From Candidatus Micrarchaeota archaeon (GTDB lineage: Archaea; Micrarchaeota; Micrarchaeia; Micrarchaeales; CABMGC01), in assembly GCA_021818995.1 (NCBI GenBank), contig JAKASP010000002.1:15689-79688 (forward strand): DNA of 64,000 nucleotides, in the 5' to 3' direction. Below, one piece after another: positions 1 through 64,000 of the stretch. Positions within the stretch are counted from its first letter, which is position 1. The number at the start of each line of letters is the position of its first letter. The notes beneath the pieces were generated by a model. It was not told the origin of the DNA. It saw only the letters and a program-made list of their open reading frames with translations, and made no database searches. The translations under genes and the position numbers were made by a program.

Positions 1-461
1 TTGAGCTGAGCAAGCGCGTCGTGGGCCTCTCACAGGAGTTTGCGCCGAACACGAACGCCAACATAGTGATCGGCGAGGGCTCCACATACGTCGCAACCAC
101 GAACAAGAGATACGACGCCATACTGCTCGATGCCTACGTCTCCTCCAGGATACCCGAGCAGTTCCTTCAGAGGAGGTTCATAGAAGATGCGTACAGGGCG
201 CTGTCAGAAGACGGCGTGCTGGCGATCAACTTCGCGATGACGCTGATGGGCGCGCTCAAGTTCAGCGAGTACGTGTCGAAGCTCAAGGAGCGGTTCCGGG
301 TATTCAAGGTCAACACTGCGATGTTCGAAGGTAATGTGATAATAGTCTGCTCAAAGAAACTCTCGAGGAATGAGCTGCTCGACAGGATCTCCACGAACAT
401 GCCGCAGGGCAAGGAGAACGAGTCGCTCATGAGGAACTACGCCAGAATGGAAGCCCTTTAG
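1..461 (+). CDS. Spermidine synthase-like SAM-dependent methyltransferase, C-terminal part (5' end outside window)
   Basis: Frame is open from the window edge to TAG at 459-461. YDAILLDAY...PEQF...AYRALSEDGVLAINF resembles the aminopropyltransferase/class I methyltransferase core. Confidence 0.55.
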   Translation, partial: ELSKRVVGLSQEFAPNTNANIVIGEGSTYVATTNKRYDAILLDAYVSSRIPEQFLQRRFIEDAYRALSEDGVLAINFAMTLMGALKFSEYVSKLKERFRVFKVNTAMFEGNVIIVCSKKLSRNELLDRISTNMPQGKENESLMRNYARMEAL

Positions 462-1372
462 TCCTCTTTCTTCGAGCGCAGGCTCGAAAGCCAGGTAAGC
501 GCATGCGTAACGAAAGGGTGGCTGTTCATCGCAGGCTTCGTAACGCTCGCCAGCGACCTGCGCCTGAAGCTAGATAAAAAAGAGTCCAGCGCGAGCATCT
601 CCTCCTTCGCGAGCCTCCAGCCCATCGCTCCTGAGAGCTCGAGCACGTGCTCCTTCCTGCTCGCCCTCGGTATCGGTATTACGTTGCCCTTGCAGATCAG
701 CCAGTTTATCGCCACCTGCGTCGCGGTCTTGCCGTGCTTCCTGCCCGTCTCAGCGAGGAACTCGATCAGTTTCGAATACCTCGGGTCGAAGAGATGCCCT
801 CTAGAAAGCGGGCTGTATGCGATTATGCTTATCCTCTCGCGCCTGCAGTACTTTGTGAGATCCGGCTCTGGGTCGCGAACAAGCAGGCTGTACTCGACCT
901 GGTTGGAGACGAGCTCATTCCTTTTCAGCGCCGCCTGCGCCGCGCGCATCTCCACTACAGAGAAGTTGCTCACCCCAATATACCTTATCTTCCCGTCCTC
1001 TACCAGCTTCTCCATCGCGCGCATAGTCTCGCCTATCGGCACGCTGCGGTTCGGCCAGTGCAGCTGGTAGAGGTCTATGTGCTTGATGCCGAGCCTGCGC
1101 AGGCTGCCATCGCACGCGCTTATCACGTCATCGTAATGGAAGTGCGTGGGCGAGACCTTGCTTGCGACGAACATCCCGTCCTTGCCCGAGATCGCCTTGG
1201 CCACCAGCGTCTCCGTTCCGTACATCTCCGCAGTGTCCACGAAGTTTATGCCCGAGTCGAAGCCGGCACTGAGGGCCTCGACCTCGCGTGGCTCGTTAGA
1301 GCCTAGCTGCCATGTGCCCAGCCCTATCTCGCTGAGCTTCTCGCCAGTCTTCCCAAGCTGCGCGTATGCCAT
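458..1372 (-). CDS. Aldo/keto reductase
   Basis: 304 aa. N-terminus MAYAQLGKTGEKLSEIGLGTWQLG, then FVDTAEMYG and DLYQLHWP are typical AKR signatures. Confidence 0.9.
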   Translation of the reverse strand: MAYAQLGKTGEKLSEIGLGTWQLGSNEPREVEALSAGFDSGINFVDTAEMYGTETLVAKAISGKDGMFVASKVSPTHFHYDDVISACDGSLRRLGIKHIDLYQLHWPNRSVPIGETMRAMEKLVEDGKIRYIGVSNFSVVEMRAAQAALKRNELVSNQVEYSLLVRDPEPDLTKYCRRERISIIAYSPLSRGHLFDPRYSKLIEFLAETGRKHGKTATQVAINWLICKGNVIPIPRASRKEHVLELSGAMGWRLAKEEMLALDSFLSSFRRRSLASVTKPAMNSHPFVTHALTWLSSLRSKKED

Positions 1373-1511
1373 GGTGTATATGCACTTCTAAGAAATATTA
1401 AGCTATTTTGCAAGCATTAAAAACACCACTGCACAATATCACTCAGGTGCTTGCCTGAAACCAAAAGTCACAGTTGTATTCCCTACGCTCGAAGAAGAAG
1501 CCATCTTCAAA

Positions 1512-2135
1512 GTGATTGACGACATATACAGGCAGTTGGGCAGGAATACTGAGATAATAGCCGTAGCGCGCGGAAGCAAGGAGTACTTCAAGAGGCTCAG
1601 GAGGAAGCGCGTGAAGGTAGTCTACCAGAAGGTGAAGAGCGTCGAGAGCTCGATAAAGGTGGGGTTCGACATGGCCCACGGTGACATACTCGCAACTACA
1701 GACGCTGACGGCACGCACGAGACCGCAGGAATCGCAAAGGCGGTAAGGATTGTAGAAGCGGGAAAAGCAGACCTTGTGCTCGGAAACAGGATGAACGGGC
1801 TGCAGAAGGGATCTATGGGCGCGTACCTCGCGTTCGGGAACAGCGCGATAAGCGCGATATTCAGCTTGCTGTACGGCGTCAGGGTGCACGATGCGCTGAC
1901 CGGACTCTTCGTGACAAACAAGAAGACATACGAGCTCATAAGAAATGCCAAGCTCTACAAGGCCGGAAGCGCCTACTTCGTCATCGAGTTTGCTAAGAGG
2001 CACGTTAGGATAGACGAGGTCGACATAAAGTACTACCCTAGGAAGTACGGCAGGTCGCAGCTCGCGCGCTTCAAGTTCCTCTACGGCCTCGGCGTGGGTT
2101 TGCACCTGCTAAGGAACATGATCGCGAACAGGTAG
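1512..2135 (+). CDS. GT2 glycosyltransferase (dolichyl-phosphate sugar synthase-like); true start probably upstream near 1455
   Basis: Contains DADGTHE (DXD) and the downstream GT2 core. The in-frame upstream sequence KPKVTVVFPTLEEE is the conserved GT2 N-terminus but has no ATG/GTG/TTG (see findings). Confidence 0.8.
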   Translation: MIDDIYRQLGRNTEIIAVARGSKEYFKRLRRKRVKVVYQKVKSVESSIKVGFDMAHGDILATTDADGTHETAGIAKAVRIVEAGKADLVLGNRMNGLQKGSMGAYLAFGNSAISAIFSLLYGVRVHDALTGLFVTNKKTYELIRNAKLYKAGSAYFVIEFAKRHVRIDEVDIKYYPRKYGRSQLARFKFLYGLGVGLHLLRNMIANR

Positions 2136-2143
2136 CCGGCAGG

Positions 2144-2551
2144 TCAGCCCCCTATCTCGTAGATCGAGATCGCCAGCAGCGCTATTGTGCAGATGTGGAC
2201 AAGGGTGCAGTAGATGCAGATGCTGCCCAGAACGTACTCTGCACGGATGAAGTATAGGACGAACCCTATGCCTATCGCGTTGAGTGCAGCAAGCGGGGCA
2301 GGTTTTTTCAGGTAGATGAGCACGAACACACCCAGGAAGAAGAGCACGCCAAGATAGCCGTTGGGTATGCCGAAGGTGTTCGCGTAGACGCTGCTCAGCA
2401 CGCTGCCGCAGTTCAGTATTCCGACGGTCGGACAAGCGACAGGCACGTCGAATGCGGCAGAGTATGAAAGATAGATTGATGCGAGGAGGCCGATAATTGC
2501 GAGCGCTATGCGCGCCTGCGATAACCTTTTGCCTAGCTCTCTTGCCTGCAT
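2144..2551 (-). CDS. Vitamin K epoxide reductase (VKOR) family membrane protein
   Basis: 135 aa, polytopic. Loop Cys pair CPTVGILNC and a CIYC (CXXC) in the last TM region give the VKOR four-Cys layout. Confidence 0.8.
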   Translation of the reverse strand: MQARELGKRLSQARIALAIIGLLASIYLSYSAAFDVPVACPTVGILNCGSVLSSVYANTFGIPNGYLGVLFFLGVFVLIYLKKPAPLAALNAIGIGFVLYFIRAEYVLGSICIYCTLVHICTIALLAISIYEIGG

Positions 2552-2555
2552 TTGC

Positions 2556-3431
2556 TCAACCGAGCTGCGACTCGATGCTCTTGATGTAGCTCTGGCCGCA
2601 GACGCTTGCGGGCGTGTTGTTGTCCAGCGCGCAGATCTGCGCGGTCACTAGGTTTGCAGAGCCGACGAACGCCTGGGCCTGGGCTGTGCTCGGATCGTGG
2701 AGCGCGGCCGCTATCTGGCTCCAGTTCATGCCTGCAAGTATCGTGGGGTCGTTGTAGTTCGCGCCAACCAGTTTGGACACGTTGGCGTAGTCGGTGAATG
2801 GTATGCTGCCGCTCGGGTTGTACTTCGCGTAGAGCGCCTGCTGCGATGCGTTCATCTGCTGCAGCTGCGTGTACTGCCCGGTGCTCGCGTTCACCTTGTT
2901 GTTTGTCAGTTCCCTGGAGACGAACGCGATGTACGGGCTGCTGTATGTCGCGTTCACGAAAGTGAATGTGGGCGTGTTGGGTCCGGCGTCAACCGCGCTG
3001 CTCGTCATGTACTCTAGGCCAGTGAAGTTGCCGAAGCGCATCAGCGCGATTACGAGCGCCCATCTCTGCATCGCGCAGTACGGGCAGAACTCTGCGCCTA
3101 TGTACAGAACTTCTGGCTTCCCGTTCAGCGTGAGCGGGGTCGCGTTGGCTATCTTTGCAGGGAAGTTTGTCGCGAAGCCGGTGCGCACGCTTGCACTCAC
3201 ATTGCTCGGTATCGAGAGCTGCGCGAGAAGCGACTGCGGAACAGGCTGGTTGTCGAACTGCACAAGCGGGGAGGTGCCTCCACCACCGGTTCCGGTAAGC
3301 AGGAGCGCAACCGCTATGACCACTATTATTGCAAGTATTGCTATGTACAGGAACTTCCTGCTTGAGAAGAGCGAGGGTTTCGGAATAGCTGCCTGCTGCT
3401 GTTGCTGCGGCTGCTGTATTGTATCGTCCAT
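2556..3431 (-). CDS. Membrane-anchored thioredoxin-fold protein (DUF929-like), CPYC active site
   Basis: N-terminal TM, then [15 protein letters not shown], with many NxS/T sequons. ATG at 3431 lies about 25 nt below a TATA-like TTATAAAT. The track's TTG at 3446 sits inside the upstream oligo-T run. Confidence 0.75.
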
Positions 3432-3444
3432 GCCGATAAGACGC

Positions 3445-3487
3445 AAAAAAAGTATTTATAATGAGTAGCAGGCCCGTCCGGGCCTGC
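3445..3487 (-). terminator. GC-rich hairpin plus U7 tract downstream of the small ORF 3498-3761
   Basis: GCAGGCCCG-TC-CGGGCCTGC is a perfect 9-bp inverted repeat at 3468-3487. On the minus strand it is followed by TTTTTTT (3445-3451). Confidence 0.55.
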
Positions 3488-3497
3488 CGCCGTTGGT

Positions 3498-3761
3498 TCA
3501 GTCGCCTTGCAGAATCTCCAGCATGCTTACAGTCATTATCGTTGTTATTGCCCTGCACGCCGCATCCGCGCTCCTTGAGCCGCTGTACTTCGCGATGTGC
3601 TCCTCGAGGGTCTGTATGATATCCGCCCTCTTCTCAGGCGCGTCAATCGCCGCGCTCCTCAGTTGCGCTATGCGCCCCGTGCTTTTGCTGGGTGTCCGTA
3701 CCGTTCTCTGCAGGCCAGCGTCGGCTATTTTCTGCTCGCTAAGGCTTGCTTTTTCTCCCAT
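3498..3761 (-). CDS. Small hypothetical protein (87 aa)
   Basis: GGAGGGTGGGG Shine-Dalgarno-like sequence lies just upstream of the ATG, and TTTAAATAGG (minus strand, about 3802-3810) about 45 nt upstream. Composition is charged and protein-like, unlike the overlapping plus-strand ORF. Confidence 0.55.
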   Translation of the reverse strand: MGEKASLSEQKIADAGLQRTVRTPSKSTGRIAQLRSAAIDAPEKRADIIQTLEEHIAKYSGSRSADAACRAITTIMTVSMLEILQGD

Positions 3762-3857
3762 TTATCCCCACCCTCCTGTGTTTGTGTTATGACTTTCTTC
3801 CTATTTAAACGTATGTCTAACAAACGTCTATCATAGTAGTGAAACGGCGATTGTCGT

Positions 3858-5513
3858 CTATAATTTCCTGTGGTTTACCGAGTAGCTCCTCTTCCCGTCG
3901 CGGAATACCGCGGTGAGCCTGACACTCTTGTCGTCGTTGCGAAGCTCCGGCACCGGGTCGCGCAGCTCGCCGTTGTGCAGCTTCTCGTACGTGCTTATGT
4001 CTATGAACGTGCTCTCGCTCGACCACGCGCTGTCTGTCGTCTTCGCGTACTCCTCGATGCCCTCCTTTACCGTGGCAACGAAACCGACGCTCCCGGCCCC
4101 ACTGCCGTAGCCGATGAGCAGTATCTTCTTGCCCACGAGGTCCTTGCCCTTCCTGTACTCCTCGACAAGCAGCGACTGCAGCGCGAACATTATCGAGGAG
4201 GTGTATCCGTTGCCGAGGTAGCTGGAGATCACCTGCGCGCTCTCTGCCTTCTCCGCGTACGCCTGCTTGTAGTACGAGGTCTTCATAACCGCCCTTATGA
4301 AATTCGACCTCCTCTCCTTGAACTCGCCGATCTCGTCCTCGAACTTCCCAAGAGCAAGGTAGATCTCAGAGTTTGAGTAGGTATCGAAGTTCCTCACTAT
4401 GTCAGAGAGCGCCGGATACTCCCAGCCAAGCCCGAATTTGGTCTCGAGCTTCATCAGGTTGTGGTGCAGCTCCTGCCTGTTGTGGTTGCTGCCCTGCAGC
4501 GTGTCCTCGTCCCTCCTGAGCGTCTCCTGTATTTTTGCGAAGGCAAGAATGGCCTCCAGGGATTCGTGATACGTTGTAAGACCGTCAAGAAGAGGCTCGC
4601 CGTTCAGCGGCTTGCGTCCCTTCTTCTCAGCGTCTATCTTGTCTATCTCCATCGCCTCGGCGAGCATGCCATTCCAGTTCTCTTTGTCGAACTCCCTAAG
4701 GTGGTGTATCACAGCTGAGGCGAACGCCTTCTTCGCCATCTTGACGAAAGGCACGTGCACCACGAAGTAGTCAACCCCGTCGAACAGGCTCCTTCCCACC
4801 TGCCTCTCGATCTGCATGTATACGTTCGAGACCACAAAGTCGTACACCAGTTCCGAGTGCTCGCCGTTTACGTACGGGCTCTCGCTCCCCACAAGCTTGT
4901 CCTCCGATGTGGAGAACTTCGGCTTGTAGAAGTCGTACTCGTTTATCGTGAACTCCTTGACTGTGCGCAGATCGATGGAGAGCAGCTTTGGATTCGGCTC
5001 CACGAGTATGGCGCTGGCCCCTGCCCCGGACGTGGGTTCGCCTGCGGACCTGAGCGCATACTTTGCGTTGTCTGCTGTTATCACTATCGTCTGCTCGCCG
5101 GCTGCCATTGCCGCATACGCGGCATCCTTCACAGCGCTTATCCCGGCAACGCACGCGAACTTGTTCTCAACTGGCAGCGTGAAGTTGGCCGTCTTGCCGT
5201 ACCTGACCTCCAGCGCATCGTAGAAGTATGTGCTTGCAGGTTTCGAGTCGTCTATGCCGCTCTCTGTGCCTATCCTGACCTTTATCTTGTGCAGGTCTAT
5301 GCCGTTCCTGTCTATGACCTTTATTGTGGCGTTCGCGCCCATCGTTGCAGTGTCCTCGTCTGAGTTCGGCCTGGCTATGGTCTTGACACCTAGCCCCTCG
5401 GTCAGCAACCCTGGTTCCTTTCCCCGCGCGAGTGCAAGTACCTCGGCCTTGAGCCTCAGCTTCGGTGCGTAAATCTGCAGGTCGCTTATGCCTACCTCTA
5501 TGTTGCTAGACAT
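3858..5513 (-). CDS. HMG-CoA synthase (bacterial/eukaryotic-type core) with a large internal insertion
   Basis: Catalytic-triad contexts are present: NKFACVAG (Cys), VVHVPFVKMAKKAF (His) and LGNGYTSS (Asn). The protein is 551 aa. Confidence 0.85.
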   Translation of the reverse strand: MSSNIEVGISDLQIYAPKLRLKAEVLALARGKEPGLLTEGLGVKTIARPNSDEDTATMGANATIKVIDRNGIDLHKIKVRIGTESGIDDSKPASTYFYDALEVRYGKTANFTLPVENKFACVAGISAVKDAAYAAMAAGEQTIVITADNAKYALRSAGEPTSGAGASAILVEPNPKLLSIDLRTVKEFTINEYDFYKPKFSTSEDKLVGSESPYVNGEHSELVYDFVVSNVYMQIERQVGRSLFDGVDYFVVHVPFVKMAKKAFASAVIHHLREFDKENWNGMLAEAMEIDKIDAEKKGRKPLNGEPLLDGLTTYHESLEAILAFAKIQETLRRDEDTLQGSNHNRQELHHNLMKLETKFGLGWEYPALSDIVRNFDTYSNSEIYLALGKFEDEIGEFKERRSNFIRAVMKTSYYKQAYAEKAESAQVISSYLGNGYTSSIMFALQSLLVEEYRKGKDLVGKKILLIGYGSGAGSVGFVATVKEGIEEYAKTTDSAWSSESTFIDISTYEKLHNGELRDPVPELRNDDKSVRLTAVFRDGKRSYSVNHRKL

Positions 5514-5585
5514 ATAATCTGGTCTAACAGAGTAAGGGAGCGGTTCTTTTTAAACGACGTTAGGCGGTTAGACGATGGGCGAATT

Positions 5586-7139
5586 TCACGAGAGCGTGGT
5601 CTGCCCTTCGTGCTGCGCCGCATGTCTCGCAAGTTCGCGGTTTATCTCGTTGATCAGGTAGAGCATCTTCTTCTCGCGTGCAGCTGAGACGCGCAGGTAT
5701 ATCTCGTCCTTCGTGCCCTGGGCCACGAGTATGTAGACGTCTCCGGCCCTGAACCTGGCAGTCCTGCCCTTGCGCTGTATGTTCCTTATCTCGTTGGGTA
5801 TCGGCTCGTAGAAGAGGACAAGGTCGACGCTCGGTATGTCAAGGCCCTCCTCGCCGATGGAGCTTGCCACAAGCACGTTGAACTTCCCGGCCCTAAAGTC
5901 TTCTATCACCTTCTTCTGCTTCTCCTGCGTCACCCCTTCCTTCTTCCCCACGAACGCCATCGCCTCTATCCCGTTCCTCTGGAATATATCGACTAGCATC
6001 TTTATCGTCGATCTGTACTGCGCGAAGACTATCGCGCTCTTGCTTCCGTATTCGTGGAGTATCGACATCGCCTGCCTCACCTTCTCGTGCTCCTCCCCGC
6101 GTTTCATCGCATCCTTTGCAAGCGCCACGGCCTCCTTCACGTTCTTGTTCGCGAGCAGGTTCTCAACTGCCCTGCTCTTCTCCTCGCGCTCCGATAGGCC
6201 GTCGAAGTAGGCGCTGAACGGGTAGATGCCCTCTGTTGTGAGGAGGTCGTAGGCATGGGAGGCGTTCAGCAACTTTATGTAGCTGAAGAAAGCGCCGAAC
6301 CTGAAGCCCGGTGCGTTTATCTTCTTTATCTCGTTGCCCAGCGCTATGAGCACGCCCTTCGGCACGCGCTCGAAGTTCTTCGCGTTCATGAGACCCATCT
6401 TGTTCAGGCTCGCGAGGCTCTCCTCAGCGACAGGTTTGAGCAATCCGGCTATCTGCTTTATCCTTGGGGTCTGCGGCACGCTGACCACGTGCATGTATTT
6501 GGGCATAACGTACGAGACGACGTCAGCGTCCGTGGATATCCTGGCCTCTATGTGGCGGATGTTGAGCGTATCCACGAGCTGCGCTATCTTCTCCTTCTTG
6601 CTGCCCGGGGAGGCGGTGAGGCCCAGCACCAGCGAGTTGCGCACAGCCAGTTCGTTGGCTATGTACGTGTACGCGTACTTGCCGACGGCCCTGTGGCACT
6701 CGTCGAAGACCGCAACCCCGAAGTCCTCAAGTGAGAAATTACCTGACTTGAGGTCATTTGCTATGGTCTGCGGCGTGGCGATTATCAGCTTCGCGCTCTG
6801 CTCCAGCTCTTTTCTCTGTTTCTTGCCCACGGATCCGAGCAGTAGGGCGATGCTCTCCTCTGGCAGCTTCATCATCTGGACGACTGTTGCGTAGTGCTGC
6901 TCCGAAAGAGGGCGCGTGGGCGCAAGCAGGAGCGCGCGCCTGCCCTGCGCTATCTCGTTCGAGATCACGGCAAGGCCGATCAGCGTCTTGCCAAGCCCGG
7001 TGGGCAGCACGACCAGCGTGCTCCCGTGCTCAAGTATCGAGTTGATTATGTTGAACTGGTACTCGCGGAACTCGACGCCATCAAGATTGAGCAGCTCTGC
7101 TACGGGGCCGAGTTTCTGCCACCTTTCATCGACGGACAT
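5586..7139 (-). CDS. hef: Hef/Mph1/FANCM-like SF2 helicase (helicase module only)
   Basis: LPTGLGKT (Walker A), DECH box, and a C-terminal helicase domain with QRKGRTAR. No ERCC4 nuclease domain follows. Confidence 0.85.
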   Translation of the reverse strand: MSVDERWQKLGPVAELLNLDGVEFREYQFNIINSILEHGSTLVVLPTGLGKTLIGLAVISNEIAQGRRALLLAPTRPLSEQHYATVVQMMKLPEESIALLLGSVGKKQRKELEQSAKLIIATPQTIANDLKSGNFSLEDFGVAVFDECHRAVGKYAYTYIANELAVRNSLVLGLTASPGSKKEKIAQLVDTLNIRHIEARISTDADVVSYVMPKYMHVVSVPQTPRIKQIAGLLKPVAEESLASLNKMGLMNAKNFERVPKGVLIALGNEIKKINAPGFRFGAFFSYIKLLNASHAYDLLTTEGIYPFSAYFDGLSEREEKSRAVENLLANKNVKEAVALAKDAMKRGEEHEKVRQAMSILHEYGSKSAIVFAQYRSTIKMLVDIFQRNGIEAMAFVGKKEGVTQEKQKKVIEDFRAGKFNVLVASSIGEEGLDIPSVDLVLFYEPIPNEIRNIQRKGRTARFRAGDVYILVAQGTKDEIYLRVSAAREKKMLYLINEINRELARHAAQHEGQTTLS

Positions 7140-7164
7140 CGCAACAATAGACTATTGAATTGGC

Positions 7165-7174
7165 TTTATATAAA
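7165..7174. promoter_or_regulatory. TATA box (TTTATATAAA) between divergent hef and tRNA-Phe
   Basis: It lies about 25-30 nt upstream of the tRNA-Phe 5' end (7196) and about 26-35 nt from the hef ATG (7139). Confidence 0.5.
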
Positions 7175-7195
7175 TTGCATACAGAGTCTACTCAA

Positions 7196-7269
7196 GCCGC
7201 AGTAGCTCAGCCCGGGAGAGCGTCCGCCTGAAGAGCGGAACGTCGCTGGTTCAAATCCGGCCTGCGGCA
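7196..7269 (+). tRNA. tRNA-Phe(GAA)
   Basis: Hand-folded cloverleaf: acceptor GCCGCAG/CTGCGGC, anticodon loop CTGAAGA, T-arm GCTGG-TTCAAAT-CCGGC. 74 nt, CCA not encoded. Confidence 0.95.
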
Positions 7270-7274
7270 TTCAA

Positions 7275-8390
7275 CTAATCTTTCAGGATGAACTCATCGA
7301 GCTTCGATCTGAGCCTCTCCCTCTTTTTGTTGTGCTCTTCGAGAAACTTGTTTATCCTCTTGGAAAGGTCGTCCTTGTGCTCCCCTGCGAGAAGAGTGCC
7401 TTTTCTTTCACCCTCGAATATCTTCTCGAGCTTCTTGTCGTCAGGCTCAAAGAGGTACCTGTAGTATTGGCAGACTGAGCACTTTTCCGGGTCCCCGCCT
7501 AGCTTCTTCTGCAGCTCTGCCGTGGACTGCTGCCCGGTTATCGCCCTGTGTACCTTCTTCTCCACCGCCTCTGGCGTATCGCTAAGGTAGATTGTGTCGT
7601 TCGGGTCACTGGCCGACATCTTCGGCCTGCCGCCGAGTCCCGGGAGGAACTTCGCGTGCACTATCGCCGGCTTGTAGTAGCCTAGCTTGACAAGCGCGTC
7701 TCTTGCGACCCGGAAGTGCACGTCCTGGTCTATCGCCAGCGGAATCAGGCACGGGACGTTCTTCTTCTCCTCAACAGATTTCAGGAACGCTGGCACAGCC
7801 TGCATGCTGGTATAGAAGATGCTGCCTATGTTCGTCTCGTTAGTGAATCCGAACGCGTCCTTTACCATGGAGAAGGTGATGCGTTTCGCGACCCTTACCG
7901 CCTGCCTGTATAGGGTGCCGGCATAATCGGTGTTGAAGAAGATCTTCGTCTTCTTCGGGTCGTATCCAAGCGCTATGATGTTGAGCGCGTCGTCGTATGC
8001 GAGCTTGTGAACCTCATCGAAGCTAACGTTCCTGATCAGCGCCTTCTCCTCGTCAGGTATCTGGATGTACACTTCTACCCCGAACTTCTCCTGGAGCCAT
8101 TGGGTGAACATGAATGGTATGAGATGCCCCAGGGTCATCGAGCCGCTTGGCGCTATGCCCGTGTAGAGGTAGAACCTGTTGCCCTTCTCATACTCGTCGA
8201 GCAGCCAGTTCATGTCCCTGTGCGCGTAGAAGATGTGCCTCCTGAGAAGCCAGTGCGAACCTCCGGCCAGTTTCTCTATCCGCTCCTCGAGTTTCTTGTC
8301 TATAATGCTTATCCCGAACTCCTTGGCGAACCTATCGTAGTCTATCTTGCCCTCTACTTCGTACGGGGTTACCTTGAAGTTTTCAGCCAT
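7275..8390 (-). CDS. trpS: Tryptophanyl-tRNA synthetase (archaeal type)
   Basis: 371 aa. Class I motifs GSMTLGHL and KMSAS, with an archaeal/eukaryotic-like TrpRS N-terminus. Confidence 0.95.
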   Translation of the reverse strand: MAENFKVTPYEVEGKIDYDRFAKEFGISIIDKKLEERIEKLAGGSHWLLRRHIFYAHRDMNWLLDEYEKGNRFYLYTGIAPSGSMTLGHLIPFMFTQWLQEKFGVEVYIQIPDEEKALIRNVSFDEVHKLAYDDALNIIALGYDPKKTKIFFNTDYAGTLYRQAVRVAKRITFSMVKDAFGFTNETNIGSIFYTSMQAVPAFLKSVEEKKNVPCLIPLAIDQDVHFRVARDALVKLGYYKPAIVHAKFLPGLGGRPKMSASDPNDTIYLSDTPEAVEKKVHRAITGQQSTAELQKKLGGDPEKCSVCQYYRYLFEPDDKKLEKIFEGERKGTLLAGEHKDDLSKRINKFLEEHNKKRERLRSKLDEFILKD

Positions 8391-8416
8391 AGATTCAACT
8401 ATTGATAAATGGGCAA

Positions 8417-9862
8417 TTATTTAAAGTGAGCATCGCTCTGGTACCAGACTGTGCCGTATTCCGTGTCCTCTATCTTTATCCCGTGCTTAGACTCTATCTC
8501 CGTCCTTATCCGGTCGGCCTCTGAGAAGTTCTTCGCCTTCCTCAGCTCGTCGCGCTGCTTTATCATGCGGTCCGCATCTTCGGGCAGTGCCTGTTTGTAT
8601 ACGCTCTCGTTAACTATGCCCAGGAGCTTCCCCAAAGCAGAAATCTTTCCTATGGCTTGCTCTTTCGACCTCTGATCTGTGCTCCCGTGCGCTTCTGCGA
8701 ACTGCCTGACCTTCCTCATGGCCGCGATAATCTTCATCAGGGCGAGCGGCGTGTTGAAGTCGTCGTTCATAGCATCGGCGAACTCCCTCTCCAGCTGCTC
8801 CGCAGCGCTGACCAGCTCTTGCCCGCCGTTTCCGCCGTTCGCGGGAAGGTTGTAGAGTATGCCAATCGACTGGTTTATGTAGTACATGAGCTTGTTCGCG
8901 TCGCGCATAAGCTCATCTGTGTAGTTTATCTCCTTCCTGTAGTGGGTCATGCAGACGAACAGCCTCAATGTCTCAGCAGGGTACTTCGCGAGCGCCTCGC
9001 GTATCGTTATGAAGTTCTTCAGGCTCTTGCTCATCTTCTGGCCCTTGATGTTGAGCACGCCCGAGTGCAGCCAGTACTTCACGAAAGGCTTGACATCGAA
9101 AGCGGCCTCTGCCTGAGCTATCTCGTTCGTGTGGTGCGGGAAGATGAGCTCGCTCGCGCCACCGTGTATGTCGTACTGCGGGCCGAAGAACGAGTATGTT
9201 ATTGCTGTATCTTCTATGTGCCAGCCGGGCCTTCCGACAAGCTTGATTGAGCTTCCTCCGGACTTGACGTCCACCTCCCACGAGGGTTCTCCTGGCTTGC
9301 TCGCCTTCCAGAGCGCGAAGTCGTAGACGTTCCTCTTGCCCTCCTTCGGCTCTATCCTGTGCTTCTCGAGCTCGTCCATCTTCATGCCGGACAGCCTGGT
9401 GTAGTCCTTGAACTTCGCCACATCGTAGTAGACATCGCCGTCGAGCGCGTAGGCGAAGCCCTTGTTCATTAGAAGCTGTATCTGGTCCCTTATAGCGTTT
9501 ATGTAATCATGAGACCTGGGATAGGCGCTGACGTCCTGCTTTACGCCTAGTGCTTCCATGTCCTCCATGAACCTCTGCTCGTAGTTGCGGGCGAGCTCTA
9601 TCGGATCAATCTTCTTCTCTTTCGCCCTTACGATTATCTTGTCGTCTATGTCTGTTATGTTCTGTATGTAAGTGACATCGTAGCCTGTGTGCCTCAGCCA
9701 CCTGACAATGATATCGAATGAGATGTAGGTGCGGGCGTGGCCGAGATGGGCGTCGTCGTACACGGTCTGGCCGCACACGAACATGTTCGCCTTCTTCCCG
9801 TGCATGGGCACGAACTCCTCCTTGCCCCTGGAAAGGGTGTTGTATACCTGCAAGCTTCGCAC
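8417..9862 (-). CDS. cysS: Cysteinyl-tRNA synthetase
   Basis: HLGHARTY and KMSKS motifs. GTG at 9862 gives MRSLQVYNTL, the canonical CysRS N-terminus. The longer track ORF (to 10030) overlaps the divergent transporter gene. Confidence 0.9.
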   Translation of the reverse strand: MRSLQVYNTLSRGKEEFVPMHGKKANMFVCGQTVYDDAHLGHARTYISFDIIVRWLRHTGYDVTYIQNITDIDDKIIVRAKEKKIDPIELARNYEQRFMEDMEALGVKQDVSAYPRSHDYINAIRDQIQLLMNKGFAYALDGDVYYDVAKFKDYTRLSGMKMDELEKHRIEPKEGKRNVYDFALWKASKPGEPSWEVDVKSGGSSIKLVGRPGWHIEDTAITYSFFGPQYDIHGGASELIFPHHTNEIAQAEAAFDVKPFVKYWLHSGVLNIKGQKMSKSLKNFITIREALAKYPAETLRLFVCMTHYRKEINYTDELMRDANKLMYYINQSIGILYNLPANGGNGGQELVSAAEQLEREFADAMNDDFNTPLALMKIIAAMRKVRQFAEAHGSTDQRSKEQAIGKISALGKLLGIVNESVYKQALPEDADRMIKQRDELRKAKNFSEADRIRTEIESKHGIKIEDTEYGTVWYQSDAHFK

Positions 9863-9914
9863 CGCTCTTAGTTCGATGGTTAGAATAATAAGACTGCCGT
9901 GGCAATTTGATTTT

Positions 9915-11081
9915 ATGAATGCGAGACGCGACAACGTCGCCTTCATGCTCGGCGTGCTGCTGGCGTGGATAGCGCAGGGATCCATCTGGTACACAATGCC
10001 CCTTCTGTTTTCCAAGGTGCTCTCGGACAACTACTTCGTGGTCGGTCTGCTTATAGCCATGATTCCGCTTGTGGAAGTGGTTGTAGCGATACCTTTCGGA
10101 TATTACGCCGACCTTGGCAAGATCAAGTACATCGCCTTCGACTCTATGCTCGCCCTTCTCGCGGTGCCGCTCCTCTTTGCGCTGAAGGTCAGTTCTCTTA
10201 ACGCAGCTGGAGTATTCCTGATCGGAGCAGGGGGCATAGGCATCTGGATCGCGGCTACAGCCCACGTCTCCCACTACTTCGGAAGGAAGCCGAAGTACAT
10301 AGGCTATGAGCTGGCTGTGATGGGAGTGGGGTGGGTCACCGGCCCGATACTCGGAGGTTTCCTGCTCGAGAACTTCGGTGGCGTGATGCTCGCGGCCGCG
10401 GAGACGCTTATCCTGGCGATAGCCTCGTTCATATTCCTTAAGACTATGCGGTACAAGATAGATGTCACGTACAAGACAGCGCCAAAGCTTGGCAGGCTCT
10501 TCGGCATGGAGCACAGGGCCATGAGGAGACTGCGCCTGCTTGCCTTCCCCTTCCTTCTCCTCTCATTTCTCTTCGCCTTCTTCTCATACACGGTTTGGGT
10601 AGCCGGACCGCTCCTGGCACGAATAGGCGACATAAGCATATTCTTGGGCGGTGCGGTAATAGGCGCGCTCGAGGCTCCGTACGTCTTCGGCGACGCGCTC
10701 GCAGCCAAGTTTTACGTGCGAGGAGGCGTGAAGCGGATAGTGTCAGTATCTGTCCTCCTCTCATTCGTGTTTATGCTGCTGTCGGCTTTGCTTGTTGGCG
10801 AGAGCTTCTTCGCGCTGATAATACTCTTCGGCACTGCGCTGCTACTGGGCATAGCTGATGTGGCCCTGTTCAGCGCCCTTATCGATTCTGACAGGCGCGA
10901 CACAGGAGAGATAGCGGCTTTTGCTACTGTGTCGGGAGGAATAGGCGGCGCGCTGGCCGTTGTGATAGTCGGGGCAACAATAGCAACGTATCAGCTCTAT
11001 GTCATCACCGCGGCCTTCGGCATCCTCGTGGCCATCTTCCTGCTCTACCTCCACCTCAGATTCAAGGACATCGCGTTCTGA
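9915..11081 (+). CDS. MFS transporter
   Basis: About 12 TM segments and a GYYADLGKIKY loop motif. ATG at 9915; the upstream part of the track ORF is antisense to cysS. Confidence 0.8.
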   Translation: MNARRDNVAFMLGVLLAWIAQGSIWYTMPLLFSKVLSDNYFVVGLLIAMIPLVEVVVAIPFGYYADLGKIKYIAFDSMLALLAVPLLFALKVSSLNAAGVFLIGAGGIGIWIAATAHVSHYFGRKPKYIGYELAVMGVGWVTGPILGGFLLENFGGVMLAAAETLILAIASFIFLKTMRYKIDVTYKTAPKLGRLFGMEHRAMRRLRLLAFPFLLLSFLFAFFSYTVWVAGPLLARIGDISIFLGGAVIGALEAPYVFGDALAAKFYVRGGVKRIVSVSVLLSFVFMLLSALLVGESFFALIILFGTALLLGIADVALFSALIDSDRRDTGEIAAFATVSGGIGGALAVVIVGATIATYQLYVITAAFGILVAIFLLYLHLRFKDIAF

Positions 11082-11124
11082 TTCACGCATATGATTTTAA
11101 TCTTGCATGGCGTAGCTAATGCGT

Positions 11125-11197
11125 GCGAGCGTAGTCTAGCCTGGTAGGACGTAGCCTTGCCAAGGCTATAACCCGGGTTCAAATCCCGGCGCTCGCA
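11125..11197 (+). tRNA. tRNA-Gly(GCC)
   Basis: Acceptor GCGAGCG/CGCTCGC, anticodon loop TTGCCAA, T-arm CCGGG-TTCAAAT-CCCGG. 73 nt. TATA-like GATTTTAATC lies about 28 nt upstream. Confidence 0.9.
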
Positions 11198-11218
11198 CAC
11201 GGAACAAGGTGAAAATGC

Positions 11219-11740
11219 ATGAAACTGTTTGAGGAGTTCGACCACGCGATCTACAGGCGCGCGAGGCACAGGAAGAACAGGAAGCACATACTCATACCAA
11301 CGATACTCACAACCTTCGCGCTCCTCATACTAATCGCGGCTCTGGAGGGAGTCAACCTCGACCTGAGAAACAACGTTGGCTACTCAGCCATAATCTTCAC
11401 CTCGTTCGCAAGCAGCGCCTTCATCCTTTTCATAACTCCCTACGCGAGATCGTCGAGCGTAAGGAGGTTCGTGGTCAGCTATGCGATAGGAGCGGTGTTC
11501 GGTGAGCTCGGCTACCTGCTTAGCGGCACGATCGGGTTCTACGCTTCTGCCGCTTTCGTTGTCTTCTTCGTGGCGCTCATCCTCTTCGAGACGGACAACG
11601 CGCACCCTCCCGCGATAGGGCTCGCCTTCGCGTTCGTGATCTTCCAGGTAGATTACGCAGGCCTCTTCGTGGTGGTGGCCGGCGTAGTGGTGCTAGCGCT
11701 GATAAAAGTCGCGATAGAGAAGCTGCAAATCAACCCTTAA
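11219..11740 (+). CDS. HPP-family integral membrane protein
   Basis: 173 aa, 4-5 TM segments, with the NAHPPA motif characteristic of the HPP family. Confidence 0.75.
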   Translation: MKLFEEFDHAIYRRARHRKNRKHILIPTILTTFALLILIAALEGVNLDLRNNVGYSAIIFTSFASSAFILFITPYARSSSVRRFVVSYAIGAVFGELGYLLSGTIGFYASAAFVVFFVALILFETDNAHPPAIGLAFAFVIFQVDYAGLFVVVAGVVVLALIKVAIEKLQINP

Positions 11741-11766
11741 ATACCTAAAAGGCGAACTCTCCCTGT

Positions 11767-11840
11767 GCGAGCGTAGTCTAGCCTGGTTAGGACTTTGCCC
11801 CTCCAAGGCAAAGAGCCGGGTTCAAATCCCGGCGCTCGCA
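11767..11840 (+). tRNA. tRNA-Gly(UCC) with C at position 33
   Basis: Same acceptor, D-stem and T-arm as the GCC isoacceptor. Anticodon stem TTGCC/GGCAA, loop CCTCCAA (11800-11806). 74 nt. Confidence 0.85.
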
Positions 11841-11861
11841 TTTACGCTCTGCGGCTAGGAG

Positions 11862-12749
11862 CTACGACAAGTATTTACGGTTCTCTTTCAGGTAATTTCT
11901 GAAAAACCATTGGACAAATACGTCCTCGTTTCCTTTTACGTTTGATCTTTCTAGTGCGGTGTAGTAGCTTCTCCTGCCTGTGTATTTTATGTTAAGCATG
12001 GGATAGCCTTTCTTATGAAGTATGAAATTCATTATCAGCCTGCCAATTCTTCCATTTCCATCTCCGAAGGGATGCATGGTCTCAAACTTCACATGGGAAC
12101 GGCTGGCAAGTTCAACTGGGTTCATTCTTTCTTTCTCAGCAGAATACCATCTAAAGAACTCAGTGATGTTGGTATGCAACTCAGCGGGCGTGGGTGGAAT
12201 GTGCCTGCTGTTGGATATGTACACTTGGTAGGTGCGAATCTGGCCGGCTATTCCGGGTTTTGTTCTTTCGAACAATCCCCTATGCCACTCAAGAACTACT
12301 TTCAAGGAGAGTTCTCCCTTAAATGAGATCATTCTATAGAAGACTTCTCTGTGCGCTTCGGCTTCCTTTATATCCTTTACGGGCTTGTTCTTTGGGCTTA
12401 TGCCTAGTTCTAGGAGTTCGGATGTGTCTTTGAAGGATAATTTCGAACCCTCAATCCTGTTTGTGTCGTATGTGAAGATTACAGCAAAGGCGTCAAGCTC
12501 TTTTTCTTTTATTTCTTTGGGCAAAGTCTTTTGCTCTTTAGAATATACTTTTTTTATTTTTTCAAATTCATTGAACCATTTTTCTTTATAGATATCAAGT
12601 AGGAAGTTCTTCTTGATTAGATCCGTGTTCGGTGGAAGCCTTCTCCCGATGTAAGTTTCCTTATACCTGATCTTTCCTTTCTCTCTGTAAGTATGACCAA
12701 GATAGTAGTAAGTCTTGCCAGAGATGACCCTCTTCTTTAGTGTGACCAT
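11862..12749 (-). CDS. Fic/DOC family protein (class II, cis inhibitory helix)
   Basis: HPFGDGNGRIGR catalytic motif and an N-terminal TNRIEG match to the (S/T)xxxE(G/N) inhibitory motif. Codon usage is AT-rich and atypical for the window. Confidence 0.9.
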   Translation of the reverse strand: MVTLKKRVISGKTYYYLGHTYREKGKIRYKETYIGRRLPPNTDLIKKNFLLDIYKEKWFNEFEKIKKVYSKEQKTLPKEIKEKELDAFAVIFTYDTNRIEGSKLSFKDTSELLELGISPKNKPVKDIKEAEAHREVFYRMISFKGELSLKVVLEWHRGLFERTKPGIAGQIRTYQVYISNSRHIPPTPAELHTNITEFFRWYSAEKERMNPVELASRSHVKFETMHPFGDGNGRIGRLIMNFILHKKGYPMLNIKYTGRRSYYTALERSNVKGNEDVFVQWFFRNYLKENRKYLS

Positions 12750-12757
12750 GCATTATC

Positions 12758-12811
12758 TTTACACTCACAAATATATAAATGTATCATTTTTAGATAAAAT
12801 GTGAGTGTAAA
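12758..12811. repeat. Perfect 12-bp inverted repeat flanking the Fic TATA box
   Basis: TTTACACTCACA (12758-12769) and TGTGAGTGTAAA (12800-12811) bracket AAATATATAAATG, which sits about 26 nt upstream of the Fic ATG. Confidence 0.8.
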
Positions 12812-12997
12812 TACGTCGAAAGGCATGACAATTTGACTACACGTTTTGAGATTTGTGGTCACCATGTCTTATTCTGTCCTGGCAGTTACGCTTACAAGTT
12901 AATCAAATTAGCAGAATTATATAAAATGTGAGGGTAAAAATGGATTTGCACTGCTTACATACGTAATTTCAAGCACAAAGTACGGTGTCCGCGTCTC

Positions 12998-14251
12998 TTA
13001 CTTCTTTGGCTTCAGGACCACGAGCCCGTACCTGTCCACGTCGATGTACTTGCCGCTGTACTTCCTGATGTCATCAAGGCTGACCTTGTCAATGAGCTCA
13101 GGCATCCTCTCCGTGAGCGTGGAGTCGCCGTAGAGCAGATACGCTTCTGATATCGAGAGCGCCATGCCGAGCGTGTCCTCCCTGCTCGTGAGCAGGCTTA
13201 TGCTGAGCCCGTGCGCCCGCTTCCTTACCTCGTCTTTTGTGACCTCTCCGTTCTGTAGCTTTTCGAACTCCTTGAGCATCACATCCTTTGTTTCGTCCAT
13301 CTTCGCAGGTTCTATTCCAGCTGCCGCGGCCACGAACCCGAAGGTGTTGTACACCGAATACGAGCTGCGCGGATCGTATGAGAGCCCACGCTTCTCCCTT
13401 ATCTCGTCAAAAAGCCTCTTGCTCAGTATCTCTGATATGACCGAAACTGCAAGATACTCTTCGAGCCCGGCGTCGCCGAAGCCCCTTGTTTTGAAACCGA
13501 TACCTAGCCTCGTCTGCTTTATGCCCTTCTTCGTTACAGTTATCTCCTTATGCTCTTGCTTCTCCCTGGTCCTGTCCCTCGCCTGCGGCGTGTACTTCTT
13601 CTCAAAATCGCCGAAGTACCTCTTTACGGCACCGAGCGCTTTGTCAACGCCCACGGCTCCATAGATCGACACCAGCATGTTTCTGGGAGAGTAGTGCCCA
13701 TTGTATATCCTTAGTATGTCGGACATCCTTGTCCTCCTTATCGCAGCCTCGTCTCCGCCAATGGGCATGCGGGCCGGGTGTTTCTTGTATAGGGCCTTGG
13801 GCAGGAAATCGTAGAACATGTATATCGGCGAGTCGTTGTAGATCAGGTTCTCGTTGATTATCGGCCCGCGCTCGAGCTCAAACTCCTTCTCCGGAAAGGT
13901 TGAGTTGATTATCTGGTCGGATAGGAGATCTAGTGCCTTGTCGAAATAGCCCTTGTACGTTCCAAGGAAGTAGGTGGTTGTCTCCTTGTCTGTGAACGCG
14001 TTCCTCACCATCCCGAGGTTCCTTGGTATCTCGTTTATCTCCTTCCACGTCCTCTTCTTGGTACCCTTGAAGAGCATGTGCTCAAGATAGTGTGCTGCGC
14101 CGTTGATTCTGGGGTTCTCGTCCACGGAGCCGTACTTGACCCCGACTGAGACGCCCACGGTCTGGAACTGTGGGGCCGAATATATCGCAACCTTCAGCCC
14201 GTTGTCGAGCGTGAAATTCCTTGTATGCATGCCACCTAGGCTATTTGGCAT
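12998..14251 (-). CDS. M16 (insulinase/pitrilysin) family zinc peptidase
   Basis: Inverted zinc motif HYLEHMLFKG (HxxEH). 417 aa. Confidence 0.9.
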   Translation of the reverse strand: MPNSLGGMHTRNFTLDNGLKVAIYSAPQFQTVGVSVGVKYGSVDENPRINGAAHYLEHMLFKGTKKRTWKEINEIPRNLGMVRNAFTDKETTTYFLGTYKGYFDKALDLLSDQIINSTFPEKEFELERGPIINENLIYNDSPIYMFYDFLPKALYKKHPARMPIGGDEAAIRRTRMSDILRIYNGHYSPRNMLVSIYGAVGVDKALGAVKRYFGDFEKKYTPQARDRTREKQEHKEITVTKKGIKQTRLGIGFKTRGFGDAGLEEYLAVSVISEILSKRLFDEIREKRGLSYDPRSSYSVYNTFGFVAAAAGIEPAKMDETKDVMLKEFEKLQNGEVTKDEVRKRAHGLSISLLTSREDTLGMALSISEAYLLYGDSTLTERMPELIDKVSLDDIRKYSGKYIDVDRYGLVVLKPKK

Positions 14252-14285
14252 TCAACTTTTAAATATCAATAGCGTATTTTCCCAG

Positions 14286-14573
14286 ATGAAAGTAACGCTT
14301 GTCGTGCACGGGATAGTGCAGGGAGTGGGCTACAGGAATTTTGTGCGCGGGGTTGCCAACAAGCACGGTATACTGGGCTTCGTCAGGAACGTGAGCGACG
14401 GCAGCGTCGAGATAGTCGCTGTAGGAGACGCGGAGTCGCTCGCGGCGTTCGAGAATGAGATAAAGGTGAGCGACCGCTACGGGGCGCAGGTCATGCACGT
14501 CGAACGCGAGGAACAGAGCTCAGACGCATATGAATACAGCGACTTCCTGATAGGGCGCGACAGGAAGCTGTAG
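14286..14573 (+). CDS. acyP: Acylphosphatase
   Basis: MKVTLVVHGIVQGVGYRNF and GFVRNVSDGSVEI. 95 aa from the ATG at 14286; the upstream part of the track ORF is antisense to the peptidase gene. Confidence 0.9.
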   Translation: MKVTLVVHGIVQGVGYRNFVRGVANKHGILGFVRNVSDGSVEIVAVGDAESLAAFENEIKVSDRYGAQVMHVEREEQSSDAYEYSDFLIGRDRKL

Positions 14574-15884
14574 CTATATGTCGTAGTGCTCCTTCAGCAC
14601 AGGCAGCGTGACCTTGTACTTGTTCTTCAGCTCGTCTGCGAACTCCTTCTGCTTCGTCTCGTCCCCGTGGACTATGAAGATGTTCTTCAGGCCCTGGATG
14701 CGGCCTATAAGCTTAAGCAGCTGCGGCCTGTCTGCGTGGCCCGACAGGTGGTACACCTCGACCTTGAGGCCTATCTTGACCTTCTTTCCGTCGAACGTGA
14801 CCTCCTTCGCGCCGTTGAGCAGCTCCCTGCCCGGCGTTCCCTCTGCCTGGTAGCCTACCATGACCAGCTTGTTCAGGTAGCTGTCTCCCAGCTTTTCCAG
14901 ATACCTTATGACCGGCCCGCCCTTGAGCATGCCGCTGGTCGTGACTATTATCGCGGCTCCCTGGCTCTTGATCACCTTTGCCCTGTCGTCCCTGCCGTCC
15001 ACAACGTGGAAGTTGGGGCTCTTGAACGGGTCGTCCTCGCTCATGAGTATTCGCTTCTGCAGCTCCTGCTTGCAGTAGATCACATTATGCCTGTAGATGC
15101 GCATCGCCTTGTTGATCATCCCGTCGACGTAGATAGGCACCTTTGGCAGCGAGCCGGATCGCATGTGGTCGTCCAGTATGAAGAGCACCTCCTGCGCCCT
15201 TCCGACTGCGAAGCTCGGCACTATCACCTTGCCTCCCTTGTTCAGCGTCTCCTTGATGCTCTCTATGAAGCCGCCGAGCACCATCTTCTCTGCTGGGAAG
15301 ACGTCCCCCTTGCCTCCGTAGGTGCTCTCTGTAATCAGCGTCTTGGCCTTAAGGTACTCGGTATATGCTGGATCGAGCAGCTTTGTGCCCTTGAGGTTGA
15401 TGTCTCCGGTGTAGATCAGGCGGTCGTCGCCCTCCCTAACCTCGACCATCGCGCTGCCGAGTATGTGTCCGGCAGGCACGAGCTTTATCGCAAGGTCCTT
15501 GACCCTGAACTCCTCGTGGTACTCGACCATCTTGTAGTGCTTCGGCATCTTCGCTATGGCGTCTTTCTTGATGCCCTTCGGCTTGGAGATCTGCAGGTAG
15601 TCGCTCGCTATCACGTTCACAAGCTCCAGCGTAGGTTTGAGCGAGTAGATTGGTCCGTTGTACCCGTTCGACAGTATGTGCGGCAAGTATCCGCAGTGGT
15701 CGAGATGGGCGTGCGACACCACAACTGCGTCTATGTGCTTCAGCATCGAGTCCTCTATGACCGGATGTTCTTCCACTTCGCCGAGTTTTATGCCCGCGTC
15801 TATCAGTATCTTTGTGTTCTTTCCTTCTATCATTATGCAGCTTCTTCCGACTTCTCGGGCTGCTCCGTAGAATGTTATTCTCAA
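14574..15884 (-). CDS. Beta-CASP metallo-beta-lactamase RNase (aCPSF2-like, no KH domains)
   Basis: HAHLDHCG motif and the typical N-terminus (M)RITFYGAAREVGRSC. Start is TTG at 15884. Confidence 0.9.
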   Translation of the reverse strand: MRITFYGAAREVGRSCIMIEGKNTKILIDAGIKLGEVEEHPVIEDSMLKHIDAVVVSHAHLDHCGYLPHILSNGYNGPIYSLKPTLELVNVIASDYLQISKPKGIKKDAIAKMPKHYKMVEYHEEFRVKDLAIKLVPAGHILGSAMVEVREGDDRLIYTGDINLKGTKLLDPAYTEYLKAKTLITESTYGGKGDVFPAEKMVLGGFIESIKETLNKGGKVIVPSFAVGRAQEVLFILDDHMRSGSLPKVPIYVDGMINKAMRIYRHNVIYCKQELQKRILMSEDDPFKSPNFHVVDGRDDRAKVIKSQGAAIIVTTSGMLKGGPVIRYLEKLGDSYLNKLVMVGYQAEGTPGRELLNGAKEVTFDGKKVKIGLKVEVYHLSGHADRPQLLKLIGRIQGLKNIFIVHGDETKQKEFADELKNKYKVTLPVLKEHYDI

Positions 15885-15934
15885 TAAATCATCTTTTTTT
15901 CCTTTTGTTTTTTTGTTTTTTTATTTTGTTTTGT

Positions 15935-16429
15935 CTATTCTTCTTTCTTCTTTATCGTAGCGATGTCCTCGAGGCTTACCTCGAAAGGTTCCTCGTGCTT
16001 GGGCGTGCGCTTCGCTCTGTGCTCCTCCGGCGTCTTCTTCTTCCAGCCGGTCAGGCTCCTCAGGTCTGCGTAAAGCCCATCGAGCTTCTTATCGACCTCG
16101 AGCACCTGGTTCTTGTACGACTCCAGTGCCTTCCCTATCTCGTCTATATCCTTCGCAACGAGCTCAACCTTTCGCTTGAACCTGTAGGCGTTGAGCGCCT
16201 CGTCAAGTTCCTTGTTGATGTCGTTAAGCTTCTTTATCAACTCCCTCTCTGCGGTCAGTGTACTCGCCTCTGTGGCTATCTTGAACTCTATTGTGCTCTT
16301 CATGCGCTTGAGCCTGCCGAGGTTCTTCGATGCCGTGTTTATGACAGAGAGCTTCGAGAGGGCTACCTGCTCCTCCAGCTTGTAGTTGAGCTTGCCGCGC
16401 AGCCTGCGCATCTGGTCTATCAGCTGCAT
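15935..16429 (-). CDS. Archaeal coiled-coil protein (COG1340-like); may extend to 16564
   Basis: Heptad-rich and charged, with a C-terminal KKKEE. 45 further in-frame codons upstream are open and continue the coiled coil (see findings). Confidence 0.7.
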   Translation of the reverse strand: MQLIDQMRRLRGKLNYKLEEQVALSKLSVINTASKNLGRLKRMKSTIEFKIATEASTLTAERELIKKLNDINKELDEALNAYRFKRKVELVAKDIDEIGKALESYKNQVLEVDKKLDGLYADLRSLTGWKKKTPEEHRAKRTPKHEEPFEVSLEDIATIKKKEE

Positions 16430-16560
16430 GCGCTTCTTCTTCTCCTCCTCTATCTGGGCGTTGAGCTTGAGCGTTGCCTCGTTCTGCGGCTTCGTCGGCT
16501 CTGCGCGCGCGCTCGCCTCCTGTTTAGCTTCCGCAGTTTTGCCGCCCTTGTCTGTTTCGC

Positions 16561-17742
16561 TCAGTTAACCGCCTGTTTTGAGACCAAAAGATCGTAAGTC
16601 TTTAGCAACTCGTCAGTTACGCGGTCCGTTGAGTAGTTGCTTGCAGTCTCGACCGCGTGCTTCGTATAGGAATCCTTGTTATTTAAAGCCTTTTCTATCT
16701 TCCTCGCGCAGTCAGCATAGTCCAGCGACCTGAATTTCTCCCCGTTCTTTCCGCTCTTTATCAGATCCTTCAGCGCAAGGTCGTCGGATCCCACGACCGG
16801 CTTGCCCGATGCCATTGCCTCTATGGCCACTATGCCCTGCGTCTCGAACTTGTGCGATGGCAGGCAGAGGAGGTCGCTTGCGGCATAGACTCTGGGCAGG
16901 TTGCTGTGATCCACAAACCCAAGGAAGACAACCTTGTCTCCTATGCCCAGCCTGCTCGCAAGCCTCTTTATCGCATCGAGCTGGGGTCCAGCGCCAGCGA
17001 TTACGAACTTCAGGTTGCTCCTCCTCTTCAGCAGCAGCTTCGCTGCCTTGAGCATCACGTCTACGCGCTTCTCCTTGCTTATCCTGCCCACGTAAAGCAC
17101 GACCTGCTCCCTCTCCCTTATGCCGAGCCTCTTCCTTATTCTGGAGCCGCCCACGTTGGGGTTGAACTTCTTCGTGTCGACGCTGTTCGGGACAACGGCT
17201 ATCTCGTTTATCTGGTGCCTCCGCAGTATTGAGGCCACGGCGTTCGACGGCGCTATCGTCACGTCGCATGACTTGTAGAAGAACTTCGCGTACTTCCACA
17301 GGTATGTGGAGTAGAAATTCCTGAGCGACCTGTTCTTTGGATAGTAGACGCTGAGCGAGCTGCTGTTTATCATCGTGTGGAACGTGCCTGCCAGCGGATA
17401 GTTGCCCAGCTTCGCGGCTAGCAAACCCGTGAACCCCATCATGAACGGGGTCTGCGCGTGCACTATGTCTATGTCGAGCTTCTTCAGCTGCATCGGCATT
17501 GATGAATAGTATGGGAATAGGGCAACGCTGTACTGCGGGTACGGCTTGAACTTCAGTCCCGTGTGCAGGAAGACGTCCTTGGCCTCGTACTTCTTCTTGT
17601 CCTTCATCTGCGCGCTGGCGAAGATGTAGACCCTGTGCCCCTTCCTCTCCAGCCCGCGCTTGAACTCGAGCATGGATGTGACGACGCCGTCAACAGCAGG
17701 AAGATAGCTATCAGAATAAAAAGCAATGTTCAGCTTACGCAT
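16561..17742 (-). CDS. GT4 (GT-B) glycosyltransferase
   Basis: N-terminus IAFYSDSYLPAVDGV and a C-terminal E-x7-E region (FETQGIVAIEAMASGKPVV). Confidence 0.9.
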   Translation of the reverse strand: MRKLNIAFYSDSYLPAVDGVVTSMLEFKRGLERKGHRVYIFASAQMKDKKKYEAKDVFLHTGLKFKPYPQYSVALFPYYSSMPMQLKKLDIDIVHAQTPFMMGFTGLLAAKLGNYPLAGTFHTMINSSSLSVYYPKNRSLRNFYSTYLWKYAKFFYKSCDVTIAPSNAVASILRRHQINEIAVVPNSVDTKKFNPNVGGSRIRKRLGIREREQVVLYVGRISKEKRVDVMLKAAKLLLKRRSNLKFVIAGAGPQLDAIKRLASRLGIGDKVVFLGFVDHSNLPRVYAASDLLCLPSHKFETQGIVAIEAMASGKPVVGSDDLALKDLIKSGKNGEKFRSLDYADCARKIEKALNNKDSYTKHAVETASNYSTDRVTDELLKTYDLLVSKQAVN

Positions 17743-17752
17743 TGAAAAACAC

Positions 17753-18148
17753 TCAGAACCGTACCGCTTCCCCTCCGGCCCGCTTTATCTTCTCCTCTGC
17801 GCTCTTTGAGAAGCCGCTTGCCTTCACCACAACAGGCTTCGCAAGCTTGCCGTCGCCGAGCACCTTGTAGCCCTTCAGCTCTATCGTCGGCTTCGCATCC
17901 TGCATGCCCGCTGCCCTCTTTGAGATCGCGTTAAGGTCTATTATATCGAGTGATTTCCTGTTCCACGGGGCGAAGCCCTTGTGCACCAGGCTCTCCCTCT
18001 CGTATACCAGCAGGTACGTCATCTTGTGCTTCCTTCCGCCCTTCCCAACGCCGCCGCGGTCGCCCGCGCCCCTTGCATTCTTTATGTTGCCGGCGCCCCA
18101 TCTCCTTCCGCCGAGGTACTTCCTCCTCTTCTTTATCCTTAGAACCAT
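17753..18148 (-). CDS. rpl15: Ribosomal protein uL15
   Basis: RKYLGGRRWGAGNIKNARGAGDRGGVGKGG glycine/basic N-terminus. 131 aa. Confidence 0.95.
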   Translation of the reverse strand: MVLRIKKRRKYLGGRRWGAGNIKNARGAGDRGGVGKGGRKHKMTYLLVYERESLVHKGFAPWNRKSLDIIDLNAISKRAAGMQDAKPTIELKGYKVLGDGKLAKPVVVKASGFSKSAEEKIKRAGGEAVRF

Positions 18149-18152
18149 GAGA

Positions 18153-18587
18153 TCACAGCATCCTTTCTATCAGCTTGTTTATGCCCTCGCTCCTGTATCC
18201 CAGGGCGCCGCCGCTGTTGTACGCGAGCTTTATGCCCTCGTAGCCGCGCTTCGGGGGATGCATCCTTATCGGCATCTCTATCTTGAGCTCCTTGGGCGAT
18301 GCGCTTCCAGAGATGAGGGAGCTCGCTGCCGATTCGTCCACCTTCACTCCCTTTGCCGCGAGCAGCTTTGCGAGCGTATCCTTGTCTATCTCGCCGAACG
18401 TGACGAAGTCCTTGCACTTGTTGACCATGCCTGCGTATGAGGCATTGGCAGAGTTCACAAGCACGAGGTTGTTCACCCTCTTCAGGTTCAGCCTGTCCAG
18501 CGTCTCTGCTATGCTTTGCCTGACCTTTACGCGCCCCCGCACTCTTATGACTGCGAGTAGCTTGCTTTTTTCTGCCATGTAGGACAC
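18153..18587 (-). CDS. rpl30: Ribosomal protein uL30
   Basis: LLAVIRVRGRVKVRQSIAETLDRLNLKRVNN. 144 aa, immediately upstream of uL15. Confidence 0.95.
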   Translation of the reverse strand: MSYMAEKSKLLAVIRVRGRVKVRQSIAETLDRLNLKRVNNLVLVNSANASYAGMVNKCKDFVTFGEIDKDTLAKLLAAKGVKVDESAASSLISGSASPKELKIEMPIRMHPPKRGYEGIKLAYNSGGALGYRSEGINKLIERML

Positions 18588-18705
18588 GCGATTACATATT
18601 GTTCTGCAAAGCTTATAAGGGTATCATGCCCTCTTACCGCTTCTAAGAATAAATGAAAGTATAAGGTTTTATAACTTGTTTCCTTATCCTAACTAGGTCA
18701 ACATA

Positions 18706-19479
18706 ATGAGGGCATCGCTCGCGTTCGCCGCTTTTCTCGTATTGGGCATGCTTGCGAGCGGAAGCGTAAGCGCTTACTTCAACGCCACATACCTCTCGAC
18801 CACTGTCTTCCTGAAGAACTCGACCACCGCGCACGTTGTAGAGGGAGTGCAGGTGTACATAAGCAACTCCTCGATAAGCACGTACAACCAGGACAGGCAG
18901 GCGTTCAACCTCTCGCTTGGCAGCTGGCAGAGGGCGCTGGGCGGATCCCCGTACCTGACGCAGCACATACTTAACCCGAAGTCCAGCATAAGCAACTTCA
19001 CCTTCCTTCCCGGCCCGATAACCCCGGCGAGCAACGGCGGGGGCTACGCTTCATTGACTATGAGCTACGACGCGAGCAACGTCACGAGCGTGGTTAGCGT
19101 CGCGCCGCGGCAGTTCGAGTACACGCTCAACAACAGCGTCTTCAACTTCGTGCACACGGCCAGCGGCCAGTCGCTGCTCCCGAGCGCAAGGCTCACGATA
19201 TTGGTGCCGAACGGGACGCAGGTAGTCACCATATACCCGCTTCCAGACTTCCCCCAGCCAAACCAGTTCGGCAAGTACTCCGGCACCAGCTTCTCCTGGT
19301 ATTCTGGCGAGCCGCTCCAGAACTTCAACTTCGTCTACATAACCACGCAGACTCCGGAGCAGGAGGTCGTGCAGTTCTTCAACTACGTATACGACAACTA
19401 CTCTGCGCTTGTCTACGCGCTCGTCGTGCTGGCCGTGGCAGCGATCGCAGCGTACATCTACTTCAGGTTCTTCAGGTGA
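18706..19479 (+). CDS. Secreted glycoprotein with signal peptide and C-terminal TM anchor
   Basis: N-terminal hydrophobic signal (FLVLGMLASGSVSA), many NxS/T sequons, and a C-terminal TM plus FRFFR. Its stop overlaps the pheS GTG start (GTGA). Confidence 0.7.
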   Translation: MRASLAFAAFLVLGMLASGSVSAYFNATYLSTTVFLKNSTTAHVVEGVQVYISNSSISTYNQDRQAFNLSLGSWQRALGGSPYLTQHILNPKSSISNFTFLPGPITPASNGGGYASLTMSYDASNVTSVVSVAPRQFEYTLNNSVFNFVHTASGQSLLPSARLTILVPNGTQVVTIYPLPDFPQPNQFGKYSGTSFSWYSGEPLQNFNFVYITTQTPEQEVVQFFNYVYDNYSALVYALVVLAVAAIAAYIYFRFFR

Positions 19480-20957
19480 ATCCATTGCATAGGCACGAGC
19501 TATCTGTGCTGAGCGCACTAAAGGAAAAGAAGAGGCTTAGCCTGGACAGGCTGCTGGCCGAGTCGGGGCTCGGGAGGGACGAGGCGCTCTGGGCGATAGG
19601 CAACCTGGCCTCGCAGGGGCTTGTGAAGGCCGAGAGGTCGGGCGGCTATGAGGTCAGGATCAGCGCCGAGGGCGAAGGTTATGTCAAGAACGGCCTGCCG
19701 GAATCGCTGCTTCTGAAGAAGGTAGGGGAGAAGGGAATAGAGCTCTCGGGCTTGGGAAGCAAGGAGGACCAGATCGGTTTCAGCTGGGCGAAGAGGAAGG
19801 GGCTTGTTGAGGTATCTGGAAAGAGGCTCAAGCTCACGGGCTCAGGAAAGCGCGCCGCCAAGGAAGGGATCGGGACTGAGTCTGTACTCAGGGCCTTAAG
19901 CAAGAACCCGGACTCGTACGCACAGTACAGGGACGGCGAGGCCACAAAGGAGCTGGAGCAGAGGAAGCTCATCGAGGTTAAATCGCACGAGAGCGTGAGC
20001 GAGATAGAGATAACGCACCAGGGAGTCCTCGCGCTTGCTAAGGAGAAGCAGACCGAGGAGGCGATAGAGAGCCTGGACAGGAGGATGATAAAGAGCAGGT
20101 CGTGGGCAGGCAAGAGGTTCACGCCGTACAACGTGAAAGCGCCGGTCGAGCCGGCGGTCGTGGCATCGCGGCATCCGCTCAGGAAGACAATAGACGAGAT
20201 ACGGCAGGCTTACGTGGGTCTCGGTTTCACAGAAGTTAGCGGGCCGATAATAGAGCCCGCGTTCTGGGTCTTCGACTACCTCTTCGTGCCGCAGGACCAT
20301 CCCGCCAGGGACGTTCAGGACACCTTCTTCCTAGGCAGGCCGAAGGAGATTCAGGTAGAGGACAGGTCGCTGGTCGAACGAGTGATGAAGGAGCACGAGA
20401 CCGCTTGGCACGGCGAATGGTCGAGGCAGGTGGCGATGCAGGCGGTTGCGAGGACGCACACAACGAGCGTGAGCGGCAGGTACATCAACAAGATAATCGG
20501 CGAGATGAACGCGGGCAAGAAGTACGAGCTTCCGATAAAGCTCTTCACGGTCGGCAGGAACCTGAGAAACGAGACGATAGACCCGAAGCACACAGCGGAC
20601 TTCTACCAGCACGACGGCATCGTGATAGGCAAGGGCCTCACGCTTGCGAACCTCTTCGACATACTGATCAAGCTCTACAAGGGAATGGGGATAGGGAACC
20701 TGAGGTTCAAGCCGATGTACTATCCGTTCGTGGAGCCCGGGGTGCAACTGTTGGGAAAGCACGGTGACGAGTGGGTCGAGCTGGGCGGAGCCGGGATAAT
20801 CAGGAAGGAGATAACAGGCATAGAGAGGAGCAAGGTGAACGTGCTCGCATGGGGACCTGGCGTGGAGCGCATTCTGCTTGTCAAGAAGGAGATCGAGAGC
20901 ATAGCTGAGCTATACGGTTCGAGCGTTGGCTGGCTGAGGAAGATGCAGGGTGTTTGA
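19476..20957 (+). CDS. pheS: Phenylalanyl-tRNA synthetase alpha subunit
   Basis: 493 aa with archaeal PheRS-alpha architecture (N-terminal wHTH repeats plus class II core). It is followed immediately by the beta subunit. Confidence 0.95.
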   Translation: MNPLHRHELSVLSALKEKKRLSLDRLLAESGLGRDEALWAIGNLASQGLVKAERSGGYEVRISAEGEGYVKNGLPESLLLKKVGEKGIELSGLGSKEDQIGFSWAKRKGLVEVSGKRLKLTGSGKRAAKEGIGTESVLRALSKNPDSYAQYRDGEATKELEQRKLIEVKSHESVSEIEITHQGVLALAKEKQTEEAIESLDRRMIKSRSWAGKRFTPYNVKAPVEPAVVASRHPLRKTIDEIRQAYVGLGFTEVSGPIIEPAFWVFDYLFVPQDHPARDVQDTFFLGRPKEIQVEDRSLVERVMKEHETAWHGEWSRQVAMQAVARTHTTSVSGRYINKIIGEMNAGKKYELPIKLFTVGRNLRNETIDPKHTADFYQHDGIVIGKGLTLANLFDILIKLYKGMGIGNLRFKPMYYPFVEPGVQLLGKHGDEWVELGGAGIIRKEITGIERSKVNVLAWGPGVERILLVKKEIESIAELYGSSVGWLRKMQGV

Positions 20958-22649
20958 ATGCCGGTGACGATACACAACAAGAGGTACATGCTCAAGCTCC
21001 TGGGCTTCAAGATAGACGACAAGGAACTGGTTAGGAACATCGAGAACATGGGGCCGAACGTGAAGAGGATAGACTCAAAGGAAGTGGAGGTAGAGTATCC
21101 GGCCAACAGGCCGGACATGATCAGCACGCTGGGCCTGGCCCGCGCTGTCAGGTACTACATGAGGAAGAGCAGGGACTTCAAGTACGAGATAAAGCAGGGG
21201 AGCGAGATCGCAATAAGCGTTGGCAACCACGTCTCTGGAATAAGGCCGTACATAGCCGCTCTTGTCGTCGACAATATGCAGTTGGGCGAAGACGACCTTC
21301 TCGACATTATAAACTTCACAGAGAAGCTCAGCAACACGTACGGGAGGCAGAGAACAAGGATAGCGCTTGGTCTGCACGACATGAAGGACGTAAAGGGTCC
21401 GCTCACCTACGACGCATACGAGGACGAGGAGTTCGTGCCGCTCGGCTCCAAGGCCAAGATGAAGTACAGCAGCGTGATAAACAGCGATAGGAGGGGCAGG
21501 AAGTACGTGGGCCTGTGCAAGTCAGGTGACAGGTACGTGGCCCTGAAGGACAAGAAGGGCACGATGTCGCTCATCCCGATCATAAACTCGGAGAGGACCA
21601 GGGTCTCGGCGGAGACGAAGCGCATGCTTGTCGACATAACCGGAGGCACGAGGGAGATAATAGAACGCGTGGCAGATCTTCTCGCTGCGGACTTCATGGA
21701 CAGGGGATTCGCGGTGGGCAGAGTGGAGATAAGGTACAGGGAGAGCAGCCGAAGCCTGCCGAAGATGCAGAGCCAGCAGTTCAGCATACCGCTCAAGCAG
21801 CTAGACGATGAGATCGGGGTAGCTATAGGCTTCAACAACGCGATCGTGCTCGCGAACAAGATGGGGCACGAGGCGGCGCTGGTTGGTAGAAACATACGCG
21901 TGACAGCGCCCGCATACAGGCTGGACGTGATAAACGAGCAGGACATAATAGAGGACATAGCCGTGGGGTACGGCTACGACTACATACAGCCGGTGCCGGT
22001 AGCCTCGGCCGCGATGGGCCAGCTCGAGGAGAAGAGCAGAGTGAACAACGCGGCCAGGGACGCGATGACTGGCCTGGGCTTCGAGGAGGCGATGAACTCC
22101 TACCTGACAAACGAGGAGACAAACTTCACGAAGATGCGCCATGCGAAGGAGAGCGAGTACATTAACATCATAAACCCGAGATCCGGGCTTGCGACGATGC
22201 TGCGCACGTGGGTGCTGCCGTCGCTGCTGAAGCAGCTAGGGCAATCGATGCACGACAGCTTCCCGCTCAGGATCTTCGAGCTCGACATGACCTTCGGGAT
22301 AGAGAGGAATGTGCCGCGCGAGACGTACCACCTTGCAGCTGTGTCGTGCCACTCGCAGGCGAACTTCAACGAGGCGAAGGCATCGCTCGAGGGGCTGATG
22401 CAGAGCCTTGGAGCTGAGTGCGAGGTAGTAGAAGGCGAGAACAGGAGCATGATAGAGGGAAGATGCGCAACTGTCGTAGTGGGCAAAAGGAATATAGGCT
22501 TTTTGGGAGAAGTACATCCTGAAGTTTTGACCAGTTTCGGTATCGAGGAGCCTGTTGTGGGCTTTGAGATAGACCTCACAGGATGGTTGGACGCAGCTTA
22601 CGGCAAAAGTGGTGCTAACTTGGCGGGAGACGCCGGTAGACAGAGCTAA
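20958..22649 (+). CDS. pheT: Phenylalanyl-tRNA synthetase beta subunit
   Basis: 563 aa with B3/4 and B5 domain-like sequence. ATG directly abuts the pheS stop. Confidence 0.95.
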   Translation: MPVTIHNKRYMLKLLGFKIDDKELVRNIENMGPNVKRIDSKEVEVEYPANRPDMISTLGLARAVRYYMRKSRDFKYEIKQGSEIAISVGNHVSGIRPYIAALVVDNMQLGEDDLLDIINFTEKLSNTYGRQRTRIALGLHDMKDVKGPLTYDAYEDEEFVPLGSKAKMKYSSVINSDRRGRKYVGLCKSGDRYVALKDKKGTMSLIPIINSERTRVSAETKRMLVDITGGTREIIERVADLLAADFMDRGFAVGRVEIRYRESSRSLPKMQSQQFSIPLKQLDDEIGVAIGFNNAIVLANKMGHEAALVGRNIRVTAPAYRLDVINEQDIIEDIAVGYGYDYIQPVPVASAAMGQLEEKSRVNNAARDAMTGLGFEEAMNSYLTNEETNFTKMRHAKESEYINIINPRSGLATMLRTWVLPSLLKQLGQSMHDSFPLRIFELDMTFGIERNVPRETYHLAAVSCHSQANFNEAKASLEGLMQSLGAECEVVEGENRSMIEGRCATVVVGKRNIGFLGEVHPEVLTSFGIEEPVVGFEIDLTGWLDAAYGKSGANLAGDAGRQS

Positions 22650-22698
22650 TTCTGGGATCTTCCTTGACCTCAAGCTTGAAAGGGAGAGCGTGCTCGCG

Positions 22699-23094
22699 AT
22701 GGAGCCGTTCGCAAACGTTGTCAGGCTTGCGAAACCGGCGCATGTGGTGCAGTCGTCAGACGCAAGCATAGGAGACAGGAACTGCCTGCTGCACAAGGAG
22801 ACTGGAGACATGCTGAAGCGCACTGTGATAGAGGACATCGTGTACGTGGAACGCAACGTACCGAACATTTTTGTAAACGGGAAGATGATGGAAGAGAGGC
22901 GGATGTCGGAGTACGTTTTCGTTCGCAAGGACATAGCCGAGAGCCTCCGTATCGAATCCGGGGAGAGCGTGAGCCTGATACCAGACCGGAGGTACACCAT
23001 GAATGATGAGAACAACGCTAGGGAGGTGCCTGTGAGTATAAGATCTTTCGTGGTAGATCCGCCGAGGTTCGACAGCGGGATATTCAGGAACTAA
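22699..23094 (+). CDS. Hypothetical protein
   Basis: ORF downstream of pheT with protein-like composition. No motif recognised and the start is uncertain (track start 22609 overlaps pheT). Confidence 0.45.
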   Translation: MEPFANVVRLAKPAHVVQSSDASIGDRNCLLHKETGDMLKRTVIEDIVYVERNVPNIFVNGKMMEERRMSEYVFVRKDIAESLRIESGESVSLIPDRRYTMNDENNAREVPVSIRSFVVDPPRFDSGIFRN

Positions 23095-24302
23095 GAGGCT
23101 GTGAGAAATTCTATCTCTTCCTTTTCGAGCTTGAAGTCGTTCTCCAGCGAGTCGGTCAGCGTTTCCTTCTTCTCATCTGCCATATTTCCGAAGAGGTTCT
23201 TGAAGAGCGGCAGGTATGAGCTTATTATCTCGTGCCTGTTCGTGTGCAGGTACGGCGACAGCTTCATCGCTATCCTGCTCTGCATCCCCCTCGCTTCCTT
23301 GGTCACGCTGAGGTACTTGACCTTTGAGGGAAAGGCGTAGGGGCTCACGTACTTCATGTTGCCCCCGCTCGATATCGACACGCCGGCTATGCCAGAATTG
23401 GAGTACTTGATGTAGCCGTAGTAGCGCATGCGTTCCGCCATCTCGAAGAATCTGCTCGCGAACGAGAGATGGTCGTAGGCGAGGTCTATGGACTGCTTGA
23501 CCCAGTACCTGTTGGGTATGTTCTCATCGACCCAGTTTATCAGCATGTCAACGTCGATGTCGCTGCTCTCGATGGCCGTCTTCGCGTTTGCGAAGCTGTT
23601 CGTCATGAAGATGCGGTCAAGAACGCGGAATACCTCAAGTTTCCTGTTTCTCACGACCAGGTTGTCTATTATGTCGTTGCCGCCCATCAGGACCATCTGC
23701 AGGTCGTTGAGCGCAGCGCGCACGTCGCCGTCGCTCCTGTACGCGATTTCGCGGAGGGCGCCCTCCTCGGCTTCCTGCTTTTCGGCCTTGACTATCCCGC
23801 GCATGTACGCGATTATCTCCTTTATCTCGACTTTCTTGAACTCCGCACGCTCAACGTGGTTCCTGAGGAAGCTAATGCGCTGGTCCCAGAAATCGCTGGC
23901 CGTGAATGCGATGGGCTGCCTGCTCTCCCTCAACATCTGCAAGATAACGCTCTCCGCGCCCTTGTCGAACCTGCTCGACAGTTCGTCTATCTCATCGAAG
24001 AGTATCAGCGTGGTGTTCGAGAAAAGTCCTCTCGTCTTTGCTGCCGGGAGCAGCTTCTTCCTTAGCGTCTCCGCATCGCGGTAGTCGCTCGACGTGAGCT
24101 CAAGCATTTCGAAACCATTCTCGTTGGCTAGCGCGCGGATCGACGCGGTCTTGCCAGTTCCGCTCGGGCCATAGACCATTATTGGCTTAGGTCTCTTGCC
24201 AGATTTTATGTCAGCGCCGAACTGTCTGAGCTTCTCAACGCTAAGCCTGTTGCCTATCAGCTCCTTGAGCGTATGCGGAGTATATTTTTCGTAAAGAAGC
24301 AT
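23091..24302 (-). CDS. rfcL: Replication factor C large subunit
   Basis: YEKYTPHTLKELIGN, Walker A GPSGTGKT, DEIDEL. 403 aa. Confidence 0.9.
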   Translation of the reverse strand: MLLYEKYTPHTLKELIGNRLSVEKLRQFGADIKSGKRPKPIMVYGPSGTGKTASIRALANENGFEMLELTSSDYRDAETLRKKLLPAAKTRGLFSNTTLILFDEIDELSSRFDKGAESVILQMLRESRQPIAFTASDFWDQRISFLRNHVERAEFKKVEIKEIIAYMRGIVKAEKQEAEEGALREIAYRSDGDVRAALNDLQMVLMGGNDIIDNLVVRNRKLEVFRVLDRIFMTNSFANAKTAIESSDIDVDMLINWVDENIPNRYWVKQSIDLAYDHLSFASRFFEMAERMRYYGYIKYSNSGIAGVSISSGGNMKYVSPYAFPSKVKYLSVTKEARGMQSRIAMKLSPYLHTNRHEIISSYLPLFKNLFGNMADEKKETLTDSLENDFKLEKEEIEFLTAS

Positions 24303-24355
24303 AGGAACACGCGGCAGTGATATTAATATATTGAGAAAAGAATCTATAAAAACGT

Positions 24356-24430
24356 GCTCCGATCGTCTAGTCCGGTCAAGGACGCAGGCCTCTCAAGTCT
24401 GCAACCCGGGTTCAAATCCCGGTCGGAGCA
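24356..24430 (+). tRNA. tRNA-Glu(CUC)
   Basis: Acceptor GCTCCGA/TCGGAGC, anticodon loop CTCTCAA, T-arm CCGGG-TTCAAAT-CCCGG. 75 nt. Confidence 0.9.
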
Positions 24431-24431
24431 C

Positions 24432-25739
24432 CTATTTCTTGTGGTTTGTAGTTACGTAGATTAGAGCACCAGAGAGAGGAAGCGCGAGGCCCAGCGCTGC
24501 GCTGGAAACGCTGAATTGTGTAAGCAGCAGCAGGCACGAAGTGGTGCCGAGCACGGCGGTAACAGAAACCCATCCTATGTTGAGCGGCGCTTTGAATGGC
24601 CTGTGCACATCGGGGGCGATACGCCTTATGTTAAGCAGCGCGATGTTTATCATTGCGAACGCGATAAGGGATCCAAAACTCGTTATCTCTGCTATTATGT
24701 CGACTTTCCCCAAAGGCAGGAATATGGCGGCTCCGAAGAGCGTGAGCAACGAAGCCATTGTTGGAGTGTTCGTATTCCTGCTAACCTTTCCTATAATTCT
24801 CGGAAGGACACCTTCGCGCCCCATGCCGTATATGATCCTGGACGCCGTTATCAGGAGCACTAGAACGGTGTTGAACGTGGTGAGGAGGGCAACGGCGGTC
24901 AAAACGTCGAAAGCGACAGGCCCCAGGCCTGCCGAGGCGGCCAGGGCCAGGGGCGCGTTAGAGGCCGCGAGCTCTTGTGGCGGAACCAAGCTTACTGCGG
25001 TAAGACCGACAAGCACATAGAGCACGGCGGTGAGCACGATTGAAATCACAAATCCGCGAGGGAGCGTTTTGTGAGGATCTTTTGTTTCTTCCCCCAGGTT
25101 TGCTATGTTATCGAATCCGATAAATGCGAAGAAAACAAGTATTGCTGCTCCGGTTATGCCTTCGAATCCATTCGGGGCAGAAAGCAGAGCGGTAGTTCCA
25201 ATATGCGGTGCGCCGGTAACTATCACAATCAAAAGACCCACGATTGCGATGGAACTTAGTATGATGTTAAGCCTAAGGGCGTACTTGACGCCTTTCATTG
25301 AGATTATTGAAAGTGTGGACAGGAGAACGGCGGCTACGAGTATACTGGGCGAGGGCAGAATGCTCTGGAAATAGTCAGCAAACCCTAGAGAAACCGCTGC
25401 GGCAGCGACAATTTCTGTGGCGAGCATCATCCATTGGACCAAGAATGACCAGAACTTGCCTCCGTTTGCTTTTTTCATGTACACATATTCAGATGCATCT
25501 CTAGGGTACATTGATGAGAGTTCTGCATAAGATAGTCCTGTGAATAGGGCGACAACTGCGCCGATAAGGAAAGCGAGCCACAAGGCGCCGCCAGCGAGTC
25601 CGGCGCCGTCCCCGACAAGCACATATATTCCTGCGCCAATTATGTTCCCGACTCCGTAAGCCACGATCTGGAGCAATCCGGCTTCACGCTTAAGGTGCGT
25701 ACCGCCTCCGGAATCCCTGTCCATGCGTTTCATTTCCAA
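24432..25739 (-). CDS. APC-family amino acid permease
   Basis: 435 aa, about 12 TM segments, N-terminal GVGNIIGAGIYVLVG signature. Confidence 0.9.
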   Translation of the reverse strand: MEMKRMDRDSGGGTHLKREAGLLQIVAYGVGNIIGAGIYVLVGDGAGLAGGALWLAFLIGAVVALFTGLSYAELSSMYPRDASEYVYMKKANGGKFWSFLVQWMMLATEIVAAAAVSLGFADYFQSILPSPSILVAAVLLSTLSIISMKGVKYALRLNIILSSIAIVGLLIVIVTGAPHIGTTALLSAPNGFEGITGAAILVFFAFIGFDNIANLGEETKDPHKTLPRGFVISIVLTAVLYVLVGLTAVSLVPPQELAASNAPLALAASAGLGPVAFDVLTAVALLTTFNTVLVLLITASRIIYGMGREGVLPRIIGKVSRNTNTPTMASLLTLFGAAIFLPLGKVDIIAEITSFGSLIAFAMINIALLNIRRIAPDVHRPFKAPLNIGWVSVTAVLGTTSCLLLLTQFSVSSAALGLALPLSGALIYVTTNHKK

Positions 25740-25783
25740 CGAGGGCTTTTAAGCTTTGGCTGGTTACTTTTATTGGGGGTTGA

Positions 25784-26182
25784 ATGCCAGAACACACTGG
25801 CAGAGAGCAGGAAATACTGCAAAGCCTACTGACGCAGGGAGAGAGCGTAGGGGTCCACATAGTTGAGAGGAGGCTGGGTGGCGCAAGAATACTCGAACCC
25901 GCGCATGCGTTCGCCACTAACAAAAGGATAATAATCATAAGACGTGGTATTTTCAGTTTCCATCAGGATTTCAAGATAATAAACTACAGCAACATAACAG
26001 AGATAATCCTGGAACACGGAATAAGGTACAGCAAGCTGCATTTTACACTGCAGGGAGAGGCATCAAACACAGCAGAGAAGAAGTGGCTCGTGGGGCTGGA
26101 GTATAGAGAGGCACTTGAGCTGGTGAAGTACGTTAACAGCATGGAGGAGAAGCCAGTTCAGGACACCAGGGCCACCACCTGA
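25784..26182 (+). CDS. Bacterial-type PH (bPH/YdbT-like) domain protein
   Basis: ATNKRIIIIRRGIFSFHQDFKIINYSNITEI fits the bPH strand pattern. The match is weak and by eye only. Confidence 0.5.
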   Translation: MPEHTGREQEILQSLLTQGESVGVHIVERRLGGARILEPAHAFATNKRIIIIRRGIFSFHQDFKIINYSNITEIILEHGIRYSKLHFTLQGEASNTAEKKWLVGLEYREALELVKYVNSMEEKPVQDTRATT

Positions 26183-26191
26183 ATTACGAGT

Positions 26192-26216
26192 TGCAATATA
26201 CTATTGCACGTTTTTC
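26192..26216 (+). terminator. Hairpin plus T-run after the PH-domain gene
   Basis: TGCAATA-TAC-TATTGCA (26192-26208) is followed by CGTTTTTCTCTT. A third TGCAATA copy lies at 26230-26236. Confidence 0.4.
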
Positions 26217-26394
26217 TCTTATACGGATTTGCAATAGGTTAGACGCTTGCTACTTCTTTTGCAGACCTGTATATAACATTATGGGCAAAAGAATATTGTG
26301 AAGGAAGGTATGGCCCAAGAGGTGTAAATTCTCCTTCCCAGGCGCAGTAACCCTGTCTGACTCGTGCGCCCTTCCTCCTGGGCCACCGCAATTT

Positions 26395-26967
26395 CTACGG
26401 GAGATGCAGCAGGATCAGGCTGCCGGCTATGACCATCATTATCAGACCCACGGCCATCTTCAGGAAGTGCTCCTCTATCCTCTCTATCAGCGGCTTGAGG
26501 AATCTCACTGCCGCAAGCGGTATGGCCCATCCGATTAGCAGGCCAAGCACGCCAGGTGCCAGCTCGCCAGTCGCAGCGCCGAGCGAGACTATGACAGTGA
26601 GTATCTCCATGCCCTCGAGCACCACTCCGGAGTAGATGCCGAGCATGCCTGCGCTTATCCTGCTCTCTTCCTCGTGCTCCTCTCCAGAGTTGGTGGATCC
26701 TTTGAAAAGGAAATAGGCTCCGATCAGGAAGATAATGGTACCGGCTGCAAGCCCAAGGAGCATCTGCGGCAGCACCGTGAAGAAGTAGTAGATTGCTGCG
26801 CCTACCGGAATCATCGTGACCAAGCCGGCCAGGGTTATCGCCCATGCCCTGCGCCACTTGTACTTCGTTGATGCGGCTACGGTGAGCATGGCGATCTCGC
26901 TGCCGCTTATGATTCCAAAACCCATGCCCGCAAGCACGATAAGCGCTGTCTGGAGATCTATGCTCAT
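26395..26967 (-). CDS. Two-repeat polytopic membrane protein (putative small cation/metal transporter)
   Basis: 190 aa in two halves, each with an acidic residue in a TM (SGSEIAML, LEGMEILTV), separated by an EEHEEE loop. Its ATG overlaps the antiporter stop (ATGA). Confidence 0.65.
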   Translation of the reverse strand: MSIDLQTALIVLAGMGFGIISGSEIAMLTVAASTKYKWRRAWAITLAGLVTMIPVGAAIYYFFTVLPQMLLGLAAGTIIFLIGAYFLFKGSTNSGEEHEEESRISAGMLGIYSGVVLEGMEILTVIVSLGAATGELAPGVLGLLIGWAIPLAAVRFLKPLIERIEEHFLKMAVGLIMMVIAGSLILLHLP

Positions 26968-28238
26968 GATGTGGCCAATTTCTTTGAGCTGGCTCTTTGA
27001 GCCTTCAAATCCTTCTTGTCGTTCTCTTCGGCGCTTGCCACCCTCTCAGACTTGATCGCGCGCCATGCTGCGAACGAGGTTATGACGTTGGTTATGAGTA
27101 TGACGAACACAACGATGCTGATGAAGTTGTTTGCGAGTGGTAGGTTGCTGGTCAGCGCCACAATCGAAAGTATCGCAGGCGTGAGACCCTGGGCGCACAT
27201 CAGCGTTATGAGCCGCCTCTTCTTGTAGAGCTCTGAGCCCTTAGTGGAGATGTTCACGGCCACGTACCTCACGCCAAGAAGTATTGCCACGAAAAGCACC
27301 CCGGCCGAGAGGTTGAAGATTATGGCCGAGGGCTCGATTAGGAAGGTTAGGCCCAGGAAGACGAAGAAGAAGGTCTCGAGAAGGAAGGATATCTCGTCCT
27401 GGAAGCCCCTGAGCTGGTTCTCCAAATCCGCTATCTTAAGCTCCTTCTTCACCCATGACCCTACGCTCTTGTAGTTTCCTAGCATTATCCCGAACACGAG
27501 CACGGCCATCAGGCCGCTTCCGCCCGCAAATTGCGCTACCACATAGGTGGTGAGCAGCAGAGCAAGCGTGAAGACGTAGGTGTAGCGGTAGTTCCTGAGA
27601 TAGTTGAGTGCGAGAAGCCATGCTATCGAGAGGGCGAAGCCCAGTATGACCCCAACCGAGATGTTTGAGGCGAGCGTGGCCGCTGCCCCGTTGAACGATG
27701 ACGATCCTGTCTGGTAGATGCTGAGGAAGACGAAGAAGAGCACGACCGAGAATATTGAGTTCATAACCGATTCGAGGCTTAGGAAGGTGACAAGCTTGTT
27801 GTCGTTGGTCAGCATCTTCGATACGCGCATCATTATCGGTGCGGTGGTTTCGCCGCCTATTATGGACCCGAAGATCAGCGCCTCTATGGCATCCCATCCG
27901 AATACTAGGTGCGCGACCGCGGCTATAGCCAGCATGCTCACGAAGACGTAGAGCGCGACCTGGAGAAGCGTGCGGCTACTGCCGCTTATCACGTCCTTTA
28001 TGCCCATCTGCATGCCGTTGTAGAACAGCACCATCATCAGCGTAAATTGGGAGAAGATGCCAAGCACAGGTATGAACGCGTCACGCGAGACAAGGCCCAG
28101 GATCGGGCCCATGATCATGCCTATGAAGATCAGGAACAGGAAGTAGGGTATGCCGGTCTTCCTGAAGAATATCTCGGCCCCGAAACCGAAGAAGATTATG
28201 CCCGCTATCAGCAGGAACGCCAGGGTCACGTCTATCAT
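26964..28238 (-). CDS. Na+/H+ (CPA1-type) cation:proton antiporter
   Basis: 424 aa, 11-12 TM segments, with a typical Na_H_exchanger N-terminus (GIIFFGFGAEIFFRKTGIPYFLFLIFIGMIMGP). Confidence 0.9.
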   Translation of the reverse strand: MIDVTLAFLLIAGIIFFGFGAEIFFRKTGIPYFLFLIFIGMIMGPILGLVSRDAFIPVLGIFSQFTLMMVLFYNGMQMGIKDVISGSSRTLLQVALYVFVSMLAIAAVAHLVFGWDAIEALIFGSIIGGETTAPIMMRVSKMLTNDNKLVTFLSLESVMNSIFSVVLFFVFLSIYQTGSSSFNGAAATLASNISVGVILGFALSIAWLLALNYLRNYRYTYVFTLALLLTTYVVAQFAGGSGLMAVLVFGIMLGNYKSVGSWVKKELKIADLENQLRGFQDEISFLLETFFFVFLGLTFLIEPSAIIFNLSAGVLFVAILLGVRYVAVNISTKGSELYKKRRLITLMCAQGLTPAILSIVALTSNLPLANNFISIVVFVILITNVITSFAAWRAIKSERVASAEENDKKDLKAQRASSKKLATS

Positions 28239-28255
28239 TGAAACTCCCTCTTCCC

Positions 28256-28294
28256 GTTAACTTCAGGCCGCATATCCCATCATCATCCGTTAAC
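28256..28294 (-). promoter_or_regulatory. Candidate K-turn/K-loop (box C/D-like) hairpin in the antiporter leader
   Basis: The minus strand reads GUUAAC-GG-AUGAUGA-N13-CUGA-A-GUUAAC. The palindromic GUUAAC arms can pair, and an SD-like GAGGGAG and the ATG follow within 18 nt. Confidence 0.35.
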
Positions 28295-28337
28295 ACTTTT
28301 AAGCGTTGCTGAAACAGGCAATAATGCTCTGAAGTTG

Positions 28338-29405
28338 CTAAACGTTGCCTGGCACGTACACATCCCCGCTGCCGTTCACGAATATCGTGTACGAGGAGCC
28401 CACGAAGCCGGCGCCGGAACTGTCGTTCAGCCAGACATCTACTGTGTACTCGCCCGGGCCGTTCTTGCTTATCGTGCTGCGCATGTTGAACGCGACGTTG
28501 AATCCGTTGCCGTTCGTACTGTACTGGTCAGCGACTATGGTCTGGATGTTGGAGTAGTAGTAGAGCGGGCTGCTGACGATCCCGGCCACAGTAGTGCCCG
28601 ATGAGTATGATGAGGTATTGTCCAGCTGCGCCCTTGTCATGTTCTGCGCAGGCTGGTCGTAGTTTATCTGTATGGACGAGAGCGTGTAGCCTCCTGGAAG
28701 CGTGCCAACCGCGTACATCTCGTCGTTCGAGGGATTGATGCCGTAGTTGCTCCAGCTCACGTAGTCGTTTATGAAGTCCTCGGTGAAGTACACGCTGCTT
28801 GCGTTGTAAGCTATGCCTATGCTCACCTGGTTGTGCTGAGGCGTGAGTATGTTCTCCCTGTGCCCGTTGTTGCAGCACGCACTGTCGTTGTACATCATCT
28901 CGTACTCCATCTGCTGCAGCGCCTGCTTCACGTTTATGTTGCCCGTGCATCCGAATATGCCGCATGTGGCGCTCTCCCTGAACGCTATGTTCTCCTGCAC
29001 CGCCCCTTTGCCCCCGACCAGGGTGTAGCGCATGTAGGGCTTCATCCCGTACGGATCCCAGTGGCTGAAGTAATCGCCGACTAGCATGCTGTCGGAGTGC
29101 TGCTGTCCCGATGGCTCGTTCGAGAGCGTGACGTTTCCCAGCCCGTACTTCTGCCTGTCGGAGTTTATGAGGCTGAGCGCGTACGCGTCGAGCTGGGCGC
29201 TGGTCTGGGAGGTGTTGACCTGGGCAGTTGTTGTCAGGAGTGTGCCGTTTGCGGGCAGAACAGTGGAAGTTAGGTTGAGGAACGATGAGAGCGGGTTGTT
29301 CTGGTTCAGCACGACGTGCGTGTAAGATTCGTAGGCGAGGCCGGCGAGCAGTAGCACTATGGCTATCGTTATCACGTTTGTTATGGTACTCGCGGCGCTG
29401 CCCAT
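28338..29405 (-). CDS. Membrane-anchored CAP/SCP (PR-1/YkwD-like) domain glycoprotein
   Basis: N-terminal TM, CAP-like core (DYFSHWDPYG ... NGHRENIL), several Cys, many NxS/T sequons, and a beta-rich C-terminal domain. Confidence 0.8.
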   Translation of the reverse strand: MGSAASTITNVITIAIVLLLAGLAYESYTHVVLNQNNPLSSFLNLTSTVLPANGTLLTTTAQVNTSQTSAQLDAYALSLINSDRQKYGLGNVTLSNEPSGQQHSDSMLVGDYFSHWDPYGMKPYMRYTLVGGKGAVQENIAFRESATCGIFGCTGNINVKQALQQMEYEMMYNDSACCNNGHRENILTPQHNQVSIGIAYNASSVYFTEDFINDYVSWSNYGINPSNDEMYAVGTLPGGYTLSSIQINYDQPAQNMTRAQLDNTSSYSSGTTVAGIVSSPLYYYSNIQTIVADQYSTNGNGFNVAFNMRSTISKNGPGEYTVDVWLNDSSGAGFVGSSYTIFVNGSGDVYVPGNV

Positions 29406-29464
29406 CCTCTCATTTCATGCAAACAATCTATAAGAAGCTATTGAAACAGTGAGGAAAAGCAGGA

Positions 29465-29701
29465 TAGTGGTGTGCCGTAGCCCCTCTTCTGTTTTAGGTG
29501 GCATTCGACTAAGCGGCGTTTGCCTTGCACGCCCACTGCATGCCCCTCGGCCGTTTCAAGCACATATGCACGCTCGTCGTGTCATCGCTTGTGTACACTT
29601 GCGCTGCGTTTCTTTTCCGATTCGGGCCTTAAGCCCACTGCATGCGTCGCGTGGAGGGAGCTTCCTCGGTCGTAAGACCGTAAGCCACCCGCACACCACT
29701 A
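29465..29701 (-). ncRNA. rnpB: RNase P RNA (compact)
   Basis: P1 AGUGGUGUGC/GCACACCACU; P2 GGUGGC/GCCACC; P3 hairpin CGGUC-UUAC-GACCG. CR-I-like GAGGAAGCUCC pairs (AGCUCC/GGGGCU) with the CR-V-like AAAACAGAAGAGGGGCUAC. A CR-IV-like UAGUCGAAUG is also present. Confidence 0.75.
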
Positions 29702-29722
29702 ATAGCTTTTTATTATCTGTGG

Positions 29723-29730
29723 TTTATAAG
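29723..29730 (-). promoter_or_regulatory. TATA-like box (CTTATAAA on the minus strand) upstream of RNase P RNA
   Basis: It lies about 23-30 nt upstream of the predicted P1 5' end (about 29701). Confidence 0.45.
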
Positions 29731-29746
29731 GGTATCTGGAGGTTGA

Positions 29747-30028
29747 ATGGCAATAACAATATTCGGGACAGCGCTTTCTGGTATCTGGCTCCTGCTCGCT
29801 GCGGCTCTGGCCATTTTCATAGTCTGGAAAGCGGGGAAGCTTGTGTTCAAGATAATCTTCGGCGTAATATCAAACACGATACTCGGATTCGTGACCCTCT
29901 TCCTTGCCAACGTGTTCTTCGGCATCACGATACCGTTCAGCACTCCAGTGATCATCTCTACTGCGATATTCGGGCTCGGCGGGGTAGGCACGATAATAAT
30001 ACTGCAGTTCTTCGGGATCGTGGTCTGA
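29747..30028 (+). CDS. BofA-like small membrane protein (pro-sigmaK processing inhibitor family)
   Basis: 93 aa. KAGKLVFKIIFGVISNTILGFVTLFLANVFFGITIPFSTPVIISTAIFGLGGVGTIIILQFF aligns by eye with B. subtilis BofA. GGAGGT SD precedes the ATG. Confidence 0.65.
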   Translation: MAITIFGTALSGIWLLLAAALAIFIVWKAGKLVFKIIFGVISNTILGFVTLFLANVFFGITIPFSTPVIISTAIFGLGGVGTIIILQFFGIVV

Positions 30029-30229
30029 CTATCGCGCGAGCTCGACATCTGCCTTCTTGACGGTCTTCCTTCTGGCATGCTTGGCCAGCTTGACCGCCTT
30101 CTTTGCTATCGAGTAGGCGTAGGCGTTGAGCGTCTCCGCGAGCTCTGTTGCGGCGCTGTCGCTTATCCTGTCCCCGCCGACGCTCTTCAGTATCTTCTTA
30201 GCAGTCATCTTAGAAATCGACATGCACAA
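30029..30229 (-). CDS. Archaeal histone (HMf family)
   Basis: 66 aa. GGDRISDSAATELAETLNAYAYSIAKKAVKLAKHARRKTVKKADVELA matches the histone fold. Confidence 0.9.
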   Translation of the reverse strand: MCMSISKMTAKKILKSVGGDRISDSAATELAETLNAYAYSIAKKAVKLAKHARRKTVKKADVELAR

Positions 30230-30262
30230 TTATTAAAATAAGAAAGCTTAAAACGATATTCA

Positions 30263-30718
30263 ATGCAGATAAGGGAGCTCGAAGAGGCTGATTTCGATAG
30301 CCTGAGCGAGCTGATCCTGAAGGTCTACGATGAGATGCCGTACGCTACGACCTTCGAGAAGAGGCCTAGCGCCGAGACGCTTTCCGCGCTGATGCGCAGG
30401 AAGCTCGAGGGGATGAGGAACAGGACCCTTGCAGATTTCGTTGCTGTGGAGGGCGGCAAGGTAGTGGCGGACTGCGAGATCGTGAAGACTACAGACAGCG
30501 GCGGGCTGGTGGGCATACTTGTTGCCAGGGACCACAGGAAGAAGGGGCTCGGCAGGCGACTGGTCGAGAAGTGCGCAGACAGGGCAAAGCTCTACAAGAT
30601 GCTCGAGGTGTATGCAGAGATAGACGAGCGCAACGATGGCGCCGCTGCCTTCTTCTCGAGATGCGGGTTCAGGGAGCAGGAAGGAGAGGATTCGCTCGTT
30701 ATGGTAAGGAGCCTATGA
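30263..30718 (+). CDS. GNAT N-acetyltransferase
   Basis: The VARDHRKKGLGRRLVEKC motif is the acetyl-CoA binding Q/RxxGxG/A. 151 aa. Confidence 0.85.
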   Translation: MQIRELEEADFDSLSELILKVYDEMPYATTFEKRPSAETLSALMRRKLEGMRNRTLADFVAVEGGKVVADCEIVKTTDSGGLVGILVARDHRKKGLGRRLVEKCADRAKLYKMLEVYAEIDERNDGAAAFFSRCGFREQEGEDSLVMVRSL

Positions 30719-31336
30719 ACTGGAGGCGTTGTACGACGCCAGCAGCGTGCCGTTGAGCTGCGAGAGAAGCGCGTACACGGAGTAGTTCTTGCTTGGCGAA
30801 GTGTAGCTCACGAGCCACACGTTCGTGTAGTTCTTGCCAAGAACGTTCGTGGAACCGAAGAAGTGCGCTGCTGCATTCACGTTCGAGAAGCCGGAGCTGT
30901 CTATGAAGCCCACCATGTTCGGTATGCCCAGGGTGTAGACGCGTGTTATGGCTACAGGGAACGAGGAGATTATGAACGGCGCGTTCTTGTTGAACCCGTA
31001 TATCACGCAGTTGTTCGTGTAGGTGTTGTCCACTCTATAAACGAAGCCGAACTGCGGGTAGTCGAACGTGTAGACGAAGTACGATGGACAAGCAGAGGTG
31101 GAGTTGAGTATTACAGATGTGACGATGTGCCAGCTCCCGGAATAGTTGGAAGGCGTGTTGTTCGTCACGTTTATCAGAGCGCCAGGATAGAGTCGCTGGA
31201 GGTCAGAGGTCACAAGCGCGGCGGCCTGCTGCTGCGTCACGTGCTGAAAGACGCTGTTCTGGAGCGCGTAGTACACGCCGAAAAGGATCACGATAACGAC
31301 TACCGCTCCGACAATTGCGCGCACCAGCAGATCCAT
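30713..31336 (-). CDS. N-terminally anchored secreted glycoprotein, unknown function
   Basis: N-terminal TM (AIVGAVVVIVILFGVYYAL), many NxS/T sequons, 2 Cys. Confidence 0.65.
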   Translation of the reverse strand: MDLLVRAIVGAVVVIVILFGVYYALQNSVFQHVTQQQAAALVTSDLQRLYPGALINVTNNTPSNYSGSWHIVTSVILNSTSACPSYFVYTFDYPQFGFVYRVDNTYTNNCVIYGFNKNAPFIISSFPVAITRVYTLGIPNMVGFIDSSGFSNVNAAAHFFGSTNVLGKNYTNVWLVSYTSPSKNYSVYALLSQLNGTLLASYNASSS

Positions 31337-31372
31337 GTTCTAAGATAAAACGAGCACAATATAAAATGTTTG

Positions 31373-32527
31373 CTAGCCGGCTACACTCGACATCGAGAGG
31401 CTCTTGCTCACTACTTTCGCAATCCCTATCTTCTTAAGCAGCCTCTTCATCTCATCGGGTTCGGTGGCAGTCTTAGGGTTTCTCGCGTTTATGGAGCAGA
31501 CGTCCTTGTATGGCTTGATCGAATCCTCGTAAGTGCCTATCCTCTTTGCAATTGCGATTATCTCCTCCTTGTCCAAGCCTATGAGCGGCCTGAGTATCGG
31601 TGCGGTAACGCCCTGCTGCTCCGCTGCAAGGTTGCTGGAGGTCTGCGACGCCACCTGGCCCAGGCTCTCGCCAGTCACTATCAGCTGCGCGCCCTCTTTC
31701 CTAGCAACTTTCTCGGCCAGCCTGAGCATGAACGCCTTAAGCAGCACAAGCTCGTATTTTCCGAATCTCGTCGAGTTCGCCTGGAAGACATACGATGGGA
31801 TGAAATACGCCTTGCTGCCGCGATGGAACCCCGAGAGCGTGCCCATTATCTTTGATACCTTCCCTCTTTCCGCTTCCGCGTTCTCCCTGAACGCATGAAC
31901 GTGCAGGTATATGGGCACAAGCCCGCGCTTCATCGCATACCAAGCGGCCACCGGGGAGTCTATGCCTCCGGAGAGCAGCACCACGGCCTTTCCGGAACTG
32001 CCGACTGGCAGCCCGCCTGCGCCTTTCTCCCTTTTGAGTGTCAGGAAAGCCGCGTCCCTAGTAACGCTTATGCTGAGCTCGCGTTCGTAGTCCTTCACCT
32101 TTGGCTCTATGCCCAAACCTTCTGCGGTATTCTTGAGTTTGTCGACCACATCAATGGAGGTGAACGGGAGCTGCTTGTACGACCTGTGGGAGTTTATCCT
32201 TATGCTCTTCGGCCTGGGCTTCGCTGACAGCATCCTCTTCGCCGTTGAGACTATGCTCTTTAGCTCTGGCTTCGCCACGATCGAGAGCTCGAAGACGCTT
32301 ATGCCGAAGACCTTCCCAAGCCTGTGGCTTATGCTCTCGAAGCTCGATCCCTTGCCCGGCCTCAGGATAAGCCTGTCGAAGTTCCTCTGCAGGTCGAACC
32401 TCGCGCCTGCGAGCTGCTCCTTTATGTTCTGCTCCAACAAGCGTATGTAATAGTTCCTGTTCCCGCCCTTCAGCCAGAGCTCGCCGAAATGGACAACGAT
32501 GAGCTCCTCGCCCTGCTTGAACTCCAT
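31373..32527 (-). CDS. thiI: tRNA 4-thiouridine synthase ThiI (THUMP plus PP-loop)
   Basis: SGGIDSPVAAWY PP-loop and an N-terminal ferredoxin-like/THUMP region. ATG at 32527 gives MEFKQGEELIVVHFGELWLKG. Confidence 0.9.
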   Translation of the reverse strand: MEFKQGEELIVVHFGELWLKGGNRNYYIRLLEQNIKEQLAGARFDLQRNFDRLILRPGKGSSFESISHRLGKVFGISVFELSIVAKPELKSIVSTAKRMLSAKPRPKSIRINSHRSYKQLPFTSIDVVDKLKNTAEGLGIEPKVKDYERELSISVTRDAAFLTLKREKGAGGLPVGSSGKAVVLLSGGIDSPVAAWYAMKRGLVPIYLHVHAFRENAEAERGKVSKIMGTLSGFHRGSKAYFIPSYVFQANSTRFGKYELVLLKAFMLRLAEKVARKEGAQLIVTGESLGQVASQTSSNLAAEQQGVTAPILRPLIGLDKEEIIAIAKRIGTYEDSIKPYKDVCSINARNPKTATEPDEMKRLLKKIGIAKVVSKSLSMSSVAG

Positions 32528-32540
32528 AAATAGCAACAGG

Positions 32541-32717
32541 CTACTTCTTCGCCTGCTTCTCAAGTTCCTTGATCTCCTTAGTGCGCTGCTTCTTGTGCTG
32601 CACCGCATCGAACTCGTAGCAGCGATCCGAGCAATAATACTTTATAGCGCCGGTCTTCCTGACGTACATTATGCCCGTCCCTTTTTCTATCTCCCTTGTG
32701 CAGTACGAGCATTTCAT
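32541..32717 (-). CDS. rpl24e: Ribosomal protein eL24
   Basis: Hand translation gives [58 protein letters not shown] (58 aa, zinc-ribbon CxxC...CxxxC). It is below the ORF-track cutoff. Confidence 0.9.
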
Positions 32718-32721
32718 GTGA

Positions 32722-32952
32722 TCACTTCACGTTTATCGGCTTGTCCTCTCTGCTCGTATCCCCGAGCCTTATCATGTCGCCGACCTTGGCCTTGCCGCTT
32801 ATGTTCCTCCTTATGACCCTGCCCTTGTCCTTGCCCTCCATTATCTTGCACATTACCTGTATGATAGAGCCGAACATGCCGGTCTTTCTGGGTTGTATCT
32901 CCACTATCTCAGCAAGATAGCCGTCGTACTGTTTTGGCTGCTCGTCTGCCAT
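32722..32952 (-). CDS. rps28e: Ribosomal protein eS28
   Basis: 76 aa. [40 protein letters not shown]. Confidence 0.95.
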
Positions 32953-32967
32953 TCTAACATCCTAAGC

Positions 32968-33474
32968 CTATTGCGCTGGAGCCGCCTCGGGCTTTGGCGC
33001 TTCCTGCTTTGGCGCCTCTGGCTTTGGTTCCTTCTTCGGGGCCGCCTTCTTCGGTGCCGCTGGCTTCGGCGCCTCTGTCTTAGGTGCAGCCTCCTGCTTC
33101 GTAGCACTGCCCATCTTTCCTGAAGCCCAGTTCGCCACTTCCTTAAGCTGCGACTGGCCCTCTCCCGCCTTCTCTATCGCTGCGGCAGCGCACGGCACGC
33201 CGAGTCCGGCCGCCTTGCCCAGGTCAAGCTTCGCTGGAACGAACACAAACGGGATCTTCTTCTGCTCACAAATCGTCGGGATGTGCATAACCACTTCCTC
33301 CGGTTCGACGTCCCCGGCTATGACTACAAGCGCCGCGATTCCTCGCTCTACGCTCTTGGTCACTTCGTTGACCCCCTTCCTGACCGATCCGCTCTGCTTT
33401 GCAAGTCGCAGGGCTTCAAGGCTCTTGTCTGCTATCTCCTTTGGTACTTCGAACTTCGCGTATGTTTTTGCCAT
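32968..33474 (-). CDS. rpl7ae: Ribosomal protein L7Ae with a K/P/A/E-rich C-terminal tail
   Basis: Core KGVNEVTKSVERGIAALVVIAGDVEPEEVVMHIP. A GAGGTG SD precedes the ATG. 168 aa, against a core of about 120 aa. Confidence 0.95.
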   Translation of the reverse strand: MAKTYAKFEVPKEIADKSLEALRLAKQSGSVRKGVNEVTKSVERGIAALVVIAGDVEPEEVVMHIPTICEQKKIPFVFVPAKLDLGKAAGLGVPCAAAAIEKAGEGQSQLKEVANWASGKMGSATKQEAAPKTEAPKPAAPKKAAPKKEPKPEAPKQEAPKPEAAPAQ

Positions 33475-33570
33475 ATAGACACCTCATCTCATTGGTGCAA
33501 CAGAATCAGCACCGACAGCGAGCCCTCTGGGTTCGCTAACATTATGTATTGGCTGAAAGGCTTTTTAACC

Positions 33571-34431
33571 CTATCTAAGGTAGCTCATCAGTTCGAATAT
33601 TGCGCCTTCGCGCTCCGACACCTTCTCTCGGAAATCTCCCCTGAGCTTCAGCATGAGGTTCTCATAGGATCCGCCCGCAGTCTGCTCAACGCTTGAAAGC
33701 TCAACCCTTTCGTTCTCGCTCTTTATCGCGACCACGTCGATTATGTCCTTGCCTAGGGCGAATGCGGCGCCAAGGTCGAAGAGGCTTCCGCTGCTGCCCG
33801 TCCAGAAGATGTAGACGCCTGCGGCTTCCATCGTGCTTTTGAGATTCTGCCTGATTATGTTTATCCCGCCCTCCGGATCAACCTGCTCGGTCTGCTCGCC
33901 AGGATAGTATGCGTTGCCGCCGAGCCTCTCTGCATTCTTTTTATGCAGAGAGAGCCTCTCAACGATCTCCTTGGGAGCTCCCCTTACAGGGCATATCATG
34001 AACTCCGACCTATCATCGATGAAGCCCTTGGTGTTGTTCTCCACCCCATCCGGGAGTGCGGTCTTTCCGCCCGCGAGATCGAGGAGTACGTTGCCATGAG
34101 ACTTTCCTGAAACCCTCTCGACTTTGTTATCTATAACTATCTTTTTACCCAGCGCGACTGCCATGCCGAACTCAAAGAGAAGATCCGGGTCTGGGTACTT
34201 CCAAACGAAGTGCACCACATCCGCTTTCTTCATCGCCTCGAGGTCGCGGTAGAATTCTGGTATTGCCTTGCTGGCGTCCATCTCCTTCTTGTCCTGGGGG
34301 AAGTACGCTCTCTCCTTATTTTTCTTCGCAATCTGGGTTTCCTGCTCGATCGTAGCTGCGCTTCCTCCGTTGGCATCGTCCGATCTTGGGTAGGAAAAGT
34401 ATGCTAGCTTCTGCTTCGTGAAGAATCTCAA
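33571..34431 (-). CDS. Tandem nucleoside 2-deoxyribosyltransferase-like (NDT/Rossmann-like) domain protein
   Basis: Two internal repeats end in ADVVHFVWKYPDPDLLFEFGMAVALGKKIV and AGVYIFWTGSSGSLFDLGAAFALGKDII. This is the D/SxG..FE.G.A.ALGK pattern of the NDT superfamily. Confidence 0.55.
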   Translation of the reverse strand: MRFFTKQKLAYFSYPRSDDANGGSAATIEQETQIAKKNKERAYFPQDKKEMDASKAIPEFYRDLEAMKKADVVHFVWKYPDPDLLFEFGMAVALGKKIVIDNKVERVSGKSHGNVLLDLAGGKTALPDGVENNTKGFIDDRSEFMICPVRGAPKEIVERLSLHKKNAERLGGNAYYPGEQTEQVDPEGGINIIRQNLKSTMEAAGVYIFWTGSSGSLFDLGAAFALGKDIIDVVAIKSENERVELSSVEQTAGGSYENLMLKLRGDFREKVSEREGAIFELMSYLR

Positions 34432-34490
34432 TCGATCACGAAAACAACTTTCCTAGCCGTGTATTTAACCATTTCTAGCGTTTCGTTCGG

Positions 34491-36683
34491 CTAGTCCAGG
34501 TACTCCTGCGGCTTTGGTGGCTCCTCCTTCTGGCCCTTCCTCTTCCTTATGTCGCGCACAATCTTGTCCTGCAGCTCCGCAGGCATCTTCTCGTAGCCTG
34601 CGTACTCGAAGTACCAGATCGCCCTGCCGGCTGTTGCGCCTCGTATCTCGTTCGAGAAGCCCTTGATGACCTCGGACACGGGCATCTTCGCGATTATCGT
34701 GACCGCTTCGCCGGACTGCTGCACCTCCTGCACCTGGCCCCTCCTGCTCTGGAGCAGCGAGATCACGGGCGACATGTACTCCTGGGGCACGTTGACCGTG
34801 AAGATCTGCTTCGGCTCCAGAAGCTGCACCCCCGCTAGCAGCATGCCCGCCCAGATCGGCCTTCTCATCGCCGGCATTATCTGCGCAGGCCCCCTGTGCA
34901 CCGGGTCCTCGTGTATCGTCGCATCTGTTATGAGCACCTTTACGCCGTAGCACTTCTCCTTCGCAAGCGGCCCCTCGCGGACCGCCTCCTCGAAGCCGTC
35001 TATCAGCAGCTCCTCGACCTCGTTGAGGTACTGCACCCCGTGCGTGTTGTCTACGAGCACGCTCACGTTTGAAACATCCCAGAGGCCCCTCGCCTCTTCC
35101 CTCGGCATGCCGGCCTCAACCAGCTGCTCAAGATACTGCTTGCCCTTTGGCTGGCCATCCCTTATGCTGCCGTCCTCTATCAGCGATATGACCCCTTTCT
35201 CCAAAGGCATGATCGTTACCTCGAACTTCGAGTGCCTGTTTGGCGATTTGCCCTCGACCTTCTCCACGCCCCGCTCTATCGTTTCCTTGTAGACCACGAT
35301 TGGCTCGCTCGTGGTTATCGGTATCTTGAACTCGTCCCTTATCTTGGTCTCGACGACCTCGAGGTGCAGCTCGCCGTTCCCGCTGACGAGATGCTCGCCC
35401 GTCTCCTGATTGATGTTGACCACTATGCCAGGGTCTGTCTTAGAGAGTTCCCTGAGAGCTTCTATGAGCTTGAGCGTGTCCTTCGATTCCTTTACCTCTA
35501 TCGCCTTGGTAACCACAGGCTTGGCGTAGTGCGTTATCTGCTCGAAAGGCACTATGTTGTTCTCGCTCAGCGTGTCGCCTATCTGCAGGTCCTTTATGCC
35601 GACTATCGCAGATATGTTCCCTGCGCTCACCTCCTCTATCTGGACCCTGTCTGGCCCCATGTAGAGCCCTACTTGTTGTACCTTCTCTGTGTTGGGCCTT
35701 CCGGAAACGTAGACCTCGGTGCCCTTCTTCACAGTGCCGGAAAAGACGCGGCCGATGGCCACCTCGCCCCCGTGCGGGTCGTAGCTTATGCCGAAGATTA
35801 CGAGGTTTGCCTTTGCGCGCCCGTTCACCTCGAGCATCGCCTTCCCGTCCTCGCTCGCGAGGTCGCCGTGCCATAGGTGCGGTATCCTGTAGGCCTGCGC
35901 CTCCAGGGGCGTTGGCAGGTGCTCTATTATCATCGTGAGCGTCGCCTCGTCTATCGGAGCCACTTCCTGCAGCTTGGCAATGTCGTTCTTCTCTGTCAGC
36001 TCGTAGATCTGCTTGAACGTGACCTTGTACTTCTCCATTATCCTCTTCGAGATCGCCCACTTCTCAACAGCGGAGCCGATGCATACGCTCCCGTCGTCGA
36101 CGCTGACCCTCCACTTGCCCGCAAACTCCTCAGGGGCGAAGCCGTCTATAAGCTTGTTGACGTCGTTTATCAGCTTCAGCAGGCGGTCGAACGTCTGCTG
36201 CTGGTTCAGCTTGAGCTCCGTGAGCAGCCTGTCGACCTTGTTGATGAAGAGCACTGGCTTCGCCTTCTCCTTCAGCGCCTGCCTCACCACGGTCTCTGTC
36301 TGCGGCATTATGCCCTCGACAGGGTCCACGACCACGACCACGCCGTCGACGGCGCGCATTGCCCTGGTGACGTGGAAGCCGAAGTCAACGTGCCCCGGAG
36401 TGTCTATGAGGTTGATTATGTAGTCGTGCTCCTTGTAGTTGAACGCGAGTGATATGTTTGCGGATTTTATCGTCATCTTCCTGTCGCGCTCTATCGCCTC
36501 GTAGTTGGTCCAGAGTGCCTCGCCAGCGACGGTCTTAGAGATTATGCCGGCCTTTGCTAGAAGCGAGTCCGTGAGCGTGGTCTTTCCGTGATGCACATGG
36601 GCGACTATGGCCACGTTCCTTATGTGCTTGACGTCTCGCATTATCTTTGCGACTTCGTCAGCTACGAACTCTTTCCTGACCAT
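34491..36683 (-). CDS. fusA: Translation elongation factor aEF-2
   Basis: AHVHHGKTTL G1 motif and the diphthamide-region HEDPVHRGPAQIMPA. 730 aa. Confidence 0.97.
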   Translation of the reverse strand: MVRKEFVADEVAKIMRDVKHIRNVAIVAHVHHGKTTLTDSLLAKAGIISKTVAGEALWTNYEAIERDRKMTIKSANISLAFNYKEHDYIINLIDTPGHVDFGFHVTRAMRAVDGVVVVVDPVEGIMPQTETVVRQALKEKAKPVLFINKVDRLLTELKLNQQQTFDRLLKLINDVNKLIDGFAPEEFAGKWRVSVDDGSVCIGSAVEKWAISKRIMEKYKVTFKQIYELTEKNDIAKLQEVAPIDEATLTMIIEHLPTPLEAQAYRIPHLWHGDLASEDGKAMLEVNGRAKANLVIFGISYDPHGGEVAIGRVFSGTVKKGTEVYVSGRPNTEKVQQVGLYMGPDRVQIEEVSAGNISAIVGIKDLQIGDTLSENNIVPFEQITHYAKPVVTKAIEVKESKDTLKLIEALRELSKTDPGIVVNINQETGEHLVSGNGELHLEVVETKIRDEFKIPITTSEPIVVYKETIERGVEKVEGKSPNRHSKFEVTIMPLEKGVISLIEDGSIRDGQPKGKQYLEQLVEAGMPREEARGLWDVSNVSVLVDNTHGVQYLNEVEELLIDGFEEAVREGPLAKEKCYGVKVLITDATIHEDPVHRGPAQIMPAMRRPIWAGMLLAGVQLLEPKQIFTVNVPQEYMSPVISLLQSRRGQVQEVQQSGEAVTIIAKMPVSEVIKGFSNEIRGATAGRAIWYFEYAGYEKMPAELQDKIVRDIRKRKGQKEEPPKPQEYLD

Positions 36684-36687
36684 AGAG

Positions 36688-37449
36688 CTACCTCGCGCTC
36701 CTTGCGATGCGCTCCAGCTCTACCTTCTTCTTTATCGCGTAGCTTGTCGGATCCTTGTTCGCCGCAAGAACGAGCTCGTCTGCGAGAGCGTCCGCGAGCG
36801 TCTTCTTGTTCTTGAAAGCACCTATGAGCGATGACAGCGCCATGTTCCTTAGCGCGACATCGAGCCTTCTCGCGGCGCTTATTCCAACGGCAACGTTGTA
36901 GTTTATGCCGCCGTACCTTATCCTGGTCGTGTCCTCGATAGGTGCCGCGTTCTCGAGAGCGTTGACAAGCACCTGCGCAGGGTTCTTGCCCGTCTTCTTG
37001 TTTATAGCCTCGAACGCGTCCTCGACTATGTGCATAACCTTTATCTTCTTGCCCTGGAGCGCGCCCTTCGTCCTTATGACCTTGCCTCCTATCTTGGCTC
37101 CGGTGCCGCCGCGCATCAGTTTGTTTATCAGGCGCTCGATTATGTTTACGTGGGTGACGTAGTAGACCCTGTTCTTTCTCCTGCCGTATGTGTTCGGGAA
37201 CGCCTTTGGCGCAAGCACGATGTAGTTTGCAAGGCTAGGATCGTTGACAGTCACCTCCTTCAAGCTGTACTTTCCGAAAAGCAGGGATTCGGAGAAGGCT
37301 ATGTTCTCCTTCTTCGCGGCCCTTCTTGTCGTCGCTTTCTTCTCCGGCTTTGCGATGGCTTCCTTTGGCTCGGCCGCTGGCACGGCTGCAGCCGCAACTG
37401 GCTGTTCGGGCTGCTTTGCTTCGGTCTCGTTCGCTTTCTCTTCCTGCAA
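36688..37449 (-). CDS. rps7: Ribosomal protein uS7 with an N-terminal low-complexity extension
   Basis: The conserved core starts at LLFGKYSLKEVTVNDPSLANYI. About 50 preceding residues are A/E/K/P-rich. Confidence 0.95.
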   Translation of the reverse strand: MQEEKANETEAKQPEQPVAAAAVPAAEPKEAIAKPEKKATTRRAAKKENIAFSESLLFGKYSLKEVTVNDPSLANYIVLAPKAFPNTYGRRKNRVYYVTHVNIIERLINKLMRGGTGAKIGGKVIRTKGALQGKKIKVMHIVEDAFEAINKKTGKNPAQVLVNALENAAPIEDTTRIRYGGINYNVAVGISAARRLDVALRNMALSSLIGAFKNKKTLADALADELVLAANKDPTSYAIKKKVELERIARSAR

Positions 37450-37454
37450 CTCAC

Positions 37455-37883
37455 TTACCTCTTAGGCTTCTCCACCTTGCCCTTCACGACCTGGAAGAGG
37501 TCCGCGCCGTTGACGCCTATGACCCTGTACTTCAGGCCCGGTATGCAGCCCATCTGGCCTCGCTGCGATCCCCCGAGCCCCTGTATCATAACCTCGTCGT
37601 GCTCCTCTATGAAGTTTATCGAGCCGTCGTACGGGACGTATGCGCCTACGACCTTGCCGTTCTTTATAAGCTGCACGCGCACGCACTTTATCAGTCCGGA
37701 GTGCGGCTGCTTCTGCTGCAGAACGAACTTCTGGAGCACGAGGGCCCTGGCCATCGGCACTGTGCCCACGGGGTCGTACTTCTGCTTCAGCTTGAAGTAC
37801 TTCCTCTTCCACGACTTCTTCAGCAAGCGGTCCAGCTTGCGCTTCTTCTTCAGCTTCAAACCCGCGAACTGTCCGTTTGCCAT
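37455..37883 (-). CDS. rps12: Ribosomal protein uS12
   Basis: ATG at 37883 gives MANGQFAGLKLKKKRK...PHSGLIKCVRVQLIKNGK. The upstream part of the track ORF overlaps eL30. Confidence 0.95.
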   Translation of the reverse strand: MANGQFAGLKLKKKRKLDRLLKKSWKRKYFKLKQKYDPVGTVPMARALVLQKFVLQQKQPHSGLIKCVRVQLIKNGKVVGAYVPYDGSINFIEEHDEVMIQGLGGSQRGQMGCIPGLKYRVIGVNGADLFQVVKGKVEKPKR

Positions 37884-37888
37884 AGTTA

Positions 37889-38188
37889 TCAATATTCCTC
37901 GGTAAGTATCTTTGAGTTGCCGGCCTCGATCACTGCCAGGCTGTTTATGGAGTAGGGCTTGCCACACACGGTGCCGAGCTCCATCGAGCTTCCCTTGAAC
38001 ATCACCAGTTTTATGCCAGCGACGTTGCAGAGATGCGTTATGTCGTCTATCGCATCGGCCTTGCCCTTGCTAGTTATAACCACAAGCTTGGCCCTGTTGC
38101 CGCTGACCGCCTTCTGGGTCTCCTCGGTGCCCAGGGCAACGCTTCCAGTATCGACAGCGAGCCTTAGGTCGTTGTTCAAATCTGCCAT
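37889..38188 (-). CDS. rpl30e: Ribosomal protein eL30
   Basis: 99 aa. LAVDTGSVALGTEETQKAVSGNRAKLVVITS. Confidence 0.95.
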   Translation of the reverse strand: MADLNNDLRLAVDTGSVALGTEETQKAVSGNRAKLVVITSKGKADAIDDITHLCNVAGIKLVMFKGSSMELGTVCGKPYSINSLAVIEAGNSKILTEEY

Positions 38189-38269
38189 GCTAACCAGTGA
38201 AAAAGCGTCTTTCCAGAAAAGAAAAACCGCCGTATAAACATATCGCCAAAAGTATTTAAAGGTTGATAA

Positions 38270-39289
38270 TTACTGCGTCGAGAGAGTGGTGTTGCAGCCT
38301 GCAGGAGTCGCTATCTGCCCGCTGAGCAGCAGCTTGACGTAGCCAAGAACCGGGATGTCGCCGATCACGTAGCCGAGCACCGCGCTCTGGTTCGACGGAT
38401 AGTTCCCGAACTCTATGTCCAGGGCCTGGTTGTTGTCTCCCTTGGTCAGGAAGTAGTACTGGCCGCTCACGTTGAGTATCGCGTAGAGCCTGTGTATTAT
38501 GCTGCCGCTGAAGCTGTCCCTGCTCGTGGTCTGGTAGACGATTATCGGGTTGCTGTAGTTCTCGGAAATGGTAGTGTTCCCTATGGTGATATTGGAAGTG
38601 TATATCGCGCTGAAGACCTCCCTCCCGTAGTGCAGGCTGCCTATCGAGTAAGAGTACTTTATCAGGTTCGGCTGCTGCGCCTGCACGGGCACTGAGCACT
38701 TTGACACGACGCTCTGCTTGCCGAGGTACTGGGCCTGCGAAACGCAGATGGTGTTGTAGAGGCCTATATCGTACTGCACGCTGCTGTTTGGTATCACGTA
38801 CGAGATCTGTGATTTGTTGCCGTTGAAGTAGGCGAAGTATGCGAGGAACTCGTTTGGCATGCTTGCCTGCATTGCATCGAATGCGGACTGGTTCACGCTT
38901 ATCACAGGCACGTGGTTGGATTGCGCAAAGTTCGACACGTTGTCTATGCCGTGCAGCACCACCAGATCGCCCCTATGTAGCGCCGGCAGCATGCTGCAGC
39001 TCGAAACGGCGTCGACGGGCGCGGAGGTGTGCAGCACGATTATCAGGAGTATCCAGAAGATGACCGCTGCGCCTATCGCTACGCCTATGTCCACCACGCT
39101 CTTCCTTGCGCCCTCAGTCGCTACGCTTGTCCTGACCTCAAAGACCAGTATGATGATTATCAGGATGAAGGCTACGGCGCCCACGACTATGTTGCCGTAC
39201 AGGGCGTATATTGCGATTAGCGCGATAAGAAGAAGGTAGAGAAGCCAAGACAGCTTCGACTCGTGCTTCCTTGCTTTCTTGTCTTTCAC
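38270..39289 (-). CDS. Signal peptidase I (archaeal/Sec11-type) with a large insertion
   Basis: Box B SSCSMLPALHRGDLVV (Ser nucleophile), IIHRLYA (His box) and TKGDNN. 339 aa, three N-terminal TM segments. Confidence 0.8.
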   Translation of the reverse strand: MKDKKARKHESKLSWLLYLLLIALIAIYALYGNIVVGAVAFILIIIILVFEVRTSVATEGARKSVVDIGVAIGAAVIFWILLIIVLHTSAPVDAVSSCSMLPALHRGDLVVLHGIDNVSNFAQSNHVPVISVNQSAFDAMQASMPNEFLAYFAYFNGNKSQISYVIPNSSVQYDIGLYNTICVSQAQYLGKQSVVSKCSVPVQAQQPNLIKYSYSIGSLHYGREVFSAIYTSNITIGNTTISENYSNPIIVYQTTSRDSFSGSIIHRLYAILNVSGQYYFLTKGDNNQALDIEFGNYPSNQSAVLGYVIGDIPVLGYVKLLLSGQIATPAGCNTTLSTQ

Positions 39290-39303
39290 GAGAATAACCA
39301 GTA

Positions 39304-42300
39304 TTACTTCTTACTAACATTTGATATTTCTATCCCATATACCTGCGAATCGCCGCCGCTCTTGGTGACGCCCACGGCCGCATCAGCGTTGACTATCAGG
39401 GAGTCGTTGTGGCTCACTACGACGAACTGCGCGCCCTTCGCCATCTCCTTTATCAGCTGCGAGAGCTTCTTCGAGTTCTCCTTGTCCAGAGCCGTGTCTA
39501 TCTCGTCGAAGAGGTAAACGGATGAGGGCTTGCACATGTGTATCGCGAAGAGAAGCATTAGCGATATGAGCGACTTCTGCCCACCGGAAAGCCCCCTGCT
39601 GTGCCCCACGAAGTTCGCGTCCTCTATCTTTATGCTAAGGCCGGTGTCAAGCGGGCTGCTCTGGTCCTCGAGCTCTATCTTCGCCTTGCCAGGGTATATG
39701 AAGTTGTAGAGCTTTGAGAAGTTCTTGCCCACTTCGTTGAATGTTGTTATGAAAGCGTTGAGCTTCTTCGACTCTATCTCCTCTATCATCGACATCACGG
39801 CCTTCCTCTCGCCCTCGAGAGTGTTCACCTTCTCGGTGGCCTCGCTCACGCTTCTGGATTTCTCCTCATACGCCTCTGGCGCCTTGAGGTTGACGCTTCC
39901 GAGCGCCTCGATCTTTGCTCCGAGCACCTGCGCCTCCTTCTCCATCTTCTCGACGTCTTCGTTGACTATCTCCGGGGCGGAGTTGCTGTAGGCGCTGAGC
40001 TCTGCAGCTATGTCGTTGAGCCTCATCTCGGTCTGGCCCTGCTTCACCCTGATCTCGCTCATCTGCTTCTCCATGCCCTCGGCCTTGGAGTTGTGTGCCG
40101 CCTGCTCCGTTATGAGCTTCTCCTGCTCCTTCGCTATCGCATCCTGTCTCTCGAGCGCTTCCTTGTTGGACTTGCTGCTCTTCTTCATGTGGCCCTCTAC
40201 CTCAACCTTCGACTTGAGTAGCTCGGCTTGCTTCTTGACGTAGTCTGAGGACTGCTTCCTTGTCTTCTCGACCAGTTCGCTCTTCTCCTTTAGCTCGCGG
40301 CCCTTCTGCTGCAGCGTCTCGGTAAGCATCTTGCTCTCCTGCTGCTTCTCCGCAACCTTTATCTTAGATTCCTCTATCTCCTTGTTTAGCGATGAGAGCC
40401 TCTCGGCGTCCTCTTTCCTCATTCCCTTGTGTGCGGCTTCCAGCGATTCCGAGTAGGCAGCGCTTCTCTCGCCCTTCCTGCCCTCGAGATCCTTGGACAG
40501 CTGCAGCGCATGCGTGCGCGCGTTCTCGAAGTCTGAGAGCGTCTTCTTCGATTCCTTCTCAGCCAGAGAGATGCCGGATTCGAGCTTGGCCTTCTGCTCT
40601 CCGCGCTCCTTTATCCTCTTGTTGTACTCTTCTATGGACGAGTTTGCCGAAGCCATCTCGATGTCGGCCTCCGCTGCCTCCTTCCTGCTTGCGAAATACT
40701 TTGCGTCTATCTCCTTAGCCTCTGCGAACGCCCTTCCCCTCGAGTCCTCGAGCTCCTTGAGCCTCTTCTCTAGCGCTGCTATCGAGAGCACCTTTGCGCG
40801 AGAGCCACCGGAGAGCACTCCGGCGCGCTCTACCGTCTCGCCAGAAAGCGTCACGTACCTGTGTCTCCCTGTTCCGAGCGCCTTCGCCTCGTCAACGTCT
40901 TTTACAAGATATGTGTTGCTGAATATGTACGAGAACACTTTCCCGAACTTGGCATCGTACTGGAGCAGGTCTGTCAGCGCCTGAAGGCCCTTCTCCTTCG
41001 ACTCCTGCTCCACGTGCAGCTCACGCAGCGGAATGAAGGTCGCCCTTCCAAGGCTTTGCTTCTTGAGGTACTGGATCATCTCGTTCGCCACGTCCATGGA
41101 CTCGACAACGAAGTAGTTGAAGCGCGACCCGGCCGCGGCCTCTACCGCCTCCGCGTGTCTGCCGTCATAGGTGCAGAGCTCGGCCACTGTGCCGAAGAAT
41201 CCCGGGTGCTTTGAGAATGCTGACTTGAGCTTGCCCTGCATCGCCCCGTCCCTCGAATGCGCGGACGCCCTCTGCTCCCTGAGCGATATTATCTCGCTGT
41301 CGGCTGCGCTGAGCGTGTTCTTCAGTTCATCTGAACGTGCCTGGAGCTCTGCCGACTTCTTCTCTGCGCGCTCCTTCCTCGTCTTCTCTCCCTGCGCCTT
41401 CTCCCTCAACTCTGACGCCGAGGCCATCTCCTTCGCTATCTCCTCGTCTATCTTCGCAATCTCCCTGAGCGCGCTCTCCTTCCTCGCATCCACGAGCGTT
41501 TTCTCGGTCTGCAGCCTCGCCAGCTTCTCCTGCGCGCTTGTGAACTCTTTTTCAAGTGCAGAAATGCTCACGTCCAGTTCCTTGACCCTCTTTCCCGAAT
41601 CGCCTGCGCTGCCATTGCTCCCGAGTTTCTTAGCCTGCGCCTCGAGTTCAACGAGTCTGGACCGCATGCCCGCGACCTCGGCCTCGTTGCCCTTTATCTT
41701 CTCGCCTATCCCCTTTATCTCCTCGGATATCGAGGTGGTTAGCCTTGTTGTTTCTTCAATTGTAGAAGCAGCAGTTGTCATCTTGACCTCAAGGGCGCTG
41801 AGCTCGTTGCCGACATCGGCAAGCCTCTTGTTGACGCCATCGATCGCCGTGGTGCTGTTTGTGAGCATGTCCGATATCTTCTGCCTCTCCTCTGAAAGTG
41901 CGGATATCTTCTTCGCATACTCTGCCAGCTTCACCTCGACCGTCTTCTTCTCGGCCTCGAGCTTCGCTATCTCCTTTGAGTATGCGTCTAGGTTGAGCTG
42001 CGACGCCTTCTGCCTCTTCGTGAGTATGCTGTAGTTGAGCGACTTGAGCCGCTTGCTCATGAGCAGGTAGTTCTCCGCGGCTTCCTTCTCCTTCGCGAGC
42101 TCGTTCAGGAAAGTGGTCCTCTCGTTGAGCATCGCCTGCGCCGTGCTTATCCTTATGCCGACCTTCTCCAGCTCCTGCATCGCCTCCTTCTTCTTGTAGT
42201 CGAACTCCTGTATGCCCGCGGCTATGTCTATGAACTCCCTGCGCTGCTTTGCGTTCGCCTCTATTATCTTGTTTATCTCTCCCTGCGCTATCGTGCTCGT

Positions 42301-42690
42301 CTCGTCTATGTGGACGCTGTGCTTCTTCAGCACCTCTAGCACCTCCTGCCTGGTCATGCGCTTCCCGTTCAGCCTGTACACCGTCTTTCCGTCGGCGCGT
42401 ATGCCCCTGCTTATCTCTATCTTCTCGTCGCCGTCCAGCTCGAGCTTGACGTGCGCCTTGGAGAGGTTTGCGGCTCCTCTGCTCGAACCCTCTCTTATAA
42501 GGTACTGCAGCCGGTCGACGCGCAGCCTGTGCAGCGAGCTTTCACCGAGTGAAAAGAGTAGGGCGTCGATTATGTTGCTCTTGCCGCTGCCGTTCGGCCC
42601 CACTATGCAGTTGAAGCCTTTGTTAAAGATGACGCTGATGTGTTTGAAAGACTTAAACCTGTCTATGCTCATGGATTTGAGGTAGAGCAC
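39304..42690 (-). CDS. smc: SMC chromosome segregation ATPase
   Basis: Walker A GPNGSGKSN, long coiled coils, a hinge, signature LSGGQKSL and Walker B LFDEIDTALD. 1128 aa. Confidence 0.95.
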   Translation of the reverse strand: MLYLKSMSIDRFKSFKHISVIFNKGFNCIVGPNGSGKSNIIDALLFSLGESSLHRLRVDRLQYLIREGSSRGAANLSKAHVKLELDGDEKIEISRGIRADGKTVYRLNGKRMTRQEVLEVLKKHSVHIDETSTIAQGEINKIIEANAKQRREFIDIAAGIQEFDYKKKEAMQELEKVGIRISTAQAMLNERTTFLNELAKEKEAAENYLLMSKRLKSLNYSILTKRQKASQLNLDAYSKEIAKLEAEKKTVEVKLAEYAKKISALSEERQKISDMLTNSTTAIDGVNKRLADVGNELSALEVKMTTAASTIEETTRLTTSISEEIKGIGEKIKGNEAEVAGMRSRLVELEAQAKKLGSNGSAGDSGKRVKELDVSISALEKEFTSAQEKLARLQTEKTLVDARKESALREIAKIDEEIAKEMASASELREKAQGEKTRKERAEKKSAELQARSDELKNTLSAADSEIISLREQRASAHSRDGAMQGKLKSAFSKHPGFFGTVAELCTYDGRHAEAVEAAAGSRFNYFVVESMDVANEMIQYLKKQSLGRATFIPLRELHVEQESKEKGLQALTDLLQYDAKFGKVFSYIFSNTYLVKDVDEAKALGTGRHRYVTLSGETVERAGVLSGGSRAKVLSIAALEKRLKELEDSRGRAFAEAKEIDAKYFASRKEAAEADIEMASANSSIEEYNKRIKERGEQKAKLESGISLAEKESKKTLSDFENARTHALQLSKDLEGRKGERSAAYSESLEAAHKGMRKEDAERLSSLNKEIEESKIKVAEKQQESKMLTETLQQKGRELKEKSELVEKTRKQSSDYVKKQAELLKSKVEVEGHMKKSSKSNKEALERQDAIAKEQEKLITEQAAHNSKAEGMEKQMSEIRVKQGQTEMRLNDIAAELSAYSNSAPEIVNEDVEKMEKEAQVLGAKIEALGSVNLKAPEAYEEKSRSVSEATEKVNTLEGERKAVMSMIEEIESKKLNAFITTFNEVGKNFSKLYNFIYPGKAKIELEDQSSPLDTGLSIKIEDANFVGHSRGLSGGQKSLISLMLLFAIHMCKPSSVYLFDEIDTALDKENSKKLSQLIKEMAKGAQFVVVSHNDSLIVNADAAVGVTKSGGDSQVYGIEISNVSKK

Positions 42691-42735
42691 TCACACCACT
42701 GGTCGCAAATATTCTTCAGTCCTGAAGGATTTAAA

Positions 42736-43800
42736 TTACTTGCGGCTGTGCCCTCGAAGAATGTGGAGGGAGAGGAACGCCTGTATGTGCGATATGGTCA
42801 CTATCCCTACCAGCTTGCCCTTGTGCGTGACCGCTGCCAGGCCCGATTCGTTTGATTCCATTGACTCAAGGGCATCGATTATGTTCTCGTTCATGTCAAC
42901 GCTCGGTATCTTAACGGCAAGGTCCCTGGCCCACATCTCCGGCCTAAGCCTCTCCTTCCTGAGCAGGTTGACGTACGCGTAGCCGTCGCCGAGCTTTGTT
43001 ATGAGCATATGCTCCCTTGTGCGCTTCACCGTCTGGTAGAGCTCCTGCACGCTGCTGCTCGGCGCAACGAGCACGAAGCGCTTGGTGGCGAGGCTCCTCA
43101 GCTTCACGCCCCTTGTCTCCCTCTTTATCTCTATCGTCTGCTTCTCCTGCTGTGCCCCGTTGTAGAGGAAGAAGACTATGAGGAGGTCCCACAGGAAGAT
43201 GAACTCTTTGGAGTAGAATGGAGCTGTGATGATGAGCACGTACGCGAGCGTGCCGAGTATGAAGAGCCCCATCGTGACGTTGCTCGCCTTTATAGTGATC
43301 ATCGTGGCCTTGTACTCGTCGTACTTCCTCTCGAGCCAGCTCCTGAATACGCGTCCGCCGTCGGTCGGGAATGCCGGAAGCAGGTTGAACGCGCCGAGCA
43401 GTATGTTTATCTCGAAGAGGAACTGCAGCACCTCTGTGAGCGAACCGGGAGGCGAGAAGGCCACAAAGAAACCGAAGATCGCGCCCAGCAGCAGGCTCAT
43501 CAGCGGCCCAGCCACCGCTATGTTGAACTCTATCCTGGGATCTATCTCAGATATGTCTATTATCGAGACGCCGCCAAGGGGAAGGAGCACTATCCTGCTC
43601 ACGCGTATCCCGTTCCTCATAGAGACGAACGAGTGCGATAGCTCGTGTATGAGCACGCAGAGGAAGAGGAGCACAATAAGCACGAAAAGGAAGCCGGTCG
43701 GCAGGCTGAGCCACAGCGTGACCAGCAGAAGTGCGATGAAGGTCCAGTGGAGCTCTATGTCTATGCCCCAGATCTTCCCTATCTTGTAGGCGTCGGCCAT
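42736..43800 (-). CDS. Site-2 protease (M50) with C-terminal CBS pair
   Basis: HELSH zinc motif and NLLPAFPTDGG, with a CBS-like C-terminus. ATG at 43800 (MADAYKIGKIWG). The upstream 200 codons of the track ORF are antisense to the phosphoesterase gene. Confidence 0.85.
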   Translation of the reverse strand: MADAYKIGKIWGIDIELHWTFIALLLVTLWLSLPTGFLFVLIVLLFLCVLIHELSHSFVSMRNGIRVSRIVLLPLGGVSIIDISEIDPRIEFNIAVAGPLMSLLLGAIFGFFVAFSPPGSLTEVLQFLFEINILLGAFNLLPAFPTDGGRVFRSWLERKYDEYKATMITIKASNVTMGLFILGTLAYVLIITAPFYSKEFIFLWDLLIVFFLYNGAQQEKQTIEIKRETRGVKLRSLATKRFVLVAPSSSVQELYQTVKRTREHMLITKLGDGYAYVNLLRKERLRPEMWARDLAVKIPSVDMNENIIDALESMESNESGLAAVTHKGKLVGIVTISHIQAFLSLHILRGHSRK

Positions 43801-43854
43801 GCAGTCGAGAGTTAGTTGGCGATTAAGTATAATAAACCTGTTTGAGAAAAGGGC

Positions 43855-44589
43855 ATGATGCTCGTTTCTTTCGTCAAAGAGGTGCCCGCGCTGCTGATAA
43901 AACGCGAGCGCGCGCTGGTTGTCGGGGATCTGCACATAGGCATGCATCTCAAGCTTAGGGAGAAGGGCCTCTATTTCCAGAAGGCGACAGAGCGGATGGC
44001 GGATAGCCTCATCGATGCCTATGGGAAGTCTGGGGCCAAGAGCCTGGTGCTCCTGGGCGACATCAAGGAGAGCGTGACCTCGCCGAAATTCGCAGAATAC
44101 AGGGAGCTGAAGCTTTTCTTCGACTCCATTGCCGGAATAGACACGAGGATCGTCAAGGGGAACCACGATGGCGGCCTTGAGAGGGTGCTCGCCAACATGG
44201 GCTTCAAGGTACCGGTCTCGACGGAGGTGTTTGTCGACGGCATTGCGCTTGCGCACGGCAATGCGTGGCCTTCGGCGATGGCGATGGAGAAGAGGTACGT
44301 GGCTGTGGGGCACGGACACTACGCACTTATGAACCGCGGCTTTCTTGAAAAGATATGGATCGTGTCCGGCGTGGCGAAAAACGCCGGAAAGAGGTATGCG
44401 CATTACAGAAAAGACATCAAGCTTATCGTCGCGCCCTCTTTCAACAGTCTCATAACAGGCAGCGCACTCGGCGCGGAGACCAAGAACTACCTGCCGCTTT
44501 TCAAGAACAACGCATTCTCATTCGAGAATGCAATTGTTTACGGGCTTGACGCCAAAAAACGCGGAACTGTAAGCCAGCTGATCAGATAG
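43855..44589 (+). CDS. Calcineurin-like metallophosphoesterase (COG1407-like)
   Basis: GDLHIG, LLGDIKE, GNHD and GHGH motifs in canonical order. Confidence 0.8.
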   Translation: MMLVSFVKEVPALLIKRERALVVGDLHIGMHLKLREKGLYFQKATERMADSLIDAYGKSGAKSLVLLGDIKESVTSPKFAEYRELKLFFDSIAGIDTRIVKGNHDGGLERVLANMGFKVPVSTEVFVDGIALAHGNAWPSAMAMEKRYVAVGHGHYALMNRGFLEKIWIVSGVAKNAGKRYAHYRKDIKLIVAPSFNSLITGSALGAETKNYLPLFKNNAFSFENAIVYGLDAKKRGTVSQLIR

Positions 44590-46021
44590 GATTAGGCGGA
44601 AATCTCGCCTTTGCCTCCTTGATCTCGTTCTCGACCATCTGCTTCCAGGGCTTGAACTCATTCGCGCTCTTCGGGTACTTCTTGTAGATGTCTATCAGCT
44701 TCTTCATCTTCCCGTGCGCGTAGACCAGGTTCTTGAATGCGTTTATGTTAGATATGCCGCTTAGTATCTTGTTGAACGTGCTTGCTATGCTTATCTCCGG
44801 CACAAGCCCGTAGCTCATCGCGGTCGCCTCCTCTTTTGAGAGGAAGTGGCTCATGCCGTAGTTTATCAGGTCGTTGTTGAGCGACTGCAGGAAGATACGG
44901 AAGACCTCCAGGCCTGCGGTCTTGTTCCCGTACGCGTCGTTGAATCTCGTGTTGTACTTCCATAGGAAGTCCATGCTCGTGTCGTTCGCAGCTATTGCCT
45001 CTGCGGCAGTCTTGCCCGCGAGTATGCCCGCGACCATCGCAGGGCCTATCCCGCCGGCGCTTATCGGATTCGGCATCGTCATCGTGTCGCCCGCGCCGAG
45101 GTAGTTCTTGTAAACTAGGCTGTCGAACTGCCTGCGCACGGCTACAGACCAGTATCCCTTCCCGTTGTGGTCCGTCTCGTCCACTTTCATGTTCTTCAGC
45201 ACGGGGTTCCACTCAACGTACTCGTCTATCAGCTTGTGGAGCGTGTCCGTCTTCACGAGCTTCTTGTTCCTCAGATCTAGGCTCTTCTTCTCCACGCCTA
45301 TGCCTATGTTGATCTTGCCGTCGCTCTTAGGAAAGACCCAGCCGTAGCCCCCTGGTGCAAGCTGCTGGTTGAGGTGTATGATTGCGTTCTTAGGATCGTA
45401 GTAGTTCAGGTCCTCCTTGATGTGGTCGAACCTCGCTATGTACCTTCCCGTGGACTCTATGTCGTCTATGCTCACATCCTTCTCTATGAACTCGTTGGGA
45501 GGCAGCCTCCTTCTCAGCGTGCTCGCCATCCCAAGGCAGTCGATTATGACCTTCGCATGGATCTCGAAGTGCTGCGTCTTCTCGTCCTTGCCGAAGACGC
45601 CGACGAGTTCACCATTTTCCAGCACCGGGCCCTCAACCTCGTGCTTCGGCCTGTAGTCAACGCCCTGCTTCACTGCCTCGCTGACCATCTTCCTCGCGTA
45701 CTTCGGCCTGTCCAGCGTATAGCCCTCTCCCTCGAAGAGGAACTTGTTCTTCATGTCCGGGCTGAGCACGTATACGCCGTCAACCACGTGATCCAGCTCA
45801 GGCTTCGAGAGCCTTATGCCGACCTCTTTCTCTATGAAGTCTACGTGCGCCTTTGCCACTGCATCGCCGCAGACCCATCCCCAATTGGTCTTCTTGCCCG
45901 CTTCCTGCTGGTCGTTCCTGTCAAGAAGCAAGACCTTTGCGCCGCCTTTCGCGGCGGATATTGCCGCGAGAGCGCCGGCCATACCGGCTCCTGCGACTAT
46001 TATGTCAAAATCAGAACTCAT
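44582..46021 (-). CDS. Geranylgeranyl reductase family flavoprotein (lipid saturase-like)
   Basis: DIIVAGAGMAGA FAD motif and WGWVCGDAV. 479 aa. Its ATG overlaps the rpoK stop (ATGA). Confidence 0.85.
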   Translation of the reverse strand: MSSDFDIIVAGAGMAGALAAISAAKGGAKVLLLDRNDQQEAGKKTNWGWVCGDAVAKAHVDFIEKEVGIRLSKPELDHVVDGVYVLSPDMKNKFLFEGEGYTLDRPKYARKMVSEAVKQGVDYRPKHEVEGPVLENGELVGVFGKDEKTQHFEIHAKVIIDCLGMASTLRRRLPPNEFIEKDVSIDDIESTGRYIARFDHIKEDLNYYDPKNAIIHLNQQLAPGGYGWVFPKSDGKINIGIGVEKKSLDLRNKKLVKTDTLHKLIDEYVEWNPVLKNMKVDETDHNGKGYWSVAVRRQFDSLVYKNYLGAGDTMTMPNPISAGGIGPAMVAGILAGKTAAEAIAANDTSMDFLWKYNTRFNDAYGNKTAGLEVFRIFLQSLNNDLINYGMSHFLSKEEATAMSYGLVPEISIASTFNKILSGISNINAFKNLVYAHGKMKKLIDIYKKYPKSANEFKPWKQMVENEIKEAKARFPPNPI

Positions 46022-46200
46022 CTCTGCACCTTGCCCTTCATGACCACTATCGGTATCACGTCCTCCTGGAACTCCAGTTCTGCGAGAGCAAGTGGATCTG
46101 TGATTCCATCAGGGACCTTTATGAGCGGCGGTGCGCCGTAGGCGAGCTGCAGCGCCCTTGCGCCGATTATTCTCGCTTTCTCGAACTTCGTGTACTCCAT
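46018..46200 (-). CDS. rpoK: DNA-directed RNA polymerase subunit K (Rpo6)
   Basis: 60 aa. TKFEKARIIGARALQLAYGAPPLI. Confidence 0.9.
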   Translation of the reverse strand: MEYTKFEKARIIGARALQLAYGAPPLIKVPDGITDPLALAELEFQEDVIPIVVMKGKVQR

Positions 46201-46305
46201 TGGATCAACTGGCGCGTCTATTCTTCAAAGTGGGTCTTGATAAAGAGTTCATACTCTCTTTGCTGATAAAGTTTATAATGCTTGCGAAGGGCTTTACGAC
46301 GTCTT

Positions 46306-47022
46306 TCATCTTATGGGCTCGTAGTGCTCCTTCGGCTTCTTGAGCAGGTGGTACCTGGCTATGTTGCCGACGTGGTACCCGAAGAATCCGGAAACGCCCC
46401 AGGCGTTTATCCTTCTTGTGCTCGTGTGCACGACAGCGTCGTCTACGTATTTTATGCGACCGTGTTTCCTGAGCCTAAGCGAAAGGTCCCAATCCTCGTA
46501 TGTGGCATAATCTTCGTTGAATCCGCCTATCTTGTCAAAGGCGCTCTTCTTCACCGCAAAATTCAGCCCGACTACCGACGGCCTGCCGAGGAGTATCGAC
46601 GACTTGACAAAAAGAACAGAGACGAACTTGAACCCGAGGCTCACCCTCCTGCTCGTCTTTTCGAGCGGGTATATGGGTCCTGTCGCGGCAACAACGCCAT
46701 CGTCCCTCATGCTTCTCTCGTACGCTTCTAGCAGGTGTTCTGAAGGCACCGTGTCCGCATCCAGGAAGACCAGAAGCCTGCCGCGCGCGGCTCGCGCGCC
46801 GGTGTTCCTGTTCCTGGATATGCCACGCCTTTTCTCGGTTACGACCCTGACCCTGGGAAACCTGCTGGAAATTTCCTTTGTCTTGTCTGTGCTGTCGTTA
46901 TCCGATACGATGATCTCGAAATCCTTGAAAGTCTGCTTCTGCAGGCTCTCGAGAACGTCGCCTATGTACTTTTCCTCGTTGAATGCCGGAATTATGACGC
47001 TGATTGGCACTTCCTGTTGCAT
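46306..47022 (-). CDS. GT2 glycosyltransferase
   Basis: ISVIIPAFNEEKYI, SDNDSTD and FLDADT (DXD). Confidence 0.9.
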   Translation of the reverse strand: MQQEVPISVIIPAFNEEKYIGDVLESLQKQTFKDFEIIVSDNDSTDKTKEISSRFPRVRVVTEKRRGISRNRNTGARAARGRLLVFLDADTVPSEHLLEAYERSMRDDGVVAATGPIYPLEKTSRRVSLGFKFVSVLFVKSSILLGRPSVVGLNFAVKKSAFDKIGGFNEDYATYEDWDLSLRLRKHGRIKYVDDAVVHTSTRRINAWGVSGFFGYHVGNIARYHLLKKPKEHYEPIR

Positions 47023-47073
47023 GAGTCATAATCGGTTTCCAACATATAAAAAGGTGCGCATTAGCGCACGCGC

Positions 47074-47613
47074 TCACTTGCTGGCGAAGTACATTATGGT
47101 GTATATCGGCCCAAAATAGGTGCTGTTTGGCGCCTCGATGAGCATGGTGGCGTTGGTGAACGCGTTGGGGTAGCCGGTGCAGATCTGCTTGCCGTTCACG
47201 TTGCTTATTCCGAGCAGCTTGAAGGGCGGCAGCACGACCGCGTACTCGAATGTGCTCGCAGAGCCGTTGTACAGCAGGCTGTAGTGGAAGACCTGGCTTG
47301 CGTTTGCGGCAGTATAGGAGTTGAACGCGTTAGCGGCCCTCGACCTGAGCACGACGCTCATGTTCTCCTGGCAGAAGGTCTGGTTGAGCGATACAAGCGT
47401 GAGCTGGGTTGTGTTCTCGTTGCTCGGGCTCCCTACCACGAACTTGATTGCAGGATGTATGATGAATGGCTTAGCAATGAGGCCCTTGAGGTTCAGGTAG
47501 CTTGACGCGGATACGAACGCGCAGACAACGGCAGTGAAGAACAGGAGCACTAGTACAAGTATCACAGTGTCGCGGTAATCCCTCTTCTTGCGACTTGCAC
47601 GTGCCATGCGCAT
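47074..47613 (-). CDS. N-terminally anchored secreted glycoprotein, unknown function
   Basis: ATG at 47613 or 47607 (MRMARASRKKRDY plus TM). The longer track ORF merely translates through the tRNA-Leu fragment. Many NxS/T sequons. Confidence 0.65.
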   Translation of the reverse strand: MRMARASRKKRDYRDTVILVLVLLFFTAVVCAFVSASSYLNLKGLIAKPFIIHPAIKFVVGSPSNENTTQLTLVSLNQTFCQENMSVVLRSRAANAFNSYTAANASQVFHYSLLYNGSASTFEYAVVLPPFKLLGISNVNGKQICTGYPNAFTNATMLIEAPNSTYFGPIYTIMYFASK

Positions 47614-47649
47614 ACTCCTCAAGAAAGGCTTAAATCTCTTGTCCGCAGG

Positions 47650-47675
47650 TGCAGGGGGAGAGATTTGAACTCTCG
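47650..47675 (-). repeat. Displaced copy of the tRNA-Leu(UAG) 3' end (att-like direct repeat)
   Basis: TGCAGGGGGAGAGATTTGAACTCTCG is identical to 48652-48677 (discriminator, 3' acceptor strand and full T-arm) in the same orientation. Confidence 0.85.
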
Positions 47676-47747
47676 AACCCGCAAAATAGACGGTGATAGA
47701 AAATAGCAACAAAAATCAGCAGAAAGCCATACAGGTTAAGAAAACAG

Positions 47748-48059
47748 TTATTCTTCTACAGGATTTCCTACAATCTTGTAGCTTATTTTGTCCTTATGCC
47801 TGTTTAACGCCACTAGCTGGTCTCTGTTAATGTAGTTCCATGCTTCTTTTCGTCCGCTCGTTTCGACAACCCTCTCGCTTATGGCGCCGAGTTTATGCAA
47901 TATTGGAAATGCTTTCTTGTCGTCTTCGTCAGTTCTAAACACTACTACGAATAGGTTCTTGCCCTCGGGTGGGCTTTCCTTCCAATCCTGAAGGCGTTTC
48001 GTTTCTAAGGCAACTGCCATAAGACTCATTTTGTTTCCTCTTTTAAGGTTATTAAGCAT
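47748..48059 (-). CDS. Hypothetical protein B of the island operon (103 aa)
   Basis: Its ATG overlaps the stop of the upstream ORF (ATGCTTAA), with GGAGTGAG SD about 9 nt upstream. Oligo-T runs follow the stop. No motif recognised. Confidence 0.6.
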   Translation of the reverse strand: MLNNLKRGNKMSLMAVALETKRLQDWKESPPEGKNLFVVVFRTDEDDKKAFPILHKLGAISERVVETSGRKEAWNYINRDQLVALNRHKDKISYKIVGNPVEE

Positions 48060-48570
48060 TTGCTCTCACTCCGTAGTTTGAACCGTTTTTGCTTACAAAA
48101 CTGACTTCTGATTGTTTGATTACTATCTCTTCCTGTGGCGCACGTCTGACGTCTCTGGCGTGCTTCTCCAGCCCTGCTTTTAGCTTTACAAAGTAGTCTA
48201 AAGCCTCGGTCGTAGGCAAACTGTACACCTCACAACGTGCGTGCTCGTTGATAACGATTCTGTTTGCCTTCTTTTCCACCCATTCGCCTGATACAAGAGG
48301 GCCTTGTGTGTTTGGAGGTATAGTAGACCCTCCAAAATCATCTCTGAAAAGCTTCTTGAGTTCGCTCATGTCCTCGTCTGTAAAAACGTGGATTTCTTCT
48401 TTGCTTCCAACTTCTTGCTCCGTCACCGGCAACAGAATAACAAATTCGTAATGCGGACCTCTGAAAGTGGGCATCAAACGCGATACGTCATATCTGGGTT
48501 GGCCAAACGGTCTTTTTGAAACATCTTCTTTTGCCTTGCTAGTACTCTGTGTAGCAACTTTCTCTGCCAT
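48052..48570 (-). CDS. Hypothetical protein A of the island operon (172 aa)
   Basis: GGGAGGGG SD lies directly before the ATG and CTATATAC TATA-like about 45 nt upstream. The N-terminus is charged and disordered, followed by a globular part. No motif recognised. Confidence 0.65.
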   Translation of the reverse strand: MAEKVATQSTSKAKEDVSKRPFGQPRYDVSRLMPTFRGPHYEFVILLPVTEQEVGSKEEIHVFTDEDMSELKKLFRDDFGGSTIPPNTQGPLVSGEWVEKKANRIVINEHARCEVYSLPTTEALDYFVKLKAGLEKHARDVRRAPQEEIVIKQSEVSFVSKNGSNYGVRANA

Positions 48571-48651
48571 TCCCCTCCCACTATGATTTGTGATCTTGAG
48601 GGTATTTGTATATAGCCAATAATTTCGTACACTCTATTTAGACCATTGGGC

Positions 48652-48737
48652 TGCAGGGGGAGAGATTTGAACTCTCGCAACCACAAAGGTAACGGGTCCT
48701 AAGCCCGCCGCATTTGGCCAAGCTCTGCCACCCCTGC
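48652..48737 (-). tRNA. tRNA-Leu(UAG), class II
   Basis: Acceptor GCAGGGG/CCCCTGC, anticodon stem GCGGG/CCCGT, loop CTTAGGA, long variable arm, T-arm GAGAG-TTCAAAT-CTCTC. 86 nt. Confidence 0.9.
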
Positions 48738-48757
48738 ACGATAGCATATACACATGC

Positions 48758-48767
48758 TTTATATTTA
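48758..48767. promoter_or_regulatory. Shared TATA box (TTTATATTTA) between divergent tRNA-Leu and serS
   Basis: It lies about 21-30 nt from the tRNA 5' end (48737) and about 27-36 nt from the serS ATG (48794). Confidence 0.5.
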
Positions 48768-48793
48768 TCTGATGCCCAGCTTATCGCGAGCAC

Positions 48794-50092
48794 ATGCTTA
48801 CGGCAAAATATGTCAGGGACAACGTAGATCCCATACGCGCCTCCATGAAGAAGAGGCAGCTCGACTTCCCAATCGACAGAATACTACAGCTGGATGAGGA
48901 ATGGAGGAAGCTGAAGAAGGAAACTGAGGATATGCAGGCAAAGCACAACAAGACGAGCCTTCAGATATCCGAACTTAAGAAGCAGAAGAAGGACGCCGAC
49001 GCTCAGAAGCTGATCGGCGAACTTACCGATGTGAAGAAACAGATAGAGAAGAACGATGCAAAACTTGCAGACTATCAGGAACAGCTCGACAAGCTGCTCT
49101 GGAACATGCCGAACACGCTCCACGAGTCGGTCAGGTACGGGAAGGATGAAACGGGGAACGTAGAGGTGAAGAAGTGGGGAAACACGGATAAGAAGATAGC
49201 CATGGGCCACACCGAGATACTGGAGAAGCTCGGGCTTGTAGATATAGAAAGGGCCGCGAAGGCTTCCGGGGCGCGATTCTACTACCTGAAGGGCGACCTT
49301 GTTCTCCTCGCACAGTCATTGGAAAGATTCGCGCTCGACGAACTGGCCCGGAAGGGCTACACTCCGATAGCCACGCCGTATCTGCTGAAAAGGGAGCACT
49401 ACAGGGGAGTGACGGGCCTTGGGGACTTTGAGGATGCGTTATACCTGGCGACAAGCCCCAGGGAGGCAAAGAAAGAGGAGGACATGGAAGATGAGGAGCT
49501 CTTCCTTATCGCCACATCGGAGCACCCAATGGCGGCAATGCATGCGGGGGAAGTCTTCTCCGCGAAGCAGCTGCCGGTCAGATACGTGGGCATAAGCCCG
49601 TGCTTCAGGAGGGAAGCCGGCGCGCACGGCAAGGATACAAAAGGAATCTTCCGCGTTCATCAGTTCGAAAAAGTCGAGCAGTTCATATTCAGCAAACAGG
49701 AGGACTCGTGGAAGTATTACGAGGAACTCATAGACAACGAGGAGTACATAATGCAGAAGCTCAACCTGCCGTACCACAGGATAGAGATGTGCACCGGAGA
49801 CATAGGCGTTGTCGCAGCGAAGAAAACGGATCTTGAGATCTGGTTCCCCAGCCAGCAGAAGTATAGGGAACTGACATCTGCATCGAACTGCACCGATTGG
49901 CAGAGCCTCAGGCTCGATATAAAGTACGACGAAGGAAAGGAGCGCAAATACGTGCACACGCTCAACGCCACAGCGGTAGCGGTGCAGAGGACCCTCGCGG
50001 CCATAGTCGAGAACTACTGCAACGACAACGGCACGATAACCGTTCCTGACGTTCTTGTTCCCTACATGGGCAAGAAGACAATCGGCCGGTAG
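48794..50092 (+). CDS. serS: Seryl-tRNA synthetase
   Basis: N-terminal coiled-coil arm, class II core (FRREAG, GDIG...). 432 aa. Confidence 0.95.
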   Translation: MLTAKYVRDNVDPIRASMKKRQLDFPIDRILQLDEEWRKLKKETEDMQAKHNKTSLQISELKKQKKDADAQKLIGELTDVKKQIEKNDAKLADYQEQLDKLLWNMPNTLHESVRYGKDETGNVEVKKWGNTDKKIAMGHTEILEKLGLVDIERAAKASGARFYYLKGDLVLLAQSLERFALDELARKGYTPIATPYLLKREHYRGVTGLGDFEDALYLATSPREAKKEEDMEDEELFLIATSEHPMAAMHAGEVFSAKQLPVRYVGISPCFRREAGAHGKDTKGIFRVHQFEKVEQFIFSKQEDSWKYYEELIDNEEYIMQKLNLPYHRIEMCTGDIGVVAAKKTDLEIWFPSQQKYRELTSASNCTDWQSLRLDIKYDEGKERKYVHTLNATAVAVQRTLAAIVENYCNDNGTITVPDVLVPYMGKKTIGR

Positions 50093-50103
50093 CAGATTCT
50101 CGC

Positions 50104-51339
50104 ATGCCAAAGGTTAAATTGCTCGAGAGCGCAATCTATGGTGTTATGAAGAAAGAGTATTCCTTGCTCAAGGAGATAAAGAGGTTGAAGTCGATCAGGG
50201 GTAGTGGAACCCAGCTGGTCAGCGTCTACATACCTGCCGGCTACCAGCTCAGCGAGGAGATTGCTAGGCTGAGGAACGAGTACAGCACCAGCAGCAACAT
50301 TAAATCGAAGCAGACGCGCACCAACGTGCTCGCTGCCATAGACAAGATACTCCAGTACCTGAAGCTCTACAGGAGCACGCCCAAGAACGGGCTTGTCGTC
50401 TTCGCCGGCAACATCTCCGATGACCAGAGCAAGAGCGACGTGCAGCTCTTCTCGATGGAACCCCCGGAGCCGCTCAAGGTGAACATCTACAGGTGCGACT
50501 CTACATTCGTGCTCGACCCGATAGAGGCGATGGTCGATACGAAGGACACGTACGTGATGGTCGCGATGGACGGGAGGGAAGCAACGGTGGCCACGCTCAG
50601 GGGCTCGCACATACAGGTGATCAAGAAGATACACTCGATGGCCCACGCGAAGATAAAGAAAGGAGGCCAGTCTGCGAACAGGTACAAGCGCGCCATAGAG
50701 GAGAGCATAGACGACTACTACAAGCAGGTCAGTGACATAATAAGCGACATCTTCCTTAGGAGCGAGTTCAAGGAGAAGGGGCTGTTAGTCGGGGGACCTG
50801 GCCCGGCGAAGGAGAACTTCGTGAAGGCGAAGGCGCTGAACTACCAGATAAAGGTGCTTGGAATATACGACACCGGCTACACAGACGAGACAGGTCTGAA
50901 CGAGCTCGTAGAGAAGGCAGGCGAGCTGCTGAAGGAGCAGGAAGCGTCAAAGGAGAGGAAGGTGCTTGAGAAGTTCATGAAGGAGGTGGCGGTAGGCGGG
51001 CTTGCGGTCTACGGCTACGAGAAGACAAGAATAGCGCTTGAGAAGAAGCAGGCCAGCACCCTGATACTCAACGACACCATCGAGCTTTACAAAGTAAAGT
51101 ACAAGTGCAGCGTTTGTGGCTCTGTACTCGAGAAGGTGGAGCTAGGCAACGAGAGGCAGACGAAGCACAACGACGGCGGCACGTTCGGGATAATCGAGGA
51201 GAAGGACGCGATAGAGGAACTGATAGACATGGCAGATGCGAACGGCGTCGAGACCGTATTCGTGTCGGACGAGAGCTCGCTGGGCAAGGAATTCATAATG
51301 GGTTTCAAGGGCGTCGGGGCGCTTTTGAGATACAGATGA
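50104..51339 (+). CDS. prf1: Peptide chain release factor aRF1
   Basis: NIKS (TSSNIKSKQT) and GGQ (KKGGQSANRY) motifs. 411 aa. Confidence 0.95.
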   Translation: MPKVKLLESAIYGVMKKEYSLLKEIKRLKSIRGSGTQLVSVYIPAGYQLSEEIARLRNEYSTSSNIKSKQTRTNVLAAIDKILQYLKLYRSTPKNGLVVFAGNISDDQSKSDVQLFSMEPPEPLKVNIYRCDSTFVLDPIEAMVDTKDTYVMVAMDGREATVATLRGSHIQVIKKIHSMAHAKIKKGGQSANRYKRAIEESIDDYYKQVSDIISDIFLRSEFKEKGLLVGGPGPAKENFVKAKALNYQIKVLGIYDTGYTDETGLNELVEKAGELLKEQEASKERKVLEKFMKEVAVGGLAVYGYEKTRIALEKKQASTLILNDTIELYKVKYKCSVCGSVLEKVELGNERQTKHNDGGTFGIIEEKDAIEELIDMADANGVETVFVSDESSLGKEFIMGFKGVGALLRYR

Positions 51340-51422
51340 ATGCCACTACTCGCGCATTCTCACATGTTTTTTAAAGCTAATCTGGAAATAGGTACTACGC
51401 ATTTTCTGTTTGCGGTGTTTAA

Positions 51423-51707
51423 TTGGGGGAGAGGGCATTCAGTCTCTACGACGTTGAGCAGTTCATACGCGAAGCGGGAGCCGAGAAGGTAACCGAGGAC
51501 GCTGTGCTGGACCTGGAGCACAGGCTCGAGAAGCTTACCGAGGTGCTTGCGAACAGGGCCATCAGGTACGCGGCCCACGCAGGAAGGAAGAGGCTGATAA
51601 AGAAGAGCGACGTCTTCCTCGCTGGCTACGGGGTAAATCACAGGAGGCCGTACACCTTCAGCAGCAGGGCCAGAAGGACGAACGCGCCTTCGAGCACGCA
51701 GAGATAG
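51423..51707 (+). CDS. Archaeal histone-fold protein with a basic C-terminal tail
   Basis: FIREAGAEKVTEDAVLDLEHRLEKLTEVLANRAIRYAAHAGRKRLIKKSDVFLA is a full histone fold. TTG start. 27 extra C-terminal residues overlap the convergent gene. Confidence 0.7.
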   Translation: MGERAFSLYDVEQFIREAGAEKVTEDAVLDLEHRLEKLTEVLANRAIRYAAHAGRKRLIKKSDVFLAGYGVNHRRPYTFSSRARRTNAPSSTQR

Positions 51708-52678
51708 ACCGGAACCTCGTACTCCTTTACCCTCTTAATATTCATCACTACGTGCGTCAGGCTGTATATCTTCTTGCCGTAAGGAGCCTTGAGCGTGCCG
51801 TCGCTCTGCCTGACCCCGAGATCCGTTACGTCAAACCTCTTCCTGGCGTGGAGGAAGAACTCCGCTATCCACGGAATGAAGATTATAATGCCGAAAACCT
51901 CGGCGTTGCCCATGGCCATTATAGCGACGAACGCTGCACCGATCGTGTATGTCAGGCTGTCTCCGGGCAGTATCTTTGCTGGATACGCGTTGAAGACGAG
52001 GAATGCGAGGAGCGAGGCGAGCAGTATCGTTGAGATCAACGCGCCTATGTAGTTGCCGAAGAACACGGAGTAGATCAGGAAGCCTATGCTTGCCACCGCG
52101 GCCATTCCGGATTCGAGGCCGTTGAACCCGCCGAGCAGGTTGACCGCGTTGGGCACGAATATTACAGCGAGAGGGAGCACGAGAAGCGGATACAGGAGTC
52201 CGAAGTCCACTGGCCCGACCAGCGGCAGGTTTACTGCGCTCACGCCCGCATTTATCGCTATCAGTGGCAACGCCCCGATTACTGTGAGAAGCGGTTTCTG
52301 CCACTGCTTAAGGCCCTGCCTTATGTCCATCATGCCCGTTGCCCTGACGCTCTTCGACTTTACGTTTATGTCGTCGATGAAACCGACCATGGCAATAAGC
52401 ATTATCGAAAGCGCCACGGCCATTATGTCGGGTATGCTCAGCACCGGAGTGAAGACGAAGCTGCCGCCGAATATGTATACGAGTATGCCGACCACTATCC
52501 CGAATGCGACAGCAAGGCCGCCGCTTCCTGGAAGCTTGAGCGGTTTCGCCTTGTTCTTGTCTTCGGCGATTATGCCGGCGCTCGAGAAGTAGCCCATCGT
52601 GAACTTCACGCTCACAATAGTGATCAGGAAGGACACCACTGCCGGTATTATTATCGTCTGGAAGCTGTGGTAGACCAT
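51638..52678 (-). CDS. aglH: UDP-GlcNAc:dolichyl-phosphate GlcNAc-1-P transferase-like (MraY/WecA/AglH family)
   Basis: Polytopic, with GFIDDI and NAVNLLGGFNGLESG motifs of the glycosyltransferase 4 (MraY-like) family. Confidence 0.85.
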   Translation of the reverse strand: MVYHSFQTIIIPAVVSFLITIVSVKFTMGYFSSAGIIAEDKNKAKPLKLPGSGGLAVAFGIVVGILVYIFGGSFVFTPVLSIPDIMAVALSIMLIAMVGFIDDINVKSKSVRATGMMDIRQGLKQWQKPLLTVIGALPLIAINAGVSAVNLPLVGPVDFGLLYPLLVLPLAVIFVPNAVNLLGGFNGLESGMAAVASIGFLIYSVFFGNYIGALISTILLASLLAFLVFNAYPAKILPGDSLTYTIGAAFVAIMAMGNAEVFGIIIFIPWIAEFFLHARKRFDVTDLGVRQSDGTLKAPYGKKIYSLTHVVMNIKRVKEYEVPVYLCVLEGAFVLLALLLKVYGLL

Positions 52679-52757
52679 GCTGAGGGTTTACTGCGCATTA
52701 ATAAAAATGTTGCGCAGGGTCTGACAGAATTATAAGCGTTAGAAGCGGAAAACACTC

Positions 52758-53846
52758 ATGCAGTTGCTTCTCGAAGTCTACGTGGCTTTCGCCTGCCTCG
52801 TCTTCCTCTTCCTCTTTGCGATGGATATCTCGGGTGCCGCAAAGGGCGGAGGCGAAGATCGCTGGAAGATCCGCAAAGGCTATAGTCCAAGGACGCTGGT
52901 GATAGTGCCGTGCAAAGGAGAGGAGCCGATGCTCCGCGAGAATCTTCTTGCGGCGGCCAGGCAGAAGTACAAGAACTACAAACTGGTTGCTGTGGTAGAC
53001 GATGAAGATGCTGCTTTTGATGCAGTAAGACGAGCGGGCGTGGCCCACATGCAGCCTACTTCCAGGTGCACGCGCTGCAGCGACAAGGTGCGTCGCATAG
53101 CCAGCGCAATAAGCGCGTTCAGGAACTATGATGTGTACGTGATACTCGATTCTGACGAAAGAGTCGGCAAGGACTGGCTCGGCAGGCTTGTTTCGCCGCT
53201 TTCGGACGAGCGCGTAGGAATATCTGTCATGTTCCCGATCTTCAGGCCAGCAGACCGCGGCTTCTGGTCGAAGACTAAGCAGGTCTGGGGCTTCGTGGGC
53301 CAGAGCCTGCTCGAGTCGCGTAGGACGAGGTTCGCGGCCGGAGGTTCGATGGCATTCAGGAAAGGGCTGCTCGACAGGAAATCGTTCGGCTTCTTCACAG
53401 GCTCTAGGTACTCGGTATCAGACGACATAACGCTCAACCTTATAGTGAAGAGGAAGGGGCTGCTTGTCGCCTATTCCAGGAATCATCATCCGATAACGTA
53501 CGTGAGGGAGACGCGCTCCACGCTCTTCGAATGGGCCAACAGGCAGACCGCGCTCTCGATGTTCGCTAACAGGAAGATATTCTACTACGGCCTGTGCTAC
53601 TACTCCGCCGAGATACTCGTCTTTGCGACCGCTGTTGCCGGAACCCTCCTGCTCTCGCCCCTCTTCCTTGTGCTTCTGCTCCACGCGGCTGGCAGTTTCA
53701 TGAAGAACGTGTCGAGGACAGGAAGCGCTAGCGCGGACCTCCTGGTGATAACGCTCATAATGCCCTTCCTCTACCTTGCCAACCTCCTGGTTGCGAACAG
53801 CATGAGGAGCATAACGTGGCGCGGGATACGCTACAGCCTTCGCTAG
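52758..53846 (+). CDS. Membrane GT2/GT21-like glycosyltransferase
   Basis: N-terminal TM, LVIVPCKGEE, ILDSDE (DXD), a GGSMAFRK region, and C-terminal TM segments. Confidence 0.8.
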   Translation: MQLLLEVYVAFACLVFLFLFAMDISGAAKGGGEDRWKIRKGYSPRTLVIVPCKGEEPMLRENLLAAARQKYKNYKLVAVVDDEDAAFDAVRRAGVAHMQPTSRCTRCSDKVRRIASAISAFRNYDVYVILDSDERVGKDWLGRLVSPLSDERVGISVMFPIFRPADRGFWSKTKQVWGFVGQSLLESRRTRFAAGGSMAFRKGLLDRKSFGFFTGSRYSVSDDITLNLIVKRKGLLVAYSRNHHPITYVRETRSTLFEWANRQTALSMFANRKIFYYGLCYYSAEILVFATAVAGTLLLSPLFLVLLLHAAGSFMKNVSRTGSASADLLVITLIMPFLYLANLLVANSMRSITWRGIRYSLR

Positions 53847-53941
53847 CTTATATAAAAGCGAGGTTTTTGAAGCGCATTTAAAAAACGATGCACGCTTTCA
53901 GATTCTTTATATACCTGCTCGGGGCATAAGCAATAAATCGG

Positions 53942-54385
53942 GTGCTAGCCGTGGCAGCGAAGGAGACCAGGTATGTTTTCAAGGTAGTTCCGCATCACAA
54001 GCAGCGCTACGAGACGATAGGCGACTGGATACCCGGCAGGCCGGCGCGAGTTGTGGCTTCGAGGTTGAAGAACCGGGACTACGAGTTCCTGATACTTCTG
54101 CACGAGATGGTAGAGCACGAGCTGTGCAAGAAGCACGGGATTAGCGACAGGGTCGTTGTGGCGTTTGACAAGAGATTCGAAAGGGAGAGGAAGCTGGGCC
54201 TTCACTCTGCTTCAGCAGAGCCGGGGGCGAGCCCGAGAGCGCCTTACAGGCGAGAGCACGCTGCTGCCACGAGAATCGAGAGGCTCATGGCAAAGGACCT
54301 GGGGGTGAACTGGGAGAGATACACGAAGGCGCTGATAGCGCTCTCGTCAAACACCAGGATAAGGCACCCTCGATACAGGAGATAG
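53942..54385 (+). CDS. Hypothetical protein (147 aa)
   Basis: GTG start about 25-30 nt after TTTATATAC. Protein-like composition. The family was not recognised. Confidence 0.45.
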   Translation: MLAVAAKETRYVFKVVPHHKQRYETIGDWIPGRPARVVASRLKNRDYEFLILLHEMVEHELCKKHGISDRVVVAFDKRFERERKLGLHSASAEPGASPRAPYRREHAAATRIERLMAKDLGVNWERYTKALIALSSNTRIRHPRYRR

Positions 54386-54386
54386 G

Positions 54387-54848
54387 CTACTTCCCTTTCG
54401 CGCCCTTCAGGAACTCGAGCACCTCCTCGTTGTGGTGCTCCGGCTTTACCTTCTCAAATATCTTGACAACCTTTCCGCTGCCGTCTATTATGAACGTCTT
54501 CCTCAACGTTCCCATGCCGAATATCCCCCTGTCGCCGTACGAGCCGTACTCCTTTATCGTCTTGCTGCCGGGATCCGAGAGCAGCAGGAAGTTGAGCTTG
54601 TACTTATCCCTGAACTTGCCGTGCGACGCTGTTCCGTCGCTGCTTATTCCCACGACCTCGGCTCCGGCCTTCCTGATCTCGCCTATCGTGTCCCTGAAGC
54701 CGCACGCCTCTGTTGTGCATCCGGGGGTGTCGTCCTTAGGGTAGAAGTAGAGCACGAGGAACTTTCCCTTGAACTCTCTGAGCGCGTGCTTTTTGCCGTC
54801 TGAGCCCTCGAGCTCGAAGTCCGGTGCCCTTGAATCTATCGCTATCAT
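54387..54848 (-). CDS. bcp: Peroxiredoxin (Bcp-type)
   Basis: FYPKDDTPGCTTEACGFRD peroxidatic/resolving Cys context. 153 aa. Confidence 0.9.
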   Translation of the reverse strand: MIAIDSRAPDFELEGSDGKKHALREFKGKFLVLYFYPKDDTPGCTTEACGFRDTIGEIRKAGAEVVGISSDGTASHGKFRDKYKLNFLLLSDPGSKTIKEYGSYGDRGIFGMGTLRKTFIIDGSGKVVKIFEKVKPEHHNEEVLEFLKGAKGK

Positions 54849-54929
54849 GTCATTCCCATAGCATTACGCAAAAAAGATTTATAAGGTAAAGGCGGGTAGT
54901 AAGGACAGGGAGCGGCAACGGGGGTAAGC

Positions 54930-55616
54930 TTGCTAGACATATCGAGCATTTTCAAGCGCTTTGGCAAAAAGGATCCGGCAACAGGCACGGTCATAACCAG
55001 CATAAGCATCGACTATCTGGGGGACAAGCACGGACTGGACGGCATGCAGGTGCACGACAAGGTCTTCGAGCTCAGCATACCGTTCCAGAACAAGACGGGC
55101 AGCGACCTTCTCGCAGACAATTTGAAGAGGCCGGACCTGAAGATAGAGGGCGTGAGCGTAAGCAGGCCGTTCGAGCTTGTAGACGTTAGCCCGACGCCGC
55201 CTATCGCGGTCAGGTACAGGGAGGGCGTCACAGTGAAGCTCAGGATCAAGGCTCCTGACCTGCCTTACACGGGGCCGATGAGCGTCACGCTTGGAGAGAA
55301 GTCGAGCGGAATGGTGCGCGTGCAGATAGAGAAGATAATGGCAGTAAGGAACGGGGCAAAGACCGTGCTGGAGGAGGCGCCGAGCGTGCTCAGCGTGCAG
55401 AAGGGCCAGGTGCTGAAACGCGATGTCCAGCTGTACAAGGTGATGAGGTACGGGGACAAGGTTAACGGAATAGCCGTGAACGCTCCGTTCGTGATGTCTG
55501 GAAGCGAGCCGAAGGCTCCGTTCAGGATAGACAAGGAGAACAGCTACATAATAAGCGTCTTTGTGTTGGCCCCTGACTACAGCTACGCGGGCCCCCTTGA
55601 GATAACCTTCTCATAG
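54930..55616 (+). CDS. Hypothetical two-repeat beta-rich protein
   Basis: TTG start preceded by GGGGGT SD. Internal repeat: VSRPFELVDVSPTPPIAV...APDLPYTGPMSVTL versus VNAPFVMSGSEPKAPFRI...APDYSYAGPLEITF. Confidence 0.55.
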   Translation: MLDISSIFKRFGKKDPATGTVITSISIDYLGDKHGLDGMQVHDKVFELSIPFQNKTGSDLLADNLKRPDLKIEGVSVSRPFELVDVSPTPPIAVRYREGVTVKLRIKAPDLPYTGPMSVTLGEKSSGMVRVQIEKIMAVRNGAKTVLEEAPSVLSVQKGQVLKRDVQLYKVMRYGDKVNGIAVNAPFVMSGSEPKAPFRIDKENSYIISVFVLAPDYSYAGPLEITFS

Positions 55617-56201
55617 CGAGTTCCACATGGTCCAGAACTGGCGCTTGCGGTCCTCCACCTCCTTCTGGTCCCTTATCAGCCTCACGCTCTCTATGTTCTT
55701 GTGCATTCCCGCATACGTGAGATTCGCAGATCCCTCGACTGCGACCCTGTCGCCCACGTACAGCTTCGCGTGCACGAACTCCTTCGGCACCTTGAGGTAG
55801 ATCCTGTTCCTGTGCACGAAAGAGTACGCGATAAGGATTGCGCCGAAGCCGATAGACGCGAACGCGAACGGGACATTGAGCCCGTTGACCAGGAAGATCA
55901 GCCAGTTGACAGAGACGGCGAGGAATTCTGCCGCGAGCGCGTTGCCCACGTTGTTCTTTCGCAGCCTCTTCGCGGCGCTGCCTCTGATCGATGAGGAGAT
56001 TATGTACCTGCGCTTGCCGTGCGCATGCGCCGCTACGTATGAGGCGTAGTAGTCGTCTATGTAGGGCGAGATTATCAGGAGGTTCTTCTCCTCCTTCAGC
56101 AGTTTGTCGACGTATTTATGCGCCCTTTTTCCGTAGTATGAACTGGTTCGCTCCTTGAATAGGCTTATTAAGCCCATAATAATATTACGTATGAAAGGCA
56201 T
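55611..56201 (-). CDS. Single-HKD phospholipase D/Nuc-like protein with an internal TM hairpin
   Basis: HAKLYVGDRVAVEGSANLT (HxKx4D...GSxN). A hydrophobic stretch ALAAEFLAVSVNWLIFLVNGLNVPFAFASIGFGAILIAYSFV precedes it. Start is uncertain (56201 or 56177). Confidence 0.7.
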   Translation of the reverse strand: MPFIRNIIMGLISLFKERTSSYYGKRAHKYVDKLLKEEKNLLIISPYIDDYYASYVAAHAHGKRRYIISSSIRGSAAKRLRKNNVGNALAAEFLAVSVNWLIFLVNGLNVPFAFASIGFGAILIAYSFVHRNRIYLKVPKEFVHAKLYVGDRVAVEGSANLTYAGMHKNIESVRLIRDQKEVEDRKRQFWTMWNSL

Positions 56202-56211
56202 AAATGGTGTT

Positions 56212-57153
56212 ATGACAGAAAGGGAAGAGCTTGAGAAAGGATTCCTTCGAGACGAGCTGCTGGACCACGAGACCTATGCAGAACTCGCGGCAGGGGAGCG
56301 GAACAAGGAGATAAGGGACCTGCTGCAGAAGCTCTCGAACAAGGAGAGGGAGCACATTGGCGTATGGAGAAAGCTGCTCGGAAGCGCTGGCGATTCGGTC
56401 GGGGCGCCGATGGGTCTAGGCTTCAGGGTTTTCTTGTTATCCGCTCTAAGAAGAACGCTTGGCATAGCATTCGTGACCAGGCTCCTTGAAAGGGATGAGG
56501 GGAGAGGACTCGAACGCTACAAGGAGGGAATGTCTGGAAACACGCTGAGAAAGACGGACAAGACTTACCTCAAGCGCATAATCAAGGACGAGCAGGAACA
56601 CGAACTTGCATTTGCATCGAAGGTCGAGAGATACGGGGGCGAACTGGGCTACACGCAGTCGATAATCCTGGGGCTGAACGATGGTCTCGTTGAGATACTT
56701 GCTGTAGTGGCGGGCCTCGCCACAGTAGCAACTTCAAGCTTCATAGTTGTGATAATTGGGCTGATAGCAGGCATATCTGGCACGCTCTCAATGGCCGGAG
56801 GCGTCTATCTCTCTTCCAAATCTCAGGGTCTTGTGGAGGAGGAGGATGGCGAGAGGAGGAAGAGCAAGGTACTGCCTTCCAAAGAGGGCTACTACACCGG
56901 AATCTACTATTTCCTAGGCGCGCTGATAGCAGTGCTGCCGTTCCTTGGGGGCCTGCAGGGATACGAAGGCATAATAGCGTCGATAATACTGGTGAGCGCG
57001 GCGCTTATAGTCGCCTCTACAATAATCGCGGTGATAAGCGGCACAAGCATAAGGAAGAGGTCTTTGGAGATGCTTGCGATCTCACTCGGGGCCGCGTTTG
57101 CGACGATACTCTTCGGCACATTCGCCAAGCTGTACTTCGGGGTCACGATATAG
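56212..57153 (+). CDS. VIT1/CCC1-family iron/manganese transporter with an N-terminal ferritin-like domain
   Basis: GLNDGLVEILAVVAGLA VIT motif and an N-terminal four-helix-like region (HETYAELA...EREHIGVW). ATG at 56212 lies about 30 nt after an AATAATATTA TATA-like box. Confidence 0.8.
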   Translation: MTEREELEKGFLRDELLDHETYAELAAGERNKEIRDLLQKLSNKEREHIGVWRKLLGSAGDSVGAPMGLGFRVFLLSALRRTLGIAFVTRLLERDEGRGLERYKEGMSGNTLRKTDKTYLKRIIKDEQEHELAFASKVERYGGELGYTQSIILGLNDGLVEILAVVAGLATVATSSFIVVIIGLIAGISGTLSMAGGVYLSSKSQGLVEEEDGERRKSKVLPSKEGYYTGIYYFLGALIAVLPFLGGLQGYEGIIASIILVSAALIVASTIIAVISGTSIRKRSLEMLAISLGAAFATILFGTFAKLYFGVTI

Positions 57154-57187
57154 AGATTGCGAAAAGCAATAAGAATATTTGTTGCAT

Positions 57188-58339
57188 ATGAGGTTTGGCG
57201 AGGGCTTGGAAGGGAAGAACAAGGCGGAGATGAAGGGCAAGATACTGCGCTTGCTTAGCGTCGACGCCAGGATAAGCATGCAGGACCTTGCCAACAGCCT
57301 GAAGACCACGAAAGTGAACGCGTACAGCCTGTTCAACGAGGCGGCAGCAGAGTACGGCATGAGATTCATCCCAGAGATAAGCATAGACAAGCTCTGGAAG
57401 TGGGAGTTCATCAAGAGGGCTAGGCTCAGGACCAAGCGCGGAATACTAGCCGAAGCCGTGGAGGAGCTTCCGCTCACCGGGTTCGGCGAGTACCTGGTAT
57501 TCATAAAGTTCTCAGGAAAGAAGCCTGGGGATGAAGAGATAGTCAAGGCGATTGGAAACTCGTACGCGCCGCAGTTTGTTGCGAAGACGAAGGGCGAGTA
57601 CGACATAGTGATCTACGTTGTCGAGAGAAGCTATGAGGATGCGGTCCGCTTCACCGACACGCTGAGCAAGAACCTCGGAAAGTACAAGATGCTCACGTAC
57701 ACGAGTAGGGTGTGGGGCAGCTTCGGCTTCTTCCCATTGAGCAACAAGCTGATAGAGCAGTTCGACATCTTCGACACATACAAGAACCTGCTCTTCGGGC
57801 TGAACGAGGGCGGGCGCAACACTTTCACAGAGATAGGAAAGCACTACGGCCAGGGTCCGGCGCAGATGCTCTATGCATATGACAGGCTGGCGCGCACTGA
57901 AATACTCAAGCGCGTGACGTACTTTGAGTCCAAGCCGGGGAACAGCTTCAACTTGGTGGCGATAGTCAAGACCCAGAACGAGAAAGAATTCGATGAGGCT
58001 AAGGACAGGTGGTTCGCCAGGCTAACAAAGGAGTACGAGAAGAGGCCGAACGAGTGCATATTCATGTGCGACACCCCAAGCCCAAAGGGGATGATCGTGA
58101 TCGGAAGCTTCGCGAGCAGGAGTGCGGCCGGCAGATTTTTGTCGACGATGAAATCGGGCCTCAGGGGCACGCAGGTTGGCAGCATGCAGGTTTCGAAGGT
58201 GCTCATGGGCAGCCTCGGAGTGCGCGACTTCGACATGCGCTACGCGCAGCAGTACAAGCACCTGGAAAGGAAGAAGATGGTTCCTGCGCTGAACGAGAAG
58301 GCAACTGAAGTTCCTGTTGAGAACCCAAACGCGCTCTGA
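57188..58339 (+). CDS. Tandem Lrp/AsnC-like (wHTH plus RAM-like) regulator
   Basis: KILRLLSVDARISMQDLANSL is an HTH_AsnC-like sequence. A second HTH-like segment is FTEIGKHYGQGPAQMLYAYDRLARTEIL. Start is uncertain (57179, 57188 or 57230). Confidence 0.55.
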   Translation: MRFGEGLEGKNKAEMKGKILRLLSVDARISMQDLANSLKTTKVNAYSLFNEAAAEYGMRFIPEISIDKLWKWEFIKRARLRTKRGILAEAVEELPLTGFGEYLVFIKFSGKKPGDEEIVKAIGNSYAPQFVAKTKGEYDIVIYVVERSYEDAVRFTDTLSKNLGKYKMLTYTSRVWGSFGFFPLSNKLIEQFDIFDTYKNLLFGLNEGGRNTFTEIGKHYGQGPAQMLYAYDRLARTEILKRVTYFESKPGNSFNLVAIVKTQNEKEFDEAKDRWFARLTKEYEKRPNECIFMCDTPSPKGMIVIGSFASRSAAGRFLSTMKSGLRGTQVGSMQVSKVLMGSLGVRDFDMRYAQQYKHLERKKMVPALNEKATEVPVENPNAL

Positions 58340-59809
58340 TCACTCGAGCTTGCCCTGCTCCTTGGTGTAGAGTATCAGCTCCGGATGCCTCCTCGGCATG
58401 GGGTTTGCCCTTATGCCGTATATCGCCTTTATGCCCTTCTCGAGCGAGAGCTCGACCAGCCTCTGGGTTATCACACCATCGAGCACCAGCGCGTAGGCGC
58501 CGCGCATGTCCTGTAGCGTGGTGAGGAGCTCGCGTATCGGCACCTCCTTGATAACGCTGCCGTCTGGCGCGTAGACCCTGCTCCTGAGCGAGCCCGAAAG
58601 CTCGACAAGGCCGTTGGCCAGCTGCGCGAGGAGCGCGCTCTCGAGTATAGGCTTGACCTGCGCGCCTGCGCCTCCGGAGTATACCGGAGCCGCCTCCATC
58701 CTCTGCAGCGAAGGTGGCTGCTCGCCCTCATCGCCCCTAAGGTCCTTTATGTAAGGCTTGTCCACCTGCTCAAACATCTCCTCTCCGATTCCGCGCTCGC
58801 GGCTTGGCTGCATCTGGCGCGGCTGCTCATGCTGCGGCTGCTGCGGCGGCATGGGCGGCTGTGGAGGCCTGTGCTGCTGTTGCTGCGGCTGCTGCATCTG
58901 CTGGTGGTGCGGCTGGTCCCTTCCGTTCCTTGACTCGCGCCTCTCGGCCGAGTGCTGCGCGTTGAGCTTGGCCTTCTCGACGCCGAGGTACTGGTCCAAC
59001 GGGACCCTTGTCCTGAGCGCCTTGATAACCTCCTTCCTCTGCAGCTCCTCAACCTCCTTGCCGTCCGGAGCGCGCGCCACGAAATCTATGTCAAGGGCGT
59101 TGAGCAGCGACCTTATCACCATCTCGCCTCCCCTGTCTCCGTCGACAAACACAGTAACCTCCTTCTCTCCGGCAAGGTCTATTATCGTCTTGGGAATGTT
59201 GGAAGTAGCTCCGCCTATCGCTATCGAGTTGGTTATGTTGTTCCTTAGCAGGTTTATGACGTCGGCCCTGCCCTCGACGAAGATAACCTCGTCGTTCTTG
59301 GCAATGTCAGGACCAGCAGGCAGGTGGTCCTGCCCGTACTCCACTATCTCGCTGCTCTTGACCTCGCTCTGCACCAGCTCGGAGAGCTCCTTGCTGTCTG
59401 GTATCTCTGTGGAGAGCAGCTGCTTGATGAGCGTCTTAGCCCTGTCCAGTATCTTCCTGCGCTTCTCGGCCCTTGTGTCCTCCACCTTGTCGACCTGGAA
59501 CTGGGCCTCGAACGGTCCAACCCTGTCAACAGACTCCACAGCGGCCGCGAGTATGCACGTTTCGACACGGTCCAGCGATGCGGGCAGGAAGAGCTTCCCG
59601 TAGGTCTTGCTGCCGGATGTCGATACATCTATCTCGATGCGCCCGATCTTGCCGCTCTTCTGCAGCTCCCTGAGGTCCAGCTCATCGCCGAGCAGGCCCT
59701 CCGTCTGCCCGAAGACAGCTCCTATTATGTCAGGCTTGTCCACAAGCCCGTCGATGCTGAACTTTGCCAGCACCATGTACTTTACTATGTCCAAATAAGT
59801 TTTCGCCAT
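58340..59809 (-). CDS. dnaG: Archaeal DnaG primase (TOPRIM) with a Q/P-rich insertion
   Basis: N-terminus YMVLAKFSIDGLVDKPDIIGAVFGQTEGLLG and TOPRIM motifs VEGRADV / FVDGDRGGE. 489 aa. Confidence 0.9.
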   Translation of the reverse strand: MAKTYLDIVKYMVLAKFSIDGLVDKPDIIGAVFGQTEGLLGDELDLRELQKSGKIGRIEIDVSTSGSKTYGKLFLPASLDRVETCILAAAVESVDRVGPFEAQFQVDKVEDTRAEKRRKILDRAKTLIKQLLSTEIPDSKELSELVQSEVKSSEIVEYGQDHLPAGPDIAKNDEVIFVEGRADVINLLRNNITNSIAIGGATSNIPKTIIDLAGEKEVTVFVDGDRGGEMVIRSLLNALDIDFVARAPDGKEVEELQRKEVIKALRTRVPLDQYLGVEKAKLNAQHSAERRESRNGRDQPHHQQMQQPQQQQHRPPQPPMPPQQPQHEQPRQMQPSRERGIGEEMFEQVDKPYIKDLRGDEGEQPPSLQRMEAAPVYSGGAGAQVKPILESALLAQLANGLVELSGSLRSRVYAPDGSVIKEVPIRELLTTLQDMRGAYALVLDGVITQRLVELSLEKGIKAIYGIRANPMPRRHPELILYTKEQGKLE

Positions 59810-60070
59810 TTTTTCACCTGTTTATTCTGTGCGTTAGGCGTAGCGTCCGCTCTATGCTTGCTGTTCTTGCCTCATATCGTGTCTGCCGCATCTCCCGCAC
59901 TGCGCAGCCGTGGCTAGTAGAATTCGTCCCTGTAGGCTATCTGCTCTCTACAAAAATAGAGTAAAGTGTAAATTGCCATCGAACTAACCCGTTAGCGTTG
60001 AGCTGCATACCTATTGCTCAGGATAGTATTATATAGATTTTCTATAGGTTAGCAATATATCGGCGACCCG

Positions 60071-60454
60071 ATGAGCAGATACGACAAAGGGGCTAGGAGC
60101 GAGAGGGAGCTCTTGAACATACTAGACGGCGAGGGCTATTCTGTGCTCAGGTCTGCAGGATCGGGGGTAAATGCCCTGAGCCCCGACCTCGTGGCGATGA
60201 AGAAGGGCAGGTGCATAGTCATAGAGTGCAAGGCCTGGGAGAAGGGAAGCCTCAGCCTGGCGCCGGAGCAGTTCGAGAAGATACTGGAATGGGAGACAAG
60301 GACGGAATTCCCTACGTTCATCGCCTGGCGCATGAACGGCATGGGCTGGTTCTTCATAAAGCCAGCGGAGTTCGAGAGGGGAAGGAGGAACTACAACATT
60401 ACCAGAAGAAAGGCTCTTGAGCTGAACCGGAAGCTCGAAGACGTCACGAAATAG
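60071..60454 (+). CDS. hjc: Holliday junction resolvase Hjc
   Basis: KGARSERELLNIL, SPDLVA and IVIECKA give the catalytic E..D..EXK layout. 127 aa. Confidence 0.9.
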   Translation: MSRYDKGARSERELLNILDGEGYSVLRSAGSGVNALSPDLVAMKKGRCIVIECKAWEKGSLSLAPEQFEKILEWETRTEFPTFIAWRMNGMGWFFIKPAEFERGRRNYNITRRKALELNRKLEDVTK

Positions 60455-60531
60455 TGGGCAAAATAAGTATTTACCCATTTTATTTGTAAAATACCCATAG
60501 ATTTAAATAATAGAAGGTTAACATTCACCTT

Positions 60532-60783
60532 ATGAAAGATATCAGTGTCGCTGACGAGAGAGACAGAATAACCCTGGGCAAGAAGATAACGAAGAGATAC
60601 GGAAAGAGATTCATAGTGATTGATGCGGTGGGAGAGGTGGTACTGCGACCCGTGCCGAAGGATCCTGTAAAGGGCTTCGCGGAGATGGGCAGGAGGGCGG
60701 GAATAAATAAATACTCAATGAAACAGCTGAAAAAGATGGCAGAAGAGGAAGCAGAGAAAGAGGCCATCTCGAACATTCGCTAG
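60532..60783 (+). CDS. vapB: AbrB/SpoVT-type antitoxin (VapB-like)
   Basis: ITLGKKITKRYGKRFIVIDAVGEVVLRPV is a swapped-hairpin-like sequence. 83 aa, directly upstream of the PIN gene. Confidence 0.7.
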   Translation: MKDISVADERDRITLGKKITKRYGKRFIVIDAVGEVVLRPVPKDPVKGFAEMGRRAGINKYSMKQLKKMAEEEAEKEAISNIR

Positions 60784-60833
60784 CCATATACAAAGATATA
60801 AATTATTTACTCGAATATAATTAGTGTGGGAGA

Positions 60834-61196
60834 ATGCCGTTTGCGGACACCGACTTCTTTATCGCAATGATGCGGGAGGGTGATAGGCACGGCTCTGCTG
60901 CAAAGGCTGCCTATGGCAGATACGAAGGGGCGATATATACATCGTTCGCAGTCGCAATTGAACTGCTACTTGTGGGAAAACGCCTAGGCATGGATGCCAG
61001 AGAGATGGTATCTAACCTGGTTGCCATCTCATCAATTATCGGGATTAGCACCAAAACTTTAACGCTGGCAGCAAGATACATAGAAGAGCAGGGGCTTGGG
61101 ATATTCGACGCGTTCCATGCTGCAATGTGCAACGGAGAAATAATAAGCTCTGACCATGTTTTCAAGAATCTTGGAATAAAGACGCTAATGGGATAG
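60834..61196 (+). CDS. vapC: PIN-domain toxin (VapC-like)
   Basis: Acidic quartet contexts FADTDFFI, AIELL, IFDAFHAA and ISSDHVF. 120 aa. Confidence 0.8.
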   Translation: MPFADTDFFIAMMREGDRHGSAAKAAYGRYEGAIYTSFAVAIELLLVGKRLGMDAREMVSNLVAISSIIGISTKTLTLAARYIEEQGLGIFDAFHAAMCNGEIISSDHVFKNLGIKTLMG

Positions 61197-61198
61197 AA

Positions 61199-61744
61199 TC
61201 AGGAGAGGTCCACGGCTACTGGGCACTGGGCCATGTACTGCGCGTTCCCGTAGATGCTTAACCTGTAAGGCGTTATCTCTGTTTGGTTGTTCACACTGTA
61301 GTTGAGGAAGATGCTTGGCTCGCCGACTGTCATGTTGATGCAGTTCTGGATCGTGTTCGTCGCTAGGCTGACCGTGTGCCCCAGGCCCCCGACCGGATAG
61401 GTGCATCTTGTGCCGTTCAGCACGTAGAAGTCTATGGTTGTGGCGTTCCTTGAGTGCGCAGCTACCTGTACAACCTGGGTGGCGCACTGGAGCACGGACC
61501 CGGCCTGCGACTGGTCGCTGTACGACGCGACCACAGAGACGCGCTGGGCTCCCAGGAAGGTGCTCTTGAAGGTGCTGAACGGGACCGAGAGCGTGGGAAG
61601 CACGACGACAAAAAAGACCACGAACGCGATTACTATCGGAGCGGCGACAAGCAGCGCGCTTCTCATTCCAGACCTGCTTGGCTTGCTCTCTTTTGCCCCT
61701 TTAGTCTCACTCTTCTTGGCAGTTTTCTCGGTCTGTTTGGCCAT
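61199..61744 (-). CDS. N-terminally anchored 4-Cys ectodomain glycoprotein
   Basis: Lys-rich cytosolic N-terminus, one TM, then an ectodomain with 4 Cys and NxS/T sequons. It is paralogous to the C-terminus of the upstream gene. Confidence 0.65.
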   Translation of the reverse strand: MAKQTEKTAKKSETKGAKESKPSRSGMRSALLVAAPIVIAFVVFFVVVLPTLSVPFSTFKSTFLGAQRVSVVASYSDQSQAGSVLQCATQVVQVAAHSRNATTIDFYVLNGTRCTYPVGGLGHTVSLATNTIQNCINMTVGEPSIFLNYSVNNQTEITPYRLSIYGNAQYMAQCPVAVDLS

Positions 61745-61748
61745 GCGC

Positions 61749-63848
61749 TCACCTGTTAAGGAGCAGGGAGACGTAGCAGTCGCTCATGACCGTGTCGTTG
61801 CCCTTTACGCTGAGCACGGTGCCGTACAGGGAGTAGAGGCTGAGGCCGCTGTGCGTGCTGTTCGTGAGCACGATGAGCGGTATGTTGCTCTTGCCGTAGA
61901 AGTTGAGGCAAGAATCGACTGTGCTTGTGGAGTTGCCTACTGTGCAGAGGCCGTTCTTGAACGTGGCCACAATTGCGGTCTTGTTCTGCGACATCGCCTG
62001 CGCGCTTATCTTGCTGGCGCAGGTGAACTCGTTGAGCGTGGGCGTGCCGTTCACGGCTACTGCCAGGTACTTGGACGAGCCGTAGGCGCTCTGGAAGGCG
62101 CCGAACGAGGCAGAGGCGTTTGCCGCAGAGAGCAGGTACCAGGTGAAGAAGAAGTAGACAACTACTATGGCGCCGAGGGCTATGAAGATGGTGCGCCAGT
62201 TCTGCTCTGTTCGCCTGTTAACCGCTAGCCTGTGGTGCATCTTAAGGTATGCGCGAGTGAAGAAGATGCCGAGGATGAGCACTATGCCGATTATCAGCGA
62301 GAGCAGGGAGCCGAGCAGCGGTGCTGCGCCAACCGCGCTAGAGTAAGAGAGGCCGAGCACGGAGCCTAGGCTGCGTATGAACGGCGAGTCGATTGAGCGA
62401 GCGATGCCAGTGAGCGTGATCGGAGCAACGGAATACTTGGATATCTGCAGAGCAATCGCGTGCAGCTGCAGGTCGAGCAGGCCGAGGTTGGTCAATCCAC
62501 CTGCGGAGATCTGACCGTTGAGCGCTAGCTGCGCGAGCGCCAGGTTCGTTATCTGCGGCGAGGAGTAGGCGGTGCTTGACAGCTGCAGCTCTATCACGCG
62601 AGCTGTGTTGTTCTCCGCGCTGCTGAGTATGTCTGTGTATGTGCTGTTGAGCTGGGAGTACGTGGCCTCGAGGCCCGAGTACTGCGTAGCGAGCGTTATG
62701 TTCGCCTTGCTGAAGTTGGCGTAGAAGTAGTTGTAGGTTATGTTGTCGTGGTTGTTGACCAGGGCGTTGAGCTGGCTCCTGAGCGTGGCGTTGTTCACGT
62801 AGAGCAGGAGCGTTGCGCTGTTGTTGACAAGCACGGAGTAGTGCGGAACGGTCTTGTTGAGCGTCTTGTTCAGTTCAGCGAGCCTCTCCTTCGAGAGTAT
62901 GGGATAGGCGTACGTGCTCTCGTTCGCGCTGACGTTGAACGCGAATGAGAAGATCTGAGAGCTGGAGAGCGGGAGCAGGTTTATGTTGCTGAGCAGATAG
63001 CTAATGTAGGCTAGCTTTGTGTAGTTGAAGTTCGTGTTCTCGCAGTAGCCAAGAGCTGAGCAGTACCACGGGGCTATCGTCTGGTTGATGTAGCTAGCGC
63101 AGCCTGCAATCTGGTTGGGAGTGACGTTGGCAGATGGAGGGAAGATTGGGTTCTCGGAGATGTTGTACGAGAGGCCGGTTATGTTAGCGAAGGCAGAGTT
63201 CATGACAGCAAGCCCTTGCAGCACATTGCTCTGGTTGACGCTAGCTGATGCGCTGAGGAAGTTGCTGTAGCTAGAGTTGAGCACCGCATACTGACCTTCG
63301 AACTGTATTATGCCCTGGCCGAAGAAGCCTGTGGCGCCGCCTCCTGGAGGCGTTGAGGAGTTGGCAGGGCAGTTCTGGCCTGTGAGGTCGCACCTGCAGA
63401 GGGGAACGAAGAAGCACGACTGGCAGTTGTTCGCTACGGTGCAGGTAGCTCCTGTGCTGAGCCCTGTTTCCACATAGCAGTCGTTGAGCGGCCCCGCTGA
63501 AGACTGCATGTAGAGCAGCATCTGCTGGTGCAGTTGCGTGAAGTTGGCCATTGAGAGCGAGGTGGTTATCGTGTAGTTCTTGATTATGTTGTATATCGCG
63601 GTTGCGTTGAGCACCAGAGAGTATGAGCCAGTCAGGTTTACTATGAAGTATGGATAGCTGTCGTTGTACATGCCCACGTACTGGTTGCCAGCGTACGTGA
63701 GGTTAACAGGCTGCAGCGTGCTTATCAGCGAACCTGGCACGTTGTAGCTCGCAAGCAGGGAATTGACCTCTGGGAGCGAATAGGCACTTGTGGCAAGGGG
63801 TATGGAGAGGAAGAGAAAGACGAAGATGAGCGTGGAGTTCCTATTCAT
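61749..63848 (-). CDS. Large surface glycoprotein (signal peptide, Cys/NxS/T-rich ectodomain, TM hairpin, C-terminal 4-Cys domain)
   Basis: ATG at 63848 (MNRNSTLIFVFLFLSIPLATSA); the track's TTG at 63881 is an alternative. There are dozens of sequons and a Cys cluster CQSCFFVPLCRCDLTGQNC. Confidence 0.7.
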   Translation of the reverse strand: MNRNSTLIFVFLFLSIPLATSAYSLPEVNSLLASYNVPGSLISTLQPVNLTYAGNQYVGMYNDSYPYFIVNLTGSYSLVLNATAIYNIIKNYTITTSLSMANFTQLHQQMLLYMQSSAGPLNDCYVETGLSTGATCTVANNCQSCFFVPLCRCDLTGQNCPANSSTPPGGGATGFFGQGIIQFEGQYAVLNSSYSNFLSASASVNQSNVLQGLAVMNSAFANITGLSYNISENPIFPPSANVTPNQIAGCASYINQTIAPWYCSALGYCENTNFNYTKLAYISYLLSNINLLPLSSSQIFSFAFNVSANESTYAYPILSKERLAELNKTLNKTVPHYSVLVNNSATLLLYVNNATLRSQLNALVNNHDNITYNYFYANFSKANITLATQYSGLEATYSQLNSTYTDILSSAENNTARVIELQLSSTAYSSPQITNLALAQLALNGQISAGGLTNLGLLDLQLHAIALQISKYSVAPITLTGIARSIDSPFIRSLGSVLGLSYSSAVGAAPLLGSLLSLIIGIVLILGIFFTRAYLKMHHRLAVNRRTEQNWRTIFIALGAIVVVYFFFTWYLLSAANASASFGAFQSAYGSSKYLAVAVNGTPTLNEFTCASKISAQAMSQNKTAIVATFKNGLCTVGNSTSTVDSCLNFYGKSNIPLIVLTNSTHSGLSLYSLYGTVLSVKGNDTVMSDCYVSLLLNR

Positions 63849-64000
63849 CTGATTCACTGGCTTGGTTAATAGAGAAGTCAAAATTTAAATACGTTCCTGA
63901 GCGTGGGCTCGGCTTTTACGACGACATTTTGGTCAGGCGCTGCCTGGTTTACGCCGAGCTCAGCAGGGCCTGGATGAACTGGTTTCCTGCCTGCACGGTC

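Follow-up and report, generated by a model that had tools for sequence, protein, structure and literature searches.

The closest described counterparts of the locus analysed here are found in actinobacteria. The VKOR protein of Mycobacterium tuberculosis (Rv2968c) adjoins Rv2969c, a DsbA-like protein tethered to the membrane, and MdbA-VKOR pairs are also known from actinobacteria; in both cases electrons are expected to flow from the substrate to the partner, from the partner to VKOR, and on to quinone. In Synechococcus, the partner is a thioredoxin-like domain fused C-terminally to VKOR via a fifth helix and oxidised by the loop cysteines of VKOR (structures 3KP9, 4NV2, 4NV5, and 4NV6). The E. 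coli DsbA-DsbB system uses a CPxC oxidase of the thioredoxin fold, which is recycled by a membrane protein of four helices that reduces quinone. The function of VKOR as a DsbB replacement was described by Dutton et al. 2008, as summarised in bioRxiv 10.64898/2026.03.05.709764.

Here we describe a two-gene locus from an acidophilic DPANN archaeon of the Micrarchaeota, located in a window of 64,000 nucleotides (the whole stretch of DNA that was analysed, to which all positions refer). Like the actinobacterial pairs, it combines a stand-alone VKOR of four predicted helices, with a loop Cys pair and a membrane CxxC, and an upstream gene for a separate, anchored, apparently outward-facing CPxC protein of the thioredoxin fold, and the same electron flow is expected. 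The differences from these systems are: i) the partner belongs to PF06053 (DUF929) and not to the DsbA families, ii) it has a beta-rich insert in place of the helical cap and an extra invariant C-terminal Cys pair, and iii) the host is a DPANN archaeon whose genus is without an evident respiratory chain. We consider it likely that DUF929 and VKOR form an extracytoplasmic disulfide-forming relay of the DsbA/VKOR type. The original prediction had read the two genes as such a disulfide-forming pair, and every check that was run proved favourable to this reading.

Organisation of the locus and properties of the two proteins

The genes and their functional elements are the following.

2556..3431, minus strand: DUF929-family gene, 291 aa (ATG at 3431, stop TGA at 2558-2556)
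2144..2551, minus strand: stand-alone VKOR gene, 135 aa (ATG at 2551, stop at 2146-2144)
2552..2558, minus strand: gene junction, the DUF929 TGA and 4 nt GCAA (2555-2552) leading to the VKOR ATG
3453..3461, minus strand: TATA-like box TTATAAATA, read from the sequence, centre ~26 nt upstream of the DUF929 ATG
3297..3353, minus strand: single N-terminal TM anchor of the DUF929 protein (residues 27-45; Kyte-Doolittle mean 3.31 over 19 residues)
3075..3086, minus strand: active-site CPYC (C116-P117-Y118-C119), at the N-terminus of helix 117-131
2799..2801, minus strand: Pro211 (I-P-F), directly before strand 212-215, at the cis-proline loop position of thioredoxin-fold oxidoreductases
2598..2633, minus strand: second Cys pair C267...C278, in C-terminal helices
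2408..2434, minus strand: VKOR loop cysteines C40 and C48 (CPTVGILNC), in the K/R-free TM1-TM2 loop, outward-facing by charges
2207..2218, minus strand: VKOR active-site CIYC (C112, C115), at the start of TM4

The two open reading frames lie on the same strand with the DUF929 stop 4 nt before the VKOR start, just as originally described, and the motifs that had been quoted (a 13-residue CPYC motif at residues 112-124, CPTVGILNC and CIYC) are all present. A GGTTGA just 5' of the VKOR ATG resembles a weak Shine-Dalgarno sequence, and the genes appear to be both co-transcribed and translationally coupled. The distance of ~26 nt between the TATA-like box and the ATG fits a leaderless or near-leaderless mRNA, for which TTATAAATA is the putative archaeal promoter. 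A 9-bp GC hairpin (3487-3468) lies between this box and an upstream 87-aa ORF.

The 291-aa protein matches PF06053 over residues 96-267 (E 1.1e-29, 104 bits, Pfam cut-off 24.6), which is its sole Pfam match at E <= 0.1; the DsbA-family profiles PF01323 (DSBA) and PF13462 (Thioredoxin_4) did not match it, placing it outside these families by profile. A word-index search collected 2587 homologues, and the family comprises 2201 clusters at 50% identity. In the AF2 model (pLDDT 90.7), the anchor region is a helix (25-45), strand 105-112 precedes the CPYC motif, and the motif occupies the position of the CxxC in the thioredoxin-fold matches. The top 50 matches of the model found by VIA-align all have the thioredoxin fold, with modest Z scores of 5.5-7.1 and rmsd of 2.0-4.7 A over 84-120 residues within ~95-272, and include the redox proteins TlpA, ResA, DsbE, Trx, DsbF, SdbA, and DsbA. 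A Foldseek comparison of the model with the PDB gave no match at E <= 1e-3, and the family profile reached the PDB sequences of DsbA, DsbG, CcmG, and MPT53 at E values no better than 0.1-2 and in the region around the CPxC. Since the Z scores are modest, the fold assignment rests on the consistency of the matches together with the invariant motif. By its modelled fold, the placement of its CxxC and the Pro loop before strand 3, DUF929 qualifies as a member of the thioredoxin clan (CL0172), where it was previously placed by HHpred (PMC3091736).

Residues C116, P117, C119, Pro211, C267, and C278 are invariant in 87 aligned sequences, comprising 40 close and 47 diverse homologues, and C267 and C278 probably form a structural disulfide. 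Between the active-site helix and the strand that follows the cis-Pro position, an insert of ~55 residues (135-190) is modelled as beta strands. Its site is comparable to that of the DsbA helical cap, although the insert is beta-rich and DsbA structures match the model at Z 5.6 only; given this dissimilarity to the cap, DsbA-like substrate handling by DUF929 is not assured.

The second protein matches PF07884 (E 1.7e-19, 70.7 bits, cut-off 27.5) and also NCBIfam VKOR models, although below their equivalog cut-offs. It retains all four catalytic cysteines and has no fused thioredoxin domain. Its four hydrophobic segments (10-28, 61-79, 93-111, and 112-130) are predicted to be TM helices that leave the N-terminus and the TM2-TM3 loop on the inner side, and its K/R residues are confined to the N-terminus (three) and loop 80-92 (two). 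The protein aligns to the Synechococcus VKOR structures 4NV2, 4NV6, and 3KP9 over residues 16-125, with the four cysteines and the loop Ser in register (C40/C48 with C50/C56, and C112/C115 with C130/C133 of CMYC); unlike in Synechococcus, the partner is a separate protein of another family with its own N-terminal anchor. Among 60 VKORs, the loop residue S54, C112, and C115 are invariant, and C40 and C48 are at least 90% conserved.

For the relay to operate, the CPYC domain has to face outward, as the original prediction had it, and several kinds of evidence agree with this orientation. The tail before the anchor, taken to be cytoplasmic, is Gln-rich and carries three K/R, in accordance with the positive-inside rule. 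Nine N-x-S/T sequons are found in the ectodomain, a density of 3.7 per 100 aa vs 0.37 in the non-membrane ORFs of the genome (~ten-fold). Natural fusions of the type Ser/Thr-kinase-TM-DUF929 and TIR-TM-DUF929 exist, and three DUF929 proteins are present in the experimental secretome of another archaeon, Picrophilus torridus (PMC8345856). We infer from these observations that the CPYC domain lies outside the cell.

In the proposed mechanism, DUF929 would be tethered by its single N-terminal helix with the glycosylated thioredoxin-fold domain outside, and its oxidised CPYC would pass the disulfide to Cys pairs of newly exported proteins. The reduced CPYC would then be re-oxidised by the outward loop cysteines C40/C48 of VKOR, from which electrons would move to the membrane CIYC (C112/C115) and to a membrane quinone. 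VKOR is thus proposed to be the quinone-linked re-oxidiser of DUF929; the direction of electron flow, the contact between the two proteins, and the nature and fate of the quinone are likewise part of this proposal.

Need for disulfide formation is indicated by the predicted secretome. Among 54 predicted exported or anchored proteins, 35 have an even and 9 an odd number of cysteines, compared with 107 even and 137 odd for the non-membrane ORFs (Fisher p 9e-6); the ORFs were called and their export was predicted in a crude way, and a number of the odd-count entries seem to be spurious. An even-Cys secretome is shared with E. coli, and the bias, which had been suggested as a check of the pair's function, implies that disulfide formation itself is needed. 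The Cys-containing surface proteins that had been pointed out in the window are indeed present:

28341-29405: CAP-domain protein (PF00188) with 4 Cys
61202-61744 and 61752-63848: two anchored Cys-bearing proteins

Pilin-like, CAP-domain and other surface proteins with even Cys counts are the likely substrates of DUF929.

Conservation of the gene pair in archaea and bacteria

In 59 of 80 DUF929 loci taken from species-representative genomes, a VKOR gene is located on the same strand within 3.1 kb, and it is directly downstream in ~50. Outside Micrarchaeota the proportion is 47/52, with at least 7 phyla represented; overall, the linked pair is observed in Micrarchaeota, Marsarchaeota, Nitrososphaerota, Actinomycetota, Chloroflexota, Dormibacterota, and Acidobacteriota. 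All 59 adjacent VKORs score as PF07884, none of them has a fused thioredoxin Pfam domain, and in the five genomes searched whole the adjacent VKOR is the sole or the best VKOR of the genome. The pairing is far beyond chance, and its recurrence in at least seven archaeal and bacterial phyla makes it very probable that DUF929 plays the DsbA role for exported proteins. Most of these loci are bacterial (Actinomycetota, Chloroflexota, and Dormibacterota); the original notion of a disulfide-forming pair is supported, but the pair is not specific to archaea. No connection between DUF929 and VKOR was found in the literature searched.

Fusions of VKOR with DUF929 were not found in a search for longer DUF929 proteins, where long candidates crowd out relatives, nor among ten long representatives of the family. 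The former yielded one kinase fusion and one PKD/chitodextrinase-like fusion; the latter carry kinase, TIR or AhpC domains, or no additional domain.

A quick unrooted IQ-TREE phylogeny of DUF929 (78 rows, LG+G4) splits Micrarchaeota together with Marsarchaeota, Nitrososphaerota, and bacteria on well-supported branches (99), and taxa are mixed only among the loci of Chloroflexota, Dormibacterota, and Acidobacteriota. Since the tree follows taxonomy, a recent cross-domain transfer of the cassette into the source genome is not indicated. A 1.3-kb contig labelled 'Neisseriaceae' falls inside Micrarchaeota in this tree and looks mis-binned.

The phyletic co-occurrence of the two families was sampled in two phyla, Micrarchaeota and Chloroflexota, and agrees in both with the linkage of the genes. 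Within Micrarchaeota, the order Micrarchaeales has DUF929 in 70/70 and VKOR in 68/70 of the genomes sampled, compared with 0/80 and 1/80 (above cut-off) in the other families of the phylum. The tight operon is confined to one of the two Micrarchaeales families; in the second family the genes are adjacent in none of 45 genomes, lying 7-60 kb apart or on separate contigs. Five genomes of two Micrarchaeales genera (g3 and g5) have only a long DUF929 paralogue, and four of them keep VKOR, so that VKOR can evidently work with something other than the short-type DUF929. In Chloroflexota, VKOR is present in 26 of 33 DUF929-positive vs 57 of 118 DUF929-negative genomes (odds ratio 4.0, one-sided Fisher p 0.0014, with kin not being independent). 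The two genes are adjacent in 17 of the 26 Chloroflexota having both, and seven of the 33 DUF929-positive genomes are without VKOR.

Other thiol-oxidation genes and alternative explanations

Matches to PF01323 (DSBA), PF13462 (Thioredoxin_4), and PF02683 (DsbD/CcdA) were not found above cut-off in the five genomes of the genus; as the source genome is 63% complete, the negatives on DsbA- and DsbD-type proteins rest on its four relatives, which are 92-97% complete. The only thioredoxin in these genomes is one cytoplasmic WCGPC protein. With no DsbA-type partner for VKOR found in the genus, the view that an uncharacterised family fills the DsbA role gains in weight. In comparison with E. coli, VKOR stands for DsbB and DUF929 for DsbA, and no DsbC/DsbD-type reductive branch was detected.

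The genome has two DUF929 paralogues, each adjoining a different four-helix membrane protein. The long paralogue (CIFC) is encoded next to a 171-aa polytopic membrane protein with a C-x-C between late helices. In both Micrarchaeales families these two genes are neighbours, in at least 43 genomes altogether, and this second pair is more constant than the VKOR pair. It is this pair, and not DUF929-VKOR, that resembles MauD-MauE, where MauE, a four-helix CxC protein, substitutes for DsbB in E. coli (bioRxiv 10.64898/2026.03.05.709764); unlike MauE, the 171-aa protein has no Pfam match, MauE included, at E <= 1.

This second module suggests an explanation in which DUF929 is oxidised by VKOR without being a general DsbA-like oxidase: it would have one or a few dedicated substrates (e.g. 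pilins or an S-layer protein), or its main activity would be isomerisation or proof-reading, and general oxidation would be left to the long paralogue and its CxC neighbour. The existence of two paralogues with separate membrane neighbours, the greater constancy of the second pair, the ability of MauE to replace DsbB and the beta-rich insert all speak for such a division of labour. However, outside Micrarchaeota the short-type DUF929 and VKOR are usually the sole such pair at the locus, and no further protein of the genus is a candidate partner for VKOR. The isomerase variant would need a reductive supply of the DsbD/CcdA type, which was not found. Furthermore, DsbC/DsbG-type isomerases typically have Thr before the Pro, whereas the residue preceding the invariant Pro211 is mostly Ile in the alignment of close homologues. 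Altogether we regard this explanation as unlikely.

Less probable still is that the purpose of the pair is quinone reduction and not folding, with DUF929 collecting electrons from external or protein thiols and VKOR passing them to a membrane quinone that may come from the host; the resulting quinol would supply cytochrome bd where the oxidase is present, or a quinone or vitamin-K-like cofactor would be kept reduced. Vertebrate VKOR does run toward quinone reduction with thioredoxin-like partners as donors, and VKOR is nearly universal in Micrarchaeales. The cultured Micrarchaeote Mia14 has cytochrome bd and neither a known quinone-reducing dehydrogenase nor quinone synthesis (PMC5498576). Set against the near-universal VKOR, however, cytochrome bd is found in only 27 of 81 Micrarchaeales genomes and none of the five from the genus has it, and the secretome has a strong even-Cys bias. 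The two purposes are also not exclusive, as feeding of the quinone pool is a by-product of DsbB activity in E. coli. Finally, the adjacency could be a historical accident or a hitch-hiking cassette without electron exchange, DUF929 being a non-redox protein such as a structural surface glycoprotein. The unlinked genes in one Micrarchaeales family and in some bacteria, as well as the fusions of DUF929 to kinase or TIR domains, which suggest sensor roles, would fit this idea. Yet the same-strand adjacency spans at least seven phyla of both domains with a DUF929 tree that follows taxonomy and not a single recent transfer, and all 87 sequences share the CPxC, the cis-Pro-position Pro and the second Cys pair without exception; there would be no conserved CPxC at the place of the thioredoxin active site if the protein had no redox function. 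This makes an accidental association highly improbable.

Electron sink and biological significance

The proposed disulfide-forming relay of DUF929 and VKOR would require an acceptor for its electrons. The only trace of quinone synthesis that was found is a MenA-like UbiA-family prenyltransferase (89.6 bits), which is far under the equivalog cut-off of 264. For a micrarchaeote related to the source organism, host-derived quinones have been suggested, and the authors of the Mia14 study called its orphan cytochrome bd "puzzling" (PMC5498576). As a speculation to which we give little credence at present, the DUF929-VKOR pair of Micrarchaeales might be the sole encoded quinone-reducing module, using quinones that the cell takes from its wall-less Thermoplasmatales host or has in common with it. 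In genomes with cytochrome bd, electrons would pass from thiols via DUF929, VKOR, quinol, and cytochrome bd to O2, and in the genus lacking it oxidative folding would proceed via the respiratory chain of the host at cell-cell contact. If true, this would explain the orphan oxidase of the cultured ARMAN archaea.

DUF929 is a large family without an assigned function, present in soil Actinomycetota, Chloroflexota, Dormibacterota, and several archaeal phyla. If it is the disulfide donor paired with VKOR, surveys of oxidative-folding capacity by DsbA homologues overlook such organisms, and the long-noted gap, in which VKOR or DsbB lacks a partner that can be recognised, would partly close. It would also mean that a ~0.8-Mb genome of a DPANN symbiont retains two dedicated extracytoplasmic thiol-oxidation modules, which raises the question of the source and recycling of quinone in such cells, and would suggest that surface proteins stabilised by disulfides are of central importance for living in acid habitats and for attachment to the host.

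DUF929-VKOR gene pair and its protein products

The original prediction of a same-strand DUF929-VKOR pair with 4-nt spacing agrees with the ORF coordinates and with the Pfam matches of both genes, which clear the curated cut-offs by a wide margin. The pair and its promoter region comprise:

3487-3468: 9-bp GC hairpin between the TATA-like box and the preceding 87-aa ORF
3461-3453, minus strand: TATA-like TTATAAATA, ~26 nt upstream of the DUF929 ATG
3431-2556, minus strand: DUF929 ORF of 291 aa (ATG 3431, stop 2558-2556), PF06053, E 1.1e-29
2551-2144, minus strand: VKOR ORF of 135 aa (ATG 2551, stop 2146-2144), PF07884, E 1.7e-19

The DUF929 stop is separated by 4 nt from the VKOR ATG on the same strand, and a family-2 glycosyltransferase gene located downstream is convergent toward the VKOR stop. 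Because of the TATA-like box, the hairpin and this convergent gene, the pair resembles an operon of two genes whose first cistron is leaderless. Of the promoter features initially proposed, a TATA-like box was found, and the leaderless, co-transcribed status is a prediction from sequence. Close homologues of the DUF929 protein are named as Micrarchaeota; the window's assembly (485 kb, 4 contigs) is 63% complete.

In the DUF929 protein, a short K/R-bearing Gln-rich tail is followed by one strong hydrophobic helix (27-45), which corresponds to the single N-terminal transmembrane segment predicted earlier, and then by a Gly/Thr linker leading into a domain of ~240 residues. The motif C116-P117-x-C119, Pro211 (I-P-F) and a second cysteine pair, C267 and C278, are invariant across the homologues aligned, both the 40 close and the 47 diverse ones. 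According to an AlphaFold2 model obtained from the 40-sequence alignment (mean pLDDT 90.7), strand 105-112 leads to CPYC at the start of helix 117-131, the thioredoxin-fold position expected for this motif; a beta-rich insert of ~55 residues comes after the helix, Pro211 directly precedes strand 212-215, and C267 and C278 are located in the terminal helices. A Foldseek search of the model against the PDB gave no significant match. The top 50 matches of the Foldseek-independent VIA-align are all thioredoxin-fold redox proteins, including TlpA, ResA, DsbE, DsbF, SdbA, thioredoxins and DsbA, with modest Z scores of 5.5-7.1 covering residues ~95-272. Since these scores are modest, the fold assignment rests on the uniformity of the matches, the motif position and the earlier HHpred-based placement of DUF929 in the thioredoxin clan (PMC3091736). 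DUF929 is an uncharacterised family, and the partner is not a member of the DsbA family: it matches none of the DsbA profiles, and its predicted insert is unlike that of DsbA.

The anchor charges of DUF929 obey the positive-inside rule, and the many N-glycosylation sequons claimed for its ectodomain amount to nine N-x-S/T sites (3.7 per 100 aa, compared with 0.37 for this genome's non-membrane ORFs). A second Cys pair that never varies, as here, typically goes with an oxidising compartment. Natural fusions carry a cytoplasmic Ser/Thr kinase (proteins P0250, P0256 and P0121) or TIR domain (P0173) N-terminal to the anchor and DUF929 C-terminal to it, and the experimentally determined secretome of Picrophilus torridus contains three DUF929 proteins (PMC8345856). 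All of these indirect indicators agree and point to an outward-facing CPYC domain, as originally claimed. An AhpC/TSA fusion was also observed (P0205); the joining of DUF929 ectodomains in some organisms, via a membrane anchor, to kinase, TIR or AhpC/TSA domains suggests redox-sensing receptors built on this fold.

The VKOR protein is an ordinary member of its family without a fused thioredoxin domain. Its residues 16-125 align with the crystallised Synechococcus VKOR (4NV2, 4NV6, 3KP9), and both the loop Cys pair and the membrane CXXC noted earlier are in register with it: C40/C48 with the loop cysteines C50/C56, and C112/C115 (CIYC) with C130/C133. Across 60 aligned VKORs, S54, C112 and C115 do not vary, and conservation of C40 and C48 is 90% or more. 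The protein has four predicted hydrophobic segments, with K/R residues confined to the N-terminus and loop 80-92 and absent from the Cys-bearing loop 29-60; the predicted topology is of the bacterial VKOR type, which places the two redox centres on the outer side of the membrane.

Genomic association of DUF929 and VKOR

The association of DUF929 and VKOR across genomes is clear, which bears out the co-occurrence expected for functional partners. Using a diverse DUF929 alignment as query against one genome per GTDB species, we selected the best 80 loci of at least 597 relatives and then sought VKOR by iterated profile. It was identified in 59 of these 80 loci, always on the DUF929 strand. The VKOR profile envelope starts within 300 nt of the DUF929 stop in 42 loci, and in most of the actinobacterial loci with gaps of 300-560 nt the reading frame opens right at the DUF929 stop, giving roughly 50 direct neighbours among the best 80. 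VKOR is one intervening gene away in four further loci and upstream of DUF929 in five; three of the 21 loci without VKOR end within 450 bp of DUF929. Outside Micrarchaeota, VKOR is present in 47 of 52 loci. The linked pair was found in Micrarchaeota, Marsarchaeota, Nitrososphaerota and one unclassified archaeon, and among bacteria in Actinomycetota, Chloroflexota, Dormibacterota and one acidobacterium. All 59 DUF929-adjacent VKORs match PF07884 and no other Pfam family, and in all five genomes searched whole the adjacent VKOR is the only or best one, with exactly matching coordinates. In the DUF929 tree, the gene of locus L020 (DAHXMX010000243.1, 1278 bp, binned as Neisseriaceae) falls within Micrarchaeota; this is almost certainly a mis-binned contig and not a proteobacterial DUF929.

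Among 151 genomes of Micrarchaeota, DUF929 occurs in 70/70 and VKOR in 68/70 genomes from the two families of the window's order, Micrarchaeales, compared with 0/80 and 1/80 (above cut-off), respectively, in the other 18 families. Since this order is a single clade, its co-occurrence is equivalent to about one evolutionary event. Of 26 genomes of the window's own family, 17 have the two genes side by side; none of 45 does in the sister family, where the genes often share a contig at a distance of 7-40 kb. In five genomes, from genera g3 and g5, the long paralogue is the only DUF929 gene; four of them retain VKOR. In a sample of 151 Chloroflexota genomes, VKOR is present in 26 of 33 DUF929-positive versus 57 of 118 DUF929-negative genomes (odds ratio 4.0, one-sided Fisher p 0.0014, relatives not being independent), and 17 of the 26 genomes having both carry them next to each other. 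These counts imply that VKOR has other partners elsewhere and that DUF929 occasionally occurs without VKOR. The unpublished genomes G029, G181 and G316 account for one count each in the Micrarchaeota, Chloroflexota, bd oxidase and membrane-protein tallies, and the conclusions are independent of them.

Candidate substrates and alternative partners

Crude ORF calls for the whole assembly of the window's genome (G000) yielded 54 exported or anchored candidates, defined by a single N-terminal hydrophobic segment, and 362 non-membrane ORFs. The predicted secretome has the even-cysteine bias sought as a sign of disulfides: 35 even versus 9 odd counts in exported candidates, and 107 even versus 137 odd in non-membrane ORFs (Fisher p 9e-6; binomial p 5e-5). 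Some odd-Cys entries are evidently spurious antisense ORFs. The Cys content of exported candidates is twice that of non-membrane ORFs. The Cys-containing surface proteins anticipated in the window were found, together with clusters elsewhere on contig C2 of this genome:

28341-29405, minus strand: membrane-anchored CAP protein (PF00188, cysteine-rich secretory protein domain) with 4 ectodomain Cys
61202-63848: anchored 4-Cys and multi-Cys proteins
G000:C2:17865-19650, C2:37778-46425 and C2:160507-162209: pilin-like/anchored protein clusters

The disulfide system could plausibly act on the CAP protein, a member of a family that to our knowledge is uncommon in DPANN archaea. In the C2 clusters, small proteins whose N-termini resemble those of pilins (class III signal peptides of the QSAMEYLMTYGWAILII type) occur along with large anchored ones. 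Cys counts are even (2, 4, 10, 14) in almost every case, and the clusters likely encode disulfide-stabilised surface structures resembling type IV pili.

DSBA (PF01323), Thioredoxin_4 (PF13462) and DsbD/CcdA (PF02683) gave no match above cut-off in five genomes of the genus, four of which are 92-97% complete, and the only classical thioredoxin in these genomes, a short protein with WCGPC, lacks an anchor. This leaves the DUF929 paralogues as the only extracytoplasmic proteins of thioredoxin fold visible as possible oxidation targets of VKOR.

Proposed disulfide relay and its electron acceptor

We consider it probable that DUF929 and VKOR form a DsbA-like/VKOR oxidative folding pair with DUF929 as the disulfide donor. 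The motifs, fold, linkage and demand for such a relay established here, and the lack of alternatives in the genomes of the genus, support the DsbA role proposed for this family. Oxidised DUF929 (C116-C119 disulfide) would oxidise Cys pairs of proteins leaving the Sec translocon, the VKOR loop pair C40/C48 would attack reduced DUF929, and electrons would pass from C40/C48 through C112/C115 to a quinone. The contact, direction of flow and acceptor are inferred from bacterial VKOR, for which work with DsbA-like or fused partners is established (Dutton et al. 2008, as summarised in bioRxiv 10.64898/2026.03.05.709764, and the Synechococcus structures named above).

A less likely reading gives the VKOR-linked paralogue a narrower job than that of a general disulfide donor; it is considered mainly because a second DUF929/membrane-protein pair exists in the same genome, outside the window:

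L002:1054-2670 (G000:C2:309802-311418): long DUF929 paralogue (~364 aa) and 171-aa membrane protein

This paralogue is likewise anchored at its N-terminus, carries a CIFC motif and shares the C-terminal Cys pair. Directly 3' of it, with no gap, lies the polytopic 171-aa protein, which carries G-C-S-C-Y and matches no Pfam family. Proteins of this type are present in 74 of 81 Micrarchaeales genomes and, by coordinate comparison, immediately follow the long paralogue in at least 43 genomes, which come from both families. The four-helix protein MauE, whose C-x-C faces outward, is able to replace DsbB (bioRxiv 10.64898/2026.03.05.709764), and by analogy the second pair may be an oxidising module with a MauE-like C-x-C disulfide generator.

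Cytochrome bd oxidase was found in none of five genomes of the window's genus (G000, G003, G038, G313 and G319) and in only 27 of 81 Micrarchaeales genomes, where VKOR is nearly universal. The cultured relative Mia14 is reported to lack quinone biosynthesis and all quinone-reducing dehydrogenases, and its authors proposed that quinones are borrowed from the host (PMC5498576). One prenyltransferase gene was identified in the window's genome:

L088:334-1290 (G000:C2:132933-133889), minus strand: UbiA-family prenyltransferase, best NCBIfam matches MenA (DHNA polyprenyltransferase)

Its score is far below the MenA model cut-offs (89.6 bits versus 264). The substrate may be a salvaged naphthoquinone head group; alternatively, the enzyme may act in lipid or heme prenylation. 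In bd-bearing Micrarchaeota, VKOR might supply the missing quinone reduction ahead of the orphan bd oxidase, a reading of low probability.

As an oxidative folding pair, DUF929-VKOR is functionally closest to the actinobacterial MdbA-VKOR systems and to M. tuberculosis Rv2969c-Rv2968c, a DsbA-like protein and a VKOR, respectively; it also corresponds to the cyanobacterial VKOR-thioredoxin fusion divided into two proteins. The three papers found to mention DUF929 make no link to VKOR or disulfide formation. The mechanism itself is unsurprising; if right, it gives a large DUF family a testable function, and the pair exposes a blind spot in DsbA-based surveys.

Follow-up and report, generated by a model that had tools for sequence, protein, structure and literature searches.

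A 1-kb two-gene segment at a tRNA-Leu gene of a Micrarchaeota archaeon is probably a non-autonomous cassette mobilized in trans

A segment of 1002 bp in the genome of a Micrarchaeota (DPANN) archaeon is probably a non-autonomous, att-bounded cassette that is moved by site-specific recombination, with the integrase supplied in trans. It resides at the 3′-end of a tRNA-Leu(UAG) gene within a window of 64 kb, the whole stretch of DNA that was analyzed. Five observations carry this conclusion, namely the geometry of the insertion, empty sites in relatives, the near-identity of the unit in two species, arrays of similar cassettes, and integrases at the same site that share its att sequence. An attL/attR footprint at this tRNA had been proposed in the original prediction, and this reading holds, as relatives with empty sites, the same unit in a second species, and integrases at the same tRNA were all found.

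Structure of the cassette and its target tRNA

The 26-nt sequence TGCAGGGGGAGAGATTTGAACTCTCG is present exactly twice in the window, at 47650–47675 and 48652–48677, in the same orientation. With three mismatches allowed, it had no match in 100 dinucleotide-preserving shuffles. The direct repeat represents the 3′-end of an intact minus-strand tRNA-Leu(UAG), which ARAGORN placed at 48649–48738 and the Rfam tRNA family (RF00005) at 48652–48737 (53.7 bits, E = 2e-10). These results confirmed the predicted exact repeat of the tRNA end. Read on the tRNA strand, the 26-mer comprises one nucleotide preceding the T-arm, the T-arm, the 3′ acceptor strand, and the discriminator. The tRNA gene (48652–48737, minus strand) is the attB-derived integration target, and its 3′-terminal 26 nt form the proximal att core (48652–48677, minus strand), an attL-type junction. 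The distal att (47650–47683, minus strand), an attR-type junction, is composed of the exact core at 47650–47675 and a tRNA-like extension of 8 nt; both 26-nt cores are intact. The repeat brackets 976 bp, and together with one att core these form the mobile unit of 1002 bp (47650–48651, minus strand).

Degenerate similarity of about 10 nt past the repeat had also been claimed. It is indeed present and then stops, but it extends over about 8 nt (GCGGGTTC versus GTGGTTGC), and comparison with other att copies showed that 34 nt of the distal copy are tRNA-like in all. No similarity to a D-arm or an anticodon arm was found beyond the distal repeat, and no older degenerate att remnant was found beyond the neighboring gene for a 178-aa membrane protein. 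The extension fits the 3′-end of a tRNA-Leu(CAG)-type tRNA and not that of the resident tRNA, which is itself identical in sequence to the tRNA-Leu of a relative (L005). All 34 nt of the distal att (34/34) are identical to the distal copy of the first cassette in another species (L086, see below). A suffix of 33 nt is common to the distal att and the distal copy of an integrase-bearing element (L013), and the same 33 nt also match a genuine tRNA-Leu(CAG) gene (L091). The differences between the tRNA and the distal copies are mostly located 5′ of the T-loop, and at least 21 nt are identical at the 3′-end.

The base composition of the interior was analyzed next to that of the whole window. The GC content of the 976-bp interior is 0.434, compared with a mean of 0.545 (sd 0.030) for 1-kb windows, and the tetranucleotide distance of the cassette has a z-score of 3.2–3.3 (rank 8–10 of 630 windows). 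The GC values bore out the claim that the interior is AT-richer than its surroundings.

Cassette genes and expression signals

The cassette contains two minus-strand open reading frames, ORF A (48570–48052, 172 aa) and ORF B (48059–47748, 103 aa), and the start of ORF B overlaps the stop of ORF A by 8 nt. The start and the stop of the gene pair are 81 nt and 72 nt away from the att cores, respectively. The upstream distance corresponds to a non-coding leader (48571–48651, minus strand) and the downstream distance to a non-coding 3′ trailer (47676–47747, minus strand), the last 8 nt of which (47676–47683) are the tRNA-like extension of the distal att; both were aligned with L086 and a diverged relative, L085. 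The leader includes a TATA-like box at about 48603–48614 and the Shine-Dalgarno motif GGGAGGGG at 48572–48579 (both on the minus strand), and a T-rich stretch directly follows the ORF B stop. The original prediction had credited the element with its own TATA, SD, and oligo-T signals, and all three are present and retained in a diverged relative. The leader is more conserved than the coding DNA, with 83.5% identity to L085 versus 65.6% for the coding DNA of ORF A. No stable RNA structure was predicted for the 81-nt leader (z = −0.19, not significant), and no Rfam family was found in it.

The cassette had been described as encoding only two orphan ORFs. The number is correct, but “orphan” is too strong for ORF A, which belongs to an uncharacterized family of at least 56 clusters at 50% identity with the motifs RPFGQ, DFGG.T, and N.H...EVY. 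Searches of Pfam, PHROGs, and PADLOC with ORF A and ORF B gave no match, no consistent match emerged when 45 members of the ORF A family were compared with Pfam and PADLOC, and an ORF A profile had no match in the PDB. The AlphaFold model of ORF A was poor (pLDDT 43) and unusable. The model of ORF B had a pLDDT of 68 overall and of about 85 for residues 34–100, and its core is predicted to adopt a ferredoxin-like beta-alpha-beta-beta-alpha-beta fold. A Foldseek search of the PDB with this model retrieved only generic ferredoxin-like or PII-like folds without significance (E ≥ 0.013). A HicB-like gene lies directly after one bacterial relative of ORF A, and others have a conserved partner of 70 aa; hhalign detected no significant similarity between ORF B and the 70-aa partner (probability 4.6%). 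The proposed search of virus and plasmid collections yielded no relatives, as ORF A had no match in IMG/VR, phages, or plasmids and the att pattern was absent from IMG/VR. The function of the two genes is unknown. That they might form a toxin-antitoxin or defense module is merely a guess by association with the neighboring AbiE, HEPN/MNT, PIN, and ATPase cassettes.

A near-identical unit in a second species

The 1002-bp unit is identical at 996 of 1002 positions (99.4%), without indels and with the same att bounds, to positions 9920–10921 of L086. The flanking regions of L086 are much less similar to the window, with 79.4% identity for the SerRS DNA and 74.5% for the eRF1 region (about 75–79%), and the host proteins are 62–86% identical. 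The identity between the window and L086 stops at the att copies, and beyond the distal copy only “AGG” is common to both. The position of the cassette differs as well: its proximal neighbor is the tRNA in the window versus another cassette in L086, where it occupies the second place of a tandem array, after a HEPN/nucleotidyltransferase cassette (tRNA / HEPN+MNT cassette / att / window-type cassette / att). As the unit has the same size and the same bounds in a second species and at another array position, it has moved after it reached its present size. For at least one cassette, the two loci show a recent transfer between species as an exact unit of 1 kb. The window cassette is the only one documented in two species. 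L085, in which ORF A has 59% amino acid identity, exhibits the same compact layout directly after the tRNA.

An independent ENA contig of 1031 bp (L002) consists of the 1002-bp unit, a second att core, and 3 nt of flank. It was considered as an excised circle, but this was rejected because it begins with the 3 nt of chromosomal flank. Instead, the cassette coexists in the sample in two genomic contexts, which accounts for the ends of the contig. Independent assemblies break exactly at the att boundaries, and 14 of 80 MAG contigs end at this tRNA-Leu.

Insertions and integrases at tRNA-Leu in Micrarchaeota

The occupancy of this tRNA-Leu was quantified for species loci with at least 2 kb of sequence downstream of the tRNA (n = 51 informative loci), and insertions were found in 15 of them, which marks it as a widespread hot spot. 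They are of two types. The first type comprises integrase-less cassettes of 0.7–1.6 kb with toxin-antitoxin or defense-type genes, which form arrays of up to three and occur in both orientations; some arrays contain long repeats of 46–119 nt. The second type comprises elements with a tyrosine integrase of about 250 aa that directly adjoins the tRNA, and these have sizes of 1.8–3.3 kb, some of more than 5.8 kb. Both types are combined in the L017 array (tRNA / integrase element / att / ATPase cassette / att / AbiEii cassette / att).

Comparison with relatives that lack the insertion had been suggested as a check, and empty sites were found in close and in distant relatives. In L007, a host glycosyltransferase gene begins 15 nt after tRNA-Leu, and the gap is 79 nt in L041 and 242 nt in L030. 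For the species under study itself, neither an empty site nor a circular junction was found, and the pattern of flank and core that would represent its empty site was absent from the JGI metagenomes. The single JGI match to the pattern of att plus extension turned out to be a genuine tRNA-Leu(CAG) gene and not another cassette.

Tyrosine integrases adjoin this tRNA-Leu in seven other species. They match Pfam Phage_integrase, contain the conserved R..HxxR..H..Y residues, are encoded right after the tRNA, and represent an archaeal family of 250 aa that is only distantly similar to XerA. A profile of the family had no match in IMG/VR or in phages. The window cassette has only the tRNA-like site of 33–34 nt in common with the integrase-bearing elements, not their conserved arms. 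The absence of a recombinase from the element, as originally claimed, was verified with Pfam, tblastn, and an integrase HMM, and tblastn and the HMM detected no tyrosine recombinase in the entire 64-kb window either. The best tblastn “hit” for an integrase in the window was a GT4 glycosyltransferase.

Proposed mechanism and alternative explanations

The following mechanism is proposed for a cassette with two genes, its own promoter, and one tRNA-Leu-like recombination site of about 30 nt. By site-specific recombination, it would have inserted into the 3′-end of tRNA-Leu(UAG); this would have restored the tRNA and left the displaced 3′ copy at the far end. The acting enzyme is inferred; it would most likely be a tyrosine integrase of about 250 aa of the family that adjoins the same tRNA-Leu in other Micrarchaeota, although it was not demonstrated in this organism, for which the search covered the 64-kb window. 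It would act in trans, or in cis from a co-resident element of a tandem array. The crossover position is likewise an inference: the T-arm is the likely substrate, with the inverted halves of the T-stem as binding sites and the 7-nt T-loop as overlap region. Recombination between two att copies of an array would generate a circle with one att and one or more cassettes, which could integrate again at any tRNA-Leu whose 3′-end is the same. The existence of such a circular intermediate and the route of the DNA between cells are also inferred. The model predicts an empty attB of ...GTCCGCAGG + 26-mer + CAACCACAAAGG and a circular attP of ...CATTGGGC + 26-mer + AACCCGCAAAATAGACGG.

The original prediction had allowed for a decayed provirus or plasmid as well as for a cassette mobilized in trans. 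The former would mean that the segment is what remains, in immobile form, of a larger provirus, plasmid, or island with an integrase, reduced to two cargo genes and the att sites. Decay does occur at the hot spot, as integrase fragments were found next to the tRNA in L031, L055, and L079, and larger integrase-bearing elements are present at the same site. Nevertheless, this explanation is unlikely for the window cassette: a unit with the same bounds and 99.4% identity at a different array position of a second species must have moved at its present size, tblastn found no integrase remnant inside the cassette, both att cores are intact, and the compact layout recurs in L085 at 59% amino acid identity. 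A cassette mobilized in trans is favored because of the identical bounds in two array contexts and the lack of an integrase remnant.

Spread without any site-specific recombinase also had to be considered, i.e., uptake of DNA followed by homologous recombination, for which the copies of the tRNA-Leu 3′-end would serve as short homology arms. The att of 26–34 nt is the only sequence outside the cassette that its two contexts share, the repeats of 46–119 nt in some arrays would support such a process, and tandem archaeal integrated elements are known to swap modules by homologous recombination (PMC8371274). However, 26 nt of homology are very short for efficient homologous recombination, and a dedicated integrase family resides at the exact site in seven species. 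In addition, the concentration of differences 5′ of the T-loop together with at least 21 identical nucleotides at the 3′-end is what a fixed crossover region should produce. We regard homologous recombination as quite improbable.

The last alternative takes the distal 26-mer for what is left of another tRNA-Leu gene (a duplicate or degraded paralogue) and the two genes in between for ordinary host genes. It might draw on the fit of the distal extension to a different isoacceptor, tRNA-Leu(CAG), but it is effectively refuted, as the tRNA-likeness ends after 34 nt without an anticodon or D-arm, a search with Rfam gave no tRNA at this position at E ≤ 1, the composition of the interior is foreign, relatives have empty sites, and the unit is 99.4% identical between species with host genes of about 75–79% identity. 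The original prediction would have been overturned by such a paralogue or by relatives that carry the genes without the repeat and with host-like composition; neither applies. Site-specific recombination of a non-autonomous cassette remains the favored explanation.

Comparison with known systems

The window cassette resembles bacterial cis-mobilizable elements (CIMEs), tycheposon arrays, and integron cassettes. CIMEs and tandem accretion at att sites are known from the ICESt1/ICESt3-related islands of Streptococcus (PMC5704250). CIMEs are likewise bounded by attL and attR without integration or transfer genes of their own, share the 3′-end of the target gene with other elements in a tandem arrangement, and should become mobile once a related integrase-bearing element is present or next to them. 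In contrast to the window unit, they are bacterial, derived by decay from conjugative elements, usually many kb in size, and travel by conjugation. The window unit is archaeal (DPANN), is only 1 kb long, contains no vestige of an integrase, and a transfer vehicle for it is not known. It meets the criterion of attL and attR without integration or transfer genes. Concerning an origin by decay, the cassette has no integrase remnant, decay is seen at L031, L055, and L079, and the att matches that of an integrase-bearing element. Excision or transfer with the help of a compatible integrase has only indirect support, from the near-identical copies in two species and from the L017 array, which includes an integrase-bearing unit.

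The tycheposons and tRNA-flanked variable islands of Prochlorococcus are also tyrosine-recombinase elements with tRNA genes as targets, and they too reside in a streamlined genome; as integrations recur, older units are displaced outward, partial tRNAs and degenerate remnants are left behind, and defense functions are among the cargo (bioRxiv 10.1101/2020.12.28.424599). Tycheposons differ in having their own integrase, usually a replication module, and sizes of several kb to more than 10 kb (bioRxiv 10.1101/2020.12.28.424599), whereas the window unit has neither module, and the integrase family described here is distinct.

SSV-type “suicidal” and pNOB8/SNJ2-type elements likewise integrate into the 3′ portion of a tRNA gene and have a direct repeat of the tRNA end (PMC8371274); DPANN archaea are not mentioned in that review. 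In contrast to these elements, the window unit has no integrase, is smaller by an order of magnitude, and lacks a split int(N)/int(C) across the att sites: no cassette ORF crosses an att core or has integrase similarity, so the SSV-type criterion of flanking int(N)/int(C) is not met. Islander-type islands have an intact tDNA and a displaced 3′ tDNA fragment in direct orientation, with an att in the T-stem region (PMC4383910), and the window unit fulfills this. It does not fulfill the requirements for a tyrosine integrase inside the element (Pfam, tblastn, integrase HMM) and a length of at least 2 kb (1002 bp). Islander rejects candidates without an integrase or below 2 kb (PMC4383910), and therefore units like the window cassette are filtered out by design. 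As standard island tools discard candidates of this kind, the class is systematically missed.

Archaeal integrons have been reported. Integron cassettes contain one or two genes on 0.7–1.6 kb, have one recombination site each, and are arrayed by a fixed platform site; the integrase is encoded outside the cassette, and toxin-antitoxin cargo is common. The hot-spot cassettes are likewise arrayed units of 0.7–1.6 kb with one or two genes that each end in one site and do not encode the integrase. The differences are that the site is a tRNA 3′-end and not an attC hairpin, that a platform promoter is missing while the hot-spot cassettes have promoters of their own and occur in both orientations, and that the integrase itself can reside inside an att-bounded unit (L017). 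Judged by the type of site, the orientations and promoters of the cassettes, and the location of the associated integrase, the criteria for integron cassettes (attC and an IntI-type integrase at an attI/Pc platform) are not fulfilled.

Implications

The genomes of DPANN archaea are tiny, these archaea rely on host cells, and their ways of exchanging genes are poorly known. The tRNA-Leu hot spot offers a concrete, sequence-defined route of gene exchange in these archaea, in which small, self-contained gene cassettes accumulate at one conserved tRNA-Leu site. A more speculative idea, which we consider possible but put forward only tentatively, is that Micrarchaeota might own an integron-like platform for gene capture. 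The 3′-end of tRNA-Leu would be its universal site, and a minimal tyrosine recombinase of 250 aa, needing only a T-arm site of about 30 bp, would shuffle cassettes of 0.7–1.6 kb with one or two genes between array positions and species. Most of the cassettes would carry toxin-antitoxin or defense genes with their own promoters, and the window cassette would be a currently active member. The compact integrase and its short site could be useful in practice as a minimal recombination system. If a tRNA-like site of 30 nt suffices for mobilization, the size limit for a site-specifically mobile element would be very low, and this would also explain how defense and addiction genes circulate in these organisms.

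A low-GC insert between two copies of the tRNA-Leu 3′ end

The 26-mer TGCAGGGGGAGAGATTTGAACTCTCG is present in the window in two exact copies on the same strand, a distal copy at 47650-47675 and a proximal copy at 48652-48677. In 100 dinucleotide-preserving shuffles, not a single match was obtained, even when up to three mismatches were allowed. The proximal copy lies within an intact minus-strand tRNA-Leu(UAG) gene identified by ARAGORN, and the Rfam tRNA model matched 48652-48737 with 53.7 bits. On the tRNA strand, the 26-mer comprises the T-arm, the 3′ acceptor strand, and the discriminator. The distal copy gave no Rfam tRNA match. The degenerate similarity past the repeat, which had been put at about 10 nt, is present and then stops, but by alignment it amounts to about 8 nt of weak tRNA resemblance (GCGGGTTC versus GTGGTTGC); beyond it, the variable, anticodon, and D arms have no counterpart. 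The GC content of the 976-bp interior was 0.434, compared with 0.545 ± 0.030 for 1-kb windows, and its tetranucleotide deviation reached a z of 3.2–3.3 (rank 8–10 of 630 windows). Only one other stretch, near 12 kb, was more deviant. In summary, the direct repeat of the tRNA-Leu 3′ end and the AT-richer insert of the original prediction were confirmed in every measurable respect.

The region at 11766-12940 is the most tetranucleotide-deviant stretch of the window and has its lowest GC content (about 0.40). A gene for a Fic-domain protein of 295 aa (11862-12749, minus strand, motif HPFGDGNGRIGR) directly follows tRNA-Gly(UCC), and an imperfect repeat of 53 nt is found on the far side of the Fic region (12759-12811 and 12886-12938). 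No tRNA-Gly-derived repeat was detected at 11766-12940, which may be a second island at a tRNA.

The same unit in a second species

The insert is flanked by genes for seryl-tRNA synthetase (SerRS), aRF1, Rpo6, geranylgeranyl reductase, and glycosyltransferases, and all closest relatives of these flank genes were found in MAGs that carry the label Candidatus Micrarchaeota (DPANN archaea). The insert encodes ORF A (48570..48052, minus strand, 172 aa) and ORF B (48059..47748, minus strand, 103 aa), which overlap by 8 nt and together fill the interval between the att copies. Only two close relatives of ORF A were found among 5.8 billion proteins, and one of them is encoded at the syntenic position of a 101-kb contig of another Micrarchaeota species (L086, GCA_028866735.1). 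The host proteins of the two contigs are 62–86% identical, and the DNA identity is 79.4% for SerRS and 74.5% for the eRF1 region. In contrast, the cassette with its distal att copy is identical at 996 of 1002 positions, without any indel. The near-identity ends at the att copies, and past the distal copy only "AGG" is shared.

In L086, tRNA-Leu is followed by a 1206-bp cassette encoding HEPN and nucleotidyltransferase proteins, an att copy, the 1002-bp cassette, a further att copy, and the same host flank. The proximal neighbor of the cassette is thus the end of another cassette in L086, whereas it is the tRNA in the window. This array order and the confinement of the near-identity between the att copies show that the 1002-bp unit and nothing more was recently exchanged between the two species. 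Two oddities of assemblies are also explained in this way: an independent ENA contig of 1031 bp is made up of "AGG", att, cassette, and att, and the end of a MAG contig falls on precisely the same base. At these points, the window-type and L086-type genomic contexts diverge in the assembly graph.

The short contig L085 contains a diverged third version, located immediately after a tRNA-Leu. ORF A of this version has 59% identity to that of the window, and ORF B is duplicated, with tandem paralogues at 723-1327 of 115 aa (59% identical to the window ORF B) and 90 aa (80% at the amino acid level).

Both the window (47074-47610) and L086 (10958-11485) contain a gene for a predicted membrane protein of 175–178 aa between the distal att copy and the GT2 gene. 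It is absent from that position in four SerRS-bearing loci (L005, L007, L030, L041), and no att remnant was found beyond it. An extra gene of 116 aa lies between SerRS and tRNA-Leu in L086 (8192-8542) and is missing in the window, which shows that the other side of tRNA-Leu is variable as well.

Genes and leader of the cassette

Both ORFs had been regarded as orphans. For ORF A this did not hold, as a profile search retrieved 56 clusters at 50% identity from archaea and bacteria with conserved motifs; nevertheless, Pfam, PDB, and PADLOC yielded no assignment for any family member. ORF B has only three relatives, all of which travel with ORF A. A ferredoxin-like fold was predicted for ORF B, and a structural search with this model gave no significant match; the model of ORF A was unusable.

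A conserved gene of 70 aa is often found directly upstream of bacterial ORF A relatives, and a HicB-like antitoxin gene is located downstream of one of them. This suggests a conserved multi-gene module without an assigned function. On two distant contigs (L088, 3823-4698; L092, 2781-3426), the proteins of about 70 aa are 51% identical to each other.

The 81-nt leader between att and ORF A (48571-48651) contains a TATA-like box and a strong Shine-Dalgarno sequence, in line with the signals proposed for the insert. It is 83.5% identical to the leader of L085 (134-213), compared with 65.6% for the ORF A coding DNA. The leader is under constraint, either as a promoter/operator or as part of the recombination site. 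It also holds an imperfect inverted repeat (CCAATGG...TTATTGG); a stable RNA fold was not predicted.

The tRNA-Leu site in other Micrarchaeota

The pairing of tRNA-Leu with the SerRS gene is conserved across these Micrarchaeota relatives. Empty sites, which had been proposed as a check, were found in three of them. In L007 (SerRS 79% identical), a host glycosyltransferase gene follows 15 nt after the tRNA 3′ end, and in L041 and L030 the syntenic GT2 gene starts 79 nt and 242 nt after the tRNA, respectively.

In a scan of 80 species-level loci from Micrarchaeota, 10 were found to contain, downstream of tRNA-Leu, one to three further copies of its 3′ end. Every att-enclosed segment had a lower GC content than its flanks. 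The segments without an integrase were 716–1564 bp long, with the exceptions of L050 (2.5 kb) and L079 (3.9 kb, integrase remnant only). The cassettes encode AbiEi/AbiEii (L009), PIN with an AbrB/MraZ-like partner (L074), an AAA_14-DUF4143 ATPase (L012), ATPase_2 and AbiEii (L017, cassettes 2 and 3), a Schlafen/AlbA_2-HATPase protein with T5orf172 (L050), and small winged-helix-like proteins (L005, L081). From the genes of these neighboring cassettes, a toxin-antitoxin or defence role of the window cargo can be guessed, but it has no known function. The 3934-bp unit of L079 encodes a mercuric-reductase-like oxidoreductase, an ArsR-type regulator, a thioredoxin-like protein, and a membrane protein; its integrase remnant is a 29-aa N-terminal piece, and the metal-resistance cargo thus resides in a decaying element.

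Of 51 loci in which the sequence extends 2 kb or more past the tRNA, 15 were occupied at the site. Moreover, among the 80 SerRS contigs there are 14 (e.g., L049, L057, L065, L069, L006, L019) that break off no more than 250 nt upstream of the SerRS start, several of them exactly inside the tRNA-Leu 3′ core, as happens when metagenomes are assembled across a polymorphic site. Such breaks are far more common at this site than chance would give.

Integrases and att sites

In seven species (L008, L013, L017, L027, L047, L051, L078), the tRNA is directly followed by a gene for a protein of 247–256 aa that matches Pfam Phage_integrase above threshold and has conserved R, HxxR, H, and Y catalytic residues. 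Among solved structures, XerA is the closest relative, and only a distant one (E 2e-4). Integrase fragments remain in L031, L055, and L079. L017 contains three att-separated units, the first of which bears the integrase.

Read along the tRNA strand, the distal att copy in the window has the sequence TGCGGGTTCGAGAGTTCAAATCTCTCCCCCTGCA. Over 34 nt, it shows no difference from the distal copy of the HEPN/MNT cassette in L086, an unrelated unit. A suffix of 33 nt is also common to it and the distal copy of the integrase-bearing element of L013, so that the att site connects the cassette with the integrase elements. At position -8, this L013 copy departs from the tRNA of L013 itself and is therefore element-derived. 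In a JGI contig (L091), the same 33 nt make up the 3′ end of a true tRNA-Leu(CAG) gene. Other cassettes carry fragments resembling other leucine isoacceptors, and in L050 the fragment still includes an anticodon arm, with the anticodon UAA. It seems that the elements are directed at the 3′ end which all tRNA-Leu genes have in common.

In most cassettes, at least the last 21 nt are identical to the resident tRNA, and most differences are located 5′ of the T-loop; partial exceptions are the elements of L013, L078, and L079. A recombinase of 250 aa has no room for a separate arm-binding domain, and the T-stem halves form a natural inverted repeat about a 7-nt spacer. From these two features, a simple core-type site is inferred. 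Crossover would occur in or 3′ of the T-loop, an inference from general knowledge of tyrosine recombinases and from T-stem-region att sites being the commonest class in Islander (PMC4383910).

Discussion

The insertion of the attL/attR type that had been predicted is supported by the empty sites in relatives and by the exact unit in a second species. The window unit is most likely an integrative cassette, non-autonomous and bounded by att sites, that has moved as one discrete piece. Most likely it would depend on the small tRNA-Leu-specific tyrosine integrase that other Micrarchaeota have at this site. The absence of a recombinase, predicted for the element, extends to the whole 64-kb window. 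The rest of the genome was not searched, and thus a trans-acting enzyme in this organism is inferred and current activity is unproven. Neither an empty site nor a circle was found for the window species in the collections searched, which may not contain it.

Transfer by homologous recombination via the short repeats cannot be excluded, but it is less likely because the homology spans only 26 nt and dedicated integrases are present at the site. A more ambitious reading, in which a tRNA end serves as the basis of an integron-like capture system, also stays possible, and we consider it rather improbable. Size, one site per unit, array form, and toxin-antitoxin cargo resemble integron cassettes, whereas the tRNA end as site, the mixed orientation, and a promoter for each unit do not. 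The cassette could also be the inert relic of a larger element, the first of two alternatives in the original prediction. Decay does happen at the tRNA-Leu site, but two observations contradict a relic: the boundaries are the same in both species and at both array positions, and the cassette contains no remnant of an integrase. Mobilization of a non-autonomous cassette in trans, the second alternative, is favored. A degraded tRNA-Leu paralogue, named beforehand as a refuting case, was ruled out by the alignment (no further arms), the missing Rfam match, and the cross-species identity.

The mobile cassette functionally fits the definition of cis-mobilizable elements, which keep att sites, lack integration and transfer genes, and form tandem accretions (PMC5704250); however, it comes from an archaeon, is smaller by a factor of ten, and gives no indication that it descends from a conjugative element. 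The architecture of the tRNA-Leu hot spot is similar to that of the tycheposon islands in Prochlorococcus, where tyrosine recombinases target tRNAs and integrations in succession are accompanied by partial tRNAs and remnants (bioRxiv 10.1101/2020.12.28.424599), but tycheposons carry their own integrase. An SSV-type element does not apply, as no split integrase gene flanks the cassette. DPANN archaea are not mentioned in a review of archaeal tyrosine recombinases (PMC8371274), and our search of the literature on Micrarchaeota or DPANN with integrases and tRNA found no description of the tRNA-Leu locus. Islander-type finders discard candidates that are smaller than 2 kb or lack an integrase (PMC4383910), and therefore such small units may have been overlooked. 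Taken together, the tRNA-Leu site is a previously undescribed insertion hot spot in Micrarchaeota, which generalizes the finding made in the window.
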